Source of the DNA: an uncultured Lentisphaeria bacterium
GTDB lineage: Bacteria > Verrucomicrobiota > Lentisphaeria > Victivallales > Victivallaceae
Assembly (NCBI GenBank): GCA_903831825.1
Contig: CAIKZE010000219.1
Coordinates: forward strand, 2,025 to 66,024
Direction: 5' to 3'
Length of the DNA stretch: 64,000 bases
Positions 1 through 64,000 of this stretch are shown in pieces. The translations under genes were made by a program, and so were the position numbers. The notes under the pieces were generated by a model. That model saw nothing but the letters and a program-made list of their open reading frames with translations. It did not search any database and was not told the origin of the DNA. Every line of letters starts with the position of its first letter. The first letter of the stretch is position 1.

Positions 1-69
1 AAATAAATTAGGTCCCCAATGTCCCAAGCCGATCATGCCTACTTTTAACATTCTAACTCCCTGGTTAAA

Positions 70-552
70 TTATAATTTTCTTAACAGCCGTGCCGGATTT
101 CCCGCATAAACCCCTGCAACAGCAATGTCTTTTACCACAACACTGCCCGCGCCAATCACTACATTATCGCAAATTTTTACCGGGAGAATGGTGGCGTTTG
201 AACCAATGCTTACTTTGTTGCCGATAACAGTCGGAAGCCAGTCTTTATCTTCTCTGGAAGGCATTCCCGCTTTAAATAAATCATTAACGAACATTACGCC
301 ATGAGCAATAAAACAATCTTCCCCGATTGAAACCTTGTCGCAAATGAAAGAATGTGACTGCACCCTGGTTCTGCTGCCGATATTGACATTCCCTTGAATT
401 TCAACAAAAGGGCCGACAAAGCAATCATCGCCGAAGGTACATGAATAAAGGTTCACCGGTTCAACGACTTTAAAATTACTGCCGTGTGTTACATTAATAA
501 TCCGGCACTGATATCTGGTTATTTCAGAATCCATTAAAACTCCCTCCGGCAA
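70..552 (-). CDS. Left-handed beta-helix (hexapeptide-repeat) sugar N-acetyltransferase, WxcM/QdtC/FdtC-like
   Basis: 160-aa ORF with hexapeptide periodicity through most of its length (VSIGEDCFIAHGVMF, VIGNKVSIGSNATIL, VVIGAGSVVV). Lies 12 nt downstream of the GT2 gene on the same strand. Confidence 0.7.
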   Translation of the reverse strand: MPEGVLMDSEITRYQCRIINVTHGSNFKVVEPVNLYSCTFGDDCFVGPFVEIQGNVNIGSRTRVQSHSFICDKVSIGEDCFIAHGVMFVNDLFKAGMPSREDKDWLPTVIGNKVSIGSNATILPVKICDNVVIGAGSVVVKDIAVAGVYAGNPARLLRKL

Positions 553-564
553 TTACTGCATTTA

Positions 565-1275
565 CTATTTCAACCCGACCCCGACTTTTATCCATGGTTC
601 CAGCATTTCCCACCAGCCGACAAATGGTTTTATTTTAGAATAATTCTTTTTTGCGGCAGGATAGATCATGCTGATGGGCACTTCGATACACCGGTATTTA
701 AGCTTCAGCGCTTTGGCATACAGATAATATTCAAACTGATAATGCCAAAGCCAGTCTTCCTGCCATTTTACAGCCGGATTATTCACAATCTCCGTTTTAA
801 ATGCACGATAACCGCAAGTCGCGTCAGTCAGCTTCTTAAAAAAAAGCAGCCAGATTATGGCATTTACCACCAACGGGATGGATATTTTTCTGAACAGCGG
901 CAGATTGGGAGAATCACCGCCCTCCAGGAAGCGAGACCCGGTAACATAGTCAGCCACGCCATCTTTAATCGGGTTGATGACCCGGTGCATCTGCTCCGGT
1001 ATCATCTTGCCGTTGCCGGCGATATTGACAACGATTTCACAATTCCGTTTAAGCGCCTCTTCCACGCCAATTTTTAAAGCATAGCCGATGCCGTAATTTT
1101 TGTCCAGACGGATACATTCAAATCCTGACCGGTCAATAATTTCGGCGGAGCCGTCGGTGCTGCCGTTGTCAACAATGATAAAGACATCCGCGGGCATCGT
1201 TTTCTTGCATCGTTCCAGAAGTTCCGGAAGCTGTTCCCGCTGGTTATAAACCGGCATTATACATAAAGCCCGCAT
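565..1275 (-). CDS. Family 2 glycosyltransferase, polyprenol-phosphate sugar transferase-like (DPM1/ArnC/GtrB-like)
   Basis: 236-aa ORF with a GT-A N-terminus (CIMPVYNQ...IIVDNGSTDGS) and a TDATCGYRAF segment typical of this group. Confidence 0.75.
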   Translation of the reverse strand: MRALCIMPVYNQREQLPELLERCKKTMPADVFIIVDNGSTDGSAEIIDRSGFECIRLDKNYGIGYALKIGVEEALKRNCEIVVNIAGNGKMIPEQMHRVINPIKDGVADYVTGSRFLEGGDSPNLPLFRKISIPLVVNAIIWLLFFKKLTDATCGYRAFKTEIVNNPAVKWQEDWLWHYQFEYYLYAKALKLKYRCIEVPISMIYPAAKKNYSKIKPFVGWWEMLEPWIKVGVGLK

Positions 1276-1290
1276 GGTAGTTTTTCCTGT

Positions 1291-2388
1291 TTACTTCAAC
1301 AGTTCAAGCAGTGTGCTGCATACGGTCGACACTTCGTTTTCGGTCATTTCCGGAAACATCGGCAGAGAAATAATTTGACTCGCCACTTTCGATGAAACCG
1401 GGAATGACTTTGCGGCAAAATCCATATTCGCGTATACTTTCTGCTTGTGCACGGGAACCGGGTAATGAATACCGGCGAATATTCCGGCCTCATTCAGCTT
1501 CAACAGTAATTCGTCACGATTCAGGTCTTTAAGCCTGATGACAAAAAGGTGATAATTCTGGAAGCTTCCCGCCGGAGCTTCCGCCGGCAATACAATGGCT
1601 TTGCAGTCACTAAGCAACCGACGATATTGACCGGCAAGCTGATTGCGCGCCTGGTTCCATTCGTCAAGATGCTTAAGCTTGAAATCAAGAATTGCCGCCT
1701 GGATTGTGTCAAGCCTGGAATTGCCGCCCTCGCGGTCGTGAACATATTTTACTTTCCCTCCCCAGTTCCGCAACGCCCGGATTTCTTCAGCGAGAGCCTC
1801 TTCATTAGTCGCCACAGCTCCGCCGTCTCCAAACGCTCCTAAATTTTTCCCGGGGTAAAAACTGAATCCTGAACCCATGCCCATACTGCCGCATTTTGCT
1901 CCCTGACAGACACTTCCGTGCGCCTGGCAGGCATCTTCCACGATAATAGTTTTCGCACCGAATTTACGTTTAATCGCGGAAATGTCGTACGGATAACCGT
2001 AAAGGTGAACCGGCAGCACCACTTCCGGCACCGGCCCATCGTATTTGTCAACGTCGATCTGATAAGTTTTTTCGTCAATATCACATAACGCGATTCTGCC
2101 TCCCGCGTTGGCAATAGCCAATGCGGTGGCAATAAAGGTATTATTCTGAGTCAACACGGTTTTATCTTTAACCCCGTAAGCTTTAAGCAGCAAAGTAAGG
2201 GCATCTGTTCCGGAACCTACGCCAACAACATATTTTACGCCAAGATATTTGGCAAAATTCTCTTCAAACTCGTTCAATGCTTTTCCCATAACAAACTGGC
2301 AGGATGAAGCAGTTGCTACTAATAAACGGTTATATTCATCCTGATATTTTTGGTAATTACGTTGCAGATTGACAAGAGGAATCGCCAT
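1291..2388 (-). CDS. DegT/DnrJ/EryC1/StrS-family PLP-dependent sugar aminotransferase
   Basis: 365-aa ORF with GSGTDALTLLL, EDACQAHG and FSFYPGKNLGAFGDGG (PLP-lysine region). First gene of a 3-gene minus-strand cluster. Confidence 0.85.
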   Translation of the reverse strand: MAIPLVNLQRNYQKYQDEYNRLLVATASSCQFVMGKALNEFEENFAKYLGVKYVVGVGSGTDALTLLLKAYGVKDKTVLTQNNTFIATALAIANAGGRIALCDIDEKTYQIDVDKYDGPVPEVVLPVHLYGYPYDISAIKRKFGAKTIIVEDACQAHGSVCQGAKCGSMGMGSGFSFYPGKNLGAFGDGGAVATNEEALAEEIRALRNWGGKVKYVHDREGGNSRLDTIQAAILDFKLKHLDEWNQARNQLAGQYRRLLSDCKAIVLPAEAPAGSFQNYHLFVIRLKDLNRDELLLKLNEAGIFAGIHYPVPVHKQKVYANMDFAAKSFPVSSKVASQIISLPMFPEMTENEVSTVCSTLLELLK

Positions 2389-2641
2389 ATTTCAATACCT
2401 TAATTTATAAATAATCAAATTTAAGCACTATACAACAAAAACAGCAAAAAACAATCAGCATATTTCCGCACATAGGAGATGCAGGCGAGTTTGATTCGCC
2501 ATTTCAGTAAAATACTTTTCGAACTTGTACCTGCCGGCAAACCGGATTTCCATACAATATTTTTGTATTTTTACTTGAAAGAATCAGGTTTCGGTTCAAT
2601 CATAACTGCTTTAATAATTTTTAAAGAGCAAGAGAGATATT

Positions 2642-3445
2642 ATGAGCAATAAAGAAAATATTACGTTATGGCATAACCGCAAGAGTGCCGGAACAGGTAA
2701 AGAACAGGATGATTTTCTGCCATATATGGAAGTGCATTTGTTGAAAACCGAACGTCCGCTTGGCGCAGTTCTGATTTGTCCCGGTGGCGGCTATGGCGGG
2801 CGGGCGTCACATGAAGGAGTGACTATCGCCGAAAAATTCAACGCGCTGGGGCTCCACGCATTTGTCGTACATTACCGGGTGGCGCCATATCGTTTCCCGG
2901 CTCCGCAGGAAGACGCTTTGAGGGCGATAAAAATCATCCGCTCACGTGCCGCGGAATGGAAAGTTAAGCCGGATAAAATCGCGATCTGCGGATTCTCCGC
3001 CGGCGGGCATCTTGCCGCTTCCAGCGGAATCTTTTTTGATGAGGTAAAAGCCGATGACGGAGACAAGGCCGACAGTTGTTCCAGCCGTCCGGATGCGCTG
3101 ATCTTGTGCTACCCGGTAATCAGCAGCGGCCCGAAAGGCCATCAGGGTTCATTCATAAACCTGCTCGGCCCGGAAGACGCTCCCGGACATAAGGAAAAAT
3201 ATTCACTGGAGAAACTAGTCAGCAAAAATACGCCTCCCTCCTTTCTCTGGCATACCGCCGATGACGGCGGAGTGCCGGTGGAAAACAGCCTGATGCTCGG
3301 CATGGCGCTTCGGGAACATGAAATCCCTTTCGAACTGCATGTCTTTCCGCAGGGCCGTCACGGGCTCGGGCTGGCTCCCGAATATCCAAATATCGCAGTC
3401 TGGCCGGAGCTCTGTCTTACCTGGCTGAAGAACATGGGCTGGTAG
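2642..3445 (+). CDS. Alpha/beta hydrolase, acetyl-esterase / BD-FAE-like
   Basis: 267-aa ORF with a PGGGYGG motif and the nucleophile elbow GFSAGGH. The C-terminal part carries D and H (ADDGGVP, GRHG). Confidence 0.7.
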   Translation: MSNKENITLWHNRKSAGTGKEQDDFLPYMEVHLLKTERPLGAVLICPGGGYGGRASHEGVTIAEKFNALGLHAFVVHYRVAPYRFPAPQEDALRAIKIIRSRAAEWKVKPDKIAICGFSAGGHLAASSGIFFDEVKADDGDKADSCSSRPDALILCYPVISSGPKGHQGSFINLLGPEDAPGHKEKYSLEKLVSKNTPPSFLWHTADDGGVPVENSLMLGMALREHEIPFELHVFPQGRHGLGLAPEYPNIAVWPELCLTWLKNMGW

Positions 3446-3450
3446 ACAGG

Positions 3451-4134
3451 TCAGTTCTGGACAATTTTTCTGATGCTGGGAAGGCCGCCGTGGCGGACGA
3501 TGTCGCCGCGGTTCATATAGATGATGTCTTCGCAAATGTTGGTCGTTAAGTCTGCAATACGCTCCAGATAGCGCGAGACGCTGAGCATATTGAGATAATA
3601 ATCAACGTTTTCCGGATGCTTTTTAATTAAAGCCTTTATGTCTTTGAACATCTGGCTGTTATAATCATCCACGATATCGTCTTTTTCGATAACTTCGAGC
3701 GCCAGGACTTCATTCATGTAAATTAATGAATCAAGCGCGCCTTTGAGCATGCTTCTGGTTACATCCATCATCGGCTTGAAGTCCAGTTCCCATTTGCACT
3801 TTTTACCTTCGGCAATGGCTTTGGCGCGTTTGGCGATGTTGGCGCCGAGATCGCCGATGCGCTCCAGGTCATTATTGACTTTCAGGCAGGCGACGACATA
3901 GCGCAGATCGCTGGCGACCGGCTGGTGGAGCGCCAGAATTTTGAGACATTCCTCTTCGATGGCTATTTCCTTCTTGTCGATGGTTTCATCATAGTCTATG
4001 ACTTTAAGCGCTTTTTCCGCATCGTTTTCAACTGCGGCGTCAACGGCGCTTCTGACCGCATTTTCCACCATTGAACATAGGATCAGAATATCTTTTTTAA
4101 GACTGGCGATGGCGTTATTCAAGTGAATGTTCAT
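3451..4134 (-). CDS. phoU: Phosphate signalling complex protein PhoU
   Basis: 227-aa ORF with two PhoU repeats (DLERIGDLGANIA and YLERIADLTTNI). Directly downstream of pstB. Confidence 0.9.
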   Translation of the reverse strand: MNIHLNNAIASLKKDILILCSMVENAVRSAVDAAVENDAEKALKVIDYDETIDKKEIAIEEECLKILALHQPVASDLRYVVACLKVNNDLERIGDLGANIAKRAKAIAEGKKCKWELDFKPMMDVTRSMLKGALDSLIYMNEVLALEVIEKDDIVDDYNSQMFKDIKALIKKHPENVDYYLNMLSVSRYLERIADLTTNICEDIIYMNRGDIVRHGGLPSIRKIVQN

Positions 4135-4166
4135 TTTCGGCTCCTGTTGTTTTTGTTAATGTTAAA

Positions 4167-4967
4167 TTAACCGAATCTTCCGGTAATATAATCTTCAGTT
4201 TGTTTATTTGCAGGACTGGTAAAGATTTTTTCAGTAATATCAAATTCGATTATTTTCCCCTGAAAATAAAAAGCGGTGTAATCGGAGATTCTGGCCGCCT
4301 GCTGCATATTGTGGGTCACAATGACAATGGTGAACTCCTGTTTGAGCTCTTCAATCAAATCTTCGACTTTAAGGGTGCCGACCGGATCGATTGCGGACGT
4401 CGGCTCGTCCATCAGCAGCACTTCCGGCTCGCCGGCAATCGCGCGGGCGATGCAAAGCCGTTGCTGCTGTCCGCCGGACAGGGCCATGCCGCTTTTTTTC
4501 AGCTTGTCCTTAACTTCATCCCACAAGGATGCTCCGCGAAGCGCCTTTTCCACATGATCGATGATTTCACTTTTGGAAAGCGAAAAATGCAGTTTTAAAG
4601 GATAGGCGACATTGTCGAAAACAGACATCGGAAACGGAGTGGGTTTCTGAAAAATCATGCCGACTTTGCGCCGCAGTTCCAGAATATCCACGGAATTGTC
4701 GAGAATGTTTTCCCCGTCCAGAAAAATCTCTCCTTCGGCGCGCTGTTCCCGGTACAGTTGATAAATGCGGTTGAAAGTCCGGAGCAGGGTGGATTTGCCG
4801 CAGCCGGACGGACCGATGATGGCGGTAACCTGTTTCTCCAGGATGTCAATATTATTATCGAAAAGCGCCTGATGCATTCCGTAATAAAAATTCAGATTGC
4901 GGACCGATATTTTGGTTTTTTCCGCTGCTGCCGTGTGGTTGATGATAAGGTTGCTGTTATTTTCCAT
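4167..4967 (-). CDS. pstB: Phosphate ABC transporter ATP-binding protein PstB
   Basis: Walker [13 protein letters not shown] signature LSGGQQQRL, Walker [12 protein letters not shown], and a PstB-type C-terminus YITGRFG. Confidence 0.95.
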
Positions 4968-5814
4968 GTCTGCTGTCCTTGAATAAAAATCTGCATGAAA
5001 TGTTTAAAATCAATATCGCCGCCGTAATAATCAGCGCCGCGCCCCAGGCACGGGTATGCATTTCAGGAAACGGCGAATTTGTGGCATATTCAGTAATCGT
5101 GATGGTCAGGTTGGAGGTCGGTTGAGTAAAATACCCGAACGGCCAGCTATCGCTGCAAAGCGCGGTGAAAAGCAGCGGCGCAGTCTCTCCGCTTACTCTG
5201 GCAACCGCCAGCAGCACGCCTGTTGTCAAGCCGGTTTTGGCGGCACGGCAGACAATGTTTACCGTGGTCTTCCAGCGGGGCGCGCCCAGCGCCAGCGCGG
5301 ATTCGCGCAGGGCGTCCGGCACCATCAGCAGCATGTCTTCTGTGGTACGCAGGACTACCGGAAACATAATAATGGACAATGCGACGGATCCAGCCAGGCC
5401 CGAAAAAGTTTTTGTGGTATAAACCATCAGCGCGTAAACGAACAGTCCGACGATGATTGAAGGAATTCCCATCATCACATTTGCGGAGAACCTGATGACA
5501 TTGCCGAGTTTATTGCCTTTGGCAAATTCCGCCAGATAAATTCCGCCGAGCAGTCCGGGCGGAACTCCGATGACTACCGCGCCCAGCGTAATAAAAATTG
5601 TTCCGAGAACGGCATTGGCCACCCCGCCGTCCGGAATTCCGTATGGTTTGGTCGGTTCGGTGAAGAAGGCCCAGGAAAAACTGCGGAACCCGTTATCAAA
5701 AACCGTATATAAAATCCAGCCCATAAACAGCAAGGCGAAACCCACGGTCAAAATTGAAGCGGCCGTAACTGCCAGGTTGGTCGTTTTTCTGAAAAAAAGC
5801 CCGCGTTTTTTCAT
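4957..5814 (-). CDS. pstA: Phosphate ABC transporter permease PstA
   Basis: 285-aa multi-pass permease. Sits in the third position of the pstSCAB order and overlaps pstB by 11 nt. Confidence 0.85.
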
Positions 5815-6761
5815 TATTTTTCTCCCATCTGCCTGCTCACTCTGTTAAGCCAGAACTGAGCAAGCACCTGAATGAGGAAAGAAATTACCAGCAGAATTAA
5901 CCCCAGTTCAAACAGCGCGCTTCGGAAAACGCCCTGGGCTTCCGCAAAATTATTGGCCAGCGTGGCGGAGATGGTAGTCCCCGCCTGATAAAGTGAAGTC
6001 GGCATTTTCTGAACATTGCCGATGACGAACAGCACCGCCATCGTTTCTCCCACTGCCCGCCCGAGTCCCAGAAAGATTGCGCCGAGCAGGCCGCGGGCGC
6101 CGTAGCGCATGGTAATATCGAGCGTCACTTCCCAGGAGGTCGCGCCGGCGCCGAACGCCGATTCCTTGAGTACCGGCGGCACCATCCGGAATACGTCGCG
6201 CATCACCGCGCAGATAAACGGCAGAATCATCACCGCCAGGATTATTCCTGAAGTCAGAAAACCGAAACCGTTGTATTCCCCGGCGAAAAGCGGAATTATT
6301 TTAAGATGAAGAGTATTCGCCAGAAACGGTTGTACATGATCCTGCATGAACGGAACAAAAATAAACAGGCCCCACATGCCGTAGATGATGCTGGGGATCG
6401 CCGCCAGCAGATCAATCGCATGGCTCAGCGTATGACTCAAGGCCGGAGGCGCGGTTTCAACCAGAAACATCGCCACAATAAAACTTAAAGGAACAGCAAT
6501 CACTACCGCGATTGCCGTTGTTACCAGCGTCCCGGCGATTGCGGGCATTGCGCCGTAGAGATTTTTTACCGGGTCCCATTCGCTGGAAGTCAGGAAATCC
6601 AGCCCGAACTCCTTGATTGCAGGAATCGAGCTCCAGAACAACTGGATAAAAAAACCGAACATCACCACCGCCGCCAGCAAGGCGCAGACCGCGGTGGTGA
6701 TTTTGAAAAACTGATCCGCCGCATCCGGCGAGATCAGTTGTTTTTTCGAATTTTCCATCAA
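5814..6761 (-). CDS. pstC: Phosphate ABC transporter permease PstC
   Basis: 315-aa multi-pass permease located between pstS and pstA. Overlaps the pstA start by 1 nt. Confidence 0.85.
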   Translation of the reverse strand: MMENSKKQLISPDAADQFFKITTAVCALLAAVVMFGFFIQLFWSSIPAIKEFGLDFLTSSEWDPVKNLYGAMPAIAGTLVTTAIAVVIAVPLSFIVAMFLVETAPPALSHTLSHAIDLLAAIPSIIYGMWGLFIFVPFMQDHVQPFLANTLHLKIIPLFAGEYNGFGFLTSGIILAVMILPFICAVMRDVFRMVPPVLKESAFGAGATSWEVTLDITMRYGARGLLGAIFLGLGRAVGETMAVLFVIGNVQKMPTSLYQAGTTISATLANNFAEAQGVFRSALFELGLILLVISFLIQVLAQFWLNRVSRQMGEK

Positions 6762-6771
6762 ATCTTCTTAA

Positions 6772-7824
6772 TTATTCTTCCGATTTATAGTTAACCGGTT
6801 TGCCGTCGGCAACCACCGATTTATCCCAGGCGGACTTGACCAGATTGAAAACGTTTTCCGGAATCGGAACGTATTTCAGATTGGTCGCGCTCTGAGCTCC
6901 TTCAGTGAAACACCATTTGAAATATTTGAGCATGGCTTCGGCCTTGGCTTTGTTCTCCTGATTTTTATAAATCAGAATAAAGGTGGCGCCGGTGATCGGC
7001 CATGAATCTTTTCCCGGCTGGTCGTTCAGTTCCATATAGAACGCCGGCGCATTCTGCCAGTCGGCATTGGCTCCGGCCGCCTGGAAAGTGCTGATTTCAG
7101 GTTTAACGAAATTGCCGTCACGGTTTTTCAGCATAACGGTCGGCAGTTTTGATTCAAGCGCATAAGTATATTCGACGTAGCCGATGGAACCCTTGACTTT
7201 CTGCACGTTATTGCAGACTCCCGGGTTCTTCTGACCGCCGATGCCGACCGGCCATTTGACGGATTTGTCGCAGCCGACATCTTTTTTCCAATCAGCTGAA
7301 ACTTTCGTGAGATAATCGGTGAATATCCAGGTGGTGCCGGAACTGTCGGAACGATGAACAACGGTTACCGGAAGGTCCGGCAGCTTCAGTTCCGGATTGA
7401 GTTTGGCGATAGCCTGATCGTTCCAGTTCTTGATATTGCCGAGGAATATATTGCCTACGGTTTCGCCGTCAAGCTTAAGCTGGTTGATTTCCACGCCCGG
7501 CACATTGACGACGATGACAACCCCGCCCATCAGCATCGGAAACTGCATCAACCCGTCTTTTTCCAGTTCTTCCAGTTTCAGCGGATTGTCGGTGGCTCCG
7601 AAATCCACCGTTTTGGATTTAATCTGATTGATGCCCGCGCCCGAACCGACTGACTGATAGTTTATTCTGGTCCCGGTTGCTTTCTGGAAGTTGTAAGTCC
7701 AGACCCGGTAAACCGGTTCCGGGAAAGACGCGCCGGCGCCGTTAATGGTTTCCGCGCAAAATCCCGACACCGCAGTTAAACCTGCGACAATTGAAAGCCC
7801 TGCTGTTTTTTTGAACCAATTCAT
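6772..7824 (-). CDS. pstS: Phosphate ABC transporter substrate-binding protein PstS
   Basis: 350-aa ORF with a signal peptide followed by the PstS-type GAGASFP motif. First gene of the operon. Confidence 0.9.
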   Translation of the reverse strand: MNWFKKTAGLSIVAGLTAVSGFCAETINGAGASFPEPVYRVWTYNFQKATGTRINYQSVGSGAGINQIKSKTVDFGATDNPLKLEELEKDGLMQFPMLMGGVVIVVNVPGVEINQLKLDGETVGNIFLGNIKNWNDQAIAKLNPELKLPDLPVTVVHRSDSSGTTWIFTDYLTKVSADWKKDVGCDKSVKWPVGIGGQKNPGVCNNVQKVKGSIGYVEYTYALESKLPTVMLKNRDGNFVKPEISTFQAAGANADWQNAPAFYMELNDQPGKDSWPITGATFILIYKNQENKAKAEAMLKYFKWCFTEGAQSATNLKYVPIPENVFNLVKSAWDKSVVADGKPVNYKSEE

Positions 7825-7881
7825 TTGTTCTTTCCTTAATTAATTTAAAGGTTGACTGTCAACATAAAGCTACTCCTCATT

Positions 7882-7900
7882 TGTTAGGGTTCTGTTAGGG
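7882..7900 (-). promoter_or_regulatory. Pho-box-like direct repeats upstream of pstS
   Basis: The minus strand reads CCCTAACA-gaa-CCCTAACA, an exact 8-mer repeated at 11-bp phase, 58-76 nt upstream of the pstS start. Further TAACA words occur at 7937, 7948 and 7956. The 11-bp phasing of 7-8-mers is the PhoB box architecture. Confidence 0.4.
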
Positions 7901-7964
7901 CGTAATTAGAAATGAAATAAACTTATAAAACGCTTTTGTTAGCATATTGTTATAGTGTTACAGA

Positions 7965-9350
7965 TTAACGACTTAACCGGCGGCACCGGAGCTTTATAAC
8001 TACAGAGGCACAAAGACACAGGGAAAGCATTTTCTCCATTTTGGGCAGCCGACTCCGAGATTTTAGAGAGCCGTTGAGCAGAAGCATTGCCGGCATGGGA
8101 AGTATGGGAAGCATGGGAAGTTCCGACATTTCCGAGTGCTTAGAGAGCTCTTGAGCAGAGGCCGTGTCAGCATAGCCAGCCGGGCAACCGTCCGACTCCG
8201 AGCTTTTGGAGAGTGTTTTAGCAGAGACCTCATCGGATTTTCCGTCGACACTCCCATACTTCCCATACTTCCCATACTTCCCATTATTCCCATCGTCTTT
8301 CAAGATTCCCGAGCCATTAGAGAGCTCTTGAGCAGAGGCTGTTTTGCCCATGCGGCCAGCATAGCCAGCCGGGCAACCGCCCATTTCCGAGTAATTAGAG
8401 AGTGCTTGAGCAGATGTTTAAGCAAATTTCCCATTATTCCCATTATTCCCATCATTCCCATCGGCATTTACCATACCATAGCATAGCACATTCCCGAGAT
8501 GTTGGAGACCGCTTTTAGCTTGCTGTTATTTTGTTTTCCACTTTTCTCGCTTTTCTCGCTTTTTCATTTCCGAGTGTTGGAGAGCCGTTGAGCAGAACCG
8601 TTTTTACTCACTTTTCCGACGGCTGGTTAAGTTTTTCGTTAATAAATTTCAATTTTGTCATTTTGGACATCCTGGACAGTGCTTGAGCAGAAAAAAGTTG
8701 AATAATGTCCAACATCTCCGAGACTTTGGAGACCCGTTCAGCACAACGGTTTTAATTTTTAATAAGATTTTCAAACAACATTTACGACATCTGGTTAAGA
8801 TTTTCGTTAACTGATCCGCAGTCGCGGGAGACCACCGTCCGAGACGGACGACACTATAACAAAACCCATTTTGGACACCGCTTCCCCATATTTTGGACAC
8901 ATGTTCCGGTGTAGTGCCCTCTCTCTGAGAGGGTGGTTCCGGATCCACCGTCCGAGACGGACGGCACTACAACAAAACCCATTTTGGACACCGCTTCCCC
9001 ATATTTTGGACACATGTTGTGCAGTCTCGCCCGGGACTCCGAGCTTTAGAGACATCTCCAGTATGGCGTTTTTGCCAAAAACGCCTCTCTTTGCCGGTTT
9101 TGGCAAAACTGGCATACAATTTTTCTTTCCAACATTTCCGAGGTTTTAGAGTCCTATTGAACACAATCCTTTTCTTCCACGAATTGCTCGAATGGACACG
9201 AAGAAAACCAAATTCGCGATAATCCGTGTAATTAGTGGATATAAAATCCCATTTTAAAAATTATAAGTTTTGTCTTCGTTTTCAGGATTTATTCTGAATT
9301 CTGACTCCTGAATTCTGACTCCTGAATTCTGACTCCTGAATTCTGACTTC
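7965..9350. repeat. Mosaic intergenic repeat array A
   Basis: About 11 degenerate copies of a 30-nt motif (ttccgag-N-ttagagag-N-ttgagcaga) separated by micro-repeat fillers. Fillers include 9-mers of TCCCATACT type in both orientations, a 22-mer x2, a 73-nt unit x2 at 8833-8905 and 8946-9018, and a 14-mer x4. No credible gene. Confidence 0.85.
9296..9350. repeat. 14-bp tandem repeat gaattctgactcct, about 3.9 copies
   Basis: Direct reading gives units at 9296, 9310, 9324 and 9338. Sits immediately before the 147-bp repeat copy A. Confidence 0.9.
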
Positions 9351-9362
9351 TATCCCTTTACC

Positions 9363-9509
9363 TATAGTAAATTTGTCAACGCAGGCAGTGAAATAGAGCT
9401 AAAATAACGCAAAAAATGCGATTTTGAAAGTTGCAGTTCAATGGCATGAAAAATGGTATTCCGGCTTTCTTGCGGGTGGCTTGCCGACGGAGAATGCATC
9501 CTTAATTTT
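9363..9509 (+). repeat. 147-bp direct repeat, copy A
   Basis: Aligns with 10441-10588 with 5 substitutions and one 1-nt indel (hand alignment). Begins tatagtaaatttgtcaacgcaggcagtg. Confidence 0.9.
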
Positions 9510-10367
9510 TCAGAAGATAAAAAAACGGCAAAGAAAAGTCACACAGTGTGTGGCGAATTGCCGTTGTCTGTCTCCGGGAAAGTAAATCGTCACATGCTGT
9601 GTGACGAATCCACGCCGTCGTTTCATCAGGATTTAGGCTGGTCTCATTACCGCACTCTGATGCGGGTCGAAAAGCCGGAAGCCAGGACTTTCTACGAACA
9701 GGAGACCGCACAGGCACATTGGAGCGTTCGCGAATTGGAACGGCAGATAGGCTCACTCTACTATGAGAGATTGCTCATGAGCAAAGAGAAGAAGGAAATG
9801 CTTTGCGAGAATCGCCATACCGTCGGACTTCATCCGCTGGATGTCATCAAGGACCCGTATGTGCTGGAATTCCTGAATCTCCCGGAAGACCATCGCTTGA
9901 ATGAAACGGATCTGGAAGACCGGCTTATTGAAAACCTGCAATCCTTCCTCCTGGAACTGGGCCACGGGTTCGCATTCATCGGACGCCAACAGCGTCTTAC
10001 GCTGGACGGAGACCATTTCTATGCTGATCTTGTATTCTATCATGTCCGGCTGAAATGCTATATCGTCATTGATCTTAAAACGCAGAAGCTGGCTCATGCC
10101 GACCTTGGCCAGATGCAGCTCTATGTCGGTTTCTACGACGAGAATGTTAAGGGAAAGGATGATAACCCCACGCTGGGGCTGATACTCTGCACTGACAAGA
10201 ACGATGCGGTAATCCGGTATGTGCTGGGGAAAGGGCAGGACAAGATATTCGCCAGCCGCTACCGGCTTGAACTGCCGTCAGAGGCAGAACTGGCCGCTGA
10301 AATGCGCCGCGAAATGAAGTTGCTTGGCATGGATGATGCAAAACAAGCGGGGGCTAAAAAGAAATGA
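9453..10367 (+). CDS. DUF1016/YhcG-like PD-(D/E)XK nuclease, 5'-truncated
   Basis: Homology to YhcG-type proteins starts only at LGWSHYRTLM. The C-terminal nuclease core is intact (GFAFIGRQQRL, YADLVFYH, IVIDLK, QMQLY). The first ~50 codons of the ORF are read from repeat DNA. An internal Met at 9594 would give 257 aa, against about 340 aa for typical full-length members as I recall them. Confidence 0.6.
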   Translation: MVFRLSCGWLADGECILNFSEDKKTAKKSHTVCGELPLSVSGKVNRHMLCDESTPSFHQDLGWSHYRTLMRVEKPEARTFYEQETAQAHWSVRELERQIGSLYYERLLMSKEKKEMLCENRHTVGLHPLDVIKDPYVLEFLNLPEDHRLNETDLEDRLIENLQSFLLELGHGFAFIGRQQRLTLDGDHFYADLVFYHVRLKCYIVIDLKTQKLAHADLGQMQLYVGFYDENVKGKDDNPTLGLILCTDKNDAVIRYVLGKGQDKIFASRYRLELPSEAELAAEMRREMKLLGMDDAKQAGAKKK

Positions 10368-10440
10368 AACTTCATTTTGAATCCAGCCTTGATTACCAGT
10401 CACTATTCACCAGTCACTATTTACCAATTGTCTCTACACA

Positions 10441-10588
10441 TATAGTAAATTTGTCAACGCAGGCAGTGAAATAGAGCTAAAATAACGCGAAAAATGCGGT
10501 TTTAAAAGTTGCAGTTCAATGGCATGAAAAATGGTATTCCCGGCTTTCTTGCGGATGGCTTGCCGGCGGAGAATGCATCCTTAATTTT
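10441..10588 (+). repeat. 147-bp direct repeat, copy B
   Basis: See copy A. Preceded by the 14-mer cagtcactattcac x2 and the junction aattgtctctacaca. Confidence 0.9.
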
Positions 10589-10812
10589 AACGCAAAGGCG
10601 CGAAGAAGAACAATAAAGAGAAAAAACCTTTTCAAAAAGGCATAAAAAAACGCATTTTATAATGAATATATGCACAACAAGTAATTTTTTTGCTGCTTGA
10701 CAGTCATAGACATGTTGACCTCATCGGGCTGTCCACTTTTTCCGGCCAGATATCTCCGGGTTTCTTTTTTTATGAAAAAAGTTTGAGATTTTTTGCTTTT
10801 TGCTTTGATTTA

Positions 10813-10831
10813 TGTAACTCTTGGGGTTACA
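10813..10831 (+). promoter_or_regulatory. Palindrome TGTAAC-N7-GTTACA in the higBA promoter region (candidate HigA operator)
   Basis: Perfect 6-bp inverted arms, 45 nt upstream of the higB ATG. Flanked by TTGATT (10805-10810) and TATAAT (10835-10840). Confidence 0.35.
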
Positions 10832-10875
10832 GTATATAATATAAATGAGATTTAGTTTTCAGTCAAGGGTTGGCA

Positions 10876-11154
10876 ATGATAAAAAGTTTTAAGCATAAGG
10901 GTTTAAAGCGGTATTGGGAACAGAATGACTGGCGCGGAATTCAGCATCAACATGCGCATAAGTTAAGATTAATTCTTGATTTGCTGAACGCAGCGACAAT
11001 TATTGATGATGTTGATTTTTCCGGTTCACGGTTGCATCCGCTGGAACCCAAAAAAGATAATATATGGTCGATAACAGTATCCGGAAATTGGCGGGTAGTG
11101 TTTAAATTTGAGAATAACAATGTTTATATTGTTGATTATAAAGACTATCATTAA
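10876..11154 (+). CDS. higB: HigB-type toxin (RelE/ParE superfamily, plasmid maintenance system killer)
   Basis: 92 aa from the ATG at 10876 (MIKSFKHKGLKRYWE...WRVVFKFENNNVYIVDYKDYH), a typical HigB sequence. The toxin precedes the antitoxin, as in higBA. Confidence 0.85.
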   Translation: MIKSFKHKGLKRYWEQNDWRGIQHQHAHKLRLILDLLNAATIIDDVDFSGSRLHPLEPKKDNIWSITVSGNWRVVFKFENNNVYIVDYKDYH

Positions 11155-11169
11155 GCATAATTTAACGGA

Positions 11170-11517
11170 ATGGAGAAAAACATGAATACGGAAAAAGAGA
11201 AGGTTTTAGACGCAACTATGCGCGCGGTCTGCCCGTCGCACCCCGGCGAAATATTAAAGGGATTGTATTTATCCGGTTCGTCAATCAGCATCAGCGAATT
11301 CGCCGAAACGATCGGTGTATCCCGCAAGGCAATTTCGGCGATAGTAAACTGTCACAAATCAGTAACTCCCGAAATGGCAATGCGTTTATCAAGAGCGACA
11401 AAGACAACTCCGCAGTTGTGGCTGAATCTTCAAGCCAACTATGATCTCTGGCATCTTGCGCATGAAAAGCAGGAAGTTTTTTCACAGATCAAACCGCTGG
11501 TTTTCGCAGTGGCATAA
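11170..11517 (+). CDS. higA: HigA-type antitoxin, XRE-family HTH
   Basis: 115-aa ORF with the HPGEILK motif and an HTH (ISEFAETIGVSRKAISAIVN). Starts 15 nt after higB. Confidence 0.85.
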   Translation: MEKNMNTEKEKVLDATMRAVCPSHPGEILKGLYLSGSSISISEFAETIGVSRKAISAIVNCHKSVTPEMAMRLSRATKTTPQLWLNLQANYDLWHLAHEKQEVFSQIKPLVFAVA

Positions 11518-11550
11518 GCGGGCAACTTGCAGGATAAGCAGATAAGCGTT

Positions 11551-11784
11551 TTACTTTTCAAAATGCTTAAGAAACAGCTCCTCAGCCTTTATCCTGCCTT
11601 CAGGCGAAACTACTATTGACTTTGTTTTTCCTTTGGGATCATGAATAAATCCTTTTTGGTAGAGGCGGTCCAGCGTATCCCAATCAAATCCTTTCCAGGC
11701 TCTGGTCATTGAATGTTCACTCCACATAACCAAATAGAGCAGAGCAAGTGTCATTTCATCAACTTTATCTTCGTTATATTTCAT
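11551..11784 (-). CDS. DUF6429-like small protein
   Basis: 77-aa ORF with LALLYLVMW...RAWKGFDWDTLDRLYQKGFI, which matches my recollection of the DUF6429 family. Convergent with higA. Confidence 0.5.
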   Translation of the reverse strand: MKYNEDKVDEMTLALLYLVMWSEHSMTRAWKGFDWDTLDRLYQKGFIHDPKGKTKSIVVSPEGRIKAEELFLKHFEK

Positions 11785-12038
11785 TCCAAAATCCTCCTGT
11801 TTTATAGGAATTTAAACTGCAAAGCAATGAAAATCAATTTATATCGTGGTCAAATTTTTTATATCGTGGTTAAACTTTGGCTGATGCGCTTAAAATCGGA
11901 TTTATGCTTTAAACCAAACTTGCCTGCTGACACATTTCCGGATTTTTGTTAAAATTTATATGCGCTGCATAGTTAGCATTGGCAAAATGATGATATAAGG
12001 ATGTATATTTGAATATAATAAAATCAGGATGTCAAAAT

Positions 12039-13235
12039 ATGAAAAAAATGAAAGTGTCATGCGTCGGCTGTTCCCTGGCCGATTTTGTTTATGCCAAGGT
12101 TAATTTTAACAGTGATGCGTTTAAAAAATATATGTCGCGGTCCGATGGTGACGGCGGCTTGAATCCGGGACATCTGGTTTTTACTGAAGGCCTGGAAGAA
12201 TTTGCCGGAAAACCGTTTGAGCAGATAAAAAACGAAATTACGGGCGGCGTCAAACCGGATGCATTCAATATCGGCGGCCCCGCGATAGTCGCCCTGATCA
12301 ATGCTTCGCAGTTGCTTTACGATCAAAATATTGAGTTCGATTTTTACGGCGCGCTCGGCCAGGACGATACCGCTGAAAAAATTCTCTCCATCCTGAAACA
12401 GACCCCCGTCAAGATGGACAATTATATCAAGGTTCCCGGATTTTCCCCGTTTACCGATGTCTTTTCCGATCCCGACTATCACGACGGCAAAGGCGAACGC
12501 TCCTTTGTCAACAATATCGGGTCCGCCTGGAAATATACTCCTGAAATGCTGGGCGAGCGTTTTTTTGACGCGGATATCGTCTTTTTCGGCGGCACGGCGC
12601 TGGTGCCGCTGATTCACGACCACTTGACCGCATTGTTGAAAAAGGGCAGAGAAAAAGGCTGCGTCAATATTGTCACCACGGTCTTCGATTTCAGAAATGA
12701 GAAGAAAAATGCCGGCGGAAAATGGCCGCTGGGCGAAAGCGATGAGTCTTACCGCCTGATAGATCTGCTCATTGTCGACTGGGAAGAAGCGATGAAACTA
12801 AGCGGGAAAAAAAATATCGACGATGCGGTAAAATTTTTCATCGAAAACGGCTTGCGTTCATTCATCATCACGCATGGCGCGGAAAACTTTTATGTCTGGT
12901 CTGACGGCTCGTTCTTCAAGAAACAGGAACTGACTGCGCTGCCGGTTTGCAAACTGGTCGGCGAACGCATAAAAAAGAATCCCGAACTCCGCGGCGACAC
13001 CACCGGCTGCGGCGATAATTTTGCCGGCGGGGTGCTGGCATCCGTGACCAAGCAGTTCTATGACGGCAAAGCAGGCAGCATGGATATTATTGAAGCCTGC
13101 TCATGGGGCTGCGCCTCCGGAGGTTTCGCCTGTTTTTATATCGGCGGCACCTACCTGGAAAAATTTCCCGGCGAGAAAAAAGGCAAAGTGTCTGAATTTC
13201 AACAGGCGTTCGCCAGTCAAATTGCCGGTAACTGA
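12039..13235 (+). CDS. PfkB-family carbohydrate kinase
   Basis: C-terminal PfkB signature DTTGCGDNFAGG. I prefer the ATG at 12039 (AGGA lies 10 nt upstream) over the TTG at 12009. Confidence 0.75.
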   Translation: MKKMKVSCVGCSLADFVYAKVNFNSDAFKKYMSRSDGDGGLNPGHLVFTEGLEEFAGKPFEQIKNEITGGVKPDAFNIGGPAIVALINASQLLYDQNIEFDFYGALGQDDTAEKILSILKQTPVKMDNYIKVPGFSPFTDVFSDPDYHDGKGERSFVNNIGSAWKYTPEMLGERFFDADIVFFGGTALVPLIHDHLTALLKKGREKGCVNIVTTVFDFRNEKKNAGGKWPLGESDESYRLIDLLIVDWEEAMKLSGKKNIDDAVKFFIENGLRSFIITHGAENFYVWSDGSFFKKQELTALPVCKLVGERIKKNPELRGDTTGCGDNFAGGVLASVTKQFYDGKAGSMDIIEACSWGCASGGFACFYIGGTYLEKFPGEKKGKVSEFQQAFASQIAGN

Positions 13236-13286
13236 ATTGCACAGGGACTTGTGTTTTAACAGGGATAGACAGGATGTTGAAAGAGA

Positions 13287-13396
13287 GTAGTCAGTAGTCA
13301 ACGGTATTACGACATGACAGTTTAACGGTATTACAGTCAAACCGTAAAACCGTGGAGCCGTTAAACCGGAAAAAGGATTTCTCTGTGTCTCTGTGG
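13287..13396. repeat. Low-complexity word-repeat patch of the same style as the arrays
   Basis: Contains gtagtca x2, acggtattac x2 (13301, 13325), aaccgtaaaaccg/ccgttaaaccg and tctctgtg x2. The reverse complement of the last resembles acagaggcacaaagacacaggg at 8002-8023. Confidence 0.4.
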
Positions 13397-13506
13397 TTAA
13401 TTGATTTAGCGATTTCCTGCCGGAAATGATTCCAGTCGTTTCATTTATGCGGTTGAAATTTCACGTTTCAGGAGGTTTATTATGAGGAAAAAAATTGGAG
13501 ATATAC

Positions 13507-14601
13507 ATGACGCCCGACGAACTGGCAATAATTGGTAAAGAAGCCCTGGCCCGGATAAAACATCTCGGAGTCTTTTTAAAAATAGAAGAAAAAGTTCAGC
13601 AGACCAGAGAGATTGAAGAAAAAATGCTTGCCCCCAACTTCTGGGACAAGCGCGAAGAAGCACAGCAGCTTATGGGGGCGCTCAGCATCTGCAAAAATGT
13701 GTGCAACCCTTACAACCGCCTGGCCAGACAGGTGGAGGATTTTGCGGTACAGTGCGAATTCGCCAAAGAAGACCCGGAAATGTGCGAGGAGGCTTCCGCC
13801 GCCTGGAAGAAACTTTCCGTGGAACTGGAACAGGTTGAACTCCTGAGCTTTCTGTCCGGCAAATTTGACGGCAACAATGCTTATTTTTCAATTCATGCCG
13901 GGGCCGGCGGAACTGAATCCTGCGACTGGGCCTCGATGCTCATGCGCATGTACCGGCGGTGGTTTGAACGCCGCGGCTGGAAAGACGAGATCATCGATAT
14001 TCAGCAGGGCGATGAAGCCGGCATCAAAAGCGTGACTTTGAGAGTTGAAGGCGAATTCGCTTACGGCTATTCCAGAGCGGAAAACGGCGTGCATCGGCTG
14101 GTGCGCATTTCGCCGTTTGACAGCAACGCCCGCCGTCATACCTCATTTGCTTCGGTTGACGTTTTTCCCGAAATCAGCGACGATGTCGATGTCGAAATTG
14201 ATGAAAAAGATTTGCGGGTGGACACTTACCGTTCCAGCGGCGCCGGCGGCCAGCACGTCAACACCACCGACAGCGCCATCCGCATTACGCATATCCCCAC
14301 CAATATTATAGTGGCGTGTCAGGCGGAGCGCTCACAGCATAAAAACCGCGCCACCGCCATGAAAATGCTGAAAGCGCGGCTGTATGAACGCCAGGAAGAG
14401 GAACGGCGCAAGGAAGCCGACCAGATTCGCGGGATAAAAACAGAAAACAGCTGGGGCAACCAGATCCGCTCGTATGTGCTGCATCCCTATCAGATGGTGA
14501 AAGATTTGCGAACCGATGTTGAAACCGGCAATACCGCGGCGGTGCTGGACGGCGATCTGGACCGTTTCGTCGAAGCCTGGCTGAAATCCACAACAAAATA
14601 A
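13507..14601 (+). CDS. prfB: Peptide chain release factor 2
   Basis: SPF tripeptide (RISPFDS) and GGQ (SGAGGQHVN). Collinear with E. coli RF2 as recalled from memory, including across the usual frameshift site. GGAG lies 7 nt before the ATG at 13507. The ATG at 13495 is an alternative start. Confidence 0.9.
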   Translation: MTPDELAIIGKEALARIKHLGVFLKIEEKVQQTREIEEKMLAPNFWDKREEAQQLMGALSICKNVCNPYNRLARQVEDFAVQCEFAKEDPEMCEEASAAWKKLSVELEQVELLSFLSGKFDGNNAYFSIHAGAGGTESCDWASMLMRMYRRWFERRGWKDEIIDIQQGDEAGIKSVTLRVEGEFAYGYSRAENGVHRLVRISPFDSNARRHTSFASVDVFPEISDDVDVEIDEKDLRVDTYRSSGAGGQHVNTTDSAIRITHIPTNIIVACQAERSQHKNRATAMKMLKARLYERQEEERRKEADQIRGIKTENSWGNQIRSYVLHPYQMVKDLRTDVETGNTAAVLDGDLDRFVEAWLKSTTK

Positions 14602-14603
14602 AT

Positions 14604-15599
14604 ATGGCAAATAACAAAAAAAACTTTTATGTCTGTGAACTGTCCGTAGAGCAGATTTCGCAATTGGAGTCCATTTTAAAGGAGCGCGGCTGGGCGTTCA
14701 AGGAAGTTCCATACGCTCACTGGCAGGCGGCGCTCGACAAAACCAATGTCACCGCCTATCTGAGCGGCAAGACTACGGTGCAGGGCAAAAATCTCGAGGA
14801 TTTGGTTTTGTACCTGATTGAACCTGAGATTTTGAAAACCGCCGGATTCGGTTATGAAGAGCTGCTGGGCGGCGCCGTTGACAGCGCCAAGGCGGAGCCC
14901 GAACCGGAGGAACCGTTTACCCCTCACGGCGGGATTGACGAAAGCGGCAAGGGCGATTTTTTCGGCCCGCTGGTTATCGCCGCCGTTTTTGCCGATGACG
15001 TTACTCAGAAACGATACCGTGAAATTGGCGTCCGCGATTCAAAAACCATCAAAAGCGGCAAAAAAATAAAAGAAATGGCGAACGCGATCAGAAACGCATC
15101 TGACGGCAAGTTTGTCGTGGTGACAATCGGCCCGGAATCTTACAACCGGCTGTACGATAAGATCGGCAACCTTAACCGGCTGCTCGCCTGGGGACATGCC
15201 AGAGCAATTGAAAATTTGCTGGAAAAAGCTCCGGAATGCCCGCGGATGCTGTCGGATAAATTCGGCTCTGAACACCTGATTCGCAACGCCCTGCTGAAAA
15301 ACGGACGCAATGTGAAACTTGAACAGCGCACCAAAGCTGAAAGCGATGTGGCGGTGGCGGCGGCGTCAATTCTGGCGCGGGACATGTTCCTGAGCCAAAT
15401 GGATAAATTAAGCGTCGCGCTGCATCTTGAATTGCCGCGCGGAGCAAGCACCGCCGTCGAAACGGTGGCCAGAGAGTTAGTTGCCAAGCACGGCGTTGGC
15501 GAGTTGGGAAAATTTGCAAAACTTCATTTTAAAACCCTGGAAAAAGTACTGCCGGGATACGTCAGGCCCGGCAAGGAGGCAATGCTGGAAAATGGCTAA
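14604..15599 (+). CDS. rnhC: Ribonuclease HIII
   Basis: 331-aa ORF with an N-terminal RNase HIII-specific domain and a catalytic GIDESGKGDFFGPLV segment. Starts 2 nt after prfB. Confidence 0.85.
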   Translation: MANNKKNFYVCELSVEQISQLESILKERGWAFKEVPYAHWQAALDKTNVTAYLSGKTTVQGKNLEDLVLYLIEPEILKTAGFGYEELLGGAVDSAKAEPEPEEPFTPHGGIDESGKGDFFGPLVIAAVFADDVTQKRYREIGVRDSKTIKSGKKIKEMANAIRNASDGKFVVVTIGPESYNRLYDKIGNLNRLLAWGHARAIENLLEKAPECPRMLSDKFGSEHLIRNALLKNGRNVKLEQRTKAESDVAVAAASILARDMFLSQMDKLSVALHLELPRGASTAVETVARELVAKHGVGELGKFAKLHFKTLEKVLPGYVRPGKEAMLENG

Positions 15600-16662
15600 A
15601 AGACAAGGCAAAATCAATCAGGAACATTTTATCAAGACGGCCGACGGCAGGGATGTCACTCTTTTCACGCTGGACAATGGCGAAGGCGGCACGGCCTCGA
15701 TCCTTGACTACGGCGGTACCGTCGTTTCGCTGAAAGTACCGGACCGGCAAGGAAAAGCGCGGGACGTGGCGCTGGGATTTAAAAAACGTGAAGATTATTT
15801 GCAGAATGAGCCGCACTTCGGCGGAATAATCGGACGTTATGCCAACCGGATCGCGAAAGGCCGTTTTGTACTGGAAGGCAAAACGTATAATATTCCAAAG
15901 GATCCGAAAGAAGATAACGGGCTGCATGGCGGCAAAACAGGTTTTGACAGAGTCATCTGGAAAGCAACGGCGATGGAAAACTCCCTGGGGCCGGCGCTGC
16001 GGCTCCAATATGTCAGCCAGGACGGCGAAGAAGGCTTCCCCGGCCAACTGACGGTGTCTGTGCTTTATACTCTGACCTGGGATAATTTTCTGCGGATTGA
16101 CTATACTGCGGAAACCGACCGTCCGACTGTCATCAATCTGACTAACCACAGCTATTTTAATCTGAACGGCGAGAACGGCGGTTTGATTGAAAACCATGAG
16201 TTGTGGATCGGCGCCGGGTTTTATACGCCGTCTAGAGATTGCTTAATGACCGGCGAAGTATTGTCGGTAAAGCGCACCCCCGCGCTGGATTTTACCGCTC
16301 CGGCGCTGATCAGCTCGAAAATTAAAGACCTGCCGGATGGCTATGACTTCAACTATGTGCTGAATCGCCGCATCAATCCGGAAAGAGAAGCCGCGGCATG
16401 GCTGTATTCGGCGGAATCCGGCATCATGATGGAAGTTTTTACTTCGGAACCCGGAATTCAGGTTTACTCCTCGGAATTTCTGGACGACGAAGGTGTTACT
16501 GCCGGTAAAAGCGGCAAAAAATATTCGAAAAGAGCGGCGCTTTGCCTGGAAACACAGCATTTTCCCGATTCTCCGAACCAGCCGCATTTTCCGTCAACCG
16601 AGCTTAAGCCCGGAGAAAAATATCATAGTTTTACGGTTTACCGTTTTTCCGTGATTTCCTGA
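15594..16662 (+). CDS. galM: Aldose 1-epimerase (galactose mutarotase)
   Basis: GLHGGKTGFDRVIWKA and ALCLETQHFPDSPN motifs. The ATG at 15594 overlaps the rnhC stop. The longer ORF from 15481 lies inside rnhC. Confidence 0.85.
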
Positions 16663-17423
16663 GGTTCGTTGTTTTTCTTCCGGTAATGGCCCGGAGCCAG
16701 ACCGGTTTCCCGCTTAAAACTGCGGGAAAACGTGTGCTGGTCGGGAAAATTTAACATCTCCGAGATCTGGATTAAACTCAAGTCGGAATATGCCAGCAGG
16801 CTGATGGCTTTATTGATAACCAGGCGGCGGGCGAACTTCATCGGGGTTGTTCCAAGTTCATGCTGAAAAACCCGGATAAAATGGTTTATCGACATCCCCG
16901 CGGCGGCGGCCAGCCTGTCCAGCGAAATATCGCCTGACGCAAGGTTTTTCCGGATGTAAAATACGGCTTCGTTCATCCTCGGATCAAGCGACTGGCTGAA
17001 CTTGCGCCCGGAACCGTCCCGCTCCTGCCGGTAGCGGAAAATAAGGATGTGCAGATAGTGTTTCTTGATTTCGGTTTCCACATTGTCGTCCGGAATGTCT
17101 CCCGTGAAAATCGCGTTGAAGACGTCCTTGTAATCCGCGACCTGGATTATGCCGGGTTTCAGGCCGTTGTACAGCGGGCTGTCGTCTTCAGGCATGAATT
17201 TGGCGGCATTGATCCTGGACGGGGTGAACGACTCAATGCTGTGCATGCATCCCGGCGGAATCATAATCGCGCGGGAATCGTCGATATAATCAATTTTACC
17301 TTCAAGGCAAACTTTCAATTTGGTTTCAGTGTCAAAATAATGGTCCAACTGCCAGTATTCGTGACGATGATAGCCCGTGGTATGCGGTGAAATTCTTGCC
17401 GTATGCAATACTAAAATTTTCAT
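16638..17423 (-). CDS. AraC-family transcriptional regulator
   Basis: 261-aa ORF with an N-terminal cupin-like sensor and a C-terminal double HTH (MSINHFIRVFQHELGTTP...FPDQHTFSRSFKRETG). Its 3' end overlaps galM by 25 nt, convergently. Confidence 0.85.
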   Translation of the reverse strand: MKILVLHTARISPHTTGYHRHEYWQLDHYFDTETKLKVCLEGKIDYIDDSRAIMIPPGCMHSIESFTPSRINAAKFMPEDDSPLYNGLKPGIIQVADYKDVFNAIFTGDIPDDNVETEIKKHYLHILIFRYRQERDGSGRKFSQSLDPRMNEAVFYIRKNLASGDISLDRLAAAAGMSINHFIRVFQHELGTTPMKFARRLVINKAISLLAYSDLSLIQISEMLNFPDQHTFSRSFKRETGLAPGHYRKKNNEPQEITEKR

Positions 17424-17482
17424 ATTAATGTTTCTTTCCCCGGCTTAATGACTGTATTCGTGTTTAGCGACCGGAAAATTTG

Positions 17483-17676
17483 AATATCCAATATCCAACA
17501 CGGAATATCTCGCACAAAGACGCAAAGGCACAAAGAAAAGTAAAACTTGCCATTGTTTTTCTCTCCGTGTCTTCGTGCGAGAAGATGTTCAGCTTTTTGT
17601 ATTCTGCCTTTCCTTCCTCAGTTGGATATTTCCCGCTTCGCGGGATCCCGCCTTGCGGGACGAGATATTGGATATT
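17483..17676. repeat. MITE-like element bounded by a 13-bp perfect inverted repeat
   Basis: AATATCCAATATC (17483-17495) pairs with GATATTGGATATT (17664-17676). The interior carries CACAAAGA-type 8-mers, two small GC hairpins (cccgc-ttc-gcggg, tcccgc-ctt-gcggga) and a segment resembling 9520-9585. Confidence 0.55.
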
Positions 17677-17805
17677 TGTTTTTTTACCCATAAATCCAGT
17701 GAAGACCCATATTCAATAACCTTTACGTAAACAATTTAACCCCTGAGAAGAGAAAATTTAAGCGTCCCGTCGCTTTTTCTTAAAATATAAATCGTGATTT
17801 TGCGG

Positions 17806-17834
17806 TTTGAAATCTGAATAACGGAACATATAAT
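17806..17834 (+). promoter_or_regulatory. Sigma70-like promoter TTTGAA-N17-TATAAT for the type-IV-filament operon
   Basis: Spacer counted by hand as 17 nt. The -10 lies 25 nt upstream of the GGAGGGGG RBS/ATG at 17859. Confidence 0.5.
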
Positions 17835-17858
17835 ATAGATATTGAAAACGGAGGGGGC

Positions 17859-20324
17859 ATGGCAGAGGGTAACTCCAGCAATCTTAACAGTGACGGCATT
17901 TCACCGGAACAACCAGCTTCCGAACAGCCCGATATCTCGCCGGCTCTGATCGCGACCCGCAACAGCATGTGGCTGTTCAAAAATAAATTCATCCGTTCCG
18001 CGTTCGTCATTGCGCTGGGACTGCTGATTTGTACCGCAATATATTCCCTCTATATTTTTACCCGACACGCCGATCCTGCTGAAATCTTTATTTTTTCAGC
18101 GGCCAAATACAGTCCGGACAAACCGTTTACGCTGCTGGTTCTCGCCAGGGACGCTAAAACTGAACTTCCGTTGCAGAACCAAGCCATAGATTTATATATG
18201 GGATTGAACGGCAAGGGGCCACGCAAACTGCCGGCGGTGAAAACCGGCGCTGACGGAATCGCGCTGGTTCCGGTAAATCCGTGTCCCGTCGGGGAATATC
18301 AGATCAAAGCAGTCCTCCGGGAGTTATCGGCAGCCAGCAAGATCCAGGTCAATAGCGGACAGGCAATCGCCGTCCAGTCTGTAACCGTAAAACCATACTC
18401 TCCGGACAATTGTAAAATAACCATTGACACCGCCAGAGCATTCTATCTGCCGGGCGACATGGTTGCGGGGACGGTCTCTATCCGGGATATCCAGGACAAG
18501 CCTCTGGCGGCGACCAAAGTTTTGCTGAACGCGTCTGTCACGGTCTATGTCACGGTCTATGTCTCGGAGACACGGAGACGCGGACGATGGGAGGTTGTTC
18601 CAAGGGAGCGGCAATTGGCGTCAGTAAGCGGCATCACCGATGCCGCTGGAAAACTAAAATTTAATTTTATAATGCCGAAAGAACTGGAGGGCGTAGACTT
18701 CAGGCGGAAAGATACTGATTGCAAAATATCCGTAACAGCATTCTCCGAAGCTGGTCGGCAGCAGAACTTAAGCAAAACATTAACGGTCACTGCCAAACCA
18801 ATCCGCATAACCTATATGCCGGAGTTCGGTCAATTACTGCCCGGCATTCCAGGGAAGATGTACATTTTCGTCAGTGATCCTTACGGGACTCCGCTAGAAA
18901 CCACCATGAAAATCGGAAATCAGGTGTTTCATACCGGTAAAGACGGGCTGACTTTAATATCGCTGCCGCCAAAGGGGCAGACTGCAGTTGTCAACGTGAC
19001 TGATAGCGCCGGATATAAAAGCGATGATGCTATGAAGTGGGTTTATAATGCATCTCCGCAGGCATTCATCCTTAAGACCGAAAAGGCGGTCGTTCACAAT
19101 GAAGAGGAACTTCAACTGAACATTATCGCCAATCAACCAGGCGGCAGGATATTTATTTATCTGGTGAAAGATGAAACTCCGTTCGAATTTATTCCAGTTC
19201 CCATGGATGCCAGGCAAAAGCAATTAAAGTTAAAAATTTCCTCAGACATCGCCGGTATCTTACAAATCCACGCTTATCGCCTCCAGACGGATGGGAAAGC
19301 GACGCATGAGTTGCGTTTGATTCAAGTTATGCCGGAAAAACGAAGCGAAACCGCCAAGGCATATTTTCAAGTGCAGGATGGATTGCTGAAGCCGGATTAT
19401 CAGAATCAGGCTGCGGGAATTCTTATGCATGAACCGGTTAATCAGTTGACCGCCGGATATTTGCTGGCTAATCAACGGAATTTCAGTAATCTGCAAGCAC
19501 AAAGCTGTTCAAAATACGCGGACCGGGAAAAATTATTGATTCAACAAAAAATCAAGCTTGGCAATAAACTGTTTTTATATTTGTCTATGGCAACGTTGAT
19601 ATTATTGGCTGTTTTAAACATTCCGTTCCTGCTGGTACCGCTTAATATCAAAAACAATTCCTACCGGATGGCAGTCAACAAGGAGTTCTATGGCGAAATT
19701 CAGCGGCAATTCATGAAACTGCAATGGATGTTTTGCGCGATAACTGTCGGTTACATGTTTTTTATCGTCTTGCTTTGTCTGGACCAGCCGTCCAAACATT
19801 TCCGGGAAATAAAGTTTGAGTATGCTTTGCCGTTGTCCATATTCTTTATATTGCTGTTGTTGCTGCTGGCAAAATCCGTTAAAGCCCGAAACCGTGTTTT
19901 CAAATATTTCAGCCCGGACAGCGCAAACTGTCTCCAGAAAATAATATTGCTGATTCCATGGCTATACGGTATTTCCAGTTTCGTTTTTTTGACTCTTACC
20001 CTGACGGCGGTATTTTTTTCGAATACGCCGGGACTTTGTTTTATAACATCTATATTTTTCATTTTGTCTTTAATTCCGCTGTTCGGCCTCCGTGGAATCC
20101 AATGCTCTGTCTGTGCCCAGGAATATCTTGATCTGTATTGCAATCGGGAAGTCAGTAATATGGGATCAGGTATCGGTACTTACCCGCGTTCTTTTTCTTC
20201 GCTCTGGATCGTGGGCAGCGGGCTTTATATCGGACCGGTCATTATGACATATCTGATTGTTGTCGCAGTAATAATCTCGCTGTTTCTGCCATTGTGCAAA
20301 ATCATCGATAAACTGGGTAAATAA
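17859..20324 (+). CDS. Large membrane protein: N-terminal TM, ~500-aa beta-rich extracytoplasmic region (Ig/MG2-like by eye), ~7 C-terminal TM helices
   Basis: 821-aa ORF with a strong RBS. Hydrophobic segments are visible at about residues 45-65 and 575-815. Stops 13 nt before the gspF-like gene. Confidence 0.8.
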   Translation: MAEGNSSNLNSDGISPEQPASEQPDISPALIATRNSMWLFKNKFIRSAFVIALGLLICTAIYSLYIFTRHADPAEIFIFSAAKYSPDKPFTLLVLARDAKTELPLQNQAIDLYMGLNGKGPRKLPAVKTGADGIALVPVNPCPVGEYQIKAVLRELSAASKIQVNSGQAIAVQSVTVKPYSPDNCKITIDTARAFYLPGDMVAGTVSIRDIQDKPLAATKVLLNASVTVYVTVYVSETRRRGRWEVVPRERQLASVSGITDAAGKLKFNFIMPKELEGVDFRRKDTDCKISVTAFSEAGRQQNLSKTLTVTAKPIRITYMPEFGQLLPGIPGKMYIFVSDPYGTPLETTMKIGNQVFHTGKDGLTLISLPPKGQTAVVNVTDSAGYKSDDAMKWVYNASPQAFILKTEKAVVHNEEELQLNIIANQPGGRIFIYLVKDETPFEFIPVPMDARQKQLKLKISSDIAGILQIHAYRLQTDGKATHELRLIQVMPEKRSETAKAYFQVQDGLLKPDYQNQAAGILMHEPVNQLTAGYLLANQRNFSNLQAQSCSKYADREKLLIQQKIKLGNKLFLYLSMATLILLAVLNIPFLLVPLNIKNNSYRMAVNKEFYGEIQRQFMKLQWMFCAITVGYMFFIVLLCLDQPSKHFREIKFEYALPLSIFFILLLLLLAKSVKARNRVFKYFSPDSANCLQKIILLIPWLYGISSFVFLTLTLTAVFFSNTPGLCFITSIFFILSLIPLFGLRGIQCSVCAQEYLDLYCNREVSNMGSGIGTYPRSFSSLWIVGSGLYIGPVIMTYLIVVAVIISLFLPLCKIIDKLGK

Positions 20325-20337
20325 GGAGTCAAAGAAA

Positions 20338-21381
20338 GTGAAAATCAACAGCTATGAGCTTGCTGACTTTTTCAAGCAGTTGGCGCTGCTGACCAAGTCG
20401 GAACTGCCGCTGCCGAATACATTATCCCAGATGGCGCGGGATTTCCGGAGCGGGGCGCTCCGGCAGGTCATCGCGGAACTGGGCGACGCCACCGGCAAAG
20501 GCAAAACCCTGTCCGAAGCAATGCGGGACTATCCGGAATCTTTCACGCCGTTTTATATCCGGATGATCGCATTGGGCGAGCGCGAGGGCACGCTGCCGGA
20601 CATATTGTCGGAGTTGTCCAGAATTTCCCGTCTCCATTATATGCTGGCGACCATGATTAAGGATATCATACTGTATCCGGTTATTACCATCAGCGTCGCG
20701 CTGCTGATTTTAATGTTTCTCTGCTATGTCATCATCCCCGAATTCGGCAAGATTTTCGATGAACTGCTGGCGGGAGAACCGCTGCCGGCGTTGACGCGGC
20801 TGGTGTTCTGGATTGCCGGGATCATCAAGATTAACATTGCCGTTTTCATTGTGCTTTATATCGCCTACATTGTCACAATCTGCTGGATGTTCCTGAATAA
20901 AAACACCGCCAATAAAGTTTTGCTGGCGCTGGTCCGTAAGTTTCCCTTTTCCGAGGTTGTTTTTTATAATTTCGCGATGGCCCGGCTGTGTACGGTATGG
21001 GCGGTCATGGCCCAACGGAAAGTCCCGGTTGAAGAAGCGTTTCCGGTCATTGCCGGAGTCATGGATTTTCCGGAAGTGGCGAACGCGCTGGCCCGCGTGG
21101 CGGAAAAATGCGGCAAAGGCGAAAGTCCGCTGCAATGCCTGAAAGCTGAAAACAACATTTCCCGGCTGCTGATCATGACCCTTGAAAACTGCCCGGAAAA
21201 CAAGCTGCCGGACGAGCTGGACAAACTGGCGGAACTGTTTCGGGAGCGCGGTTATTACGGTTACCGCCGCATCGGCATGGCCTGGGAGGTAATGTCCATC
21301 GCGTCAATGGTGATGGTGATCGGGATCATCATTATCTTCATCTTCCTGCCGTTCCTGGCCAGAATTGTCCACGGATGGTAA
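20338..21381 (+). CDS. GspF/PilC-family platform protein, paralog 1
   Basis: 347-aa ORF with T2SSF-type segments (LSEAMRDYPESFTPFYIRMIALGEREGTL, IIPEFGKIFDEL) and 3 TM regions. GTG start with AAGGAG upstream. Confidence 0.8.
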   Translation: MKINSYELADFFKQLALLTKSELPLPNTLSQMARDFRSGALRQVIAELGDATGKGKTLSEAMRDYPESFTPFYIRMIALGEREGTLPDILSELSRISRLHYMLATMIKDIILYPVITISVALLILMFLCYVIIPEFGKIFDELLAGEPLPALTRLVFWIAGIIKINIAVFIVLYIAYIVTICWMFLNKNTANKVLLALVRKFPFSEVVFYNFAMARLCTVWAVMAQRKVPVEEAFPVIAGVMDFPEVANALARVAEKCGKGESPLQCLKAENNISRLLIMTLENCPENKLPDELDKLAELFRERGYYGYRRIGMAWEVMSIASMVMVIGIIIIFIFLPFLARIVHGW

Positions 21382-21410
21382 TTTATATTATAGGGAAGGA
21401 GCTTTAAATC

Positions 21411-22547
21411 ATGTATGTCATCACCCAGCAATACACCATCGGCCGGTATAACGAGTCGCCGGAAGGTTCGCTGTCCACCACCGGCGCGGCGCTGCTGGCC
21501 AGTACGCTCGCGTGGGCGGCAAATAATAAAATACCGTTTCAACAGGCCATTTTATCCCTGACCGACTCCGGCTGTCCGCAGCATGGCCTGGTCCTTTTTC
21601 TGCTGCCGAATTCCCGCAACTGGAACATGTGCCTGCAAGCAGTTTACGGCGATCTGGTCAATGGCCTGCCGCTCTATCAGGCGTTGCGCAAACGCCTGGG
21701 ATACTTTCTGCCGGAATATTACTTGCAGGCGGTGGAAAAGGCGGAGAAGGATGGACTCCTTCCGGAAATTCTGCCGCATTTTGCCAAACGAATGAATCTG
21801 GCGTCGGAAATCCGGTATTCCTATCGAACCACCTTGGCTCTTCCATTTCTGGAGTTTGTGCTCATCCTCATTGTCCTGAGTGGATTGACAATATTTATTC
21901 TGCCCAATTTCCAGAAAATATTTAATGAACTGCTGGGCGGAATGAAAGTTCCCTTCAACAGCGGCTTCACCGGGTCGGCTCTCCGTATCTATTCATTGTT
22001 CGGAAAAAATCTGTTTTATCTCCTGCTTTCGGGCTGGCTGTTCCTGATCCTGTTCAGGAATTTCAGGAGCGTTATGACGATGATCATGGAGGAAATCCTG
22101 ATGTTCATACCGTATTTCAGGCCGCAGTTAAAGAACATGGCAATGCTGGAACTGGCGGCTTCCATTTCATCGTATCTGGCCGCCGGGGAAGACATTTTTA
22201 ACGCCATGAAATTCAGCCGGAAAGCCTGTAATCACCTGTGGCTGCGCCGTAAACTCGGCCGCTGCATCCGGCAGATGGAAAACGGCACGGACTGGCTGGA
22301 CGCCTGGCGGCAGATGAAGCTGAACCAGCCGTTGAATGAATGGATCATCTGCAATGCCGCCTCCAGACAGAACATTGCCGCCGGGTTCGACACGATGACC
22401 GACTGGCTGTATCATACCGCAATCCGGAATGTGCGGAAAAATACTTTCTGGCTGTCGCTGCTGTGCGTTTTCATCAATGCGACAATCGTTTTTACCATCG
22501 CTTATGCGGTTTTCGCATCACTGGTCATGATTATTCAAAAACTATAA
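21411..22547 (+). CDS. GspF/PilC-family platform protein, paralog 2 (divergent)
   Basis: 378-aa ORF. ILPNFQKIFNELLGG parallels IIPEFGKIFDELLAG of paralog 1. It also has LPEYYLQAVEKAEKDGLL and a similar TM layout. Confidence 0.7.
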   Translation: MYVITQQYTIGRYNESPEGSLSTTGAALLASTLAWAANNKIPFQQAILSLTDSGCPQHGLVLFLLPNSRNWNMCLQAVYGDLVNGLPLYQALRKRLGYFLPEYYLQAVEKAEKDGLLPEILPHFAKRMNLASEIRYSYRTTLALPFLEFVLILIVLSGLTIFILPNFQKIFNELLGGMKVPFNSGFTGSALRIYSLFGKNLFYLLLSGWLFLILFRNFRSVMTMIMEEILMFIPYFRPQLKNMAMLELAASISSYLAAGEDIFNAMKFSRKACNHLWLRRKLGRCIRQMENGTDWLDAWRQMKLNQPLNEWIICNAASRQNIAAGFDTMTDWLYHTAIRNVRKNTFWLSLLCVFINATIVFTIAYAVFASLVMIIQKL

Positions 22548-23612
22548 ATGGGAATACCGGATATGGATATCAACAAACTTGAACCACCCAAAATTGTAGA
22601 CCGGATACTGAATGAAGCCGTTGCGTTGCATGCCAGTGACATTTACTGGCTGCCGGAAGGTGATCTATACAGCATCCGCTGCAAAATCAACGGGGAACAA
22701 AAAGTTTTATATAGCATTAGCTCCGAAGCCGGGGCGCAATGTACCTCCCGGATCAAGGTCATGGCGCAATTGCTGACCTACCGCAATCAAATTTCGCAGG
22801 ACGGCGTAATCAAGGACGATGCCGGATTCGGCAATGTTGAATTCCGGGTGGCGGTCATGCCCACGGTCAACGGCGAACGGATTACTGTCCGGATTCTGGA
22901 TAAAGCCATGACGCCGCAGTATCTCGACGAACTGCATTTCGCGCCGGAAGTGGTCAGCCAATTGCAGACTATGCTCAGTAAAAACAGCGGCATGATTGTG
23001 CTTACCGGCCCCACCGGCTGCGGCAAAACCACCACCATTTACGCGCTGGTGCGGGAACTGTTGAAAAACAATCAGGATCCGGCTTCAATCATTTCCATTG
23101 AAGACCCGGTGGAATGCCGCATTCCCGGCATCTCCCAGGTGTCGCTGTCCAAGGCCGGGGAAGAATGGAATTATCCGCTGGCGCTGCGCGCCGCCCTGCG
23201 GCAGGACGTTAAAACGCTGGTGATCGGCGAAATGCGCGACCGCGAAGTGGTCAAGGTCGCCCTGGACGCCGCACTGACCGGACACCGGGTCATTACCACT
23301 TTCCACGCCGGCGATATTCCGTCGGTATATGCCAGAATCCTGCATCAGGGCTTTGAGCCGTTCCTGGTGGCGTCCGCCATTACCGGCATTGTCAGCCAGC
23401 GGCTGCTGAAATCCAAGCTCGGTGAAACCAGAATCCCGCTGGCGGCGCTGCTGGTTCCCGATGACGCCTGGAAAGATTTTATTATTGCCAATCCGGCATT
23501 AAGCGAACTCAGAAAGAAAATCAAGGAATATCCCATGGCCCATTTGCAGAACGTCGCTGAAAAAATGGCGGCGGCCGGCATGATAGATGTAAAGGATGCA
23601 TATTTACTATGA
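22548..23612 (+). CDS. GspE/PilB/ComGA-type secretion ATPase (short form, no Zn-finger C-domain)
   Basis: Walker A GPTGCGKTT, Asp box ISIEDPVE, Walker B LVIGEMRD, His box TGHRVITTFHAG. 354 aa. Confidence 0.9.
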   Translation: MGIPDMDINKLEPPKIVDRILNEAVALHASDIYWLPEGDLYSIRCKINGEQKVLYSISSEAGAQCTSRIKVMAQLLTYRNQISQDGVIKDDAGFGNVEFRVAVMPTVNGERITVRILDKAMTPQYLDELHFAPEVVSQLQTMLSKNSGMIVLTGPTGCGKTTTIYALVRELLKNNQDPASIISIEDPVECRIPGISQVSLSKAGEEWNYPLALRAALRQDVKTLVIGEMRDREVVKVALDAALTGHRVITTFHAGDIPSVYARILHQGFEPFLVASAITGIVSQRLLKSKLGETRIPLAALLVPDDAWKDFIIANPALSELRKKIKEYPMAHLQNVAEKMAAAGMIDVKDAYLL

Positions 23613-23983
23613 AAACTAAAAAACAGCAGAATGTCCGGTTTTACCTCATGCCGGAAATGATTTTCGCGTTGGGGCTGCTCCTGATTCTGACCGCGTGTTT
23701 TCTCGCGACCACCAGGACGATACAGCAAATGGATAAATCTTTCACCAGTGAAAGTTGCGGACTGATGGTTGTTGACAACACCATTGAACGGCTTGGGCAC
23801 AAGAAACAATATAATATTGACGATGTAAAAAGAATTTTCCTGGACGAATATGATAAAGGCGGAATTAAAGACAGGACGAGAATGATTGCCGGCTTCACGC
23901 CGGTAATGGACGGCGCCATGCTTGCCATCATCCAAAATAACGGAAAACCGCTGATTGAGGTACATATAAAATGCCAACGCTGA
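23609..23983 (+). CDS. Small membrane-anchored pseudopilin-like protein (degenerate N-terminus)
   Basis: 124-aa ORF with an ATGA overlap with the ATPase stop. N-terminus VRFYLMPEMIFALGLLLIL, with Glu displaced and no Gly at -1. Confidence 0.55.
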   Translation: MKTKKQQNVRFYLMPEMIFALGLLLILTACFLATTRTIQQMDKSFTSESCGLMVVDNTIERLGHKKQYNIDDVKRIFLDEYDKGGIKDRTRMIAGFTPVMDGAMLAIIQNNGKPLIEVHIKCQR

Positions 23984-24453
23984 AATCAAAAACATATAGA
24001 AAAAGAACTTATACCCTGATAGAAATGATGGCGGTGATCGTGCTTGTCGGATTTTTGATGAATATGGCGCTGCTGTTCTATTATAAAAGCCGGAAAATCA
24101 ACAGCCAATACACCGAGAAGGCCGTTCAGATAAAGTCCGTCAGTATTGTTTCAAAGTATTTGCGCAGTTTTGTCCATAATAACGGCGAGACATTTATGGT
24201 CAACCCGGACAAGGTTGTTTTCAAAAATGGTTCCGTCATGGCAATGGCTGACAACCGGCTGGTGTTTACTGCAAACAATGTGAATAGAAGCCTTACGCTT
24301 CCGAAAGGCTTTGCGGCTACGTTTGCTTTGGAAAGAAATCCGGAAGAGCCGCCATGCATAATCATGAATATCGTTATGTTGAATTCCAAAGATCAACCGC
24401 AATTTAATAAATTCACCCGGATCGCCGCCAGTGCGGAAGGAGTAGCGCAATGA
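23971..24453 (+). CDS. Pseudopilin with prepilin-type N-terminal domain
   Basis: 160-aa ORF. KRT-YTLIEMMAVIVLVGFLM has the conserved Glu5 but Thr at position -1. Overlaps the upstream gene by 13 nt. Confidence 0.7.
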   Translation: MPTLKSKTYRKRTYTLIEMMAVIVLVGFLMNMALLFYYKSRKINSQYTEKAVQIKSVSIVSKYLRSFVHNNGETFMVNPDKVVFKNGSVMAMADNRLVFTANNVNRSLTLPKGFAATFALERNPEEPPCIIMNIVMLNSKDQPQFNKFTRIAASAEGVAQ

Positions 24454-24659
24454 AACCAAATACGAAAAACCAGGGCGGTTTCGCCACCATTTTTGTTTTA
24501 ATGCTGGCGGCGGCTTTGCTGATAATTTTTGCCGCAACCATGAAAAGCATGTATGCCGCTCATGACCAGAATAAAAAAGACAAGCGGCAAATCATCAAAA
24601 AAGCCGAACAACTCAATTCACAATACGCCAACCGGGAAAAGTTATCATCCCCAAAGTAG
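24450..24659 (+). CDS. Small pseudopilin-like protein lacking Glu5
   Basis: 69-aa ORF with an ATGA overlap. NQGG-FATIFVLMLAAALLII has Gly at -1 but no Glu at +5, as in GspK/PilX-type minor pilins. Confidence 0.5.
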   Translation: MKPNTKNQGGFATIFVLMLAAALLIIFAATMKSMYAAHDQNKKDKRQIIKKAEQLNSQYANREKLSSPK

Positions 24660-24795
24660 CTTTAGTATAGCCTGCGCTTGCAAAAGCTTATTGTTTTTAA
24701 TTCATTAACTTCTGCAAGTTGTTATGTTTGCACAGATTACGACTCCATCCACCGATCCGTCGCGGATATTTATTACAAAAAAGTAAATATATATG

Positions 24796-24824
24796 TTGAC
24801 AACGGCTCCGCTTAGATGTATAAT
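24796..24824 (+). promoter_or_regulatory. Consensus sigma70-type promoter TTGACA-N17-TATAAT
   Basis: Both hexamers match the consensus exactly and the hand-counted spacer is 17 nt. The -10 lies 39 nt upstream of the ROK regulator ATG. Confidence 0.6.
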
Positions 24825-24862
24825 GAAAGAATAGAAGTTAATTATTTACTTTTGGGAATAAT

Positions 24863-26062
24863 ATGATTATCAGAAAAAAAGATTATCAGAAAAAACTGTT
24901 CCTGACGATGATAAGGCGGCATTCATCGCTGTCACGGTCGCAAATCAAGGACAAGGCGGGCATCCGGTTGGCTACTATCACCGAAATAACGGCTGAATTG
25001 CTGGATGCCGGGCTGGTGAAGGAAGGCAAGCGTCTTAAAGCGGATCGCGGCCGGCAACAGGTGCTTTTGGGGATAAATCCCTCCGGCGGATACAGCCTCG
25101 GGCTTGAAATCAATCCGTCCAGGCTGTGCGTGAGCCTGCTTGATCTCAAAGGCGGGGTGCTGCTGAGCAGGGAGAAAGCGCTTAAGAAGAAGAATAAGTT
25201 TTGTTTGAACGAACTGGTGGAATTCTCCAAATCAATAATCGGACAATCGGGAATCGACTCATCCAGAATCATTGGCATTGGCGTGGCGCTGCCCGGCATT
25301 GTGGACGCGAAAAACGGAATCTGGATTTCATCCACTTTGATGGACGATATCAAGAACGTGCCGTTGAAAGCGGAACTGGAAAACGCTTTTAAAGTTCCGG
25401 CGTATCTGGAGGAAAGAACGCATGCCCGGCTTCTGGGCGAAAAAAGTCTCAGCGGCAGAAAAGACAACAATATCCTTTTTGTGGATTTAAGCTCGGGAAT
25501 AGGCGCGGCGGTTTTAAATGAGGGCCGGCTGTACCGGGGAAGCGCCAACAGCGCCGTGGAACTGGGCCATATTCACATCATGGAAAACGGCCCCATCTGC
25601 AAATGCGGCAACCGCGGCTGTCTGGAGGCCGTCTCCTCCCTTGAAGCGATTGCGAAACGCGCGTCCTCCGCGTTGAAAGACGGCGTTAAATCGTCGATTC
25701 TCGACCAGGCCGGGGGAAATGCGGACGACGTAAATGCGGAACATGTCATCAGCGCCGCGGCGAACGGCGATAAACTGGCGCTTGGCATCATCGACGATGC
25801 CTGCAAATGTCTGGGAACCGCCGTTGCTCACGCTGTAAATATGTTCAATCCGGAGTTGGTCATTTTCGGTTATGAATCGCAGCATGTGATCCAGCCCTTG
25901 ATTGAACCGACCTGGAAGGTTATTAGAAAATATTCGCTGAATACGTCTTTCAACTCATTGAGAATTGAAACCTCCTGCGGAAAAGATTTTCTGGGCGCGG
26001 TCGGCGCCGGCATGATTTCCATCGAGCATTTTTTCCAAATGCCTCAAATACAGATTACTTAA
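24863..26062 (+). CDS. ROK-family transcriptional regulator (NagC/XylR-like)
   Basis: 399-aa ORF with an N-terminal wHTH (LSRSQIKDKAGIRLATITEITAELL). ROK motifs: ELGHIHI plus the Zn cluster CKCGNRGCLE. Confidence 0.85.
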   Translation: MIIRKKDYQKKLFLTMIRRHSSLSRSQIKDKAGIRLATITEITAELLDAGLVKEGKRLKADRGRQQVLLGINPSGGYSLGLEINPSRLCVSLLDLKGGVLLSREKALKKKNKFCLNELVEFSKSIIGQSGIDSSRIIGIGVALPGIVDAKNGIWISSTLMDDIKNVPLKAELENAFKVPAYLEERTHARLLGEKSLSGRKDNNILFVDLSSGIGAAVLNEGRLYRGSANSAVELGHIHIMENGPICKCGNRGCLEAVSSLEAIAKRASSALKDGVKSSILDQAGGNADDVNAEHVISAAANGDKLALGIIDDACKCLGTAVAHAVNMFNPELVIFGYESQHVIQPLIEPTWKVIRKYSLNTSFNSLRIETSCGKDFLGAVGAGMISIEHFFQMPQIQIT

Positions 26063-26081
26063 TATTATCAGGACACCAGTT

Positions 26082-29000
26082 ATGCGGAGCAAAGATTTTA
26101 ATTTCAATCATGAAGGCGTGGATGTATGTTCTTCCACTATCCGAATTCCATCATACGTGCTTGGCGCGGAAGACACGAATCCTCCTCTATTTGAAAAGGG
26201 TGTTAAAAAGATATATCCTTATAAATGGAAGAACTCCTTCACGGAAAAAATCGTCGATAAAGAATACGATGCCGTTATTATCAATTCCCCATGGATGGAA
26301 GTGACGCTTTTGTCCGATTGGGGCTTCCATCTGTATCGCGCGAAAGACAAAATGACCGGAAGGGACATGTTCTTCTGTCCCAAGGTGATGAAACCGGCGA
26401 ACAACGCAATCAGAGGGGCATATCAGGCGGGCGGGGTGGAATTTAATTTTCCCGTCGGGCATAATTCCATGACTTACGACCGGGTGGAATTGAATGTCGT
26501 TAAAAATAAAAATGGCATCAGCGTGCTCTTCTATAATGTTGACAGATCTTCGGGCATGAGCCTGGCCGCCGGGATAACCATCACAAAGGATTTTCGAGGT
26601 CTGATTTTCGATCAATATATGGTGAACCCGACTCCGCTTTCCAAGGCCTGGTATTACTGGCTTAACGCCGGAATCGCTCCGGACAAATCGCTGTCGTTCG
26701 TGTTTCCCTGTAAAAGCATGCTGGGACATTTCGAGGGGCCGTTTCTGGAAACGCGGAAGAGGTATGACTTTCCGTGTTTTGACGGCGTCGATTATGGCAG
26801 GAATTCTGAAGTGCCGGAGCCGATCGGGCTTTTCGGACTGGGAAATATGAGCGGCTGGTTCGGCGCATGGTATAACGACTGGGATTTCGGCGTCGGCCGC
26901 TGGGCCGCGCCGTGGAAAGTCGGGGGACAGAAATACTGGTCGTGGGGGAACAGCGAAGAAGGATTGCTTTGGGGCAAGATCGCGGCGGATAATGATCTTC
27001 CGATCCCGGAAATTCAAAGCGGACGGCCTGAAGTGCAAATGGACCGCGGCATCCTGCATCCGTTTTCATTCACATCCCACCGTGAATGGTGGGTGCCAAT
27101 CTCCGGCACCGGCGACTTGAAGTCGGTTTCAAGGCACGGCGGCCTGAACGTGACGGGAGACGGCCGCAACACTACCGTAAAAATATCACCCAGCATGAAC
27201 GAAAGTAAATGCGGAATCTCTGTAAACGGACAGGAATTGGAAGGCAAATTTGACTTGAAAATCGGACATGTCGTTGAAAGATGTCTGCCGTTTCCCTGTG
27301 ACAAAGTCAAAACACTGAAAATAAAATCATCCAAGGGGACAATTCTCGAGTGGAGTTCCGGCAATGCCGCGGAATCCGTCAACGTGAATACTCTCATTGA
27401 CCGGCACATCCCGTTAGAGGAAATGAATGCCGAATCCATTTGCGGCAAAGGCTGGCATGCCGACCGGATACAGCATCCCGAGACGGCCCGTTATTTTTAT
27501 CTCAAGGCGCTCGAAAAAGATACGCATTGTTCAAAAGCTAATTTTCTGCTCGGATTACAGAGCCTCAACTCGGAAGATATTGCCGCCGCGTTGAAATATT
27601 TCAAAAACGTTCTTGAAGTGGACCGTTTAAACGAGGAAGCGCTCTATTTTCATGGTCTTGCATCTCTGTGGAACAATGATCATGACCAGGCAATCGCGGA
27701 TTTCAGCCATCTGGCGGCGACCGGCCATGAATTCGTGACCCCCGCCATCATACATTTAATCAGAGACGCCTTCGTCAATAAAGAATTTGAAAAGCTGGAA
27801 ATGCTGCTGGAGGATGGAACCAACTCCGACCCCGGCAACCCGTTGTTGCTGTTCTTCTCTTCCGTGTATCACCGCATAAAGGGCGACACCGCTTCCGTGG
27901 CGTCGATATGTGATAAGCTTGATGTCAAAATTGGCGTGAATCTGTTCGCCAGATGGGAACGACATTTTGCGGGAATAAAAGATCCCATCGTCACGATAGC
28001 GCCTGAAAATTACACCAGTGACAGCATGTTGATTGCGGCGGCGCTGAATTATTACCAGATAGGACGGGTGGAAGAAAGTCTTCAACTGCTGGGAATGTGC
28101 GAATCTGACGAAGGACGGACGGAAGCGGATTATCTCTCCAGGTTCCTCCTCGGCAACAAGCAAAAGGACCGGAAAAGCCCGGCGCTCTTTTTCGCGCACG
28201 GACGCGAGATGATGAAAGCCCTGACCCTTTCCCTGAAAGAAAATCCCGGTGACCTTGCCGCGAATTTCGGATTGGGCTGCCTTCTGGCAAATTTAGGCAG
28301 GACGCCGGTGGCGATAAGCAATTTACTGGCCGCCGCGGAAATGACCAAGGGTAACTCCGTCGTCAACTGCGCGCTGGGCCGCGTATATATGAAAGAGCAG
28401 AAATATGAATTGGCGGTGAAGGCGCTGGAAACCGCGATATCCTCTGAAGAATTGAATCCGCTGCCGTGGGTTGAACTGGATAAGGCGTTGGGGGTTCTCA
28501 AGAGGAGAGATAAAAGCTGGCTTAAGAGGTTTTCGTCCGCGCCGAAGGCAATATTGGAAAATGATGATGCCCGTAAAAGCCTGGCGTCGCTGTGCTGCGA
28601 CCATGGGCAATATGATACGGCCGCCGGATTGCTTGATGAACATGTTTTCTATCCGTATGAACTGAGTCATGAACTTAGGAACCTGCGGTCAAGAATATTC
28701 CGGGAAAAGGCCATCGAGCTTTCACGCCGGGGGCAACACGCCGAGGCGTTGAAGGCCATAAAAACAGCGCTCGAATACCCTCACAACCTGCAACTGGGCA
28801 AACCCTTCAGGACGTATGATGCGGGAACCCTGTTTGCCGCCGGGCTTATTTGCGAAAAGACGGGCGACCGGTCCGCGGCGAATGAGTTCTTTAAGAAAGC
28901 GGCGGCTGAATATCAGCCGGATCCTACCGGCGCCAAACCGTGGTCCGCATTGGCGGAACTGAAATTGGGCAACGAAAAAGAAGCCATTAAAAAATTGAAT

Positions 29001-29150
29001 GGCATCATAAAAGACGCCAAAGGACATCTGGACGCATGTGTTCCAATCGAGCTCAACAATGATTTGGAGGAAATCATCCAGCTTTGCTCAAAATTCAAAA
29101 GGGGCTGGATGCCGGAACTGGAAGACATCAAAGGATGCAGAGTACAATAA
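26082..29150 (+). CDS. DUF5107-like N-terminal domain fused to a long TPR-repeat region
   Basis: 1022-aa ORF. The beta-rich N-terminal ~450 aa resembles my recollection of DUF5107. The C-terminal ~570 aa shows TPR-like helical repeats (YFYLKALEKD, ALKYFKNVLEVD, ALGRVYMKEQKYELAVKALETAI). Confidence 0.5.
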   Translation: MRSKDFNFNHEGVDVCSSTIRIPSYVLGAEDTNPPLFEKGVKKIYPYKWKNSFTEKIVDKEYDAVIINSPWMEVTLLSDWGFHLYRAKDKMTGRDMFFCPKVMKPANNAIRGAYQAGGVEFNFPVGHNSMTYDRVELNVVKNKNGISVLFYNVDRSSGMSLAAGITITKDFRGLIFDQYMVNPTPLSKAWYYWLNAGIAPDKSLSFVFPCKSMLGHFEGPFLETRKRYDFPCFDGVDYGRNSEVPEPIGLFGLGNMSGWFGAWYNDWDFGVGRWAAPWKVGGQKYWSWGNSEEGLLWGKIAADNDLPIPEIQSGRPEVQMDRGILHPFSFTSHREWWVPISGTGDLKSVSRHGGLNVTGDGRNTTVKISPSMNESKCGISVNGQELEGKFDLKIGHVVERCLPFPCDKVKTLKIKSSKGTILEWSSGNAAESVNVNTLIDRHIPLEEMNAESICGKGWHADRIQHPETARYFYLKALEKDTHCSKANFLLGLQSLNSEDIAAALKYFKNVLEVDRLNEEALYFHGLASLWNNDHDQAIADFSHLAATGHEFVTPAIIHLIRDAFVNKEFEKLEMLLEDGTNSDPGNPLLLFFSSVYHRIKGDTASVASICDKLDVKIGVNLFARWERHFAGIKDPIVTIAPENYTSDSMLIAAALNYYQIGRVEESLQLLGMCESDEGRTEADYLSRFLLGNKQKDRKSPALFFAHGREMMKALTLSLKENPGDLAANFGLGCLLANLGRTPVAISNLLAAAEMTKGNSVVNCALGRVYMKEQKYELAVKALETAISSEELNPLPWVELDKALGVLKRRDKSWLKRFSSAPKAILENDDARKSLASLCCDHGQYDTAAGLLDEHVFYPYELSHELRNLRSRIFREKAIELSRRGQHAEALKAIKTALEYPHNLQLGKPFRTYDAGTLFAAGLICEKTGDRSAANEFFKKAAAEYQPDPTGAKPWSALAELKLGNEKEAIKKLNGIIKDAKGHLDACVPIELNNDLEEIIQLCSKFKRGWMPELEDIKGCRVQ

Positions 29151-29198
29151 ACAAGTTGTTAATTATCAAGTAATGCAAAAACAGGAGAACTTTATCAT

Positions 29199-30413
29199 AT
29201 GAACGAAACAAATAAAAGGAAATTCCCTTCCTGGCCTCAGTTCGGCGAAGAGGAAAAAGCGGCCTTGATGGATGTTTATGACCAGAACCGGCTGGCCTTT
29301 TCAAATGCCAAAGACTGGCAGACCAAAGGAACGGCAAGAATCAGCCTGGAAGAGGAATTTGCGCGCTTCCACGACTGCAAATTCGGCATCGCCGTCACCA
29401 GCGGCACCGCCGCTCTGATGGTCGCACTGCGGGCGGTGGGCGTCGAAAAAGGTGACGAAGTGATAGTTCAGTCATACATGTGCATCGCTGACACGGAGGC
29501 CATCATACAGGCGGGGGCCGTGCCGGTATTTTGCGATATCGACCCGGCGAACTGCGGCCTGAACCTGGAATCCGTCGAAGCCTGCATCACCGCGAAGACC
29601 AAAGCGATTATCGCCATTCATTTCGGCGGTTATATGATTGACATGGACAGGTTAAGCGCGATTGCGGAAAAACATAACGTGAAAATTGTCGAGGATGCCT
29701 CGCTGGCGACCGGTTCAGTTTGGAACGGCAGGAAGGTCGGCAGTTCTTCTCTGATTACAATATTCAGTTTCGGCACCGACAAGCTGTTGACCGTGGGCGA
29801 GGGCGGAATCGTCATTACAAATGACGCCGCGCTGGCCGATAAATGCCAGTCCTTGAGGAACTCCGGAAACTATGCGCGGATCGACGATTCCCTGGCCGAA
29901 AACCGGGCGCTGGCCGAGTTCACCGACATTGAGCAGATCGGCTGGAATTTCAGGATGCCGGAAGCGCCCGCGGCGCTTGGTCTCGTCGGCTTGCATAAAC
30001 TTCCATTGCAGATACAAAAAAGACACGAGAACGGACGTTATCTTGATCAAAAACTTTCAGCAATTGAAGGTCTTCAGCCTCTGGTTTGTTCCGAATCCCA
30101 GACTTTGCAGTCGCAGGGCTTGTATATCTTCAAAATCAATGAGAAATTGTTCGGCTGCGACAAGGAAAGTTTCATCAAGCGGATGAATGCCGAAGGCATC
30201 CCCGCGCTCTACGGTTATCACAACCCCATCTACAAGTATTCCGTCTTCCGGAAAGAGAATGCTTACAAACATATTTTCCATAAATATGCGGAAGCGGCTT
30301 GCAGTCAATGCGTATGGTTCAGCCATAGCATTCTCCTGGGCAGCAAAGACGACATGGATGCGATTGCCGCCGCGGCGCGCAAAATCAAATGTGAGATCGG
30401 AGGTTGCAAATGA
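29199..30413 (+). CDS. DegT/DnrJ/EryC1/StrS-family aminotransferase
   Basis: 404-aa ORF with SGTAALMVAL, VEDASLATG and FSFGTDKLLTVGEGG (PLP lysine region). Confidence 0.8.
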   Translation: MNETNKRKFPSWPQFGEEEKAALMDVYDQNRLAFSNAKDWQTKGTARISLEEEFARFHDCKFGIAVTSGTAALMVALRAVGVEKGDEVIVQSYMCIADTEAIIQAGAVPVFCDIDPANCGLNLESVEACITAKTKAIIAIHFGGYMIDMDRLSAIAEKHNVKIVEDASLATGSVWNGRKVGSSSLITIFSFGTDKLLTVGEGGIVITNDAALADKCQSLRNSGNYARIDDSLAENRALAEFTDIEQIGWNFRMPEAPAALGLVGLHKLPLQIQKRHENGRYLDQKLSAIEGLQPLVCSESQTLQSQGLYIFKINEKLFGCDKESFIKRMNAEGIPALYGYHNPIYKYSVFRKENAYKHIFHKYAEAACSQCVWFSHSILLGSKDDMDAIAAAARKIKCEIGGCK

Positions 30414-31369
30414 GCCAGTATGTAATCATGCCCACGATGGACTGCGATCCGGGAGACTCTTTTCCCAATTCGCGTTTCTCCAAGTTCACTCCGCCGGGCT
30501 GGCGGGCGGACAGGGAAAACTGCTACGGGCAGTACAAGGCGGCAGTGGAGAGAATAATGGCCATACTGAACGATGTCGGCATCGGCTCGAAAATGACCTG
30601 GTTCTTGAACGAACGGGATGTCGGCTGGTCGAAAAACTTGAGGAGTCTGATTCTCGAATTACAGGCCGCCGGCCATGAAATAGGCATCCACACGCATGTG
30701 GGAGGCACCTTCAACGAAAGCCGTCTCGCCGACCCTGGAATGCGCCAGTCGGCCTGGGACATCATGTGCAAAGCGAAAGCTGTCATTGAAGGCATTATTG
30801 GCCGCGAGTGCATAAGCCATCGTTTCGGCTGTTACCATCAGGAAGTGTTTTTTTACGACATTCTCAAACAATTAGGGTATAAAATAGTTTCCGATGTCAA
30901 TCCGGGCGTATATCTGAGAGATATGGAAGGCTATATCCTGGACAACGAAAACGTCCCTCTGAATGCGGCGCCGTGGTGGCATGATACCGGCAACTGGAGT
31001 GATTACAACTCGAAAAACGGATGCTTTCTGCATATCCCCGTCACGGCCTCCGCGCTGGGCGAAGATGCCTTGCTGAACACGCTGCAATCCACGGAAATAA
31101 ACGGAAGAAAGCTGAAGAACATAACCCCGATAAACGGCATTGCGGAAAAGGCGGCAGCTCATAACATAAAATATATCTGCTGGCATATCCACCCGCACGA
31201 AATCCAGAAAATGGACGGCGGCATTGATGAAGCAAAAGCTCAAGATTTAAGAGAATGTCTTAGCGGCATTGACCGTAAGTTGAAACCGGCCTATATGACA
31301 TTCTCGGAATTCTATAATGGCTACCGAAACATAAACAACACATCGGGCGGAACGGATTTCAAACACTAA
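30410..31369 (+). CDS. Hypothetical protein, possibly polysaccharide-deacetylase-like beta/alpha barrel
   Basis: 319 aa from the ATG at 30410. GGAGG lies 7 nt upstream and there is an ATGA overlap with the aminotransferase stop. Histidine-rich segments (HEIGIHTHVGG, WHIHPHE). The fold call is weak. Confidence 0.7.
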   Translation: MSQYVIMPTMDCDPGDSFPNSRFSKFTPPGWRADRENCYGQYKAAVERIMAILNDVGIGSKMTWFLNERDVGWSKNLRSLILELQAAGHEIGIHTHVGGTFNESRLADPGMRQSAWDIMCKAKAVIEGIIGRECISHRFGCYHQEVFFYDILKQLGYKIVSDVNPGVYLRDMEGYILDNENVPLNAAPWWHDTGNWSDYNSKNGCFLHIPVTASALGEDALLNTLQSTEINGRKLKNITPINGIAEKAAAHNIKYICWHIHPHEIQKMDGGIDEAKAQDLRECLSGIDRKLKPAYMTFSEFYNGYRNINNTSGGTDFKH

Positions 31370-31393
31370 ATTTTTAAAAGGAGGATGGACAAC

Positions 31394-32122
31394 ATGAAAG
31401 GGAACTCAACAGTTTTTAATCGAAAACTAAACTTTCACGTTTCGTTTTCGGAGAAGAAAAAGGCAAATTTTACGCTCATCGAACTCCTCGTGGTGATCGC
31501 CATCATCGCGATTTTGGCCTCAATGCTGCTGCCGGCGCTGACCAGCGCCAGGGAAACGGCCAGACAGGCACAATGCATGGGCAACCTTCGTCAAATCGGC
31601 CAGGCCGTAGCCTCCTACTCGCTTGACTATCAGGATTTTTTTCCGTATGCCGTTAACGGCGGCGCGCCGCACACCTTATATTACAATCTGCAACCTTATA
31701 CCGGAATAGTTCCCGCTTACCCTGCAACAGCGGCTCAAGGCAAAATTTACTGGTGTCCGAAAGACACCTACAGGGTGATTTGGAAAGATTGTCAATACAG
31801 CTATACGCAGAACGGTTATATGAATTGCCTTGGCGCATGGGCAACCTATATGCACATGACCCGGATGACGCGGATCAAGAACCCGTCCACCATGGTCTTC
31901 ATGACGGACGGAATGCGGACATCTGCCGGAGTGGAAGGTGGACAATTCTGCTTCTACACCTCAACATACCCTTTTACCGCAGGCTCCAGTTCCACAGACC
32001 TGGCGATTGATTTCAGGCATCCGAATTTAAACGTTCCGTGTTTGTTCGCCGAAGGTCATGTGAACACTAAAAATATTAAGGATATGTACGGAAATACAAA
32101 TTGTGTTTACTACGCGCCATAG
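31394..32122 (+). CDS. Pilin-like protein with prepilin-type N-terminal domain and C-terminal (D/E)GHV box
   Basis: [28 protein letters not shown], with FAEGHV near the C-terminus. I prefer the ATG at 31394 because GGAGG directly abuts the ATG at 31385. Confidence 0.85.
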
Positions 32123-32222
32123 ACATTCGTTTTCCGGTGTGAAGTATCGCATATTGCAAATTCTGTAATTTTAGAGTTATTGATTTAAAGACTTGTACAC
32201 AAAATAAGAAGGATAAATTCGG

Positions 32223-35006
32223 ATGAAGGGAAATTTTTTCTTACTGGCTGCCGGCTGCATATTTTTGAGCAGTTTGGCTTCATCGGGACAAGATGCATCG
32301 AACGGAAAAGCGTTTAAGAAACCGCTTCCGGTCAACGTCCTTCCGGCTGGACTCACGGAAATGGGGTTCAAGGAAGTCAATCCGGAACCGCAGCCCGCGG
32401 GGACCGAAACAGAGATGGGCTTCATTCCTTTCAGCCGGCCGGCAACCATTCCCGTATATCCCAATACTCGGCCTCTCGCCGACGAGCGGGTCAAATCTCT
32501 GGAGGCCTTTGGTACCCTTGGCGAAATAGTGTCGATGAACTTTGTCATTTATCCCTTAAAAGCTTTGAACAATCTGCGGGTGGTTGCGACAGAACTTAAA
32601 TCCGATGGAAACGTGATTCCCTCTGAAAACGTGGACGTCAGGCTGGTGACCTACCGCAATGTCGTCTATCCTTCGTATTATTCGGACAAGACCTACAGGA
32701 CGGTCCCGGAACTGCTGGAAAAAGTGGATGTCGCATCCGCGCCGGAAAAAGAATGCCGGAGATATTGGCTGAAGGTCAAAATTCCCGATAACGCCGCCGC
32801 CGGGCTTTACACCGGATCGGTAACGGTTTCCAGCGACAGTTCCGGCAAGACATTCGTTTTGCCGCTTACCCTGAGGGTGCTGCCCTTCAAGCTGCTGAAG
32901 GACCCGGAGAAACATTTCACTGCCTACAACTATGATGTTGAATTGTATTCCAATGTTCTCTGGAAGGGAAAAAGTCCGGAGTGGATTTCAAAAGCGGAAC
33001 GGAATGACTACAAAACAATGCGCGAATATGGATTTGATGTGTTTCCGACGATATATATATTCTACGATACCAAAACGAAAAAGCTTGCCTTTGTCCGTAG
33101 CGGCGACGGCGGGAAGGCGATAAATGAAATGTTGTCAGCCGGGCTGAAAGGCCCCGTTCCGGTGGTTTTTGCCGGAACTCCGGAACTCTACCTGGAATTA
33201 ACCGGCAAGCGGATGAGCAGCCATCATTATATAATGCCGGAACCCCCGCCCGAGGAATTTTATAAAATCGTCACCAGGCTGGTTAAGGATTTTGAAATTG
33301 AACGCAAGGCGAAAGGCTGGCCGGAATTCATTTACAACCCGCTGGACGAAGTGGCCGCCGAGTCGAAGGCTTTCGGTGTGAAAACTTACAAAGCGTTCAA
33401 AGATGCGGGCGTGAAAACCTACGCGACTAAGAGCCCGGCCGTTTCTGACGCTTCGGACTACGCGGATGTCGTGGATTTCTGGTGCGATCCGTACTATTCC
33501 ATTCCGTATGAAAAGGTGGTTTCGGACAAGAAACACGGCTATTGGAGCTACCCCAATTACGTCCAATGCGCGCCAATACACGACCCGCTTATATTCTGCG
33601 CCGGAGGCCGGATGGTTTACGGCTACGGCCTGTGGCGCTCCGGTTACGCCATGCTGATCCCCTGGATTTGGCGATGGGGAAGTCTGGACACCTATCTAAT
33701 CCCCGCCACCAAAGGCTCCCCCGCCTGCGGCAATCAATTGGATGGCAATGGCGAAGTGATTCCGGCGGTGTATTGGGATTGCATCAGGGAAGGCGTCAAT
33801 GACTACAGTTACATCTACACGCTGGAGACGGCGGTAGCGCAGCGGGAAGATTCCGGCGACCCTGAATGCCGGAAACTGGCAGCCCGGGGCAAGGCCCTCC
33901 TCCAGGAGATATGGAACGCGGTGAAACCGCAGACAACTTACGAGAACGCCCCCTGGAATCACGAAGATTTCGACGGCTACAGATGGCGCATGGCGCAGAT
34001 TACCGGACAACTCCTGAAATTTCCGTCGGCCAACAATGCCCCGGTTCCTTCGGTGATAATTGATTCCAAATCCAAGGCCGCGGCGGATGATATGCAGGGA
34101 TTCTTCCGGAAGCAGAAGGATGAAGGAAACATTCAGGTCATGAATTTAGGGAAGGACGATTTCAAATCCTGGAAAAGCGTCACCACGGAAGGCAAGGTAA
34201 AAATCCCCGAAAATGTAAACCATTCAGGCAATAAATGCCTGCTTTATGATGTGACAGTTGACTACAAAAAAGACGGCGGCGGAGAAACCGGCGTTTACCT
34301 GATCGGCTGGCCGCGGATAAGTATGGACTTCGGCGACAAAGGTTTGAACATGAGCGAATACGACTATGTATCTTTATGGGTGATGGTCGAATCGGAAAGA
34401 CCCGAAACGAAAAACGAGTGGACGCCGTTTTACATTAACCTCCTTTCGTGCGACAAAAACAAATACAAATTATACGATAAAGTCATTATCGACCTTGTTC
34501 CCGAACGGGTGTGGATTCCTGTTCTTCTTTCGATAAAAGATATGGTGAAAGAATCGGGCAATCAGGAAGCTCCATGGAAATGCGTGAAAGCCCTGCAGTT
34601 CGGCATCAGCGAATCAAAATATCCTGACGGCACCAACATCCGGTTCTATCTCGAAGGCATTAATCTCATAAAACTTAAGAATCCGGCGATAGCCTCGGTT
34701 GACATTCCCTCCGCCATCCTGTTGAAGCGCGACGAAACCGCGTTCAATGTCGGCATAATGGGATACAAGGAGCATTGTTCCCTTTCCGCCGCGCTGCTGG
34801 GAAGCAAAGGCGAGACCGTTTCCACGGCCTCCGCGTCTAATATCGAGAAGGATGCTAAAATGACGATAGATACGTCCAAGTTGACTGCGGGAATCTATAC
34901 GCTCCATCTGGAAATAAAGGATTCCTCCGGGAAAACATGTTCAAAATATGACAAAGTAGTGAAAGCCATTGACGGGCCGGCAAGCGGCGGCGTTAATGCA
35001 AAATAA
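32223..35006 (+). CDS. Large secreted protein, putative glycoside-hydrolase-like (family not recognised; possibly DUF4091/GH123-like)
   Basis: 927-aa ORF with a signal peptide (FFLLAAGCIFLSSLASSGQ) and an aromatic-rich central region. The functional call is weak. Confidence 0.75.
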   Translation: MKGNFFLLAAGCIFLSSLASSGQDASNGKAFKKPLPVNVLPAGLTEMGFKEVNPEPQPAGTETEMGFIPFSRPATIPVYPNTRPLADERVKSLEAFGTLGEIVSMNFVIYPLKALNNLRVVATELKSDGNVIPSENVDVRLVTYRNVVYPSYYSDKTYRTVPELLEKVDVASAPEKECRRYWLKVKIPDNAAAGLYTGSVTVSSDSSGKTFVLPLTLRVLPFKLLKDPEKHFTAYNYDVELYSNVLWKGKSPEWISKAERNDYKTMREYGFDVFPTIYIFYDTKTKKLAFVRSGDGGKAINEMLSAGLKGPVPVVFAGTPELYLELTGKRMSSHHYIMPEPPPEEFYKIVTRLVKDFEIERKAKGWPEFIYNPLDEVAAESKAFGVKTYKAFKDAGVKTYATKSPAVSDASDYADVVDFWCDPYYSIPYEKVVSDKKHGYWSYPNYVQCAPIHDPLIFCAGGRMVYGYGLWRSGYAMLIPWIWRWGSLDTYLIPATKGSPACGNQLDGNGEVIPAVYWDCIREGVNDYSYIYTLETAVAQREDSGDPECRKLAARGKALLQEIWNAVKPQTTYENAPWNHEDFDGYRWRMAQITGQLLKFPSANNAPVPSVIIDSKSKAAADDMQGFFRKQKDEGNIQVMNLGKDDFKSWKSVTTEGKVKIPENVNHSGNKCLLYDVTVDYKKDGGGETGVYLIGWPRISMDFGDKGLNMSEYDYVSLWVMVESERPETKNEWTPFYINLLSCDKNKYKLYDKVIIDLVPERVWIPVLLSIKDMVKESGNQEAPWKCVKALQFGISESKYPDGTNIRFYLEGINLIKLKNPAIASVDIPSAILLKRDETAFNVGIMGYKEHCSLSAALLGSKGETVSTASASNIEKDAKMTIDTSKLTAGIYTLHLEIKDSSGKTCSKYDKVVKAIDGPASGGVNAK

Positions 35007-35021
35007 CCAAGGAAAATAACG

Positions 35022-37061
35022 ATGACGAACGAATTGTTACTGGTCTCCAAACTTTTCCCCACCTCATTGGAGGAAACGGAGAATTTCGACGTACAAAAGC
35101 GAATAGAACTGTTGAAGAAGTATCATTTCAACGCCGACCAGGTTGACCTGACGCAGACCAACATCGGCAAGGGTGACACCGGCGTATATTACTTCAAGAC
35201 GAGCGCCGCCAGAGCGGTTCCCCGCGACGTGCTGGCGGAGTATTCTGTGGCAGCGGCGAAAGAGGGGATAAAGCTTCTGACCTATTTCAACGTCCACTGG
35301 GCCGCTGAGTTCATGGCGAAGGCGCATCCCGACTGGATACAGTATGACAAGAACAAGGCACCCATCGGGACCGGAAGCTATAATGAAGGGGCGTTCTTCT
35401 GCGTAAACAGCCCATGGCGCGACTATGCCGCGCAGATCGCGGAAGACATGGCCCGCTATGACATCCTCGGTATTTTCCTCGACGGCCCCATCTTCAGCGG
35501 CGCGGGCTGCTATTGCGAACATTGCGAAAAGAAATTCGGTTCCCGCCTGCCGCAGTCGGCGGAAGAGGCCGATTGGAAAAAGTTCCAGGACTTCCGCTCA
35601 CGCTCGATTTTCGACTTCATTGGTCATTTGAAAAACGGCTTGAAAAAATCAAGTCAGAAGGTAATGCTTTTCAGCAACGCTCAAGGCGGTTTTTATCATA
35701 CTCTTGACTTCCGCAGAAACGTGCCGGCAAACCGTGAGTTGACCAAATATGTGGATATGCTTGGCGCGGAAGGCGGATGCCTCCGGATGAATCTCGTCGC
35801 CACCTATTCCTATCTGCTGCCCGGACTTTCCGCCAAACGGCTCGAATCCCAGGCGGGCGGGAAGGCGACTTTCAACTTCATTTCGGGCCGTCATCTGAAC
35901 TGGTCGAGATATCTGCTGCCCCCGGCGGAAATGAAGCTGGTTTATGCCCAGACCGTGGCGAACGGCGCCAACCCGGAATACATGATTTTTTCCGGCGACA
36001 TCGGCAAGCCCGGCGCTCTGGCCGTGGGCGAAATAAATAAATTTCTGCAGGAGAACGCCAAGCTCTTTGAGGGCGCGGAATCAATGGCGGAGGTGGCAAT
36101 GCTGGTATCTGACCAGACCGCAAACTGCTACACAAGTCCGGAAGATTTGGGCGACACCGAGTACAAGGGAATGGTGATGGCGCTGATGCAGTCACATATC
36201 CCGTTCGACCTCATCGACGACCATTCGCTGGCAGACAAAGAGTTTTTTAAATACAAAACCCTGATCCTTCCGAACTGCGCGTGTCTTTCTGCTCACCAGA
36301 TCGAGAATATCAAGGATTATGTCCGCGGCGGCGGCACGATCATCGCCACCTATGAGACATCGCATTACGATGAGATTGGACGCAGGGCAAGCGATCTCCA
36401 GCTTGGCGATCTGTTCGGCGTAACATCGCTCAATAAGCCCAATGAAATGGGGGCCATCGACAATATCAGCGTGACGGATCCGGCGTTCCGGGATCTGTCC
36501 CAGACGCTCATTCCGGCCACCATGCGCAACCTGGCCATTCAAAGCCGCGGAGGCGAGGGCGCCGCTTACTTCCATGAGAAGATGAAAAGCCCCTATTCCG
36601 AACTGCCTCCGGTCTCCTCCAGCCCTGCGCTCGTGCTGAATAGTTACGGCAAGGGCAAGGCGGCGTATTTCCCCGGAACGTTTGGCGGGTTCTACTGGAA
36701 ATTCCGCTTTCCGGAATACATGGCAATCCTGGCTGGACTTATCGCCAGATTCAATCCGGCCGGCATCTGCTTTAAAGGGCTGCCGCAAAGCGTGGAAGTA
36801 GTGACGCGCCGGCAGGAGAAGAGCGGACGGCGCTTGATACACCTGATAAGCACCCTGGAAGGCGGGGCGTCGCGTCCGGTTGAGTACATCCTGCCCCGCG
36901 ACATCGAACTGCGGATCGGCAACCTGGGCGACATGAAGGCTGCGGCATTTTTCGCCGAACAACGGCAGGGAGAGGCGCTGGAGAATAAGGCATCCGGCGG
37001 AGAAGTTTCCTTTGTCATCAAGGGATTCAAAGAATACGGAATTGTTGTGATAGACCGGTAG
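35022..37061 (+). CDS. GH42-like / GHL6-type putative glycoside hydrolase with beta-galactosidase trimerisation-like domain
   Basis: 679-aa ORF with the Cys cluster GCYCEHCEKKF. Also has a GATase-like segment LILPNCACLSAHQIENIKDYVRGGGTIIATYETS. Confidence 0.6.
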   Translation: MTNELLLVSKLFPTSLEETENFDVQKRIELLKKYHFNADQVDLTQTNIGKGDTGVYYFKTSAARAVPRDVLAEYSVAAAKEGIKLLTYFNVHWAAEFMAKAHPDWIQYDKNKAPIGTGSYNEGAFFCVNSPWRDYAAQIAEDMARYDILGIFLDGPIFSGAGCYCEHCEKKFGSRLPQSAEEADWKKFQDFRSRSIFDFIGHLKNGLKKSSQKVMLFSNAQGGFYHTLDFRRNVPANRELTKYVDMLGAEGGCLRMNLVATYSYLLPGLSAKRLESQAGGKATFNFISGRHLNWSRYLLPPAEMKLVYAQTVANGANPEYMIFSGDIGKPGALAVGEINKFLQENAKLFEGAESMAEVAMLVSDQTANCYTSPEDLGDTEYKGMVMALMQSHIPFDLIDDHSLADKEFFKYKTLILPNCACLSAHQIENIKDYVRGGGTIIATYETSHYDEIGRRASDLQLGDLFGVTSLNKPNEMGAIDNISVTDPAFRDLSQTLIPATMRNLAIQSRGGEGAAYFHEKMKSPYSELPPVSSSPALVLNSYGKGKAAYFPGTFGGFYWKFRFPEYMAILAGLIARFNPAGICFKGLPQSVEVVTRRQEKSGRRLIHLISTLEGGASRPVEYILPRDIELRIGNLGDMKAAAFFAEQRQGEALENKASGGEVSFVIKGFKEYGIVVIDR

Positions 37062-37089
37062 AATCAGCCCTCGCCCGAAAGGGCGACGG

Positions 37090-38973
37090 CTATCTTAATG
37101 CGACGGTGTCCGGCGGCGCGGTCTCCTCTGTTTCGGTTTTCCCTGGCTTCAGAGGCATGCAGAAGAGTCTGCAAACCAGTTCGCCGCCCGGGTTTTCGCC
37201 GTTAATCAGAGTCCGGGAATAATTGCGCTGGCGGTCTATCAAACAGAAAACTTTCGTGTCGGACGAGATCAGTTTTATATTTACGATGCCGTTATCGTTG
37301 AATGGAATATTGAAGGTTTCGGTTTTAGCGCTTTTCTGGCTGCTGGAGAATTTTTTCTTTTCTCCATTGATTTCCAGGAACGCATTTCCCGCCTCATTAA
37401 AAGCCAGAGTCAACTCCAGTTCGACAGTTTTAAACTTGCGGCCGACAACCGGAAACGATTTTTGTATCGCGGTTCCCGGCTGCATTTCAACGGTGGTCCA
37501 GCCGCCAAAGGAAAACGGGCCATTGTCGAGAAACATGAGTTTCCCCGGCGAAACTTCCAATGAGACTCCATTCGGCCGCACCATGCGGATAATATCGGAT
37601 TCCAGATACTGGCGGTAATCATCATATGCGGTAAAACAAATGAATACGCCGATAATCAGCGGAATGGTTAATAGATAAGCTTTCCGGGGATTCTTCGGCC
37701 GTATTCGCCAGAAATAGTTGACCGCCGCCGCCGCGCAGATCGCCAGCAGCGGAATTACCGGCAGCCGGAACCGGCATAGAATGTAAAAAACCGCAGTGGC
37801 CGCCCAGAACGAAAGAATAAAATAAATCAGCAGGAAAAGTTTGATGTCTTTTTTTCTGAACATTCTGGCCGTCAGGAATATCATCCCCGCCAGGCCGAAT
37901 GCCATTATGATGCCGGTGGGCATAATTCCGGTGAACATAAAAATCTTGCTCTGGGTTCCCTCGCCCAGAAATGAGATATTGTTGGGGATTTCCTGATAAT
38001 CCCAGAACAACAGCAGTTTCCGGAAGGTAAGCTCAATATATGCAAGCGGTTCGGCGGCGATCCATGCCATTATCCTGGCGGAAATGGAGATTTCGTTAGC
38101 TGTGCTCATCCAGGTCTGATAGCTGGGCGGATATTCCATCGGCCCGGCGGTGAGATCCGGATTGCGCCCTCCCGGCGGCGCTTCAGGAGTATTGCCCAGC
38201 GCCAATACCGAAGCGGCCGCCGTTGACGGTCCGGTCAGCTTCCCGTTGAGCACGGTATTGCGCCAGGCAAAGGGGATCTGCGGCAGCAGAATCAGGAAAA
38301 TAAACAGAGCAGTCGCGGCAAATTTCAGCATTATAAGCTTATATTTTGAAAAACTCCATTTGCCGGTTTTCCCGCCGGTGGTAATGAAGACTGCCGCCAG
38401 CAAACCCGGCACAAAACACCAGACATTGCCCCGGGTGAGAATGGAACAGCCGCAAACCAGCCCCGCCAGCGCCCAGTAAAACCAGTTGCGGGCGGAAATT
38501 GCCAGCAGCGCAAGATACAACAGCAGCATTATCCAGAAAACCTGCAATGTTTCAATCAGCATGAACGGCGTATAAAGGATAAGCGCTGCCGCAAATACGG
38601 TCAGCAACGCCGCAATAATTCCGGCGGCGCGGTTCCACAGCAGCGCCGCGCATTGACCGGTCAGAAATACCGTCAGTGCGCCGAGGATGGATTGAATTAT
38701 AATCAGCGCCCAGATGGAATCGCCGAAAGTCAGTTTGATGAAAGGCAGAAAAAACGCATAATAGAACGGCTGGAAATAAAAAACTTCCTTGAAGGTGCCG
38801 TTGGCAATTTTAGCGGCAAGTTGCTGATAAACCCCCATATCCGTGACGGGCGACGGACAGGTGACCTGATTGAAGCCGTTGTTGAATTCGGCAAGCTCGA
38901 TACTGACCGCGAGCCGGACAGCAAACGCTGCGACAGTCAGCGCCAGCAGGATGTAAGTGAATTTTCTCTTCAT
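37090..38973 (-). CDS. GT-C fold membrane glycosyltransferase (GT39/GT83, PMT_2/ArnT-like) with C-terminal soluble domain
   Basis: 627-aa ORF with about 12 TM segments over the first ~450 aa, followed by a ~170-aa beta-rich tail. Confidence 0.55.
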   Translation of the reverse strand: MKRKFTYILLALTVAAFAVRLAVSIELAEFNNGFNQVTCPSPVTDMGVYQQLAAKIANGTFKEVFYFQPFYYAFFLPFIKLTFGDSIWALIIIQSILGALTVFLTGQCAALLWNRAAGIIAALLTVFAAALILYTPFMLIETLQVFWIMLLLYLALLAISARNWFYWALAGLVCGCSILTRGNVWCFVPGLLAAVFITTGGKTGKWSFSKYKLIMLKFAATALFIFLILLPQIPFAWRNTVLNGKLTGPSTAAASVLALGNTPEAPPGGRNPDLTAGPMEYPPSYQTWMSTANEISISARIMAWIAAEPLAYIELTFRKLLLFWDYQEIPNNISFLGEGTQSKIFMFTGIMPTGIIMAFGLAGMIFLTARMFRKKDIKLFLLIYFILSFWAATAVFYILCRFRLPVIPLLAICAAAAVNYFWRIRPKNPRKAYLLTIPLIIGVFICFTAYDDYRQYLESDIIRMVRPNGVSLEVSPGKLMFLDNGPFSFGGWTTVEMQPGTAIQKSFPVVGRKFKTVELELTLAFNEAGNAFLEINGEKKKFSSSQKSAKTETFNIPFNDNGIVNIKLISSDTKVFCLIDRQRNYSRTLINGENPGGELVCRLFCMPLKPGKTETEETAPPDTVALR

Positions 38974-39008
38974 CTGATAATGTTTGCTGTCCGTTTAATG
39001 AGCATCGC

Positions 39009-39575
39009 TCAGACGTTCATCAGCTCTTTTTCTTTGTGTGCCAGATCTTTATCAATGGCGACAATATAGTCGTCTGTCAGCTTCTGAATATCATCCAGCA
39101 TCTGCTTCAGGTCATCTTCCGTGATTTCGCTGTTTTTCTGGGCTTTTTTCGCCAGCTCATTGCCGTCGCGACGGATATTGCGGATCGCGATTTTGGCTTC
39201 TTCAGCGCGATGTTTAACCTGTTTGGCGAGTGAAGCGCGACGCTCTTCGCTGAGTTCCGGTATCGGGAGACGGATGATTTTACCGTCGTTGACCGGGGAA
39301 ATGCCGAGATTGGCGGCAATCAGCGCCTTTTCGACTGCCGGCATTGCGCCCCGGTCCCAGGGCTGGACTACCAGCATCCGGGGTTCCGGCACGGTGATTC
39401 CGGCCAGTTCTTTCAACCGGGTCGGGGTTCCGTAGTAATCGACGGTGATATTCTCAACCAGCGACGGCGAAGCTTTGCCGGTCCTGAACGCGGAAAAGTC
39501 TTTGCCCATGTTTTCCTGGGTCTTCATCATATGTTCTTCGAGAAAATCCATCAAACCGCCTATTTCAACACTCAT
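39009..39575 (-). CDS. frr: Ribosome recycling factor
   Basis: 188 aa, collinear with E. coli Frr as recalled from memory (RTGKASPSLVENITVDYYGTPT, IRLPIPELSEERR, IRNIRRD). Confidence 0.95.
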   Translation of the reverse strand: MSVEIGGLMDFLEEHMMKTQENMGKDFSAFRTGKASPSLVENITVDYYGTPTRLKELAGITVPEPRMLVVQPWDRGAMPAVEKALIAANLGISPVNDGKIIRLPIPELSEERRASLAKQVKHRAEEAKIAIRNIRRDGNELAKKAQKNSEITEDDLKQMLDDIQKLTDDYIVAIDKDLAHKEKELMNV

Positions 39576-39675
39576 ACTATTTCTCCATGTTAAAATTGAG
39601 TATATTAAAGTATCATAAGAATTTAAAACAAATAACCGGAAAATTCAAACGCCGCAAGCAAAAAACAGGCGCGCA

Positions 39676-40584
39676 TTAATGCTGTCCGCCGAGAATAAAC
39701 AGGATTACGGCGGCGGATATCAGCGCGGCGGCAATAATCCGCCTTCCCAGCAAACCCGGATTAAGCCGGGTTTCAAGCGTTGAAAAACCGTATCCGGCGA
39801 CAATCGCGCCGATAATTACTGAAATTATTCCCCTGGAAGACTGGATGATATTGCCGAAAACCGGACCGATCAACCCGAAACACGAGAACAGCAGCAGCAT
39901 CGCCACAAACCAGCAGATGCTGAACGGCATTGCCGGTTTCAACTGCCGGAAAGAAATTCCGGGAACAATAAAAAGCATCGGGATGGAGCAGATTCCGGCG
40001 AAGACATAAGAAACGACCCCGGCCATCGACGCCCCGAAAAAGATGTTTTCATAACCCAGACTGTCAATCAGGATTTTGATGTAGGTATCAGAGAGCGAGA
40101 AACCGCAGCAGGCAACCAGGATCAGCATTGCGCTTTTCACCGGGATGCTGCCGCCGCTCCAATTGGACATGACCGCGCCCCCCAGACAGAGCAGAACCCC
40201 GAGCCATTGCAGTCCATTGAACGTGTTATGCAGGAAAATAATACTTATTCCGGCCAAAAAGAGTATTTTCAAGCCGAGCAGCGGCGCCAGCCGGGACGCA
40301 TCAGTCTGTTTGAGCGCCAGAAAGAACGCGCATTGCGCCAGCAGATAATAGACATTGCACAAAATCACCGCCTTGCCGAAGTTCATCAGCGGCGGCAGCG
40401 GTCTATGCATCAGCAGGAAAGGCAGCAGCGCCGCCGCGAAAACCCCCATGATAAGATGCGAAACCACCAGCAATTGATACGAGTTTCCGGAGCTGGAGAT
40501 AAAGCGCTTGGAGAACAGATAGGAACATGACTGGGAAGTCGCCGCTGTCAGTCCGGTGATAATGCCGAGTATTATAGTTTCCAT
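39676..40584 (-). CDS. EamA/DMT-family transporter
   Basis: 302-aa ORF with about 10 TM helices in two similar halves. Confidence 0.7.
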   Translation of the reverse strand: METIILGIITGLTAATSQSCSYLFSKRFISSSGNSYQLLVVSHLIMGVFAAALLPFLLMHRPLPPLMNFGKAVILCNVYYLLAQCAFFLALKQTDASRLAPLLGLKILFLAGISIIFLHNTFNGLQWLGVLLCLGGAVMSNWSGGSIPVKSAMLILVACCGFSLSDTYIKILIDSLGYENIFFGASMAGVVSYVFAGICSIPMLFIVPGISFRQLKPAMPFSICWFVAMLLLFSCFGLIGPVFGNIIQSSRGIISVIIGAIVAGYGFSTLETRLNPGLLGRRIIAAALISAAVILFILGGQH

Positions 40585-40593
40585 TAAAGGGCC

Positions 40594-40627
40594 TGAAAAA
40601 CAGACGGCGAAGCTTGAAAGCTTCGCC
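40594..40627 (-). terminator. Rho-independent terminator after the cupin gene
   Basis: The minus strand reads ggcgaagctt-tc-aagcttcgcc followed by gtctgttttt. Confidence 0.55.
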
Positions 40628-40648
40628 GCCGGTTTTGAATATTAAAAA

Positions 40649-41404
40649 TTAATTTCTGGGCGTAATCGGAACTTGCTGTTCCTGGGGGGTCAGTTCCTGT
40701 ACTCCGCTCAGATTCATGTCTTTCGCCTTGCTTGGAGTTCTGCCGAGCAGTTTGTCAGCGGCGGCGCTCGGCGTTGTGGGAGCGGGAGCGGCAGGAGCAG
40801 TAACTGCGGGAACTGCGGCCGCGGGGGGAGTGGTCGATCCATTACCGTTCACCTGAGAGTTCTCGTCGCTGGGAGCAATATCCTGCAACACAGCTACGGG
40901 AATCGGTTTTGGCGGCGGCGCCAGTATCTTTTCGTTCAGCTTATCGTAGGACGGGGATATTATGGTCAGGAATTTCAATGTGTTCGGACTGTCATTGACG
41001 GCGGACTGCAAAGAGCCGGCCGGAATGTAAACGGCCATTCCTTCCTTTAAAATGTAGTCAAGGCTGTTTACCTTAAGTGTGCCGCCGCCCGCAATCACCA
41101 GCACCATTTCGCTGCTGTTCAAAGTATGCAGGGCCAGCCCTTCGCCGGGGGGAAGCAGTACCAGAGAGACGCTGTAGCTGCCTTTGCCGGATTCTGAAAT
41201 ATTGGAGAAGATCGTATAATATTTAGCGCCGCCCAGTTCTTTGTTGACACCCGGAGCGAGTTCATAAACGTCTTTGTACATGACTTTTTTGGGAGATTCC
41301 GCCAAGTCGCGTTTCTGGGGTTCCGGGTCGGGAGCAATGCAACCGCCGCCGATAAAAGACAAGGCGATAACTGCTGCCAGGATTGTAGCGTATTTACAAT
41401 TCAT
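40649..41404 (-). CDS. Cupin-domain lipoprotein with Pro/Ala-rich C-terminal tail
   Basis: Lipobox-like SFIGGGC. Cupin core LLPPGEGLALHTLNSSEMVLVIAGGGTLKV...AVYIPAG. Tail PPAAAVPAVTAPAAPAPTTP. Confidence 0.75.
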   Translation of the reverse strand: MNCKYATILAAVIALSFIGGGCIAPDPEPQKRDLAESPKKVMYKDVYELAPGVNKELGGAKYYTIFSNISESGKGSYSVSLVLLPPGEGLALHTLNSSEMVLVIAGGGTLKVNSLDYILKEGMAVYIPAGSLQSAVNDSPNTLKFLTIISPSYDKLNEKILAPPPKPIPVAVLQDIAPSDENSQVNGNGSTTPPAAAVPAVTAPAAPAPTTPSAAADKLLGRTPSKAKDMNLSGVQELTPQEQQVPITPRN

Positions 41405-41682
41405 TTACTTATTATCCTCATGTTTATTACATAGTATAATTATATCTTCAAAACAAAGATATAAAGAATATAATTTACGAAATCAATAATGCAACCCCGC
41501 GCGTTAATAATTAAGGGCAAGCCCGCCTGCCCAGCCTTATCAACCATTTGGAAACCTGTGAAATATCCGATTTTACTATAATGCACTTATAATTAACATA
41601 TTCAGCAATAAAAACAAACGGAGACGCGGCTTATTTGAGAGACATGTCCTCCGCCCGCGTCATGTTTCCAGGCAATAGACGA

Positions 41683-41931
41683 TTAGCGCCCGGTCATCTT
41701 TTCCAGCGCTTCCGGATAGCGGGCTCCCACTGTCGTAATAAGCGTTGATTTCTTTCTTGGCCTGGTCCACCACAGCCTGATATGCTGTCGGATAGAGCTT
41801 GACCGGTACGCCCTCAAAATATCGCCGCCTGTAACCGTTTTAATCTGATTGGCGATTTCCCGCGTGTTACCGCTGTGGGAGAAATAGGCGACAAGAATTT
41901 TTTTCGGTTTCAATAATACAGTTTCGTTCAT
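41683..41931 (-). pseudogene. Frameshifted and truncated flavodoxin gene
   Basis: The N-terminus KKILVAYFSHSGNTREIANQIKTVTGGDI is flavodoxin-like. After about codon 37 the homologous reading (EGVPVKLYPTAYQAVVDQAKKEINAYY) continues in the +1 frame. The rest of the domain is absent. Confidence 0.6.
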
Positions 41932-42094
41932 TTTTCTTTCTCCTGATTGTTAGGAGCCGTTCAAAAATAACGTCTTTTTTTATCTTTGATATTAACTTTA
42001 AACATTACAGTAACTGTAAGCCAACCGTATTCCGTAAAAAAAGATAAAAAAACTGTTTTTTTAAGCGTGAAAAGACTGATTAGCCGCTGAATCA

Positions 42095-43954
42095 TTAAAT
42101 TCTGGGTTCGGACTCCGCATGGCCGGCTTCTTTGTAGAGGGGAACCTCTTCCGGTTCTTCGGGAAGCGCTTCGGGCGCCAGATCTTCCGGACGACCGGTG
42201 TCATAATAATGTTTTAAGGCTCTTTTGAAAGCGATCACGAAAACCACCGCCATCAGGCACATCACTAGAATGGAGAGCGTAACCAGCAGATATTTGCCTT
42301 TCGGAAGATAATTTTGAGTGACATTCAAATACCCGGCGGTAAAGGTCACAATCACCAGGAAAAAAGCCGGTACCGCCGTAATCCAGACATATTTTTTCTT
42401 GCCCATCGCCAGCAGCATTACGGAAACGATAAATAAAGCACAGGCGGCCAGCAACTGGTTGCTCATGCCGAGCAGCGGCCAGATCGTGGCGATGTTGCCG
42501 GTATATACCAGGTAACCCCAGGAAAAAGTGAATACCGCGCCGGTCACGATAATGCCCGGCGTCCAGTGCGGATTCAAAAACCGGCGGTCGAATTTGCCGA
42601 ACAGTTCCTGAAGCAGAAAACGCCCCGCCCGGGTGCCCGCATCCACTGCGGTCAGCACAAACAACGCCTCAAACATGATCGCGTAATGGTACCAGTAAGA
42701 CATCAATTTATCCATATACGGCAGCGAGGAAAAAATATAGGACATGCCGACCGCCAGCGAAACGCCTCCGCCGGTTCTGCCCTGAAGACTTTCCTGAACC
42801 CCCGCCGATAGCGCGTCGAGATTTACGGTGGACATGCCCAGTTTGGCGAACGCCTCCGGTGCGGCGTTGATCGCGAAATAGTCCGCCGGTACCAGCACGC
42901 ACGCGGAGATCAAGGCCATGAGCGCCACCATCCCTTCCATCAACATTGCGCCGTAACCGACAAATGGAATATCCGCTTCGGTGGCAATCATTTTGGACGA
43001 GGTGCCGGTTCCGATAATGGCATGAAACCCGGAAATCGCACCGCACGCGATCGTGATGAACAGGAACGGAAACAGCGTACCGGGAATGACCGGGCCGCCG
43101 CCGGAGGAGAATTTCATGACCGGAGCCATTTTCAATTCAGGCAGCACTACCAGAATGCCGAGTGCCAGCAGTCCGATGGTGCCGATCTTGAGATAAGACG
43201 AAAGGTAATCGCGCGGACAAAGGATCATCCAGACCGGCAGCACCGAAGCAATAAACCCGTAAAGCGGAATCGCGATTGCAATCTGATTTTTGCTCAGCAG
43301 AAAGATTTGCGCCAGCGCCGGGGTTGCCGCGATATAATGGCCGAAAAAGACCGAGGCCAGCAGCAGCGCCACCCCGATGATACTGCCGCCTTTGACATCG
43401 CCCGGTTTGAAATATTGCATATGCAAACCCATGATTAACGCTATCGGGATGGAGGCGAAAACCGTGAATGTTCCCCAGGCGCTCTCGTCCATGGCATTTA
43501 CCACCGCCAGCGCCAGCCCGGCCAGCGCCAGAATCAGGATTGACAGCACCGCCAGGGTGGCGGCGATGCCGCCGGCCGGCCCGATTTGCTCGCGGGCGAT
43601 TTCGCCCAAACTCCGTCCGCCGTGGCGCACGGACGCGAAAAGCACCGTCATGTCATGCACTCCGCCGCCGATTACCGAGCCGATGATGATCCACAACGCG
43701 CCGGGCAGATAGCCGAACTGCGCCGCCAGGATCGGACCCAGCAGCGGACCCGCCGCCGCAATTGCCGCGAAATGATGCCCGAACAGCATGTATTTATTGG
43801 TTGCCACAAAGTCCCGCCCGTCGGCAAACTCAATCGCCGGAGTCGGACGTTTCGGATCAATTCCAAGCACTTTATGCGCAATAAAAAGACCGTAAAACCG
43901 GTAGCCCAGCGTAAACACGCACAACGCCACCACAATAAGCGTCAGCGAACCCAT
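42095..43954 (-). CDS. cstA: Carbon starvation protein CstA (peptide/pyruvate transporter family)
   Basis: Large multi-TM protein with CstA-type segments (FGHHFAAIAAAGPLLGP, ISGFHAIIGTGTSSK). I prefer the start at 43954 (AGGAGG 6 nt upstream) over 44020. Confidence 0.85.
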   Translation of the reverse strand: MGSLTLIVVALCVFTLGYRFYGLFIAHKVLGIDPKRPTPAIEFADGRDFVATNKYMLFGHHFAAIAAAGPLLGPILAAQFGYLPGALWIIIGSVIGGGVHDMTVLFASVRHGGRSLGEIAREQIGPAGGIAATLAVLSILILALAGLALAVVNAMDESAWGTFTVFASIPIALIMGLHMQYFKPGDVKGGSIIGVALLLASVFFGHYIAATPALAQIFLLSKNQIAIAIPLYGFIASVLPVWMILCPRDYLSSYLKIGTIGLLALGILVVLPELKMAPVMKFSSGGGPVIPGTLFPFLFITIACGAISGFHAIIGTGTSSKMIATEADIPFVGYGAMLMEGMVALMALISACVLVPADYFAINAAPEAFAKLGMSTVNLDALSAGVQESLQGRTGGGVSLAVGMSYIFSSLPYMDKLMSYWYHYAIMFEALFVLTAVDAGTRAGRFLLQELFGKFDRRFLNPHWTPGIIVTGAVFTFSWGYLVYTGNIATIWPLLGMSNQLLAACALFIVSVMLLAMGKKKYVWITAVPAFFLVIVTFTAGYLNVTQNYLPKGKYLLVTLSILVMCLMAVVFVIAFKRALKHYYDTGRPEDLAPEALPEEPEEVPLYKEAGHAESEPRI

Positions 43955-44137
43955 TACAAGCCTCCTGTTACAATAAACAGTCCTATCTTTAGAAATAAAT
44001 AAAACCCAATAATCTAACACCTGTCTATCGCTTTACCAAGATGCTAAAAAATTCTTTTGATTGTTTTGAATTTTGATGTCTTGTGCATATATTAAACACT
44101 GTTAATCTAAATCAACCTTAAAGAGAGAGGTAAAATT

Positions 44138-45949
44138 ATGGCTGATATAACCGGAATGAAAGTAAATACGCCGGAAAACAGACTTCGCGGCAGACTGCCG
44201 AAAGTGGGAATCCGTCCCACTATTGACGGCCGGCGCCAGGGCGTCAGGGAATCGCTGGAAAGTCAGACGATGGGCATGGCGAAAGCCGCGGCCGCGCTGA
44301 TCGGCAAGCATCTTAAACATGCCAACGGCATGAAAGTGGAATGTGTGATTGCCGATACTTGCATCGGCGGGGTTGCCGAAGCGGCGGCCTGCGCTGATAA
44401 ATTCGCGCGGGAAGGCGTCGGCGTCTCCCTGACCGTCACCTCCTGCTGGTGTTACGGCGGCGAAACCATGGACATGGATCCGCTGATGCCGAAAGCGGTC
44501 TGGGGATTCAACGGCACCGAGCGTCCGGGCGCAGTGTATCTGGCGGCGGTTCTGGCCGGACACAGCCAGAAAGGCGTTCCCGCATTCGGCATTTACGGCA
44601 GAGACGTCCAAAGCGCCGATGACACTTCGATTCCGGCCGATGTTCAGGAAAAAATTCTCCGCTTCGTTCGCGGCGGCCTCGCCGTTGCCGCAATGAAAGG
44701 CACTTCATATTTGTCTATGGGCAGCGTTTCCATGGGCATCGCCGGTTCCATCGTTGATCCCGGATTCTTCGAAGATTATCTGGGTATGCGTTGCGAAGCC
44801 GTGGATATGACCGAATTCGTCCGCCGCATCGAGGAAGGCATTTATGACGGGAAAGAATTTAAGCAAGCCCTCAAATGGACCAGGGCAAACTGCAGGGAAG
44901 GCGAGGATTTCAACTCCGCCAAGTCGCGTAAATCAGCTAAGGAAAAAGAGAAAATCTGGGAATTTGTAGTCAAAATGACCATGATCGGCCGCGATTTGAT
45001 GGTCGGCAACCCCCGGCTGGCGGAACTGGGATTCGGCGAAGAAGCGCTGGGACACAATGCGCTGTGCGCCGGATTCCAGGGGCAGCGGCAGTGGACCGAC
45101 TATCTGCCTAACGGCGATTTTATGGAAACCATTCTGAACTCTTCGTTCGACTGGAACGGCATTCGTCAACCATATGTGATGGCCACTGAAAATGATGCTT
45201 TAAACGGCGTCGCCATGCTGTTCGGGCAGTTGCTGACCGGCACTTCCCAGGGTTTTTCCGATGTCAGGACTTACTGGAGCCCTGAAGCCGTTTACAAGGC
45301 CACCGGCCATAAACTCGGCGGTGACGGCAAAAACGGGCTGATCCATCTGATCAACTCCGGTTCAACCACGATGGACGGCACGGGGCAGCAGACGAAAAAC
45401 GGCAAGCCCGCGATGAAGCCGTTCTGGGAAATCACTCCGGCGGAGGCCGGCAAATGCCTTGACGCCACCGAATGGTGCCCGGCGATAACCGAATACTTCC
45501 GCGGCGGCGGCTTCTCCTCCAGATTCGTGTCCAGGGGGGGAATGCCGATCACCATGTCCCGGATCAACCTGATTAAGGGGCTTGGCCCGGTGTTGCAGAT
45601 TGCGGAGGGCGTCACTTTTGAACTGCCGTCCAAGATTCATGATAAACTTGACCGCAGAACCAATCCGAGCTGGCCTACAACCTGGTTTGCTCCCAGGATT
45701 ACCGGTAAAGGCGCATTCTCGGATGTTTACAGTGTCATGGCCAACTGGGGCGCCAACCACGGAGCATTCAGCTACGGGCATATCGGCGCGGATTTGATTA
45801 CGCTGGCGTCGATGCTGAGGATTCCGGTATGCATGCACAATGTTCCGGAAAGCGATATTTACCGCCCAAGCACCTGGGCTGCATTCGGCATGGATGCGGA
45901 AGGCTCGGATTACCGCGCCTGTCAGGCATTCGGACCGGTCTATCGTTAA
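44138..45949 (+). CDS. fucI: L-fucose isomerase
   Basis: 603 aa. [22 protein letters not shown] matches the E. coli FucI N-terminus [22 protein letters not shown] (recalled from memory) and the protein is collinear throughout. Confidence 0.95.
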
Positions 45950-45967
45950 AAGTTAATCGTAAAAGCA

Positions 45968-46006
45968 ACAGCGGCATTCGTCAGGTGACGGATGCCGCTG
46001 TTTTTC
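45968..46006 (+). terminator. Rho-independent terminator after fucI
   Basis: 10-bp stem acagcggcat/atgccgctgt with an inner stem cgtca/tgacg, followed by ttttt. Lies between convergent genes. Confidence 0.7.
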
Positions 46007-46030
46007 TATAATCCCACCTGATTTTCAGGC

Positions 46031-48058
46031 TTATTCTTCTTCGTGATGCTGTCTTTCCGACTGATACTTGGTAATAATATCATTGGCCACATTCGCGGGG
46101 ACCTGTTCGTAACGGCTGAACTCCATTTCGAAAAGTCCGCGGCCCTGAGTCATGCTGCGGAGTTCCGTGGCGTACTTGGACATTTCCGCCAGCGGAATTT
46201 CGGCATTAACCACTTCCATGCCGGCGTCGGCTTCCATGCCGAGGATGCGTCCGCGTTTGTGATTAAGGTCGCCGGTGATGTCGCCCATGTAATGGTCGGG
46301 AATGGATATCCGCACCTTCATGATGGGTTCCAGCAGCACCGGCCTGGCTTTGGCCATCGCCTCGCGGAAAGCCATGCGGGCGGCGATCTTGAACGCCATT
46401 TCGGAGGAGTCTACCGCATGGAATTTACCGTCATAAACAGAGACTCTGACTTTTTCGACGACGCAGCCGGCCAGCGGTCCTATGGTCATGGCTTCGTTGA
46501 TCCCCTTTTCAACAGCGGGAATGAAGTTTCTCGGGATAGCCCCGCCGACAACATCATTGACGAATTCATAACCCGCATCGTTAAATGACATGCGCAGGGC
46601 GACTTCACCGAACTGTCCGTGGCCGCCGGACTGTTTTTTATGCCGGTAATGGCCGTCGCCGTCGGCGGTGATGGTTTCACGGTAAGGAATCTTCGGCGTG
46701 GACAGATGGACTTCCACTTTATAAACGTCTTTCAGTTTCCTGACAATATTGCCGAGATGCTGGTCGCCCATGCCGGTCAGCAGGGATTCGTGGGTTTCGT
46801 CATGCCGTTTATAAGTCACGGTCGGATCGGTTTCGGCGATCTTATGCAGTCCGGATGCGATTTTGTCTTCTTCGCCGCTTTTCGCTGCGGAAATAGCATA
46901 GGACATAACCGGGTTGGGAAAGACGATAACCGGAAGCGGTTTGACTCCCGGAGCCGTTGCCAGGGTATTGGAGATGTGGGTATCTTTGAGTTTGGCGACC
47001 GCCACAATGCAGCCCGGCCCGGCATCTGTAACAGGTTTCTGTTCTTTGCCGTTCATGATGAGCAGTTGTCCGAAGCGCTCTTTTCCGTCTTTGGATACAT
47101 TGAGGACATCTTTTTCAGCGGTAAATACCCCGGAAAGGATTCTGAAGAAAGTAAGCTGCCCGATAAACGGGTCAATAATCGTTTTGAAGACCAGGCCGAT
47201 GCCGGTGCCGGAATCGCTGACCGGAATCTTGCTGCCGTCGGCGAAAACAATTTCTTTGGAGCTTGCCGCATCGGGAAAAAGGTTGACAATATTATCCATC
47301 AGTTCGGAGACGCCGACATCCTTGGCCGCGCTGCCGGCAAATACCGGGACCAGGCTGCCGCTTTTGATCGCAGCCTTCAGCCCTGAAGCAATTTCGTCAT
47401 CTGTAAGCGTACCGCCGTCAAGATATTTTTCCATCAATTTTTCATCTGATTCGGCAATCGTGTCCATCAGCGCTTCGCGGTATGCGGCGGCTTCGGCGGC
47501 GATTTCAGCCGGAATATCGGTGTCTCTGAGGACGTTTATCACTTTCTTAAAGCCGGCTTCCACTCCGACCGGGAGAGTCAGCGGAACGCAGACGGTCTTG
47601 CCGTAAGCTTCTTGAATCTGGGCCAGGGTACGCTTAAAATCGGCGCGTTCCCGGTCAATCCGGTTGATAATGACGAAGCGCGGCAGATTGAGTTCTTCGG
47701 CCATCTTCCATGCTTTGGCGCATCCTACTTCAAGTCCGCCGACCGCGTCAACGACAATCAGTACGCTGTTGCAGGCATGCAGCGCGGCGGTGGTTTCTCC
47801 GATATATTCGCCGTATCCGGGAGTATCAATAAAAAACAGGTGATTGCCTTTCCATTCACAATTCAGGGGGGTGGCGTAAATACTGCTTCGTTTTTCCTGT
47901 TCATCCGCGGTATAATCAGAAATACTGGTTTTCTGATCAACGCTGCCGCAGCGTTCAACGGCTTTGGCTTTAAACAGCATCAGGTCGCAAAGAGAGGTTT
48001 TTCCGCCACCGGAATGACCGGCAACAGCGAAGGTTTTGATTTCTACCGATTTCTTCAT
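46031..48058 (-). CDS. Elongation factor G paralog (EF-G2-like)
   Basis: 675-aa ORF with a five-domain EF-G layout. G1 is AGHSGGGKTS rather than AHIDAGKTT. DTPGY and NRIDR are present. Not in a str-operon context. Confidence 0.8.
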   Translation of the reverse strand: MKKSVEIKTFAVAGHSGGGKTSLCDLMLFKAKAVERCGSVDQKTSISDYTADEQEKRSSIYATPLNCEWKGNHLFFIDTPGYGEYIGETTAALHACNSVLIVVDAVGGLEVGCAKAWKMAEELNLPRFVIINRIDRERADFKRTLAQIQEAYGKTVCVPLTLPVGVEAGFKKVINVLRDTDIPAEIAAEAAAYREALMDTIAESDEKLMEKYLDGGTLTDDEIASGLKAAIKSGSLVPVFAGSAAKDVGVSELMDNIVNLFPDAASSKEIVFADGSKIPVSDSGTGIGLVFKTIIDPFIGQLTFFRILSGVFTAEKDVLNVSKDGKERFGQLLIMNGKEQKPVTDAGPGCIVAVAKLKDTHISNTLATAPGVKPLPVIVFPNPVMSYAISAAKSGEEDKIASGLHKIAETDPTVTYKRHDETHESLLTGMGDQHLGNIVRKLKDVYKVEVHLSTPKIPYRETITADGDGHYRHKKQSGGHGQFGEVALRMSFNDAGYEFVNDVVGGAIPRNFIPAVEKGINEAMTIGPLAGCVVEKVRVSVYDGKFHAVDSSEMAFKIAARMAFREAMAKARPVLLEPIMKVRISIPDHYMGDITGDLNHKRGRILGMEADAGMEVVNAEIPLAEMSKYATELRSMTQGRGLFEMEFSRYEQVPANVANDIITKYQSERQHHEEE

Positions 48059-48335
48059 AATATATCCCTTTCTGTTTGTAAAATTCAGTCAAATTTTCAT
48101 TCTCTGACCAACATGACAATCTATACGGGAGACTATGGAAAGAAATATAAGCAGAATATGTGCATAATTCAAAAGCACTCTATAAAATTTTATTGCTATA
48201 TTTTAAAATGATGCTATTATTCACTATCACGACAAAAGATTAAGAGTATATTTTAAAAGTTTTAGATTCTCAATAGCGTTGAATTTCTGTTGCCGCCGGA
48301 TTCGTTCCGCCGGCCTGAATTTGTAAGGGGTTTTG

Positions 48336-49145
48336 ATGAAAATCGGTTTTAAGAAAAAAGCCAAATCCGCGGCTGACCAGGAGCCCATGCTTCACGTCGC
48401 GGGAGAAACTCACGTCGGCCTGATTCGCGAAGTCAATGAAGACAGTTTCTGTTATATCGCTTACCCGGAAGAGCCGAATTCGCTGGCGGTCGTCGCCGAC
48501 GGGATCGGCGGTCACCAGAGCGGGGATGTTGCCAGCGCCATCTGTTGCGAACACTTCATCTGCGCCTGGAAGAAAAGCGATGCCGGAAACTTTTCCGCCG
48601 ATTTCATGGCCGGACATTTCATGACAAAAACAATCACTGAAGCCAATACGCTGATTTATGACGAAAACTGCCGTCGTCAATTGCCCCAGCCGATGGGTAC
48701 GACGATTGTGTCGGCCATGTTCACTCCCCAGTCGATTGTGGTCGCTCATTCCGGCGACAGCCGGTTGTATATTCTCAGAAACGGCCTGCTGCAGCGGCTT
48801 ACTGAAGATCACAGCTATGTGGCGGAGCTTGTGCGCCGGAAAATTATCACTGAAAACGAAGCGGCCGGACATCCGTTTTCACATATTATTTCCAGATCGC
48901 TGGGACCGGCTTCGGAAGTTGAACCTGAAGTCAATATTTTTCCGCGCCTGCCCGCAGATCGTTTCATCCTTTGCTCTGACGGCTTGACAACCCATCTTTC
49001 GGAAAAAAGGATTGAAGAAATCCTGGTGACCAGCAAAACCCCGCGTGAAGCGCTCGACATGTTTATGAAAGACACGCTGATTTCCGGCGGTGAAGACAAT
49101 GTGACAGTAATCTGTATTTTCAGCACATTGGGCGCGCTGAACTGA
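48336..49145 (+). CDS. PP2C-family Ser/Thr protein phosphatase
   Basis: REVNEDSF, VADGIGGH, AHSGDSRLY, LCSDGL and GGEDNVTVI motifs. ATG at 48336. Confidence 0.85.
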   Translation: MKIGFKKKAKSAADQEPMLHVAGETHVGLIREVNEDSFCYIAYPEEPNSLAVVADGIGGHQSGDVASAICCEHFICAWKKSDAGNFSADFMAGHFMTKTITEANTLIYDENCRRQLPQPMGTTIVSAMFTPQSIVVAHSGDSRLYILRNGLLQRLTEDHSYVAELVRRKIITENEAAGHPFSHIISRSLGPASEVEPEVNIFPRLPADRFILCSDGLTTHLSEKRIEEILVTSKTPREALDMFMKDTLISGGEDNVTVICIFSTLGALN

Positions 49146-49172
49146 GTCAATACGGCTTAATTTTTTCTTAGG

Positions 49173-49637
49173 TCAAAGTTTCAGACTGTCCAGAGCCGTC
49201 CAGGCGTCGCTGCCGGTTTTTTTCTCATGACATTTGCATTTTTTCTTATTCAAATCAACGCCGCATTGCGGACAGAGTCCCTGACAATTTTCATCGCACA
49301 GGTAATTTATCGGAATGCTGATCAGCATTTCTTCCCGGATATCCTCGGTAATGTCCAGTTCCGGCTCCGTCACATCTTCATAATAGCGGCAGACGGAAGC
49401 ATTCTCGACTGTCTGCTTAAATTCTTTCACACAGCGTCCGCAAACGCAATGAATCGCGGTTTTAACCGAGCCGGCCACGAGAACGCCGCGGTTTACCAGG
49501 GAAGCGTGCAGTTGATATGAAACGTTATCTTTGAACTGCACGAGTTCAGTATCTTCAATTTCCAGAAAGGCATGGCCTTCTGTTCCGGAAATATCCAATT
49601 CCTGACGCTCCAACTGCAATACATTGATTTTAATCAT
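49173..49637 (-). CDS. yceD: YceD/DUF177-family protein
   Basis: 154-aa ORF with a C-terminal Cys cluster CDENCQGLCPQCGVDLNKKKCKC, typical of DUF177. Confidence 0.75.
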   Translation of the reverse strand: MIKINVLQLERQELDISGTEGHAFLEIEDTELVQFKDNVSYQLHASLVNRGVLVAGSVKTAIHCVCGRCVKEFKQTVENASVCRYYEDVTEPELDITEDIREEMLISIPINYLCDENCQGLCPQCGVDLNKKKCKCHEKKTGSDAWTALDSLKL

Positions 49638-50137
49638 AAAAGGCCTGCTCCAATTTTTATTTTAATCGCCGCCACCACCGGCGAAGGCACATACTGGGCA
49701 AAATCGCCGTTCAAATGGGCTACTTCTTTAACCATACGCGAACTGACGAATGAATTTTGAGGCGTCGGCATCATAAAGATCGTTTCGCATTCCTCTTTCA
49801 AGCTGCGGTTCATCAGAGCCATCTGGAGTTCATATTCGAAGTCGGAAAACGCGCGCAGCCCGCGCAGCACCGCATTTGCCTGAAACCGGGTCAGGGCATC
49901 AACCAGCAAGCCGTTGAAAGACACGACCCTGGCGTTAGGCAGCTCGCTGCAACATTTTTCCAGCAGGGCGATTCGCTCTTCAGTCGAAAACAGCGGGTTT
50001 TTGTCAATATTGACGGCGACGCCCACGATTACGCGGTCAAACAAGCGGCAGGCTCTTTCTATCAGGTCGAGATGCCCGTTCGTCACCGGATCGAAACTGC
50101 CGGGATAAAGTACGGTTTTTATTAAATTATCTTTCAT
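49634..50137 (-). CDS. coaD: Phosphopantetheine adenylyltransferase
   Basis: YPGSFDPVTNGHLDLIERA nucleotidyltransferase motif. 167 aa. Confidence 0.9.
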   Translation of the reverse strand: MKDNLIKTVLYPGSFDPVTNGHLDLIERACRLFDRVIVGVAVNIDKNPLFSTEERIALLEKCCSELPNARVVSFNGLLVDALTRFQANAVLRGLRAFSDFEYELQMALMNRSLKEECETIFMMPTPQNSFVSSRMVKEVAHLNGDFAQYVPSPVVAAIKIKIGAGLL

Positions 50138-50387
50138 TGCAATGGTACTTTCAGATTTTATGGTTTAGCGCAAATTATCACGAAGTCTTGCATTTACAAA
50201 TTTGCGTTTTTTCAAATTAAACCGTTTTTTGGTGCTGTTTTTCTTTTTTTTTACTCAAAAACACGGTACATCAATGAATAACAGTTGATTTTTCTATACG
50301 GAAATATAATTTTCTTTTTGCCAAAATCAAAGTATTTTAACTTTATAAAACGGTTTGAGCGGAAAATTAAGAGGGATTTAACGGTTG

Positions 50388-51368
50388 ATGGGTATTCCGG
50401 AAAACAACAAAACAATAATTGATGTGCCTTCGCTGGATGCGCTGATGGAACACGGCATTAAAGACGCCTGTGTGGCCATAGGAGTCTTTGACGGCGTCCA
50501 CCGCGGGCATCAACTGTTGATAAAAAACTTGCTGGCAATGAGTGACAAACATCACTGCACACCGGCGGCGCTGACTTTTTTCCCGCATCCGCGTGAAGTC
50601 ATAAATCCGGAGAATCCGCCGCCATTGCTGGTGCCGCCGTTCAAAAAGATTGAACTGCTGCATCAGTACGGCATCAAAGCGGTAGTCACAATTCCTTTTT
50701 CCCGTGAGTTTTCAGCCCAGACGCCGGAGGAATTCATCAAAAACTGCCTGCATTCATCACGGGTCAAAATCCGCGGAATCTGCGTCGGCAGCAAATGGCG
50801 GTTCGGCACCGGCGGTTCGGGTGACAGTTCCGTGCTGCACAGTTTTGCCGACAGGGGACACTTCGATTTTGAAACGGTGGATGAACTGGTCATCGGCGAT
50901 TCGATTGTCAGCAGCACCTCCATCCGCCGCGCGATATCTGCCGGACTGCTGGACCGCGCCGGAGAAATGCTCGGACGGCCCTACAGCCTTTGCGGGATTG
51001 TGGAAAAAGGATATCATGTGGCGGGGCCGGAACTGGCGCACCCGACCGCAAATCTCAAAATTACTTATGGCGTTCTGCCGCCCGACGGCGTATATGCCGC
51101 ATCCGCGATTGTCGGGGACAGGCGCTATCCGGCGGCGGTCAACATCGGGGTTTCCCCCACTTACGACCGGCCGGATGACAAGAGCAGACGCCTTGAAGTT
51201 CATATTATCGATTTTGATCGCGATCTTTACGGGGCGTCAATTGAAGTGGAATTGCTCCAGTACCTCAGAGAAGAACGGTGCTTCCTTAATTCCGCCATGC
51301 TGAAATCCCAGATTATTAAAGATGTCGAAGATATTAAACAGATCATTACTAATTACAAACATAAATAA
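50388..51368 (+). CDS. ribF: Bifunctional riboflavin kinase / FMN adenylyltransferase
   Basis: IGVFDGVHRGHQ and SSTSIRRAI in the N-terminal half. PTANL and EVHIIDFDRDLYG in the kinase half. Confidence 0.9.
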   Translation: MGIPENNKTIIDVPSLDALMEHGIKDACVAIGVFDGVHRGHQLLIKNLLAMSDKHHCTPAALTFFPHPREVINPENPPPLLVPPFKKIELLHQYGIKAVVTIPFSREFSAQTPEEFIKNCLHSSRVKIRGICVGSKWRFGTGGSGDSSVLHSFADRGHFDFETVDELVIGDSIVSSTSIRRAISAGLLDRAGEMLGRPYSLCGIVEKGYHVAGPELAHPTANLKITYGVLPPDGVYAASAIVGDRRYPAAVNIGVSPTYDRPDDKSRRLEVHIIDFDRDLYGASIEVELLQYLREERCFLNSAMLKSQIIKDVEDIKQIITNYKHK

Positions 51369-51386
51369 CTCCCGGAGGGTATTTAA

Positions 51387-52586
51387 ATGAACGAGAAAAA
51401 AGCTTATTCAATCGTGGAACTGGCGGAAATGCTCAATGTCCCGCGCACTACTTTAAACGACTGGCTGACCCGTTTCTACCAGTACATCGAATGTGAAACC
51501 CGCGGCAAGAGAAAAGTTTATTTTGATACTTCGCTTGAAGTGCTGAAGGAAGTTTCCGAGCTTCGCAATTCCGGCATGGCGGCATCCGATATCGAAAAAG
51601 AACTTGCCAAACGCCATCCGGTTCATGCGGAAATAGCGCCGCCGCAGCCGGAGGAAGAATCCGAAAGCGGCGAGCCGGCTGCTCAGCCTGCGGCCCAGGA
51701 AATGATGCCGCCGGTTGTCAGACAGCAGGCCGAAGAAATCGGCAGAATGCTCGGCAAGGAGCTTAAGAACATCGCCGAGCGGCTTGAAGCCTCAAAAGAT
51801 ATGAATAAATCATTTGCCCGTAAAACCATGCGCTGGTATATCCTGGCGCTGGTGCTGATCGTCGCCATGGGGGCAACCGCCATCCTCATTACCGTCAAGG
51901 CGGGCGAACTGCTCAAACGGCAGGACTTGAAAATTGCCGGCAACAGCAACATCCTCAGCAAGATTGACCGCCAGAATGATTCTATTACCAAGGAACTCCA
52001 GCAGCGCGACCAGCTTATTTCCAAACAGAATCAGGACTTGCAGCGCATGAGCATTCTCCTTGATAAGAACAGCAGCGACTATCAAAAAAATATTGAAAAA
52101 CTGCAACAGGAACTTAATAAGCAGCGGGAAGATTTCAAGGCGATGATTGAAAAAGCGTCCCAGAACGCCGACACTAAAACTTCCGCCGAACTCGCCGCAA
52201 TAAAAGATTACTTTGCCAAGGAAAAACTTGAATATATCAGTAAACTGGAGGAACTAGGGAAAGAAACTGCCGAGCGCGGCCGCCTCATTGACCAGCTCAA
52301 AAACGACATGCAGAAACAGTCCGAAGAGTATAAAGCCGCGCTGGTCAGAAATGAAAAAAATGTCATTGACTCCAAAGACAATATTATCAATAAGCTGAAA
52401 GAAGAATTCTCTCAGAAGCGCCAGGAATATGCCAGGAAAATGCAGCAGTTAACCCGCGAATCCGAGGATAAAAACAAACAGATAGAAAATCTGACCAAAC
52501 ATGCCGCCGAACAAAACGATACGATCAACCAGATGAAGGCCAAGCAGGCGGAACCGGCTCCGGCTGAAAAACCCGCAGCTCAATAG
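51387..52586 (+). CDS. MerR-type HTH, single TM, long K/E/Q-rich coiled-coil protein
   Basis: 399-aa ORF. The N-terminus is YSIVELAEMLNVPRTTLNDWL and the TM is WYILALVLIVAMGATAILITV. The remaining ~230 aa show heptad-like periodicity and are rich in charged residues. Confidence 0.7.
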   Translation: MNEKKAYSIVELAEMLNVPRTTLNDWLTRFYQYIECETRGKRKVYFDTSLEVLKEVSELRNSGMAASDIEKELAKRHPVHAEIAPPQPEEESESGEPAAQPAAQEMMPPVVRQQAEEIGRMLGKELKNIAERLEASKDMNKSFARKTMRWYILALVLIVAMGATAILITVKAGELLKRQDLKIAGNSNILSKIDRQNDSITKELQQRDQLISKQNQDLQRMSILLDKNSSDYQKNIEKLQQELNKQREDFKAMIEKASQNADTKTSAELAAIKDYFAKEKLEYISKLEELGKETAERGRLIDQLKNDMQKQSEEYKAALVRNEKNVIDSKDNIINKLKEEFSQKRQEYARKMQQLTRESEDKNKQIENLTKHAAEQNDTINQMKAKQAEPAPAEKPAAQ

Positions 52587-52606
52587 TTTTTCGCCATAAA
52601 AATAAA

Positions 52607-52637
52607 ACGGCGCAGTTTACCGCTGCGCCGTTTTTTA
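52607..52637. terminator. Bidirectional rho-independent terminator
   Basis: 9-bp GC-rich stem acggcgcag/ctgcgccgt flanked by aaaataaa and ttttttatt. Lies between convergent genes. Confidence 0.75.
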
Positions 52638-52655
52638 TTGTAGTGACTTGAATTG

Positions 52656-53423
52656 TTATCTGAATACCGGAATCGCGTCTCTAAGCCAGAAATCGTTGTA
52701 CTTAATATCCTGAACATGGCCGTCAGCCCGGAGCGAATTACATGTTTTTACACCAAATCCGTGTGTCAGAATGCCCAGCGAGCCGGCATTGCCATCGGCG
52801 GGAAGGTCATTGTTGACTAGAGTATCAGGTGTAACTATCCCGTCAGCCCAACTTCCCAAATACCATGTAAAAGCAAACGGATATCTCTCGAATGCCCCGT
52901 CGGCGGAACCTCCGTTGGCGGTTTGCTGTTTGCCGTCGGCAATGGTAAGGACGGCCGCCGGAGATTTTATTTTGCTTACCGGCATGGCCGGAAAGTTACT
53001 GGCATCAGGAACAGTTATGTTGAAATTGCCCATGCCGGTTATGTAAGGATTCACGGAATAGGTCAGTCCCCCGGCAGTGTTTCCGGCTGAAATGGGCTGG
53101 CGAGTGGCCAACGGGCAAATAAACGTGGAAACCGTTTTTCCTCTCAGGTCACGATTTATGTACGGCGCCAGAAAACCGTTCCAACTGTAAGTGGCGGCAA
53201 CGCCGTTAACAACTCCAGGCTGACGCGGCGGTAAATAATTCCTGTAATCATCCGCATACATCTGGAAGAAAAGACCAATTTGTTTCTGATTGCTTCTGCA
53301 ACTGTTGATCTTTGCCGAAATTCTTGCTTTGTTCAAAGACGGAAGCAGCATTGAGGCCAAAATCGCGATGATCGCGATCACCACGAGGAGTTCAATGAGT
53401 GTGAAATTTTTTCGCATATTCAT
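52656..53423 (-). CDS. Pilin-like protein with prepilin-type N-terminal domain and C-terminal (D/E)GHV box
   Basis: [30 protein letters not shown], with RADGHV near the C-terminus. Confidence 0.85.
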   Translation of the reverse strand: MNMRKNFTLIELLVVIAIIAILASMLLPSLNKARISAKINSCRSNQKQIGLFFQMYADDYRNYLPPRQPGVVNGVAATYSWNGFLAPYINRDLRGKTVSTFICPLATRQPISAGNTAGGLTYSVNPYITGMGNFNITVPDASNFPAMPVSKIKSPAAVLTIADGKQQTANGGSADGAFERYPFAFTWYLGSWADGIVTPDTLVNNDLPADGNAGSLGILTHGFGVKTCNSLRADGHVQDIKYNDFWLRDAIPVFR

Positions 53424-53625
53424 TTTTATATTCCTTCTTTTTTAATTACTACAACCGTTTCGCTATTTATAGTTTAATTCACTTTCTGAAAAAAAGCAAC
53501 AATAAATTAAATAATTTCATTAAAAAATATTGCTTTTTAGCAAAATAAGCGTTATTATTATATTCATAAAATGAATAAACTATTTAAATAGAACATCAGA
53601 TTAGGCTAAATGGAGAAAAAAAGTA

Positions 53626-54660
53626 ATGTTTAAAAAATATAGACTGACAATATCGATCTTAATGGCGGTCATGCTTTTTGCGCCTTGCGCCGGTGCGGCA
53701 GAAAACACTGACGCCGGGATTGCACAGGCGACCCCGCAAATGCGGGAACGGGCGGTTAATCTCAGCCGGATCCTGAATTTCAAGCCGGAATATCGCCGCG
53801 GGGTATTTATGTATGACCGTACAATTTCCGGATATGAGAAAAATCCTGAAAAACTGGCCGCCAGATGTAAAATGCTCGGTCTTACGGAGGTTTACTACAG
53901 TTTCAGCGACAAGCATGCCGCAGATAAAAAAGACAGTGACCGGGCGGCGGCGTTCAGCGCGGCATTCCATAAATACGGTCTTAAAGTGTATGCGCTGAAA
54001 TATGACGGCGCGGAAGCTTTTGCTTCTGAATCTTATGTCCAAAAATCAGCCCGTACCGTTCTTGACTACAACCAGTCCGTAAAACCGGAATCGCATTTTG
54101 ACGCGATTATTGCCGATCTCGAACCGCATATTCTAAAAAAAGGCCGTTCTTATGTTCCCAGGGATTTGAAGTATTACTGGGATGAGAAGGGTTACGGTCC
54201 GGGTAAAAGCAATGACCAACTAGTGAAACAGGCGTTGACTATTTTGTCCATGGCGAAACAGGAATTAAAAGGATTGGAAATTTCCGAAGCGCTCGGTTTC
54301 TTTTTTGAATCCCGTTATCAGAAAGGAGAGTTGCCCAGCGCCTCAATTAATAACTTTCTTGAACCATGTGCCTTTGTCACGATAATGGCATACGCCAACA
54401 AACCGGAAAAAATATTCCGGATGGCGGAAGCCCAGTTGAAAAACAGCAAGCGTCCGGGAAGTGTTGCAATTTGCTTGAAAACCAGTGTCGGCACCATGAA
54501 TGACGACGGCATTGAATCCTCGCTGCAGCCGCAAGGCTGGGACAAGTTGATTGAAGCCGCGGACCATGTAACAAAAGCCGCGGAAAAATATCCGTCATTT
54601 CGCGGCATTGACTTCTTCGAATATGCCGGGTTGGAAAAAATGTGGGAAAACAAGCAGTAA
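53626..54660 (+). CDS. Secreted hypothetical protein, putative TIM-barrel glycoside-hydrolase-like
   Basis: 344-aa ORF with a signal peptide. Its core is paralogous to the middle of the next gene (VLDYNQSVKPESHFDAIIADLEP vs ILDYNKQVAEEERFDGFQSDVEP). Confidence 0.7.
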   Translation: MFKKYRLTISILMAVMLFAPCAGAAENTDAGIAQATPQMRERAVNLSRILNFKPEYRRGVFMYDRTISGYEKNPEKLAARCKMLGLTEVYYSFSDKHAADKKDSDRAAAFSAAFHKYGLKVYALKYDGAEAFASESYVQKSARTVLDYNQSVKPESHFDAIIADLEPHILKKGRSYVPRDLKYYWDEKGYGPGKSNDQLVKQALTILSMAKQELKGLEISEALGFFFESRYQKGELPSASINNFLEPCAFVTIMAYANKPEKIFRMAEAQLKNSKRPGSVAICLKTSVGTMNDDGIESSLQPQGWDKLIEAADHVTKAAEKYPSFRGIDFFEYAGLEKMWENKQ

Positions 54661-54693
54661 CAGATATTAAGCTGACGATAAAAAGGAGCATCA

Positions 54694-57066
54694 ATGGCGA
54701 TTCAAAATAAAATGGTTGTCTTTTTCGTAATGTCCCTGATGGCGTTGGGCAATATAAGTATTGCCGGCGGCAAATGCGCGATCCTGTTGCCGGAAAGCCG
54801 GCCGGGACTCGAAGCGCCGGCCAGGGTGTACGAGCAGGCTGCGGCGTTCAAAAACTTTCTGTTGGAGAATCGCCTTGATGTGGATTTGATAACCGATGTG
54901 ATGATTGATACCGGCAAAACAGATTTTGCCAAATATCAGACCATTTTCATCTGGAATCTTTTCCCGTGGTCGGATGTTGTCTGGAGTAAGGCGGAAAATT
55001 ATGTCCGGAACGGCGGAACTTTATTTTGGCAGGGTAATGTGCTTAGGGGCGCAAGGCTCACGGACGAATATCTGAACAAACTACAGACGCTGGCCGGAGT
55101 AAAATTTGGAGAATATCAGAGCGATCCGCTGCTGGGGAATGGAATCATTAATCGTTTTATGTGGATAAGAACGCTGAAACCGTCAGGTCAGCCGCTCCCT
55201 TTGTTATGGCAGGATGAAGAGCCGGGAATGTTTGCGTCTTTCTCCGGAGAGGCCTTTAAGCTGGAGGCCGTTGATGGCGGAGTAGCGGTTGCGGAATGGG
55301 TTCAGCGTGACCGCAAAACCGGTGACGGCGTCGCGGCTGTGGTAAAATGCTACCCCGGAAATGGCAAAACGGTATTTCTTTCCTCCTATTCATTTATTAT
55401 GGCTGGAATTAAATCTGACGATCTGCCGGCACTGCACAGCAGGAAGATGCTTAAGGAATATCTGAGATTCCTGGGAGCCGTTCCCGTCGCCGCCCCGGTG
55501 GCTAAAGTGCGCCAGGAGCCGGTCAATATGCGTGAAATCAATCCGGACTATTCATGTCCGCGCGCAATGTGGATATGGAATATCGATTTCGGACTCGACG
55601 ATAAAGAATCAGACCGGCTTATCAACTTCTGTAACTTGAGAAAAATCAATGTCCTCTATTTTTACACGGGCAAGGCTGCGATGTTCAAGGAAGAACCAAG
55701 CCTCCAATATTTGAAAAGATTCCTGCGGAAAGCCCATGCCGCAGGCATAAAAGTACATGGACTGGATGGCTGGAATGACGCGTTTCTGCCGGAAAAACAG
55801 CCGGATTTTCTGGCGGCAATACAGCGGATTCTTGATTACAATAAACAGGTTGCGGAGGAAGAACGGTTTGACGGATTCCAGTCAGATGTGGAGCCGGTGA
55901 CATTTAAAGGCTATCATCAATCTGTTGAAGATAAAAAGCGAATTGATCTCCAGTTCATCGAACTGCACGCCAAAGGGCGCGATCTGATAACGCGGAGCGG
56001 ATTGAAGAATTTTGAGTACGGCCTGGCAATTCTCGAATCCTATGACAAGGATAAGCCGGAGACATACGTCACCTGGAACGGAAAAACCGGCAACGTTGCG
56101 GAACACGCGATTGACATTTTTGATTATTTCGCCATTATGTCCTATCACGACCTGGCTCGCGTAACCATAAAATCAGCGCAATATAATGTTGATTTGGCTG
56201 CCGCCAAAGGCAAAAAAGCCTTGATTGGCGCGGAAACACTGGACATTTTTACTAAATACCAGGGCTCCAGAGAGATTACTTTTTATGAAGAAGGCGTCGA
56301 TGAAATGGAAAAAGAACTGAAGAAGGTTTACCATCATTTCAAAGACAACAAAGGGTTCGGCGGTTTCGCGATACACCACTATGACTCCTACCGCACGCTT
56401 CCGGATAAGCCGCGTCAGATTGTGTCTATCGCCGCGCCGGAACTTAAAGCGGAAAAACTCGAAAAACCGGAAGTCGGTAAAATTATCTGGCGGAAAAAAT
56501 ATCCATTGCTGCTGAACCGGCAGGAGCAGGTGATTTATTCCAAAAAAGACTGGAAAGGCCCGCTGGACCTGAGCGCGGCGGTCTGGTTCGGCTATACTCA
56601 AGACGCGCTCTATTTGCGGGCTGAAATCAAAGACGACGTGATTCTGACAAAAGAGTCCGGCAGCGACATGTGGAAACGCGATCACGTCGAATTGTGGGTT
56701 AATATACCGGGGGAAGAGGATTCTTTTCAGGCGGGAATGACTCCGATGGAATTTGACAAACTGCTCAATAATGCTTATGTATGGCTTCCGGCACGTTTAT
56801 CGGAAGCGGAACGATTGAAGCTGGCCGCGCAGATAGCGTACAAGTTTGAAAAAAGCAGTGATGGTTATATTTTAGAATGCAAAGTGCCTTATGCTGCTTT
56901 GGGCGCCGGCTTTGATGCCGTTGCCAAGCACGGATTGAATGTGTTATTTGAAGTCGGAGACTCCGACAATATGAACGACGCCCCGAAAACGCAGATATCC
57001 AATGCTCCGGGAAAAAGCCGGGGAAAAGCCGAAACCTATTCAAAACTGGTTTTGATAAAAGAATAA
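54694..57066 (+). CDS. Secreted three-part protein: GATase/ThuA-like N-domain, TIM-barrel-like middle domain, CBM9-like C-domain
   Basis: 790-aa ORF with a signal peptide. The middle domain is paralogous to 53626-54660. The C-terminus (DALYLRAEIKDDVI...DHVELWV...LFEVGDSD) resembles CBM9/DOMON-like sugar-binding domains. Confidence 0.7.
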   Translation: MAIQNKMVVFFVMSLMALGNISIAGGKCAILLPESRPGLEAPARVYEQAAAFKNFLLENRLDVDLITDVMIDTGKTDFAKYQTIFIWNLFPWSDVVWSKAENYVRNGGTLFWQGNVLRGARLTDEYLNKLQTLAGVKFGEYQSDPLLGNGIINRFMWIRTLKPSGQPLPLLWQDEEPGMFASFSGEAFKLEAVDGGVAVAEWVQRDRKTGDGVAAVVKCYPGNGKTVFLSSYSFIMAGIKSDDLPALHSRKMLKEYLRFLGAVPVAAPVAKVRQEPVNMREINPDYSCPRAMWIWNIDFGLDDKESDRLINFCNLRKINVLYFYTGKAAMFKEEPSLQYLKRFLRKAHAAGIKVHGLDGWNDAFLPEKQPDFLAAIQRILDYNKQVAEEERFDGFQSDVEPVTFKGYHQSVEDKKRIDLQFIELHAKGRDLITRSGLKNFEYGLAILESYDKDKPETYVTWNGKTGNVAEHAIDIFDYFAIMSYHDLARVTIKSAQYNVDLAAAKGKKALIGAETLDIFTKYQGSREITFYEEGVDEMEKELKKVYHHFKDNKGFGGFAIHHYDSYRTLPDKPRQIVSIAAPELKAEKLEKPEVGKIIWRKKYPLLLNRQEQVIYSKKDWKGPLDLSAAVWFGYTQDALYLRAEIKDDVILTKESGSDMWKRDHVELWVNIPGEEDSFQAGMTPMEFDKLLNNAYVWLPARLSEAERLKLAAQIAYKFEKSSDGYILECKVPYAALGAGFDAVAKHGLNVLFEVGDSDNMNDAPKTQISNAPGKSRGKAETYSKLVLIKE

Positions 57067-57068
57067 TT

Positions 57069-58190
57069 ATGAAAAAAGACAAACAATTACTAAATGCCGA
57101 GAGCATTATCGACTGCATTGCCGAAAACGGTACGGTCACTCAGATTCAGGTGGAAAAGCAGATACACCTGAAACGTACTTCTGTTTTCAATATTTTTGAA
57201 GAGTTGAAAAATGCCGGGTTGATTATTTCTCCATCTTCTTCCCCGACAGTTCAGAAAGGCCGTCCGCGGTCATTGTGGACGCTCAATCCGCGGGTCGCGG
57301 CTTTCATGATGGTTTATATCAACAGTAAACATAACTATTTTGTGCTTACGGATTTTAACGGCAATCAAATTTTTAATGAAAGCAGCCCATTTTCCGAAAA
57401 CATTGATGATGCCATTGCCGGCACTGCGGAAAAATACCGGGAATGGCAGGCCAAATACAAAATAGCCGGAATCATGATTGCAATTTCCGCCAAAATGGAT
57501 TTTGACCGTGGTGAAATTATCGCCTCTTCCATCTGGAAATTAAAAGGGTTTCCGCTGAAAGAAAAACTTCTGGAAGCATGCGGCATTGATAACGAAAACC
57601 AGCTTCTGCTGGTGGAAAATAATGCCCGGCTGGGTGCATGGGGCGAGTTTTGTTTCGGCCCCAGCATAGGTACTAGCAATCTGCTTACGCTGCATATTTA
57701 TCAGGGGCGGCGGAACGGCAGAAATCTTTTCATCGGACTGGGCAGCGGGATTATCCTTGACGGACGCCTGTTCCGGGGATTTCGCGGCGGCGCCGGAGAG
57801 TTGGACCGCTCCTGCTATGACTGGTTTGAAAAAATATACGAAAAAGACAAGTTTCCGACGGCGCTGAACGAACTTGATCAGACCTCGCTTAAATTCTTCG
57901 CCGAAAAACTTGGCGAAGGCTTCGCGCACATGGTCAACTATCTGGCTCCGCAACGAATGGTGGTGGTGTTTGACCATGAAAATGTCTCCATGGAATTCAT
58001 TCAAATCTTACGCCAGTCGGTGAAAAGGAATTTAATCATTCCGGAGGCCGATTTCTTCCCGATAGAAATTTCCTCCGAAGGCGTAAACCTTGTCTTGAAG
58101 GGCGGTATCGCGTTGCTGCGGCAGATATATTTCAACCGCAGCGAACCTCTTACCAGATTACTCTGCCAAACGCTTCATTCCGCGAAATAA
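57069..58190 (+). CDS. ROK-family regulator (second copy in the window; Zn-cluster motif not evident)
   Basis: 373-aa ORF with an N-terminal wHTH (VTQIQVEKQIHLKRTSVFNIFEELK) and a ROK/sugar-kinase-like body (NNARLGAWGE, GGAGE). Starts 2 nt after the previous stop. Confidence 0.7.
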   Translation: MKKDKQLLNAESIIDCIAENGTVTQIQVEKQIHLKRTSVFNIFEELKNAGLIISPSSSPTVQKGRPRSLWTLNPRVAAFMMVYINSKHNYFVLTDFNGNQIFNESSPFSENIDDAIAGTAEKYREWQAKYKIAGIMIAISAKMDFDRGEIIASSIWKLKGFPLKEKLLEACGIDNENQLLLVENNARLGAWGEFCFGPSIGTSNLLTLHIYQGRRNGRNLFIGLGSGIILDGRLFRGFRGGAGELDRSCYDWFEKIYEKDKFPTALNELDQTSLKFFAEKLGEGFAHMVNYLAPQRMVVVFDHENVSMEFIQILRQSVKRNLIIPEADFFPIEISSEGVNLVLKGGIALLRQIYFNRSEPLTRLLCQTLHSAK

Positions 58191-58200
58191 TCCATCGGTA

Positions 58201-59004
58201 TTATTTCAGGTTGAGCACGTCCTGCATGTCGTACAAACCGGGTTTGGCGGTATACAGGAACCTGGCGGCGCGCAGCGCCCCCTTGGCAAAAGTATCGCGG
58301 CTGGATGCCTTGTGCGTGAGTTCAATGCGTTCCCCGCCGGTGGCGAAAATCACCGTATGATCGCCGACAACATCGCCGCCGCGCACCGCATGCATGCCGA
58401 TTTCCTTTTTGGTCCTGGCGCCGACCATGCCTTCACGTCCATGCACGACCGCATCCGCGTATGAGAGGTTTCTGGCTTCGACAATGACTTCCGCCAGGCG
58501 CACGGCGGTGCCGCTGGGCGAATCTTTTTTCTGGTTGTGGTGCATTTCCACAATTTCAATGTCATAATCATCGCCCAGGATTTCAGTAACTTTGCGGCTG
58601 AGGTAAAATAACAGGTTGACGCCGACACTCATATTCGGCGCCAGGACCACTTTGCCGCCTTTGCCGGCCAGCGCTTTAAGCTCGGCTTTTTCGGCATCGG
58701 AAAGCGCCGTAGTGCCGATCACCACCGCGCAGCCCGCTTCAACAGCGGCGGCGGCGTTCGCCACGACGCTGCCGGTGCTGAAATCAATGATCGCATCCGC
58801 ATTTTTCAAAAGCGGCGCCAGCGACTCCGTGATTTTTACGCCGCATTCTTTACAGCCTGCCGCCAGCCCGGCGTCATTGCCGAGAAAAGGAGTTCCCGGA
58901 GCTTCAACAGCCCCCGCCAAAGCCAGGTCCTGCGACTCCAGGATATTGGCGACCAACCGCCTGCCCATTCTGCCGGCCGCGCCGATAATTATTATTTTGA
59001 TCAT
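58201..59004 (-). CDS. dapB: 4-hydroxy-tetrahydrodipicolinate reductase
   Basis: IIGAAGRMGR NAD-binding motif and EMHHNQKKDSPSGTA catalytic motif. Confidence 0.95.
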   Translation of the reverse strand: MIKIIIIGAAGRMGRRLVANILESQDLALAGAVEAPGTPFLGNDAGLAAGCKECGVKITESLAPLLKNADAIIDFSTGSVVANAAAAVEAGCAVVIGTTALSDAEKAELKALAGKGGKVVLAPNMSVGVNLLFYLSRKVTEILGDDYDIEIVEMHHNQKKDSPSGTAVRLAEVIVEARNLSYADAVVHGREGMVGARTKKEIGMHAVRGGDVVGDHTVIFATGGERIELTHKASSRDTFAKGALRAARFLYTAKPGLYDMQDVLNLK

Positions 59005-59056
59005 AAATTCATCTCCGTTTTATTCTTTCATTTAATATGGTTTGGATCTCGAAATT

Positions 59057-60937
59057 TTAAAGGTCCGGAATCTTCAACTGTTTCTCTTTCGGCGTCCACA
59101 TGATTTCCTGCTGGATGCTCATTGACGCCGGAAACTTATGAACATTCTGATAGCGGCTGGATAACGCCAGCAGCGTATAAGGCGAGAACAGGAACGTGTA
59201 CGGCTGTTCTTCATGCAGCAGCCGGTGAAACTGGAAGCACAATTCGACCCGTTTCTTGTGGTCAAAAGTTACTCTCAATTCATCAATAATCCGGTCGGCT
59301 TCGGCGTTCTTGAACCCGTAATTGCTGCTGAACGGTTTGTCGGCTTCGCTGGAATGCCAGAGCTGATAGAGGTCGGGCTCGTAAGCGATTGTCCAGCGAA
59401 GCGTGCAGGCGTCAAAATCCTTTTGCTCCAGTCGCTGTAAATACACGGACCATTCCAGGATCTGAATTTTCATTTGGACTCCGCCTTTGGCCATGTCTTC
59501 CTTGATCAACGGCAGCATTTTCTCCTGAAGAGAGCTGTTCGCCACCTGCAAGATGGTAAACTCAAACTTTTTGCCGTCTTTTTCGAGGACTCCGTCGCCG
59601 TCAATATCTTTCCAGCCGGCTTCCGCCAGCAGGGCTTTGGCTTTTTCAACATTAAATTCATAGGGCTTGATGCTCTTGTCATAATAGGGGCTGTCGTAGT
59701 AAAGCGGTCCGGTCACAATCTCACCCAGCCCGAAATACGCGTCTTTCAAAATTTTTTCCTTGTCCACCAGACATGACAGCGCCTGGCGCACCCGCTTGTC
59801 CTGAAACAGCGGATTATGCAAATTGTAACCGACATAGGCAAATGTCCTGGAAAGATATTTCAGTTTACTCAGCTTGCCGTTTGGACCAAATTCCGGAATA
59901 TCAGTGCGGTTCCTCCACTGTTCCGGCAGCAAGTCCATCCGGTCAATTCCTCCGGAAAGCAGCGATTGAAAACAGGTGTTCGGATGTTTGATAATTTCAA
60001 ATGCTGTATATTTTATTGGCGGCGCAATGCCAAGTTTATCGCCGAAAAAGTTCTCATAGCGGGAGAGAACCACCCGGCGGTCCTTATCCCAGCGCAGCAG
60101 CCGGTACGGGCCGCAACCGACAATCATCCGGTTCCGCTGATGGTCGTCGTTAAACTTTTTCGCGTCAAACGGACCTGCATAGGCATGGTACAAATGTTTG
60201 GGCAGCGGACTTAAGCCGAGAGTCAGTTCCAGCGATTGATAATACGGCATCTTCCAGTAAACCTTGAATTCATAATCAGAGAGAACTTCAATTTTTTCAA
60301 GGTCTTTGTAATAGACCCGCATCGAAGCGCAATTGGTGTCCGGATCATTTATCACATCCGCATAGAATTTAAAATCCCGGGCGGTTACTTCTTTGTTTTT
60401 CCATTCTTTCCCGGTTACCGGGTCGGTGAAGTCCTGCCAGGTGATGCCTTTTCTCAGCTTGATCGAGTAGATTTTTTTATCCGGTGAAATCGTCCAGCTT
60501 TCCGCCATCAGCGGTTCAAATATCTCCGGTTTTTCAAAATTGCGGTCAGCCAGCGACGAATTACAAAACCCGTTTATCAAACTTACAGTGTAGTCGTTAT
60601 TGATTAAAGGATTCATATTGCCGACATCGGCGGAGATGGAAGTAATAATCCGGTCGCCGGGCGTGGCGTTCCGGTCGTAAAACTCCAAATTGGATATTTT
60701 CTCCGGAGATTTTTCTTCTGCCGTCGCGCTTGCCGGTTGAACCGCAGTAGCCGCCGCCGCAGTCATTCCTTTATTCTTCATTTGCTGCAGCGTGTCACTC
60801 ATTTCCGACAACTTTTTCTGCATGTCCATATAATCAAAATGCACCCGGTCAACCGCGTTGATCAGAATCACGCCCAACAGAATCACCGCCATGACCAGGA
60901 TCGTGGCAATTATATTCAAATAAAAGTTTCGATTCAT
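59057..60937 (-). CDS. ABC transporter substrate-binding protein, family 5 (Opp/Dpp-like), N-terminal TM anchor
   Basis: 626-aa ORF with an N-terminal hydrophobic anchor and an SBP_bac_5-like body (WTISPDKKIYSIKLRKGITWQD). Confidence 0.75.
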   Translation of the reverse strand: MNRNFYLNIIATILVMAVILLGVILINAVDRVHFDYMDMQKKLSEMSDTLQQMKNKGMTAAAATAVQPASATAEEKSPEKISNLEFYDRNATPGDRIITSISADVGNMNPLINNDYTVSLINGFCNSSLADRNFEKPEIFEPLMAESWTISPDKKIYSIKLRKGITWQDFTDPVTGKEWKNKEVTARDFKFYADVINDPDTNCASMRVYYKDLEKIEVLSDYEFKVYWKMPYYQSLELTLGLSPLPKHLYHAYAGPFDAKKFNDDHQRNRMIVGCGPYRLLRWDKDRRVVLSRYENFFGDKLGIAPPIKYTAFEIIKHPNTCFQSLLSGGIDRMDLLPEQWRNRTDIPEFGPNGKLSKLKYLSRTFAYVGYNLHNPLFQDKRVRQALSCLVDKEKILKDAYFGLGEIVTGPLYYDSPYYDKSIKPYEFNVEKAKALLAEAGWKDIDGDGVLEKDGKKFEFTILQVANSSLQEKMLPLIKEDMAKGGVQMKIQILEWSVYLQRLEQKDFDACTLRWTIAYEPDLYQLWHSSEADKPFSSNYGFKNAEADRIIDELRVTFDHKKRVELCFQFHRLLHEEQPYTFLFSPYTLLALSSRYQNVHKFPASMSIQQEIMWTPKEKQLKIPDL

Positions 60938-61027
60938 AATTTAATGCCTCTTTGTGCTCCGCGTTAATCGTTTCCACATAATATACCTCCCTGCATGAAT
61001 TTGAAAACCGGAAATAAAAAAATTCCG

Positions 61028-62160
61028 TTATGATACTGGCCATCTGAACAACAGAATACCGTTCCCATAATTCCCATTCCTCTCATAATTTTCCTTCTTT
61101 GCTTTCCGGCCCATGCAGCCAGTCACCGCAACATTTTGGACACCGGCACGCTTCCCGCAGTTGCGGGTGACGCCACCGTCCGAGACAGACAGGTCGGACA
61201 CCCGCCTCCCACATTTTGGACACCGCCTCGTAGATTCTGGACACTCGACTCCGAGTCGTTGGAGTGTCCTTGTGCGGAACGGTTCCGGTGTAGTGTTCTC
61301 GCTCTGCGAGAGAGGTTCCGGTCTGCCGTCCGAGACGGACGGCGCTACAACAAAGCCATTTTGGACACCCCGTCCGAGACGGACGGCACTACACCAAAGC
61401 CATTTTGGACACCCCCGTCCGAGACGGACGGCGCTACACCAAAGCCATTTTGGACACCCCCGTCCGAGACGGACGGCGCTACACCAAAGCCATTTTGGAC
61501 ACCCCCGTCCGAGACGGACGGCACTACAACAAAGCCGCGTCTTGGACATCCTCTGAGCATATTTTGGACACATGTGCCCACTCCCATTCTCCCCATTCTT
61601 CCCATCAGTCTTAAAAAACATTTTGGACATTTTGGACACTTGTTGTGCAAGACCGTTTTTCCTTTTTTCACAATTCACCAGTTACCATTCACATTCTTTA
61701 CATTTCCGAGATTTTGGAGACCGCTTTGAGGCTGTTGTTATTTTGTTTTCTCATTTTCAATTCTCAATTTTCCATTTTCAATTGTGTGTCCGGTTAAGAT
61801 TTTCGTTAACTGATACCATTTTTGCCTTCCGTTCCAGTCCGACCATTTTGGACACCACATCCCCTCATTTGGGACAGGTCGGACTAGTCGGACAGCTCGG
61901 ACACCCGCCTCGCAGATTCTGGACATCCCCGCGCCTCATCTTGGACACTGGCTCCACTCAACGGTTTTATGAGACTTATGGGGGCGCCTATGATTTTAGA
62001 CACAACTCCGTATCCTTCCCATTCTTCCCATCGGCATTGGCCGATAGCATCGCGCATTTCCGAGACATAGAGAGCCATTGAACAGAACGGTTTCATTTTT
62101 CAACTATTCACCAGTCACCTAATTGTCTCTACATATATAGTGATTTTGTCAATAAGAACG
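61028..62160. repeat. Mosaic intergenic repeat array B, paralogous to array A
   Basis: Shares modules with array A. The 23-mer ggttaagattttcgttaactgat is identical at 8793 and 61791. About 60 nt starting catt(c/t)ccgagat(g/t)ttggagaccgc are ~85% identical by hand alignment between 8488 and 61699. ttcccatcggcatt, the ccgtccgagacggacgg hairpins, ttttggaca words and TCCCAT micro-repeats also recur. Confidence 0.85.
61325..61548 (+). repeat. Five tandem 44-45-bp units, each a 7-bp-stem hairpin plus a ctacaMcaaagccattttggacacc tail
   Basis: Units start at 61325, 61369, 61414, 61459 and 61504. The last unit has a diverged tail. Confidence 0.9.
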
Positions 62161-62315
62161 GAGAGAACAGGCTCGAATAAAGCTTTTTCCCGGCACATTA
62201 TTTTTGCAGCCGGAATGAACTATTTCTGTAAAATAATTAATTTGCCAGTTGAAAATGAATCAATAATAAGTTATTATTAAGATATAACATAATTAAATAG
62301 TGTAATATAATAATA

Positions 62316-62903
62316 ATGAAACCTATTGACGAAGAACGGCTTTATCAGGCGTTGAAATTACTGGAGGAACTTCTGGGAATCGCCCATGCCCCGCATTTTG
62401 AATTGGTCATCTGCGGCGGTTCGGCGTTGATTGCTACCGGGCTGGTCCGCAGAACCACCAGGGATGTGGATGTTGTGGCGATGCTCAAGGGAGATATGGA
62501 ATTAGCCGATCCGGAGCCGTTTCCGGCCATACTTGAACAGGCGGCACGGAAGGTTGCGGCCAGCCTTGGCTTGCCGCACGATTGGCTGAATTGCGGCCCA
62601 TGCGACCTTTTTCGCATGGGACTGCCGGAAGGATTTGTCGGGCGTCTGGAAAAACATGGCATTGGGCCATGCCTGACAGTCCATTTTATCGGCAGACTGG
62701 ATCAGATTCATTTCAAACTATACGCTTCAGTTGATCGCGGCGGGTATCATATTGATGATCTGTTGGCCTTGCACCCAGCCGACGAGGAACTGGTTGCCGC
62801 TGCTCAATGGTCAATGAGCCATGATGTCTCGGAAGGATATGTGCTGCTGTTAAAAGAACTGTTACGGAGAATTGGCTATGGCAATGCCGCCGAAAGAATT
62901 TAG
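62316..62903 (+). CDS. Minimal nucleotidyltransferase-fold protein (DUF6036/AbiEii-like)
   Basis: 195-aa ORF. VICGGSALIATGLVRRTTRDVDVVA fits the GS...DxD NTase motif. AT-rich upstream region. Confidence 0.5.
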   Translation: MKPIDEERLYQALKLLEELLGIAHAPHFELVICGGSALIATGLVRRTTRDVDVVAMLKGDMELADPEPFPAILEQAARKVAASLGLPHDWLNCGPCDLFRMGLPEGFVGRLEKHGIGPCLTVHFIGRLDQIHFKLYASVDRGGYHIDDLLALHPADEELVAAAQWSMSHDVSEGYVLLLKELLRRIGYGNAAERI

Positions 62904-63912
62904 AGATCACTTTTTGGAATCGCTGCTGGACCTTTTGTGGCGGCAATGGTCGGCGCTGGGCGTGAGCGGTTACGGCAAAGCGCAAAATTCCGTAGTCATC
63001 GATCCCGAGGCGCTGCTGATTTTCAGTTGTTCAATCTGCCGTTACGATCAGCGGCTGTTTGATGCAATGCTTGACTGGCTGGACAAAAACGAACGCTTTA
63101 TCAACATCCAAAGATTGCGGACCATGATAAGCAAGGAAAAGTTTGCCGCCGCCGACATCCTGGCCGCCGTTGCGGCATGCATGGCGGACAAAAACCCGAC
63201 TCCGAAGTGGCGGCGCCTGGCCGATGCCGTCGAACGGGCTGCGGATAAAAACAGCGGCAGTTTGTTCTTTTTGAAAAATGGCGACCCCATGCCGGTGTTG
63301 GGAAAGGAAGATGCTGTTTTCCGGCAATACGGGTATCTGCGCAGTCCGGTGGAAAACCGCAACCGGGCAATCGCATTTCCACCATACTCGCCCGAAACGC
63401 TGCTGCTGCAAATGCGCGCGTTGTTTGGTATCGGCGCCAAAAGCGAGACTTTGCTATACCTGCTTCTCAATGAAAAAGGCGCTATTCAGGACATTGCATC
63501 AAATACCTATTATTCCTGGCGTTCGATTCAGGATGCGCTGTTTGAGATGGGACATTCCGGCCTGCTTTACTTTCCGGAAAGCAAACGCGGACGGTTTTAC
63601 CGTCTGGACGGCAAACCATGGCTTGATATCCTCCTCCGGGAACATCAGAAAAAAATACGATGGATCTGCTGGCCGCCGTTATTCCGGGCATTTGAACTGA
63701 TATGGGAAAAATTCAATAATCCTGAATTTCTGGAATCGTCTCCATTGGCGCAAACCGCCGAACTGGGAGAACTCATGCGGACCGACATCGCCGACCGGAT
63801 GGAACGTGCCGGCTTGGGAAGTCTGATTACTAATTACGGCGCTGACGCCGAAGAAGCATATCTCGAATCATTCCAGACGAATATTGATAACTCGTTGCGA
63901 GAAGTATCATAA
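62872..63912 (+). CDS. Hypothetical protein, partner of the NTase-fold gene
   Basis: 346-aa ORF that overlaps the upstream gene by 32 nt. An alternative ATG is at 62878. I recognise no motif. Confidence 0.6.
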   Translation: MAMAMPPKEFRDHFLESLLDLLWRQWSALGVSGYGKAQNSVVIDPEALLIFSCSICRYDQRLFDAMLDWLDKNERFINIQRLRTMISKEKFAAADILAAVAACMADKNPTPKWRRLADAVERAADKNSGSLFFLKNGDPMPVLGKEDAVFRQYGYLRSPVENRNRAIAFPPYSPETLLLQMRALFGIGAKSETLLYLLLNEKGAIQDIASNTYYSWRSIQDALFEMGHSGLLYFPESKRGRFYRLDGKPWLDILLREHQKKIRWICWPPLFRAFELIWEKFNNPEFLESSPLAQTAELGELMRTDIADRMERAGLGSLITNYGADAEEAYLESFQTNIDNSLREVS

Positions 63913-64000
63913 CTCTTTATGGTCAAAATCAGTAATATTGCGCAATTCGCTACCGGAGTTCTCCCGGCAGTTTGACAGAGTGTTGTTTAACCATGCAAAT

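Follow-up and report, generated by a model that had tools for sequence, protein, structure and literature searches.

BOX elements of Streptococcus pneumoniae are built as boxA-(boxB)n-boxC, with an internal module of ~45 nt that varies in tandem copy number, and the STRR of heterocystous cyanobacteria are short tandemly repeated repetitive heptamers for which we know of no gene linkage. Satellites such as SaPIs carry terS near one end of an island with accessory genes. For the REP, REPIN and BIME elements of Proteobacteria we follow the published definitions (PMC3733652, PMC2817692, PMC3116915): a REP is a short (20-40 nt) imperfect palindrome with GTAG at one side, a REPIN consists of two inverted REPs that form a larger hairpin, and a BIME is a regular alternation of REPs with defined linkers. 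REPs are dispersed in over 100 copies per genome, and their cognate RAYT gene, for a Y1 transposase, has the same REPs at its flanks. In a phage or satellite pac region, a small terminase gene whose product has an N-terminal HTH and an oligomerisation domain lies beside the repeats; TerS binds these, TerL cuts nearby, and packaging starts there. The pac site of phage SPP1 covers the terS promoter together with the start of the gene at its 5' end, and has only a few repeats (PMC4737164).

The sequence analysed here (the window) is a 64,000-nt stretch from an uncultured Lentisphaeria bacterium, and it contains two repeat arrays. Our main reading, to which we assign a probability of roughly 0.6, is that arrays A and B have diverged as copies of a single polar, non-coding element found across the Lentisphaerota lineage, from a family linked to a small-terminase-like (TerS-like) gene. 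The arrays and their flanking genes are as follows.

6772-7824, - strand: pstS, core gene, left flank of array A.
About 8003-9379, + strand: array A, a repeat mosaic with one direction throughout, within the 1.63-kb intergenic region that separates pstS (-) from a YhcG-like nuclease gene (+).
9453-10367, + strand: YhcG/DUF1016 PDDEXK nuclease, cargo right of array A.
10870-11154, + strand: HigB-like toxin, cargo right of array A.
11170-11517, + strand: HTH_3 antitoxin, cargo right of array A.
59057-60937, - strand: SBP_bac_5 gene, core gene, left flank of array B.
About 61050-62152, + strand: array B, likewise a repeat mosaic with one direction, within the 1.38-kb intergenic region that separates SBP_bac_5 (-) from DUF6036 (+).
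62316-62903, + strand: DUF6036 nucleotidyltransferase, cargo right of array B.
Within 62316-63912, + strand: 346-aa protein without family assignment, cargo right of array B.

Both arrays lie in divergent intergenic regions, as a first-pass annotation of the window had described. Comparison of A with B returned 30 local matches, every one +/+ and non-colinear, against a mean of 0.03 across 30 random window segments; the matches span 35% of B and 24% of A. The two arrays have roughly a dozen short modules in common, all on the + strand and in different order, which bears out the earlier claim of one module vocabulary without simple duplication. All of the shared modules listed at that time were recovered: the 23-mer GGTTAAGATTTTCGTTAACTGAT, identical at 8793-8815 and 61792-61814 (the B copy had been placed one position too early, at 61791-61813); a block of ~59 nt at 61700-61758 with 85% identity to 8488-8546 (family D17); TTCCCATCGGCATT at 8455 and 62025, followed by CATTCCCGAG at 8489 (one mismatch) in A and by CATTTCCGAG at 62055 in B; and CCGGTGTAGTG with its hairpin at 8906 and 61285. 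The hairpin CCGTCCGAGACGGACGG, with 8 window matches against 0.01 expected, was counted twice in A and five times in B, plus one degenerate B copy, in line with the x2 and x5 originally given. The exact word TTTTGGACA occurs five times in A and ten times in B, on the + strand throughout, in keeping with the "more than ten" ttttggaca words first noted. A search for ATTTTGGACA with at most one mismatch gave 30 window matches against 7.65 expected, 23 of them within the two arrays. A recent segmental duplication was ruled out, because identity between A and B is restricted to short patches of 85-100% in shuffled order. Nor are the arrays an assembly chimera, since independent short-read assemblies of other samples reproduce both, tandem copy number aside.

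Within the arrays, the core 11-nt word CATTYTGGACA stands in 22-nt doublets, in 9-nt runs or at the end of a 45-nt unit, together with two GTAG-tagged hairpins (X and Y), other small hairpins, and 9-nt and 7/14-nt microsatellites. Array A, which has eight copies of a module termed M2, and two small islands built from the same vocabulary contain the following features.

8003-8030, + strand: CACAGAG-type start module of array A.
8095-8121, + strand: run of the 9-mer ATGGGAAGY.
8252-8293, + strand: run of the 9-mer TCCCATACT.
8428-8461, + strand: run of the 9-mer TTCCCATTA.
8541-8563, + strand: run of the 9-mer CTTTTCTCG.
8622-8647 and 8790-8815, + strand: GGTTAAG hairpin modules.
8832-9018, + strand: 113-nt unit, 2 copies (family D12).
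9294-9348, + strand: 14-mer CTGAATTCTGACTC, 3.9 copies.
13286-13399, - strand: small island in opposite orientation, with the CACAGAG module and CCGGTTTAACGG... modules.
17480-17680, + strand: small island with CTCGCACAAAGACGCAAAGGCACAAAGAAAA and its inverted partner, and TCCCGC..GCGGGA hairpins.

The 113-nt unit is ordered as Y hairpin, CACTACA, word, 11 nt, word and X hairpin, and holds a REPIN-like X-Y pair at 8903-8970. Array B contains the features below.

61132-61947, + strand: 16 copies of CATTYTGGACA or one-mismatch variants, including doublets ~22 nt apart.
61282-61352, + strand: REPIN-like X-Y unit (family D9), two GTAG-tagged palindromes, mutually inverted.
61326-61536, + strand: 45-nt tandem unit, 4.7 copies (TRF).
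61700-61758, + strand: M2 module, CATTTCCGAG-N-TTTTGGAGAC... with a T-rich tail, the block matched at 8488-8546.
61792-61814, + strand: small-hairpin module of 23 nt, the GGTTAAGATTTTCGTTAACTGAT copy noted above.

The X-Y unit of B reads GTTCCGG-TGTAGTG-hairpin-GGTTCCGG-...-CCGTCCGAGACGGACGG-CGCTACA, the 45-nt unit is ordered as Y hairpin, CRCTACAMCAAAGC and word CATTTTGGACAC, and a 9-nt tandem pair of words lies at 61619-61638.

The array vocabulary is in part REP/REPIN-like. The X hairpin (GG-TGTAG-TG-CCCTCTC..GAGAGGG, at 8906-8934 and 61285-61314) and the Y hairpin, read on the minus strand (TGTAG-YG-CCGTCCG-NNN-CGGACGG, at 8835-8860 and 8948-8973, with five copies in B), are imperfect palindromes of REP size carrying GTAG at one side, with conserved stems and variable loops. 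The segment 8903-8990 folds as one long imperfect hairpin of REPIN type (-37 kcal/mol, z = -3.3 on the + strand; -40.8 kcal/mol, z = -4.8 on the - strand), and the B copy of X-Y forms two local hairpins (z = -1.1 and -2.2). Eight X-Y units are present in the sequences examined. A pattern of CTACA-type tag and then word matches there 98 times, mostly though not always with the CCGTCCG-NNN-CGGACGG hairpin ahead of it. No compensatory covariation was seen in the Y hairpin, whose stem is kept as sequence while the loop alone varies. The regular alternation of a BIME is confined to the two copies of the 113-nt unit of A; in B the Y hairpin is repeated five times head-to-tail, and the bulk of both arrays is non-REP. 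No Y1_Tnp domain was found among window genes at about 1-41 kb and 52-64 kb, and no cognate RAYT flanked by X/Y REPs was found. The sole Y1 transposase encountered is a frameshifted IS200-family tnpA pseudogene at one related locus (IS200 E = 7e-16), which scores under the cut-off of the REP_Tyr_transpos model; the hairpin module flanking it differs from X and Y and recurs inside arrays. IS110-family transposases adjoin the array at a second locus (L081) and lie upstream of the TerS-like gene at a third (L211, by eye).

Apart from changes in tandem copy number and two substitutions, population contigs agree with the window. The 9-mer ATGGGAAGY run is longer by 36 or 45 nt (+4 or +5 copies), the 45-mer run is shorter by 45 nt (one copy fewer) in L001 and L002, and an extra copy of the 113-nt unit (8832-9018) seems to be present in some contigs; part of this variation could be artefactual, because short-read assemblies can collapse tandem repeats. 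No A/B recombinant was found among the population contigs. The first-pass annotation had invoked recombination or replication slippage: the copy-number differences support ongoing or recent slippage, while recombination between the arrays was deduced from module order only. The 9-mer and 45-mer copy numbers are usable as strain markers. Contigs end inside arrays, and Lentisphaerota MAGs therefore fragment at these sites.

The arrays had also been described as a genome-specific family, which does not hold. Co-oriented CATTYTGGACA clusters occur at dozens of loci, in four or more Lentisphaerota MAGs of different species (per-genome counts are lower bounds), and words and modules recur in several lake and groundwater metagenomes. 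In array B, the stretch 61129-61947 is covered by k-mers that other Lentisphaerota MAGs also have in their arrays, exclusively on the + strand. All words lie on one strand at 34 of 36 Lentisphaerota-labelled loci from four MAGs, with minority-strand words at L029 (6/2) and L056 (1/6). Word spacing is dominated by 22 nt (78 pairs), with 11 pairs each at 9 and 45 nt, and pyrimidines exceed purines on the word strand (C>G and T>A) in 37/37 sequences, comprising the window and 36 loci. Four viral contigs with a word pair and more than three words (L122, L124, L135 and L138) were set aside as unrelated; they have only plain 9-10-nt tandem runs at 37-38% GC, and two are giant-virus MAGs. The remaining viral matches have one to three words each, without other array modules. 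A full-text literature search for the word and for Lentisphaerae repeats returned nothing relevant, and the polar mosaic array family in Lentisphaerota is apparently undescribed so far.

At related loci the array is the polar 3' tail of a multicopy TerS-like gene. The encoded protein matches phrog_309, "terminase small subunit" (E = 2e-29), and the top Foldseek PDB matches of its structural model (N-domain pLDDT 70-90) are SF6/SPP1-like and Sf6 small terminases (E = 0.04-0.1); the protein database holds 161 clusters at 90% identity, each 65-98% identical to the query. At nine word-selected loci the gene lies directly right of the array on the opposite strand, and loci fetched by exact protein have antisense words downstream of TerS in 7/7 cases. 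Metagenome TerS loci have words in 40/51 cases, with 283/283 words downstream and antisense, and 0/43 loci have words upstream. At least 12 diverged TerS-like paralogs are present in one MAG. Contiguous homology between close paralogs extends only from ~-90 nt to +90..+350 nt around the gene, and among paralogs of 84-94% identity no discrete element ends, inverted terminal repeats or target-site duplications were found. Searches revealed no linked integrase or transposase for the TerS-like units, no conserved upstream partner gene (no gene family in more than 3/33 loci), no packaging or structural genes in PHROG scans of one island, and no TerL in the TerS loci inspected. Co-variation of divergent TerS paralogs with divergent words was not seen; the loci lacking exact words mostly have too little sequence downstream.

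In the window itself, tblastn detected no TerS-like sequence, so that adjacency of a TerS gene to the repeats, as in a pac region, is found in related loci and not here. Among word-selected arrays whose right flank is known, about 60% have no intact TerS, and one locus retains only a 5' remnant, between array and motif. That motif, designated D15, occurs three times in the window.

9348-9379, + strand: D15 copy CCTATAGTAAATTTGTCAACG, preceding the YhcG-like gene.
10426-10457, + strand: third D15 copy (families D7, D15, D19), preceding higB and the HTH antitoxin gene.
62121-62152, + strand: D15 motif, ...TATATAGTGATTTTGTCAA, promoter-like, preceding the + strand accessory genes of array B.

The third copy sits in a duplicate (10431-10588 against 9353-9509, 94-96% identity). 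The D15 core ATAGTAAATTTGTCAAC, at 9363-9379 and 10441-10457, is also the motif upstream of TerS in L161 and L162, both from the same samples as the window. Under a strict pattern, 10/58 loci have ATAGTAAATTTGTCAAC 67-70 nt ahead of the TerS start, and near variants such as TTTGTAAAC, counted by eye, raise the motif-bearing loci to about 20. We read the window arrays as TerS-less derivatives, because the TerS-upstream motif TATAGTRAWTTTGTCAA and the accessory cargo are retained; their place in the TerS-linked family is supported by shared modules together with this shared motif. The first-pass annotation had overlooked that the arrays are polar tails of a TerS-like cassette, with the gene apparently lost and the motif kept in the window copies.

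The two sides of the arrays differ in gene content. Left flanks are core genes in 19/20 cases, and right flanks are TerS-like or defence/accessory genes (TerS-like, MmeI R-M, Fic, NACHT, AAA_14, nuclease/TA) in 15/21, against 1/20 on the left (Fisher p = 1.4e-5). The placement of accessory, defence-like genes on the + side, remarked on for the two window arrays, holds across the family, while the ABC substrate-binding genes on the minus side turned out to be coincidental, left flanks being any core gene in either orientation. YhcG-like genes are divergent neighbours of TerS in L176, L178 and L226. In the complete genome of Lentisphaerota bacterium ZTH, the orthologous SBP5-dapB gap is 222 nt long and has no array, from which we infer that the array at this locus is an insertion rather than an ancient feature. 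Neighbouring genes do not set array orientation, as for a promoter, 5' UTR or 3' UTR element, since all four strand combinations occur. Replication strand was likewise rejected: GC skew outside the arrays is positive in 11/30 loci, with no significant link. The oppositely oriented island at 13286-13399 also speaks against orientation by replication strand.

Under the main reading, a full family unit on the word strand would run from a core gene through the array, an antisense TerS-like gene whose stop codon adjoins the array, and a conserved promoter-like motif, to accessory or defence genes. The window copies would have lost the TerS-like gene and kept array, motif and cargo (nuclease and HigBA at A, nucleotidyltransferase at B). 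Slipped-strand mispairing may lengthen and shorten arrays, and modules may be reshuffled where recombination occurs at short identical words, so that dispersed copies use one vocabulary but differ in its order. Y1 (IS200-family) transposases may carry the hairpin modules along as passengers of REP/PATE type. A protein probably recognises the invariant word, and by comparison with the direct repeats of pac sites the linked TerS-like HTH protein is the best candidate. The analogy is weakened because SF6 TerS showed little sequence specificity for pac repeats (PMC4737164).

An extension of this reading, which we regard as speculative and rather unlikely, is that a small-terminase homologue multiplied on the chromosome recognises the arrays as pac-like tracts. 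On that view each genome would have dozens of directional entry points, with a helper phage, satellite or GTA-like system doing the packaging; the sites would border core genes and defence-accessory islands, CATTYTGGACA at 22-bp phase or in 9-bp runs would be the TerS contact, and TerS-less arrays, including both window arrays, would be orphan or decoy pac tracts.

Other explanations place the arrays outside such a system. They might be pure selfish DNA of BIME/REP type, pile-ups of REP/REPIN and PATE-like miniature sequences mobilised in trans by RAYT/IS200 Y1 enzymes into intergenic "safe havens" that tolerate them, the TerS and accessory neighbourhood reflecting insertion tolerance with no functional link. 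The inverted, GTAG-tagged X and Y palindromes with conserved stems and variable loops fit this, as do the IS200-family tnpA remnant flanked by an array hairpin module and the IS110-family transposases, frequent REP targeters, near an array and upstream of TerS. However, the array bulk of words, M2 modules and 9-/7-mers is non-palindromic, all modules are co-oriented, unlike the alternating REPs of BIMEs (PMC2817692), the window gene ranges given above encode no Y1 transposase, and tolerance alone does not predict that 283/283 words are fixed in polarity relative to TerS; we consider this account unlikely. An RNA-level role is more doubtful still. Here the array would be transcribed, as a long 3' UTR of the TerS-like cassette, as its antisense transcript, or by read-through from a neighbour; its repeats and hairpins would then make the mRNA more stable, end or insulate transcription, or sequester an RNA-binding protein. 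Strict strand specificity, the C>G and T>A bias of the word strand in 37/37 and the many stable hairpins would suit it, as would the lack of a terminator-like site inside array B and, on visual inspection of L027, from the TerS stop to the array. Yet Rfam 15 gave no match at gathering score over the whole window, and at E <= 1 on both arrays only a chance-level match to sul1 (E = 0.12, below its cut-off). The best-sampled hairpin has no compensatory covariation, TerS-less arrays sit in convergent, divergent and tandem gene contexts, array B has no internal promoter or terminator signal, and content is hypervariable from locus to locus. A tRNA-like gene was rejected separately, ARAGORN finding none despite the T-arm-like GGTTCCGATCC.

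The model of the first-pass annotation, in which hotspots beside TA/defence genes keep recombining and so shuffle the modules of a genome-specific family, accounts for the differing order of common modules in A and B, the variable tandem copy number in the population and the accessory genes enriched at one side. The occurrence of the family in several species and metagenomes, the absence of A/B recombinants among population contigs and the recurrence of a TerS-like gene, not TA genes, as neighbour make it highly improbable. Scarcely tenable, finally, is a role as cis-regulatory or replication/partition protein-binding arrays for adjacent genes (Pho boxes, iterons or centromere-like repeats). 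Direct repeats at 22-bp phase are typical of iterons, the reverse complement of the word, TGTCCAAAATG, bears what we take to be a loose resemblance to PhoB half-sites, and array A lies upstream of pstS; against this, the arrays adjoin dozens of unrelated genes, however these are oriented, neither rep nor par genes are present, and a genome has dozens of loci.

On the reading of A and B as members of a TerS-linked family, and if the word is the site of the terminase homologue, the arrays would mark packaging or mobilisation entry points across the chromosome, which would bear on defence-island movement in a phylum that is almost unstudied; a pac-like function, if true, would represent a new way of organising and mobilising defence islands.

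Compared with known systems, the arrays resemble BOX elements in their modular build, a tandem-variable module of ~45 nt, and an intergenic position often near accessory genes, and differ in lacking fixed terminal modules, in a much larger vocabulary, in the absence of sequence similarity and in taxon. Like STRR, they have short (7-nt) repeats, of several sequence types, in tandem runs that are intergenic and specific to a lineage, whereas 9-nt periods dominate here and are interleaved with hairpin modules and a conserved word. They are not CRISPR arrays, in which direct repeats of 23-50 nt alternate with unique spacers of like size beside cas genes or a leader: the only regular repeat is a spacer-less 45-nt tandem, the 11-nt words have 11-nt gaps, and no cas domains were found. 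In contrast to integron cassette arrays, which have an intI tyrosine recombinase with attI and cassettes delimited by attC imperfect inverted repeats, the repeats flank one side of the cargo and do not lie between genes, and no integrase was found beside either array or upstream of 33 TerS loci.

Like REP/REPIN/BIME sequences of Proteobacteria (PMC3733652, PMC2817692, PMC3116915), the arrays are extragenic, high-copy and lineage-specific, contain short imperfect X/Y palindromes with 5' GTAG in inverted REPIN-like pairs, form mosaic clusters of palindromes and other short motifs with tandem amplification as in BIME-2, and are places where assemblies break. Unlike them, they are mostly non-palindromic (11-nt word, M2, 9-/7-nt microsatellites), have all modules co-oriented, reach 1-1.6 kb and are coupled with fixed polarity to a TerS-like gene, and no RAYT flanked by X/Y was found. 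The likeness to SPP1/SF6-like pac sites lies in a small-terminase-type HTH protein encoded beside sets of direct repeats (PMC4737164), whose phasing at about two helical turns would fit HTH domains arranged in a ring. In contrast to SPP1 pac, the repeats here lie 3' of the gene, over up to 1 kb and in up to about 30 copies; in contrast to SPP1 and satellites, there is no linked TerL, portal, capsid or integrase, and the window copies are without TerS. Lineage-specific interspersed repeats are common, but a fixed-polarity mosaic 3' of a many-copy TerS-like gene, acting as a divider between core and cargo, is unusual.

Direct reading of the region and a repeat finder revealed that arrays A and B are both long intergenic stretches dense in short repeats. 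The features of the window referred to here are:

~8003-9379, array A, intergenic between pstS (-) and a YhcG-type PDDEXK nuclease gene (+)
~61050-62152, array B, intergenic between an SBP_bac_5 gene (-) and a DUF6036 nucleotidyltransferase gene (+)
8903-8970 (A) and 61282-61352 (B), X-Y unit, an inverted pair of GTAG-tagged palindromes
9348-9379, 10426-10457 and 62121-62152, D15, a promoter-like motif, core TATAGTRAWTTTGTCAA
8095-8121, 8252-8293, 8428-8461, 8541-8563 and 61619-61638, tracts with a 9-nt period
13286-13399, small vocabulary island, intergenic, opposite orientation to A and B (-)
17480-17680, small vocabulary island, intergenic

The first-pass annotation had claimed that the two arrays share modules arranged in different order. 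A 23-mer is indeed exact at 8793-8815 and 61792-61814 (one base from the coordinate first reported in B), and a ~59-nt block is 85% identical between 61700-61758 and 8488-8546. The pairing of TTCCCATCGGCATT ... CATT(T/C)CCGAG and the CCGGTGTAGTG hairpin module were found in both arrays, and the CCGTCCGAGACGGACGG hairpin has two copies in A and a tandem run of five in B. Exact TTTTGGACA words number 15 over both arrays, where more than ten had been reported. Comparison of A with B gave 30 local matches, against a mean of 0.03 for B versus random window segments; all were +/+ and non-colinear, covering 24-35% of each region in patches of 85-100% identity, which upholds a shared vocabulary in differing order and rules out a segmental duplication. 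In the window, the word with at most one mismatch was observed 30 times (7.65 expected), TTCCGAGNNNTTRGAGA 9 times (0.02 expected) and the CCGTCCGAGACGGACGG hairpin 8 times (0.01 expected). Both arrays were recovered in independent assemblies of other samples.

Related arrays were sought in one genome per species with a query of two words 5-35 nt apart; the counts are lower bounds. Many matching loci were found in at least 5 MAGs labelled Lentisphaerota, at least 4 of which bear arrays (Umea_bin-02975, Victivallaceae SO_2016_GW1_32, ELA063 and LJ_bin-1925 among the matches listed); the earlier description of the family as genome-specific thus does not hold. Isolated chance matches occurred in AT-rich genomes. 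The single Oligosphaeraceae locus among the matches listed (L022) looks unrelated, its word lying within inverted repeats that flank an IS3-type gene. The 36 loci listed from four MAGs have clustered words with the conserved core CATT(T/C)TGGACA, confined to one strand in 34 (e.g. 9/0, 0/11), the exceptions being L029 (6/2) and L056 (1/6). Start-to-start spacing is dominated by 22 nt (78 pairs), followed by 9 nt and 45 nt (11 pairs each), and the word strand is C- and T-rich in all 37 sequences (window plus 36 loci; mean GC skew -0.13). The X-Y unit and the short repeat module M2, CTCCGAG-N-TTGGAGAG-N-GTTGAGCA, recur in the other MAGs, which also share with the window TCCCGC-N-GCGGGA hairpins, CACAGAG runs, CTGACTC heptamers and the 9-mers CTTTTCTCG, ACTTTAGAA and CCCCATAAG. 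Within the window, most of this common vocabulary falls in A and B, on the + strand; the two small additional islands hold the CACAGAG module, a CCGGTTTAACGG-type module, TCCCGC..GCGGGA hairpins and a CTCGCACAAAG... inverted pair. DNA similarity between 31465-31539 and 53322-53437, extending to other Lentisphaerota loci, corresponds to the prepilin-type N-terminal methylation domain of DUF1559/SBP_bac_10-like paralogs and lies outside the array family.

When the ORFs around word-selected arrays were clustered, a single protein of ~240 aa recurred; it matches PHROG 309 'terminase small subunit' (E = 2e-29, residues 1-108) and, weakly, Pfam GP3_package and HTH_Tnp_1. Its AlphaFold model (N-domain pLDDT 70-90) contains an HTH, a long helix and a beta-hairpin, and its closest structural matches in the PDB are small terminases from SF6 (SPP1-like), Sf6 and phBC6A51 (E = 0.04-0.1). 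This TerS-like family is tight, its 161 clusters (90% identity) ranging from 65% to 98% identity to the query, with conserved N- and C-terminal domains and a hypervariable linker (columns ~115-185 of the protein alignment A1). The linker holds in-frame array modules, APLCGSRDCGI (the TCCCGC..GCGGGA hairpin) and DKQ/DKL runs (9-nt repeats), also at L027 4015-4887, indicating that repeats enter the coding sequence with the frame kept.

The array family is polar and coupled to this gene. In nine word-selected loci, the array is followed directly on its right by the TerS-like gene, which runs on the opposite strand and has its stop codon beside the array. Two independent samples, selected on the protein rather than the repeat, gave the same arrangement. 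Antisense words lie just downstream of the gene in 7/7 exact-protein loci. Of the metagenome loci, 51 have 300 nt or more downstream; two or more words occur in 40 of these, and all 283 words are antisense and downstream; none was sense, and none of 43 loci had words upstream. TerS-like loci devoid of exact words still have the 9-/7-mer vocabulary. One MAG encodes at least 12 TerS-like paralogs, 55% to 98% identical. A comparison of TerS-like paralogs of 84-94% identity revealed no discrete element ends. A TerS-like gene and a word array typical of Lentisphaerota are also present in L094 (CAIVVZ010000567.1), a contig assigned to Desulfobacteraceae and probably mis-binned. Upstream of the TerS-like gene in L027 (5380-5800), an AT-rich tract with three copies of a ~125-nt unit (aggttaaat...cttaaaaacagccttaaaaaa...tatataatttatacttaaatatatta) represents a different repeat family; an HNH endonuclease gene comes next.

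The two flanks of the arrays differ, with core genes on one side and accessory genes on the other. Left of the arrays in word orientation, ordinary core genes were found in 19/20 cases (for example HisG, threonine synthase-type PALP, LeuA-like, 5'-3' exonuclease, regulators and glycosyl hydrolases) and an IS110 transposase in one. The right flank is a TerS-like gene in 8 loci and a remnant in one, and otherwise one of six housekeeping-like genes or of six accessory types, namely an MmeI-type R-M enzyme, Fic, NACHT NTPase, AAA_14/DUF4143 and, in the window, YhcG nuclease with HigBA (A) and DUF6036 nucleotidyltransferase (B). TerS-like or accessory flanks thus account for 15/21 on the right versus 1/20 on the left (Fisher p = 1.4e-5), and for 6/12 versus 1/20 once TerS loci are excluded (p = 0.006), bearing out the reported placement of accessory, defence-like genes. 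Genes beyond the TerS-like gene are highly variable (S24 repressor-like, Gp49/HTH and MNT/HEPN TA pairs, AbiE, HNH, YhcG nucleases). No recurrent integrase or transposase was found there in the TerS-like loci inspected, nor any recombinase linked to the arrays or the gene.

No TerS-like sequence was detected in the 64-kb window by tblastn. In 10/58 TerS loci the strict D15 motif precedes the TerS start codon at a constant distance of 67-70 nt, and about 20 have a D15-type motif when near variants such as TTTGTAAAC are included by eye. In two of these, L161 and L162, from the same samples as contigs 100% identical to the window, the core ATAGTAAATTTGTCAAC is identical to the window's. L024 has the order array, 5' remnant of TerS, D15 motif, an intermediate state; a YhcG-type nuclease is the divergent neighbour of the TerS-like gene in three loci. 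On these grounds, we read A and B as putative TerS-less derivatives of a unit comprising array, [TerS lost], D15 motif and accessory genes. The orthologous SBP5-dapB locus of Lentisphaerota bacterium ZTH (complete genome; 60% protein identity) has a plain 222-nt gap with neither array nor cargo, which argues for acquisition of the entire unit in the window's lineage. In L234 (SBP5 84% identical), SBP5-dapB is bracketed by inverted copies of a different repeat of ~170 nt (1-265 and 3020-3260), at which the contig stops; this repeat also adjoins the array in L045. Within the window, 9353-9509 and 10431-10588 are 94-96% identical and contain the D15 motif together with the start of the YhcG-like nuclease gene (~19 codons). 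In the second copy this gene start is a fragment upstream of higB and an HTH antitoxin gene, as if cassette 'heads' had been copied between accessory genes.

Contigs with identical flanking proteins came from stratified-lake metagenomes (BUCK21 ENA assemblies and one JGI sample), and most terminate within the arrays, as expected of multi-copy repeats. Relative to the window they show two substitutions, all else being tandem copy-number change: the 9-mer ATGGGAAGY at 8092-8103 gains 36 or 45 nt, 45 nt (one unit) is lost at 61389, and one contig may end in an extra 113-nt unit. These differences support the slippage proposed earlier, whereas we infer inter-array recombination, proposed alongside it, from the shuffled modules. 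Part of the copy-number variation could be an artefact, since short-read assemblers can collapse tandem repeats.

Several element classes were considered. No Rfam family matched the window, or the arrays at a permissive threshold; a weak sul1 RNA match in array A (8150-8202, -) was regarded as chance, its 23.5 bits falling under the gathering score of 36.2 (E = 0.12). The arrays contain no tRNA-like gene and no CRISPR, integron or replication/partition features, and B has no prominent sigma-70-type promoter or intrinsic terminator. Array orientation is not fixed relative to neighbouring genes in the loci compared and has no significant relation to GC skew.

The arrays also have a REP-like component. 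Module X is GG-TGTAG-TG followed by a palindrome, and module Y, on the opposite strand, is TGTAG-YG followed by CCGTCCG-NNN-CGGACGG. REPs carry a GTAG tag (PMC3733652), and a REPIN is an inverted pair of such palindromes (PMC3116915), a definition that the X-Y unit fits. The copy in A folds into a single long imperfect hairpin (z = -3.3 on +, -4.8 on -). A pattern search gave 98 matches of a CTACA-type tag followed by the word within 4-12 nt, the preceding 20 nt being the Y hairpin in most. Its stem sequence is conserved, its loop is variable and compensatory changes are absent among these matches, a pattern more consistent with protein or single-stranded-DNA recognition, or with recent spread, than with a structured RNA. 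In BIMEs, REP orientation alternates (PMC2817692), whereas the arrays are mostly non-palindromic and co-oriented, so they contain REP-like passengers but are not BIMEs. A frameshifted IS200-family tnpA (L155 4800-6100) has several copies of CTATTAATATGCCGC plus a GC-rich hairpin on both sides, in both orientations, and this module also occurs within the L024 arrays (~3020-3060 and 3215-3250); the window genes scanned (~1-41 kb and 52-64 kb) include no Y1 transposase. IS110 elements target REP-like sequences. IS110-family genes (DEDD_Tnp_IS110) adjoin the array in L081 (346-1428) and lie just upstream of the TerS-like gene in L211 (1203-2441, assigned by eye).

We propose that the arrays change by slipped-strand mispairing, and that recombination or gene conversion between the numerous identical words of 11-45 nt would reshuffle the modules, an exchange that would keep the vocabulary of dispersed copies alike while their order diverges. 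The hairpin modules may be passengers of Y1-type transposition. The 11-nt word may be maintained by selection as a recognition site: its sequence is identical across genomes whose TerS proteins differ by 30-45% while the surrounding sequence turns over, and no protein other than the TerS-like HTH protein is constantly linked. In pac regions, too, small terminases are encoded beside direct-repeat sets (PMC4737164). This step is the weakest, because the SF6 DNA-binding domain is reported to have little sequence specificity (PMC4737164).

Nearly all micro-tandem repeats have a 9-nt period despite differing sequences; the word's own 9-mer ATTTTGGAC is repeated ~30 times in L155 (10980-11243), and the 45-nt unit equals 5 x 9 nt. 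We are aware of no process with a preference for 9 nt in non-coding DNA.

The first-pass matches were thus confirmed, and its interpretation stood in part, for slippage and the accessory side. A full-text literature search found no published description of the word or of Lentisphaerae repeats. The closest known systems, each of which has some features in common with the arrays but fails at least one defining feature, are REP/REPIN/BIME mosaics, BOX elements of pneumococci, STRR repeats of cyanobacteria and the pac regions of phages or satellites. We class the arrays as interspersed mosaic repeats, the new part being that they are tied in fixed polarity to a small-terminase homologue present in many copies, at the edge of accessory islands.

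Follow-up and report, generated by a model that had tools for sequence, protein, structure and literature searches.

GTAG-tagged REP hairpins and a candidate RAYT partner gene in an uncultured Kiritimatiellales-type bacterium

Hairpin units and arrays in the window

The window, the whole stretch of 64,000 nucleotides analysed here, corresponds to C219:2025-66024 of a 5.9-Mb assembly (506 contigs, 47% G+C). It carries two arrays of small hairpin modules, each lying between divergent genes, with solute-binding proteins to the left and accessory genes to the right. One array contains a head-to-tail repeat that TRF places at 61326-61536 (period 45, 4.7 copies, 96% matches), bearing out the original prediction of a five-fold tandem hairpin with a 44-45 nt period; reading of the sequence adds that the tail of the fifth copy is degenerate. 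The repeated hairpin, CCGTCCG-AGA-CGGACGG, is found exactly at 61326, 61370, 61415, 61460, 61505 and 8948, with one mismatch at 8835 and with two at 61176, and its 14 strand-hits compare with 0.11 expected by chance. The identical copy and the altered copy in the first array, together with a disrupted variant near 61175-61200, had all been picked out from the letters, and each was recovered. A second module is common to both arrays, in which its stems differ and are each fully compensated. This, too, had been predicted, albeit with coordinates that were off by 7 and 2 bases: the hairpins lie at 8917-8933, not 8910-8926, and at 61296-61312, not 61295-61309. When folded as DNA, the units form the stems predicted for them, at z-scores of -2.7 to -4.7 relative to shuffled sequences.

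On its proper strand, each REP unit comprises 23 nt: GTAG and the dinucleotide YG, then a 7-bp stem closed by a loop of 3 nt that is mostly TCT. Type b lies on the strand opposite to type a and its variant a'. The features of the window are as follows.

8835-8857, minus strand: REP type b, stem weakened by a change of its last base, tag CTAT for CTAC
8911-8933, plus strand: REP type a, GTAG-TG-CCCTCTC-TCT-GAGAGGG, hairpin 8917-8933
8948-8970, minus strand: REP type b, partner of 8911-8933 in the inverted pair 8911-8970, supported by folding
61176-61192, minus strand: decayed REP-b (CCGTCCGAGACAGACAG), from the mismatch search
61290-61312, plus strand: REP type a', a minor variant, GTAG-TG-TTCTCGC-TCT-GCGAGAG, hairpin 61296-61312; assigned on the CTCTCGC stem type, the dominant type in congeneric genomes
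61326-61348, minus strand: REP type b, copy 1, top strand CCGTCCG-AGA-CGGACGG-CG-CTAC, from exact match and folding
61290-61312 with 61326-61348: inverted pair of a' and b (copy 1), GTAG outside
61370-61392, minus strand: REP type b, tandem copy 2, from TRF and exact match
61415-61437, minus strand: REP type b, tandem copy 3, from TRF and exact match
61460-61482, minus strand: REP type b, tandem copy 4, from TRF and exact match
61505-61527, minus strand: REP type b, tandem copy 5, with the degenerate tail, from exact match
61326-61536, no strand assigned: head-to-tail array of 44-45 nt period, unit REP-b, ACAMCAAAGCC, CATTTTGGACACC, from TRF
61357-61368, plus strand: CATTTTGGACAC tail motif, first of four in the array (others at 61401, 61446 and 61491)

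Five open reading frames span the window arrays and none has a Pfam match, on which ground we reject the arrays as protein-coding repeats.

Several other modules share these regions. The CATTTTGGACAC motif occupies 8660-9013 and 61133-62002, strictly in one orientation per array, and microsatellites and further modules with small hairpins are found in such one-directional arrays too. For example, the module (GA)CTCCGAG-N4-TTGGAG(TC)..CGTTGAGCAGA, at 8054-8600, 61250-61265, 61705-61720 and 62060-62086, has its own 5-6-bp hairpin without a GTAG tag. A 9-mer microsatellite, (GTCGGACAG)n, stands in the place of the REP-b hairpin directly before CGCTACAAT at 61872-61903, C121:~4830 and C330:~12741, as if one arm of REP-b had been expanded. 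The small hairpins at 17483-17676 had been described as being of the same style; they exist, but belong to a different and separately dispersed repeat with copies on C7, C25, C37, C6 and C55. Inverted AATATCCAATATCC repeats mark the limits of that repeat; it has twin CCCGC-N3-GCGGG hairpins and lacks a GTAG tag. Across the genome, the CCCGC-N3/4-GCGGG hairpin is found at about 270-280 sites (553 strand hits), which fall into several contexts.

A dispersed family with compensated stems

An nhmmer search of the genome, using a profile built from six copies, identified 157 REP units on 71 contigs. An unbiased scan for GTAG-N2 followed by a perfect 7-bp stem and a 3-nt loop returned 141 perfect hairpins, compared with 1-5 for each of six control tetranucleotides, and all but six of these matches (135/141) fall into three stem types: CCGTCCG (89), CCCTCTC (43) and CTCTCGC (3). 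About half of the 157 are "full" units, reading GTTCCGGT-GTAG-YG, stem a, a linker of ~12 nt that takes three recurrent forms, stem b, and CR-CTAC-AACAAAACC; the remainder are type b alone with the CTAC end. Approximately 59 units form inverted two-type pairs with GTAG outside, and type b is additionally seen as singletons and in head-to-tail arrays. Judged by midpoint, 13% of REP units lie in open frames of at least 200 codons, even though such frames make up 80% of the genome. The units are thus high-copy, dispersed and mostly extragenic repeats. They also break short-read assemblies of the genus, with 53% of units lying within 1 kb of a contig end versus 17% of random positions. The family is present in 4/4 congeneric genomes.

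To what extent the stems covary can be judged from an alignment of 100 distinct full units, drawn from this genome, the four congeners and one other genus (two units), in which pairs were counted in three helices. The GTAG columns are at least 87% conserved. Stem a is 96.7% paired and two of its positions are split, one between U-A (47) and C-G (45) and the other between G-C (49) and U-A (48). Two master haplotypes account for the compensated pairs: CCCTCTC, dominant in this genome and present in both other-genus units, and CTCTCGC, dominant in the congeners. Single-sided variants are rare, and there is one more compensated type, TTCCCGC/GCGGGAA. Stem b hardly varies (98% paired), apart from the compensated TCGTCCG/CGGACGA in a few units. 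The compensation is genuine, but since the compensated pairs derive from two master stem types it represents few events. The original prediction that covariation marks a selected structure therefore stands in part. Hairpin shape, rather than stem sequence, is preserved, as the three stem types share GTAG-N2, 7 bp and TCT; the weaker parts of the claim are the small number of events, the near-invariance of stem b and the behaviour of the outer arms.

These outer arms, GTAGYG and CRCTAC, could pair with one another, but their variable Y/R position lacks covariation (Fisher p = 0.25) and another of their positions shows a mismatch in 79% of units. On both counts we reject a three-way junction with a selected outer stem: the apparent stem is a by-product of two inverted GTAGYG tags and not a selected fold. 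Since the outer arms do not covary, the pairs are BIME-like, with two REP types alternating in inverted orientation, rather than REPINs.

The REPtron on C280 and competing readings

A domain search found Y1 transposase domains at nine places in the genome. One of them is a RAYT gene on another contig, outside the window (C280:22447-22914), which encodes a 156-aa protein and is bordered by the very hairpins described above: three REP-a (GTAG-YG-CCCTCTC-TCT-GAGAGGG, plus strand) directly upstream and nine inverted REP-b (CCGTCCG-AGA-CGGACGG-CR-CTAC, minus strand, period 34 nt) downstream. The protein scores 98.6 bits against NF047646 REP_Tyr_transpos, an NCBI curated equivalog model with a cut-off of 80, and 33.4 bits against the IS200 model, under its cut-off of 55. 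Its sole PDB match is 4ER8, the E. coli TnpA-REP (E = 9e-12), with which both the HuH motif (PEHIHFF) and the Y..NP tyrosine motif (YVRQNPVRAGLV) align. Only one copy of the gene exists. The closest paralogue, on C170, shares 41% identity with it and has another palindrome at its flanks, and C298 carries a third RAYT-like gene with yet other palindromes beside it. As candidate partners, the remaining Y1 genes (on C413, C379, C427, C162, C248, C284, C298 and C170) were set aside, none being directly flanked by REP-a or REP-b; several have different palindromes of their own.

In a REPtron, one full-length tnpA-REP gene per REP type is flanked by its REPs, and it is the REPs, not the gene, that are mobilised (PMC6006769). 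By its gene and flanks, the C280 locus is a classic REPtron and the C280 gene the predicted cognate RAYT. The suggestion that a transposase encoded elsewhere binds the hairpins has thereby gained a located gene, with binding itself presumed by homology with the E. coli enzyme. An IS200/IS605 insertion sequence is ruled out, because the gene is single copy, more than 100 hairpins occur without it, and the IS200 model scores under its cut-off.

What was observed, namely the anatomy of the repeats, their number and position outside genes, the REPtron and the protein's membership of the RAYT family, makes it very probable that the hairpins are GTAG-tagged REPs spread and maintained by the cognate C280 RAYT, with the tandem array a local amplification. 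Acting like its E. coli homologue TnpA-REP, the RAYT would bind a REP folded as a single-stranded DNA hairpin, recognising the stem by its shape together with the GTAG tag, and would then cut and rejoin DNA so as to spread and maintain the family. An enzyme that reads tag and shape would leave the stem free to change only by paired substitutions, giving a new master type. The five-copy array of 45-nt units would be a recent head-to-tail amplification of one REP-b together with ~22 nt of flank, most likely by slippage or unequal exchange. Other head-to-tail runs of REP-b exist, on C338 (3 copies, period 44) and beside the RAYT gene (the 9 copies of period 34, without the tail), and the array regions are full of 9-mer microsatellites. 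One feature is not predicted by a simple transposition model: within arrays, every REP-b is co-oriented with the CATTTTGGACAC motif.

The units could instead be primarily RNA elements—small RNAs, or terminating or stabilising stem-loops—subject to RNA-level selection, with the transposase link incidental, although we regard this as very unlikely. Hairpins with 3-nt loops and G-T-tolerant stems can fold as RNA also, REPs elsewhere have been reported as mRNA stabilisers or terminators (PMC3733652), and the array units all share the orientation of the downstream gene. However, both window arrays lie between divergent genes, and so upstream rather than downstream of coding regions; the stems have no following T-run; and single-sided changes are of the wobble and the non-wobble kind in roughly equal numbers. 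A known Rfam RNA family is rejected: the curated covariance models match nothing in the whole window at the gathering threshold, and nothing in 60900-62320 at E <= 1. In addition, the conserved unpaired GTAG tag and the REPtron provide an explanation at the level of DNA. While the original prediction had allowed for RNA as the selected structure, nothing points to it.

A different view takes the tail of the tandem unit, rather than its hairpin, as the functional part. The CATTTTGGACAC 12-mer, which makes up half of the tandem unit, is a distinct motif, specific to the genus and present in about 400-490 copies. Counted as ATTTTGGACA, it occurs 490 times in the genome, with 22 nt, or two turns, the commonest spacing (77 times), and only 89 copies adjoin and follow a REP-b; counted as CATTTTGGACA, there are 397 copies here and 425 in a congener, versus at most 15 in each of 39 genomes from other genera of the family. 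The unit might accordingly be a binding-site array for a genus-specific protein that recognises CATTTTGGACAC, with a regulatory or architectural role upstream of accessory genes and the REPs as passengers. The motif is, moreover, always co-oriented with a conserved junction (x45) that precedes diverse genes. We nonetheless hold this reading, too, to be very unlikely. No candidate binding protein for CATTTTGGACAC was identified, the absence of the motif from the RAYT-proximal REPs on C280 means that the hairpins themselves are left unexplained, and a selfish or slippage-prone repeat would equally well be restricted to the genus, reach high copy and break assemblies. Two further roles for the tail were rejected: that of a REP part, because it is absent beside the RAYT gene, and that of a broadly conserved regulatory site, because it is confined to the genus. 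For its part, the REP/RAYT model leaves the tail half unexplained, given this absence and the 89/490 copies that lie beside a REP.

The junction itself, AATTGTCC-CTACATATATAGTRATTTTGTCAAYA, ends mosaic arrays at 62101-62152 of the window and at 44 other places (e.g. C248, C90 and C60). At these 45 copies a 7-8-mer microsatellite precedes it, and CATTTTGGACA motifs are always upstream on the same strand; the CTACATATATAGTRATTTTGTCAAYA part contains an inverted CTAC...GTAG. The diverse genes downstream include toxin-antitoxin components, Fic, Vsr and other nucleases or accessory genes, LacI/GntR regulators and a RAYT-like gene. There is a small chance that CATTTTGGACAC arrays ending at CTACATATATAGTRATTTTGTCAAYA constitute an undescribed cassette-leader or protein-loading array, possibly recruiting Y1 enzymes, and are not mere repeat debris.

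Relatives, known systems and significance

All four congeners carry the REPs, and other REPtrons with other stems are also present among them. A protein search (E <= 1e-10) covering G001, G003 and G004 did not find the cognate RAYT; the congener MAGs have a completeness of 91-96% and their assemblies break at repeats, so the gene may have been missed. At the position syntenic to C280, G001 and G002 have no RAYT, and in G004 the contig ends there. Among 185,579 species genomes, the closest RAYT relatives are in a MAG at 45% identity and a Kiritimatiellales MAG at 37%. The 45%-identical RAYT has on either side hairpins made of GTGTAG-C, a stem of 8 bp and a TGT or TGC loop, in two inverted stem types (CACGCTTC and CGCGGCTC) that are unrelated to the CCCTCTC and CCGTCCG stems. 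Tag, geometry and two-type inverted layout are thus conserved with the enzyme, while the letters of the stem are free.

The genome holds at least three further Y1/RAYT genes (C170:26474-27103, C298:34196-35266 and C427:33122-33607), each flanked by its own, different palindromes, and the congener loci L033, L034 and L041 add more Y1/RAYT genes of the same description. The palindromes include GGTTATG..CATAACC, GCCAATC-GGGA-GATTGGC, GTAG-C-AACGGATT and GTAG-CGCAGGCA-TTCC; at C298 the repeats extend into the reading frame. As each of these genes has palindromes of its own, several REP-RAYT systems coexist.

The E. coli REP/BIME system with its TnpA-REP (RayT/YafM; 4ER8) provides a ready comparison. 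In both, a GTAG tag stands 5' of a short hairpin; as in BIMEs, two inverted REP types alternate with few recurrent linkers, in high copy and outside genes; and as in the E. coli REPtron, a single-copy HuH/Y1 gene that passes the same NCBIfam equivalog model is flanked by its own REPs. The stems here, at 7 bp with a 3-nt loop, are shorter than those of E. coli REPs, pair perfectly without a bulge and are unrelated to them in sequence; the units sit inside long one-directional mosaic arrays with other short motifs, and the host is a Kiritimatiellales-type PVC bacterium.

The GTAG REPs surveyed by Di Nocera et al. (2013) have stems of 5-13 bp, short loops, frequent clusters and a RAYT association; their clusters consist of units tandemly reiterated with flanking DNA, GTAG-outside pairs predominate, and they are known in the PVC superphylum, including GTAG-20 of Opitutus terrae (Verrucomicrobia) (PMC3733652). 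Likened by description to this super-family of 24 published families, the present units agree in stem and loop size, clusters, outward GTAG pairs and RAYT. An unpaired dinucleotide between tag and stem, as seen here, occurs there only in GTAG-1 and GTAG-2, and the present host group is not among the hosts listed (PMC3733652).

REPINs of Pseudomonas fluorescens, described by Bertels and Rainey (2011), are likewise two inverted REPs with a short spacer, in high copy and with a single-copy RAYT (PMC3116915). The two halves here, however, have different, non-complementary stems (CCCTCTC or CTCTCGC versus CCGTCCG), so that no one long hairpin arises and only the GTAGYG heads can pair, without covariation; for these reasons the pairs are not REPINs. 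A likeness in layout, a ~45-nt module reiterated head to tail, is found with BOX of Streptococcus pneumoniae, a modular intergenic repeat in which boxB (~45 nt) is reiterated head to tail in variable number. BOX is not known to have a GTAG tag or a RAYT partner.

A full-text literature search for papers that combine 'repetitive extragenic palindrom*' with 'Kiritimatiell*' came back empty. The hairpins, their compensatory changes and the tandem array are very probably explained as a standard REP/RAYT system: an ordinary REP family with its RAYT in the same genome, and so a new example of a well-known system in a little-studied group. The Kiritimatiellales-type lineage would thereby join the hosts of REP/RAYT systems. 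Because several distinct REP-RAYT pairs stand side by side in this genome and its congeners, the genus may prove a natural test bed for the specificity of enzyme for hairpin.
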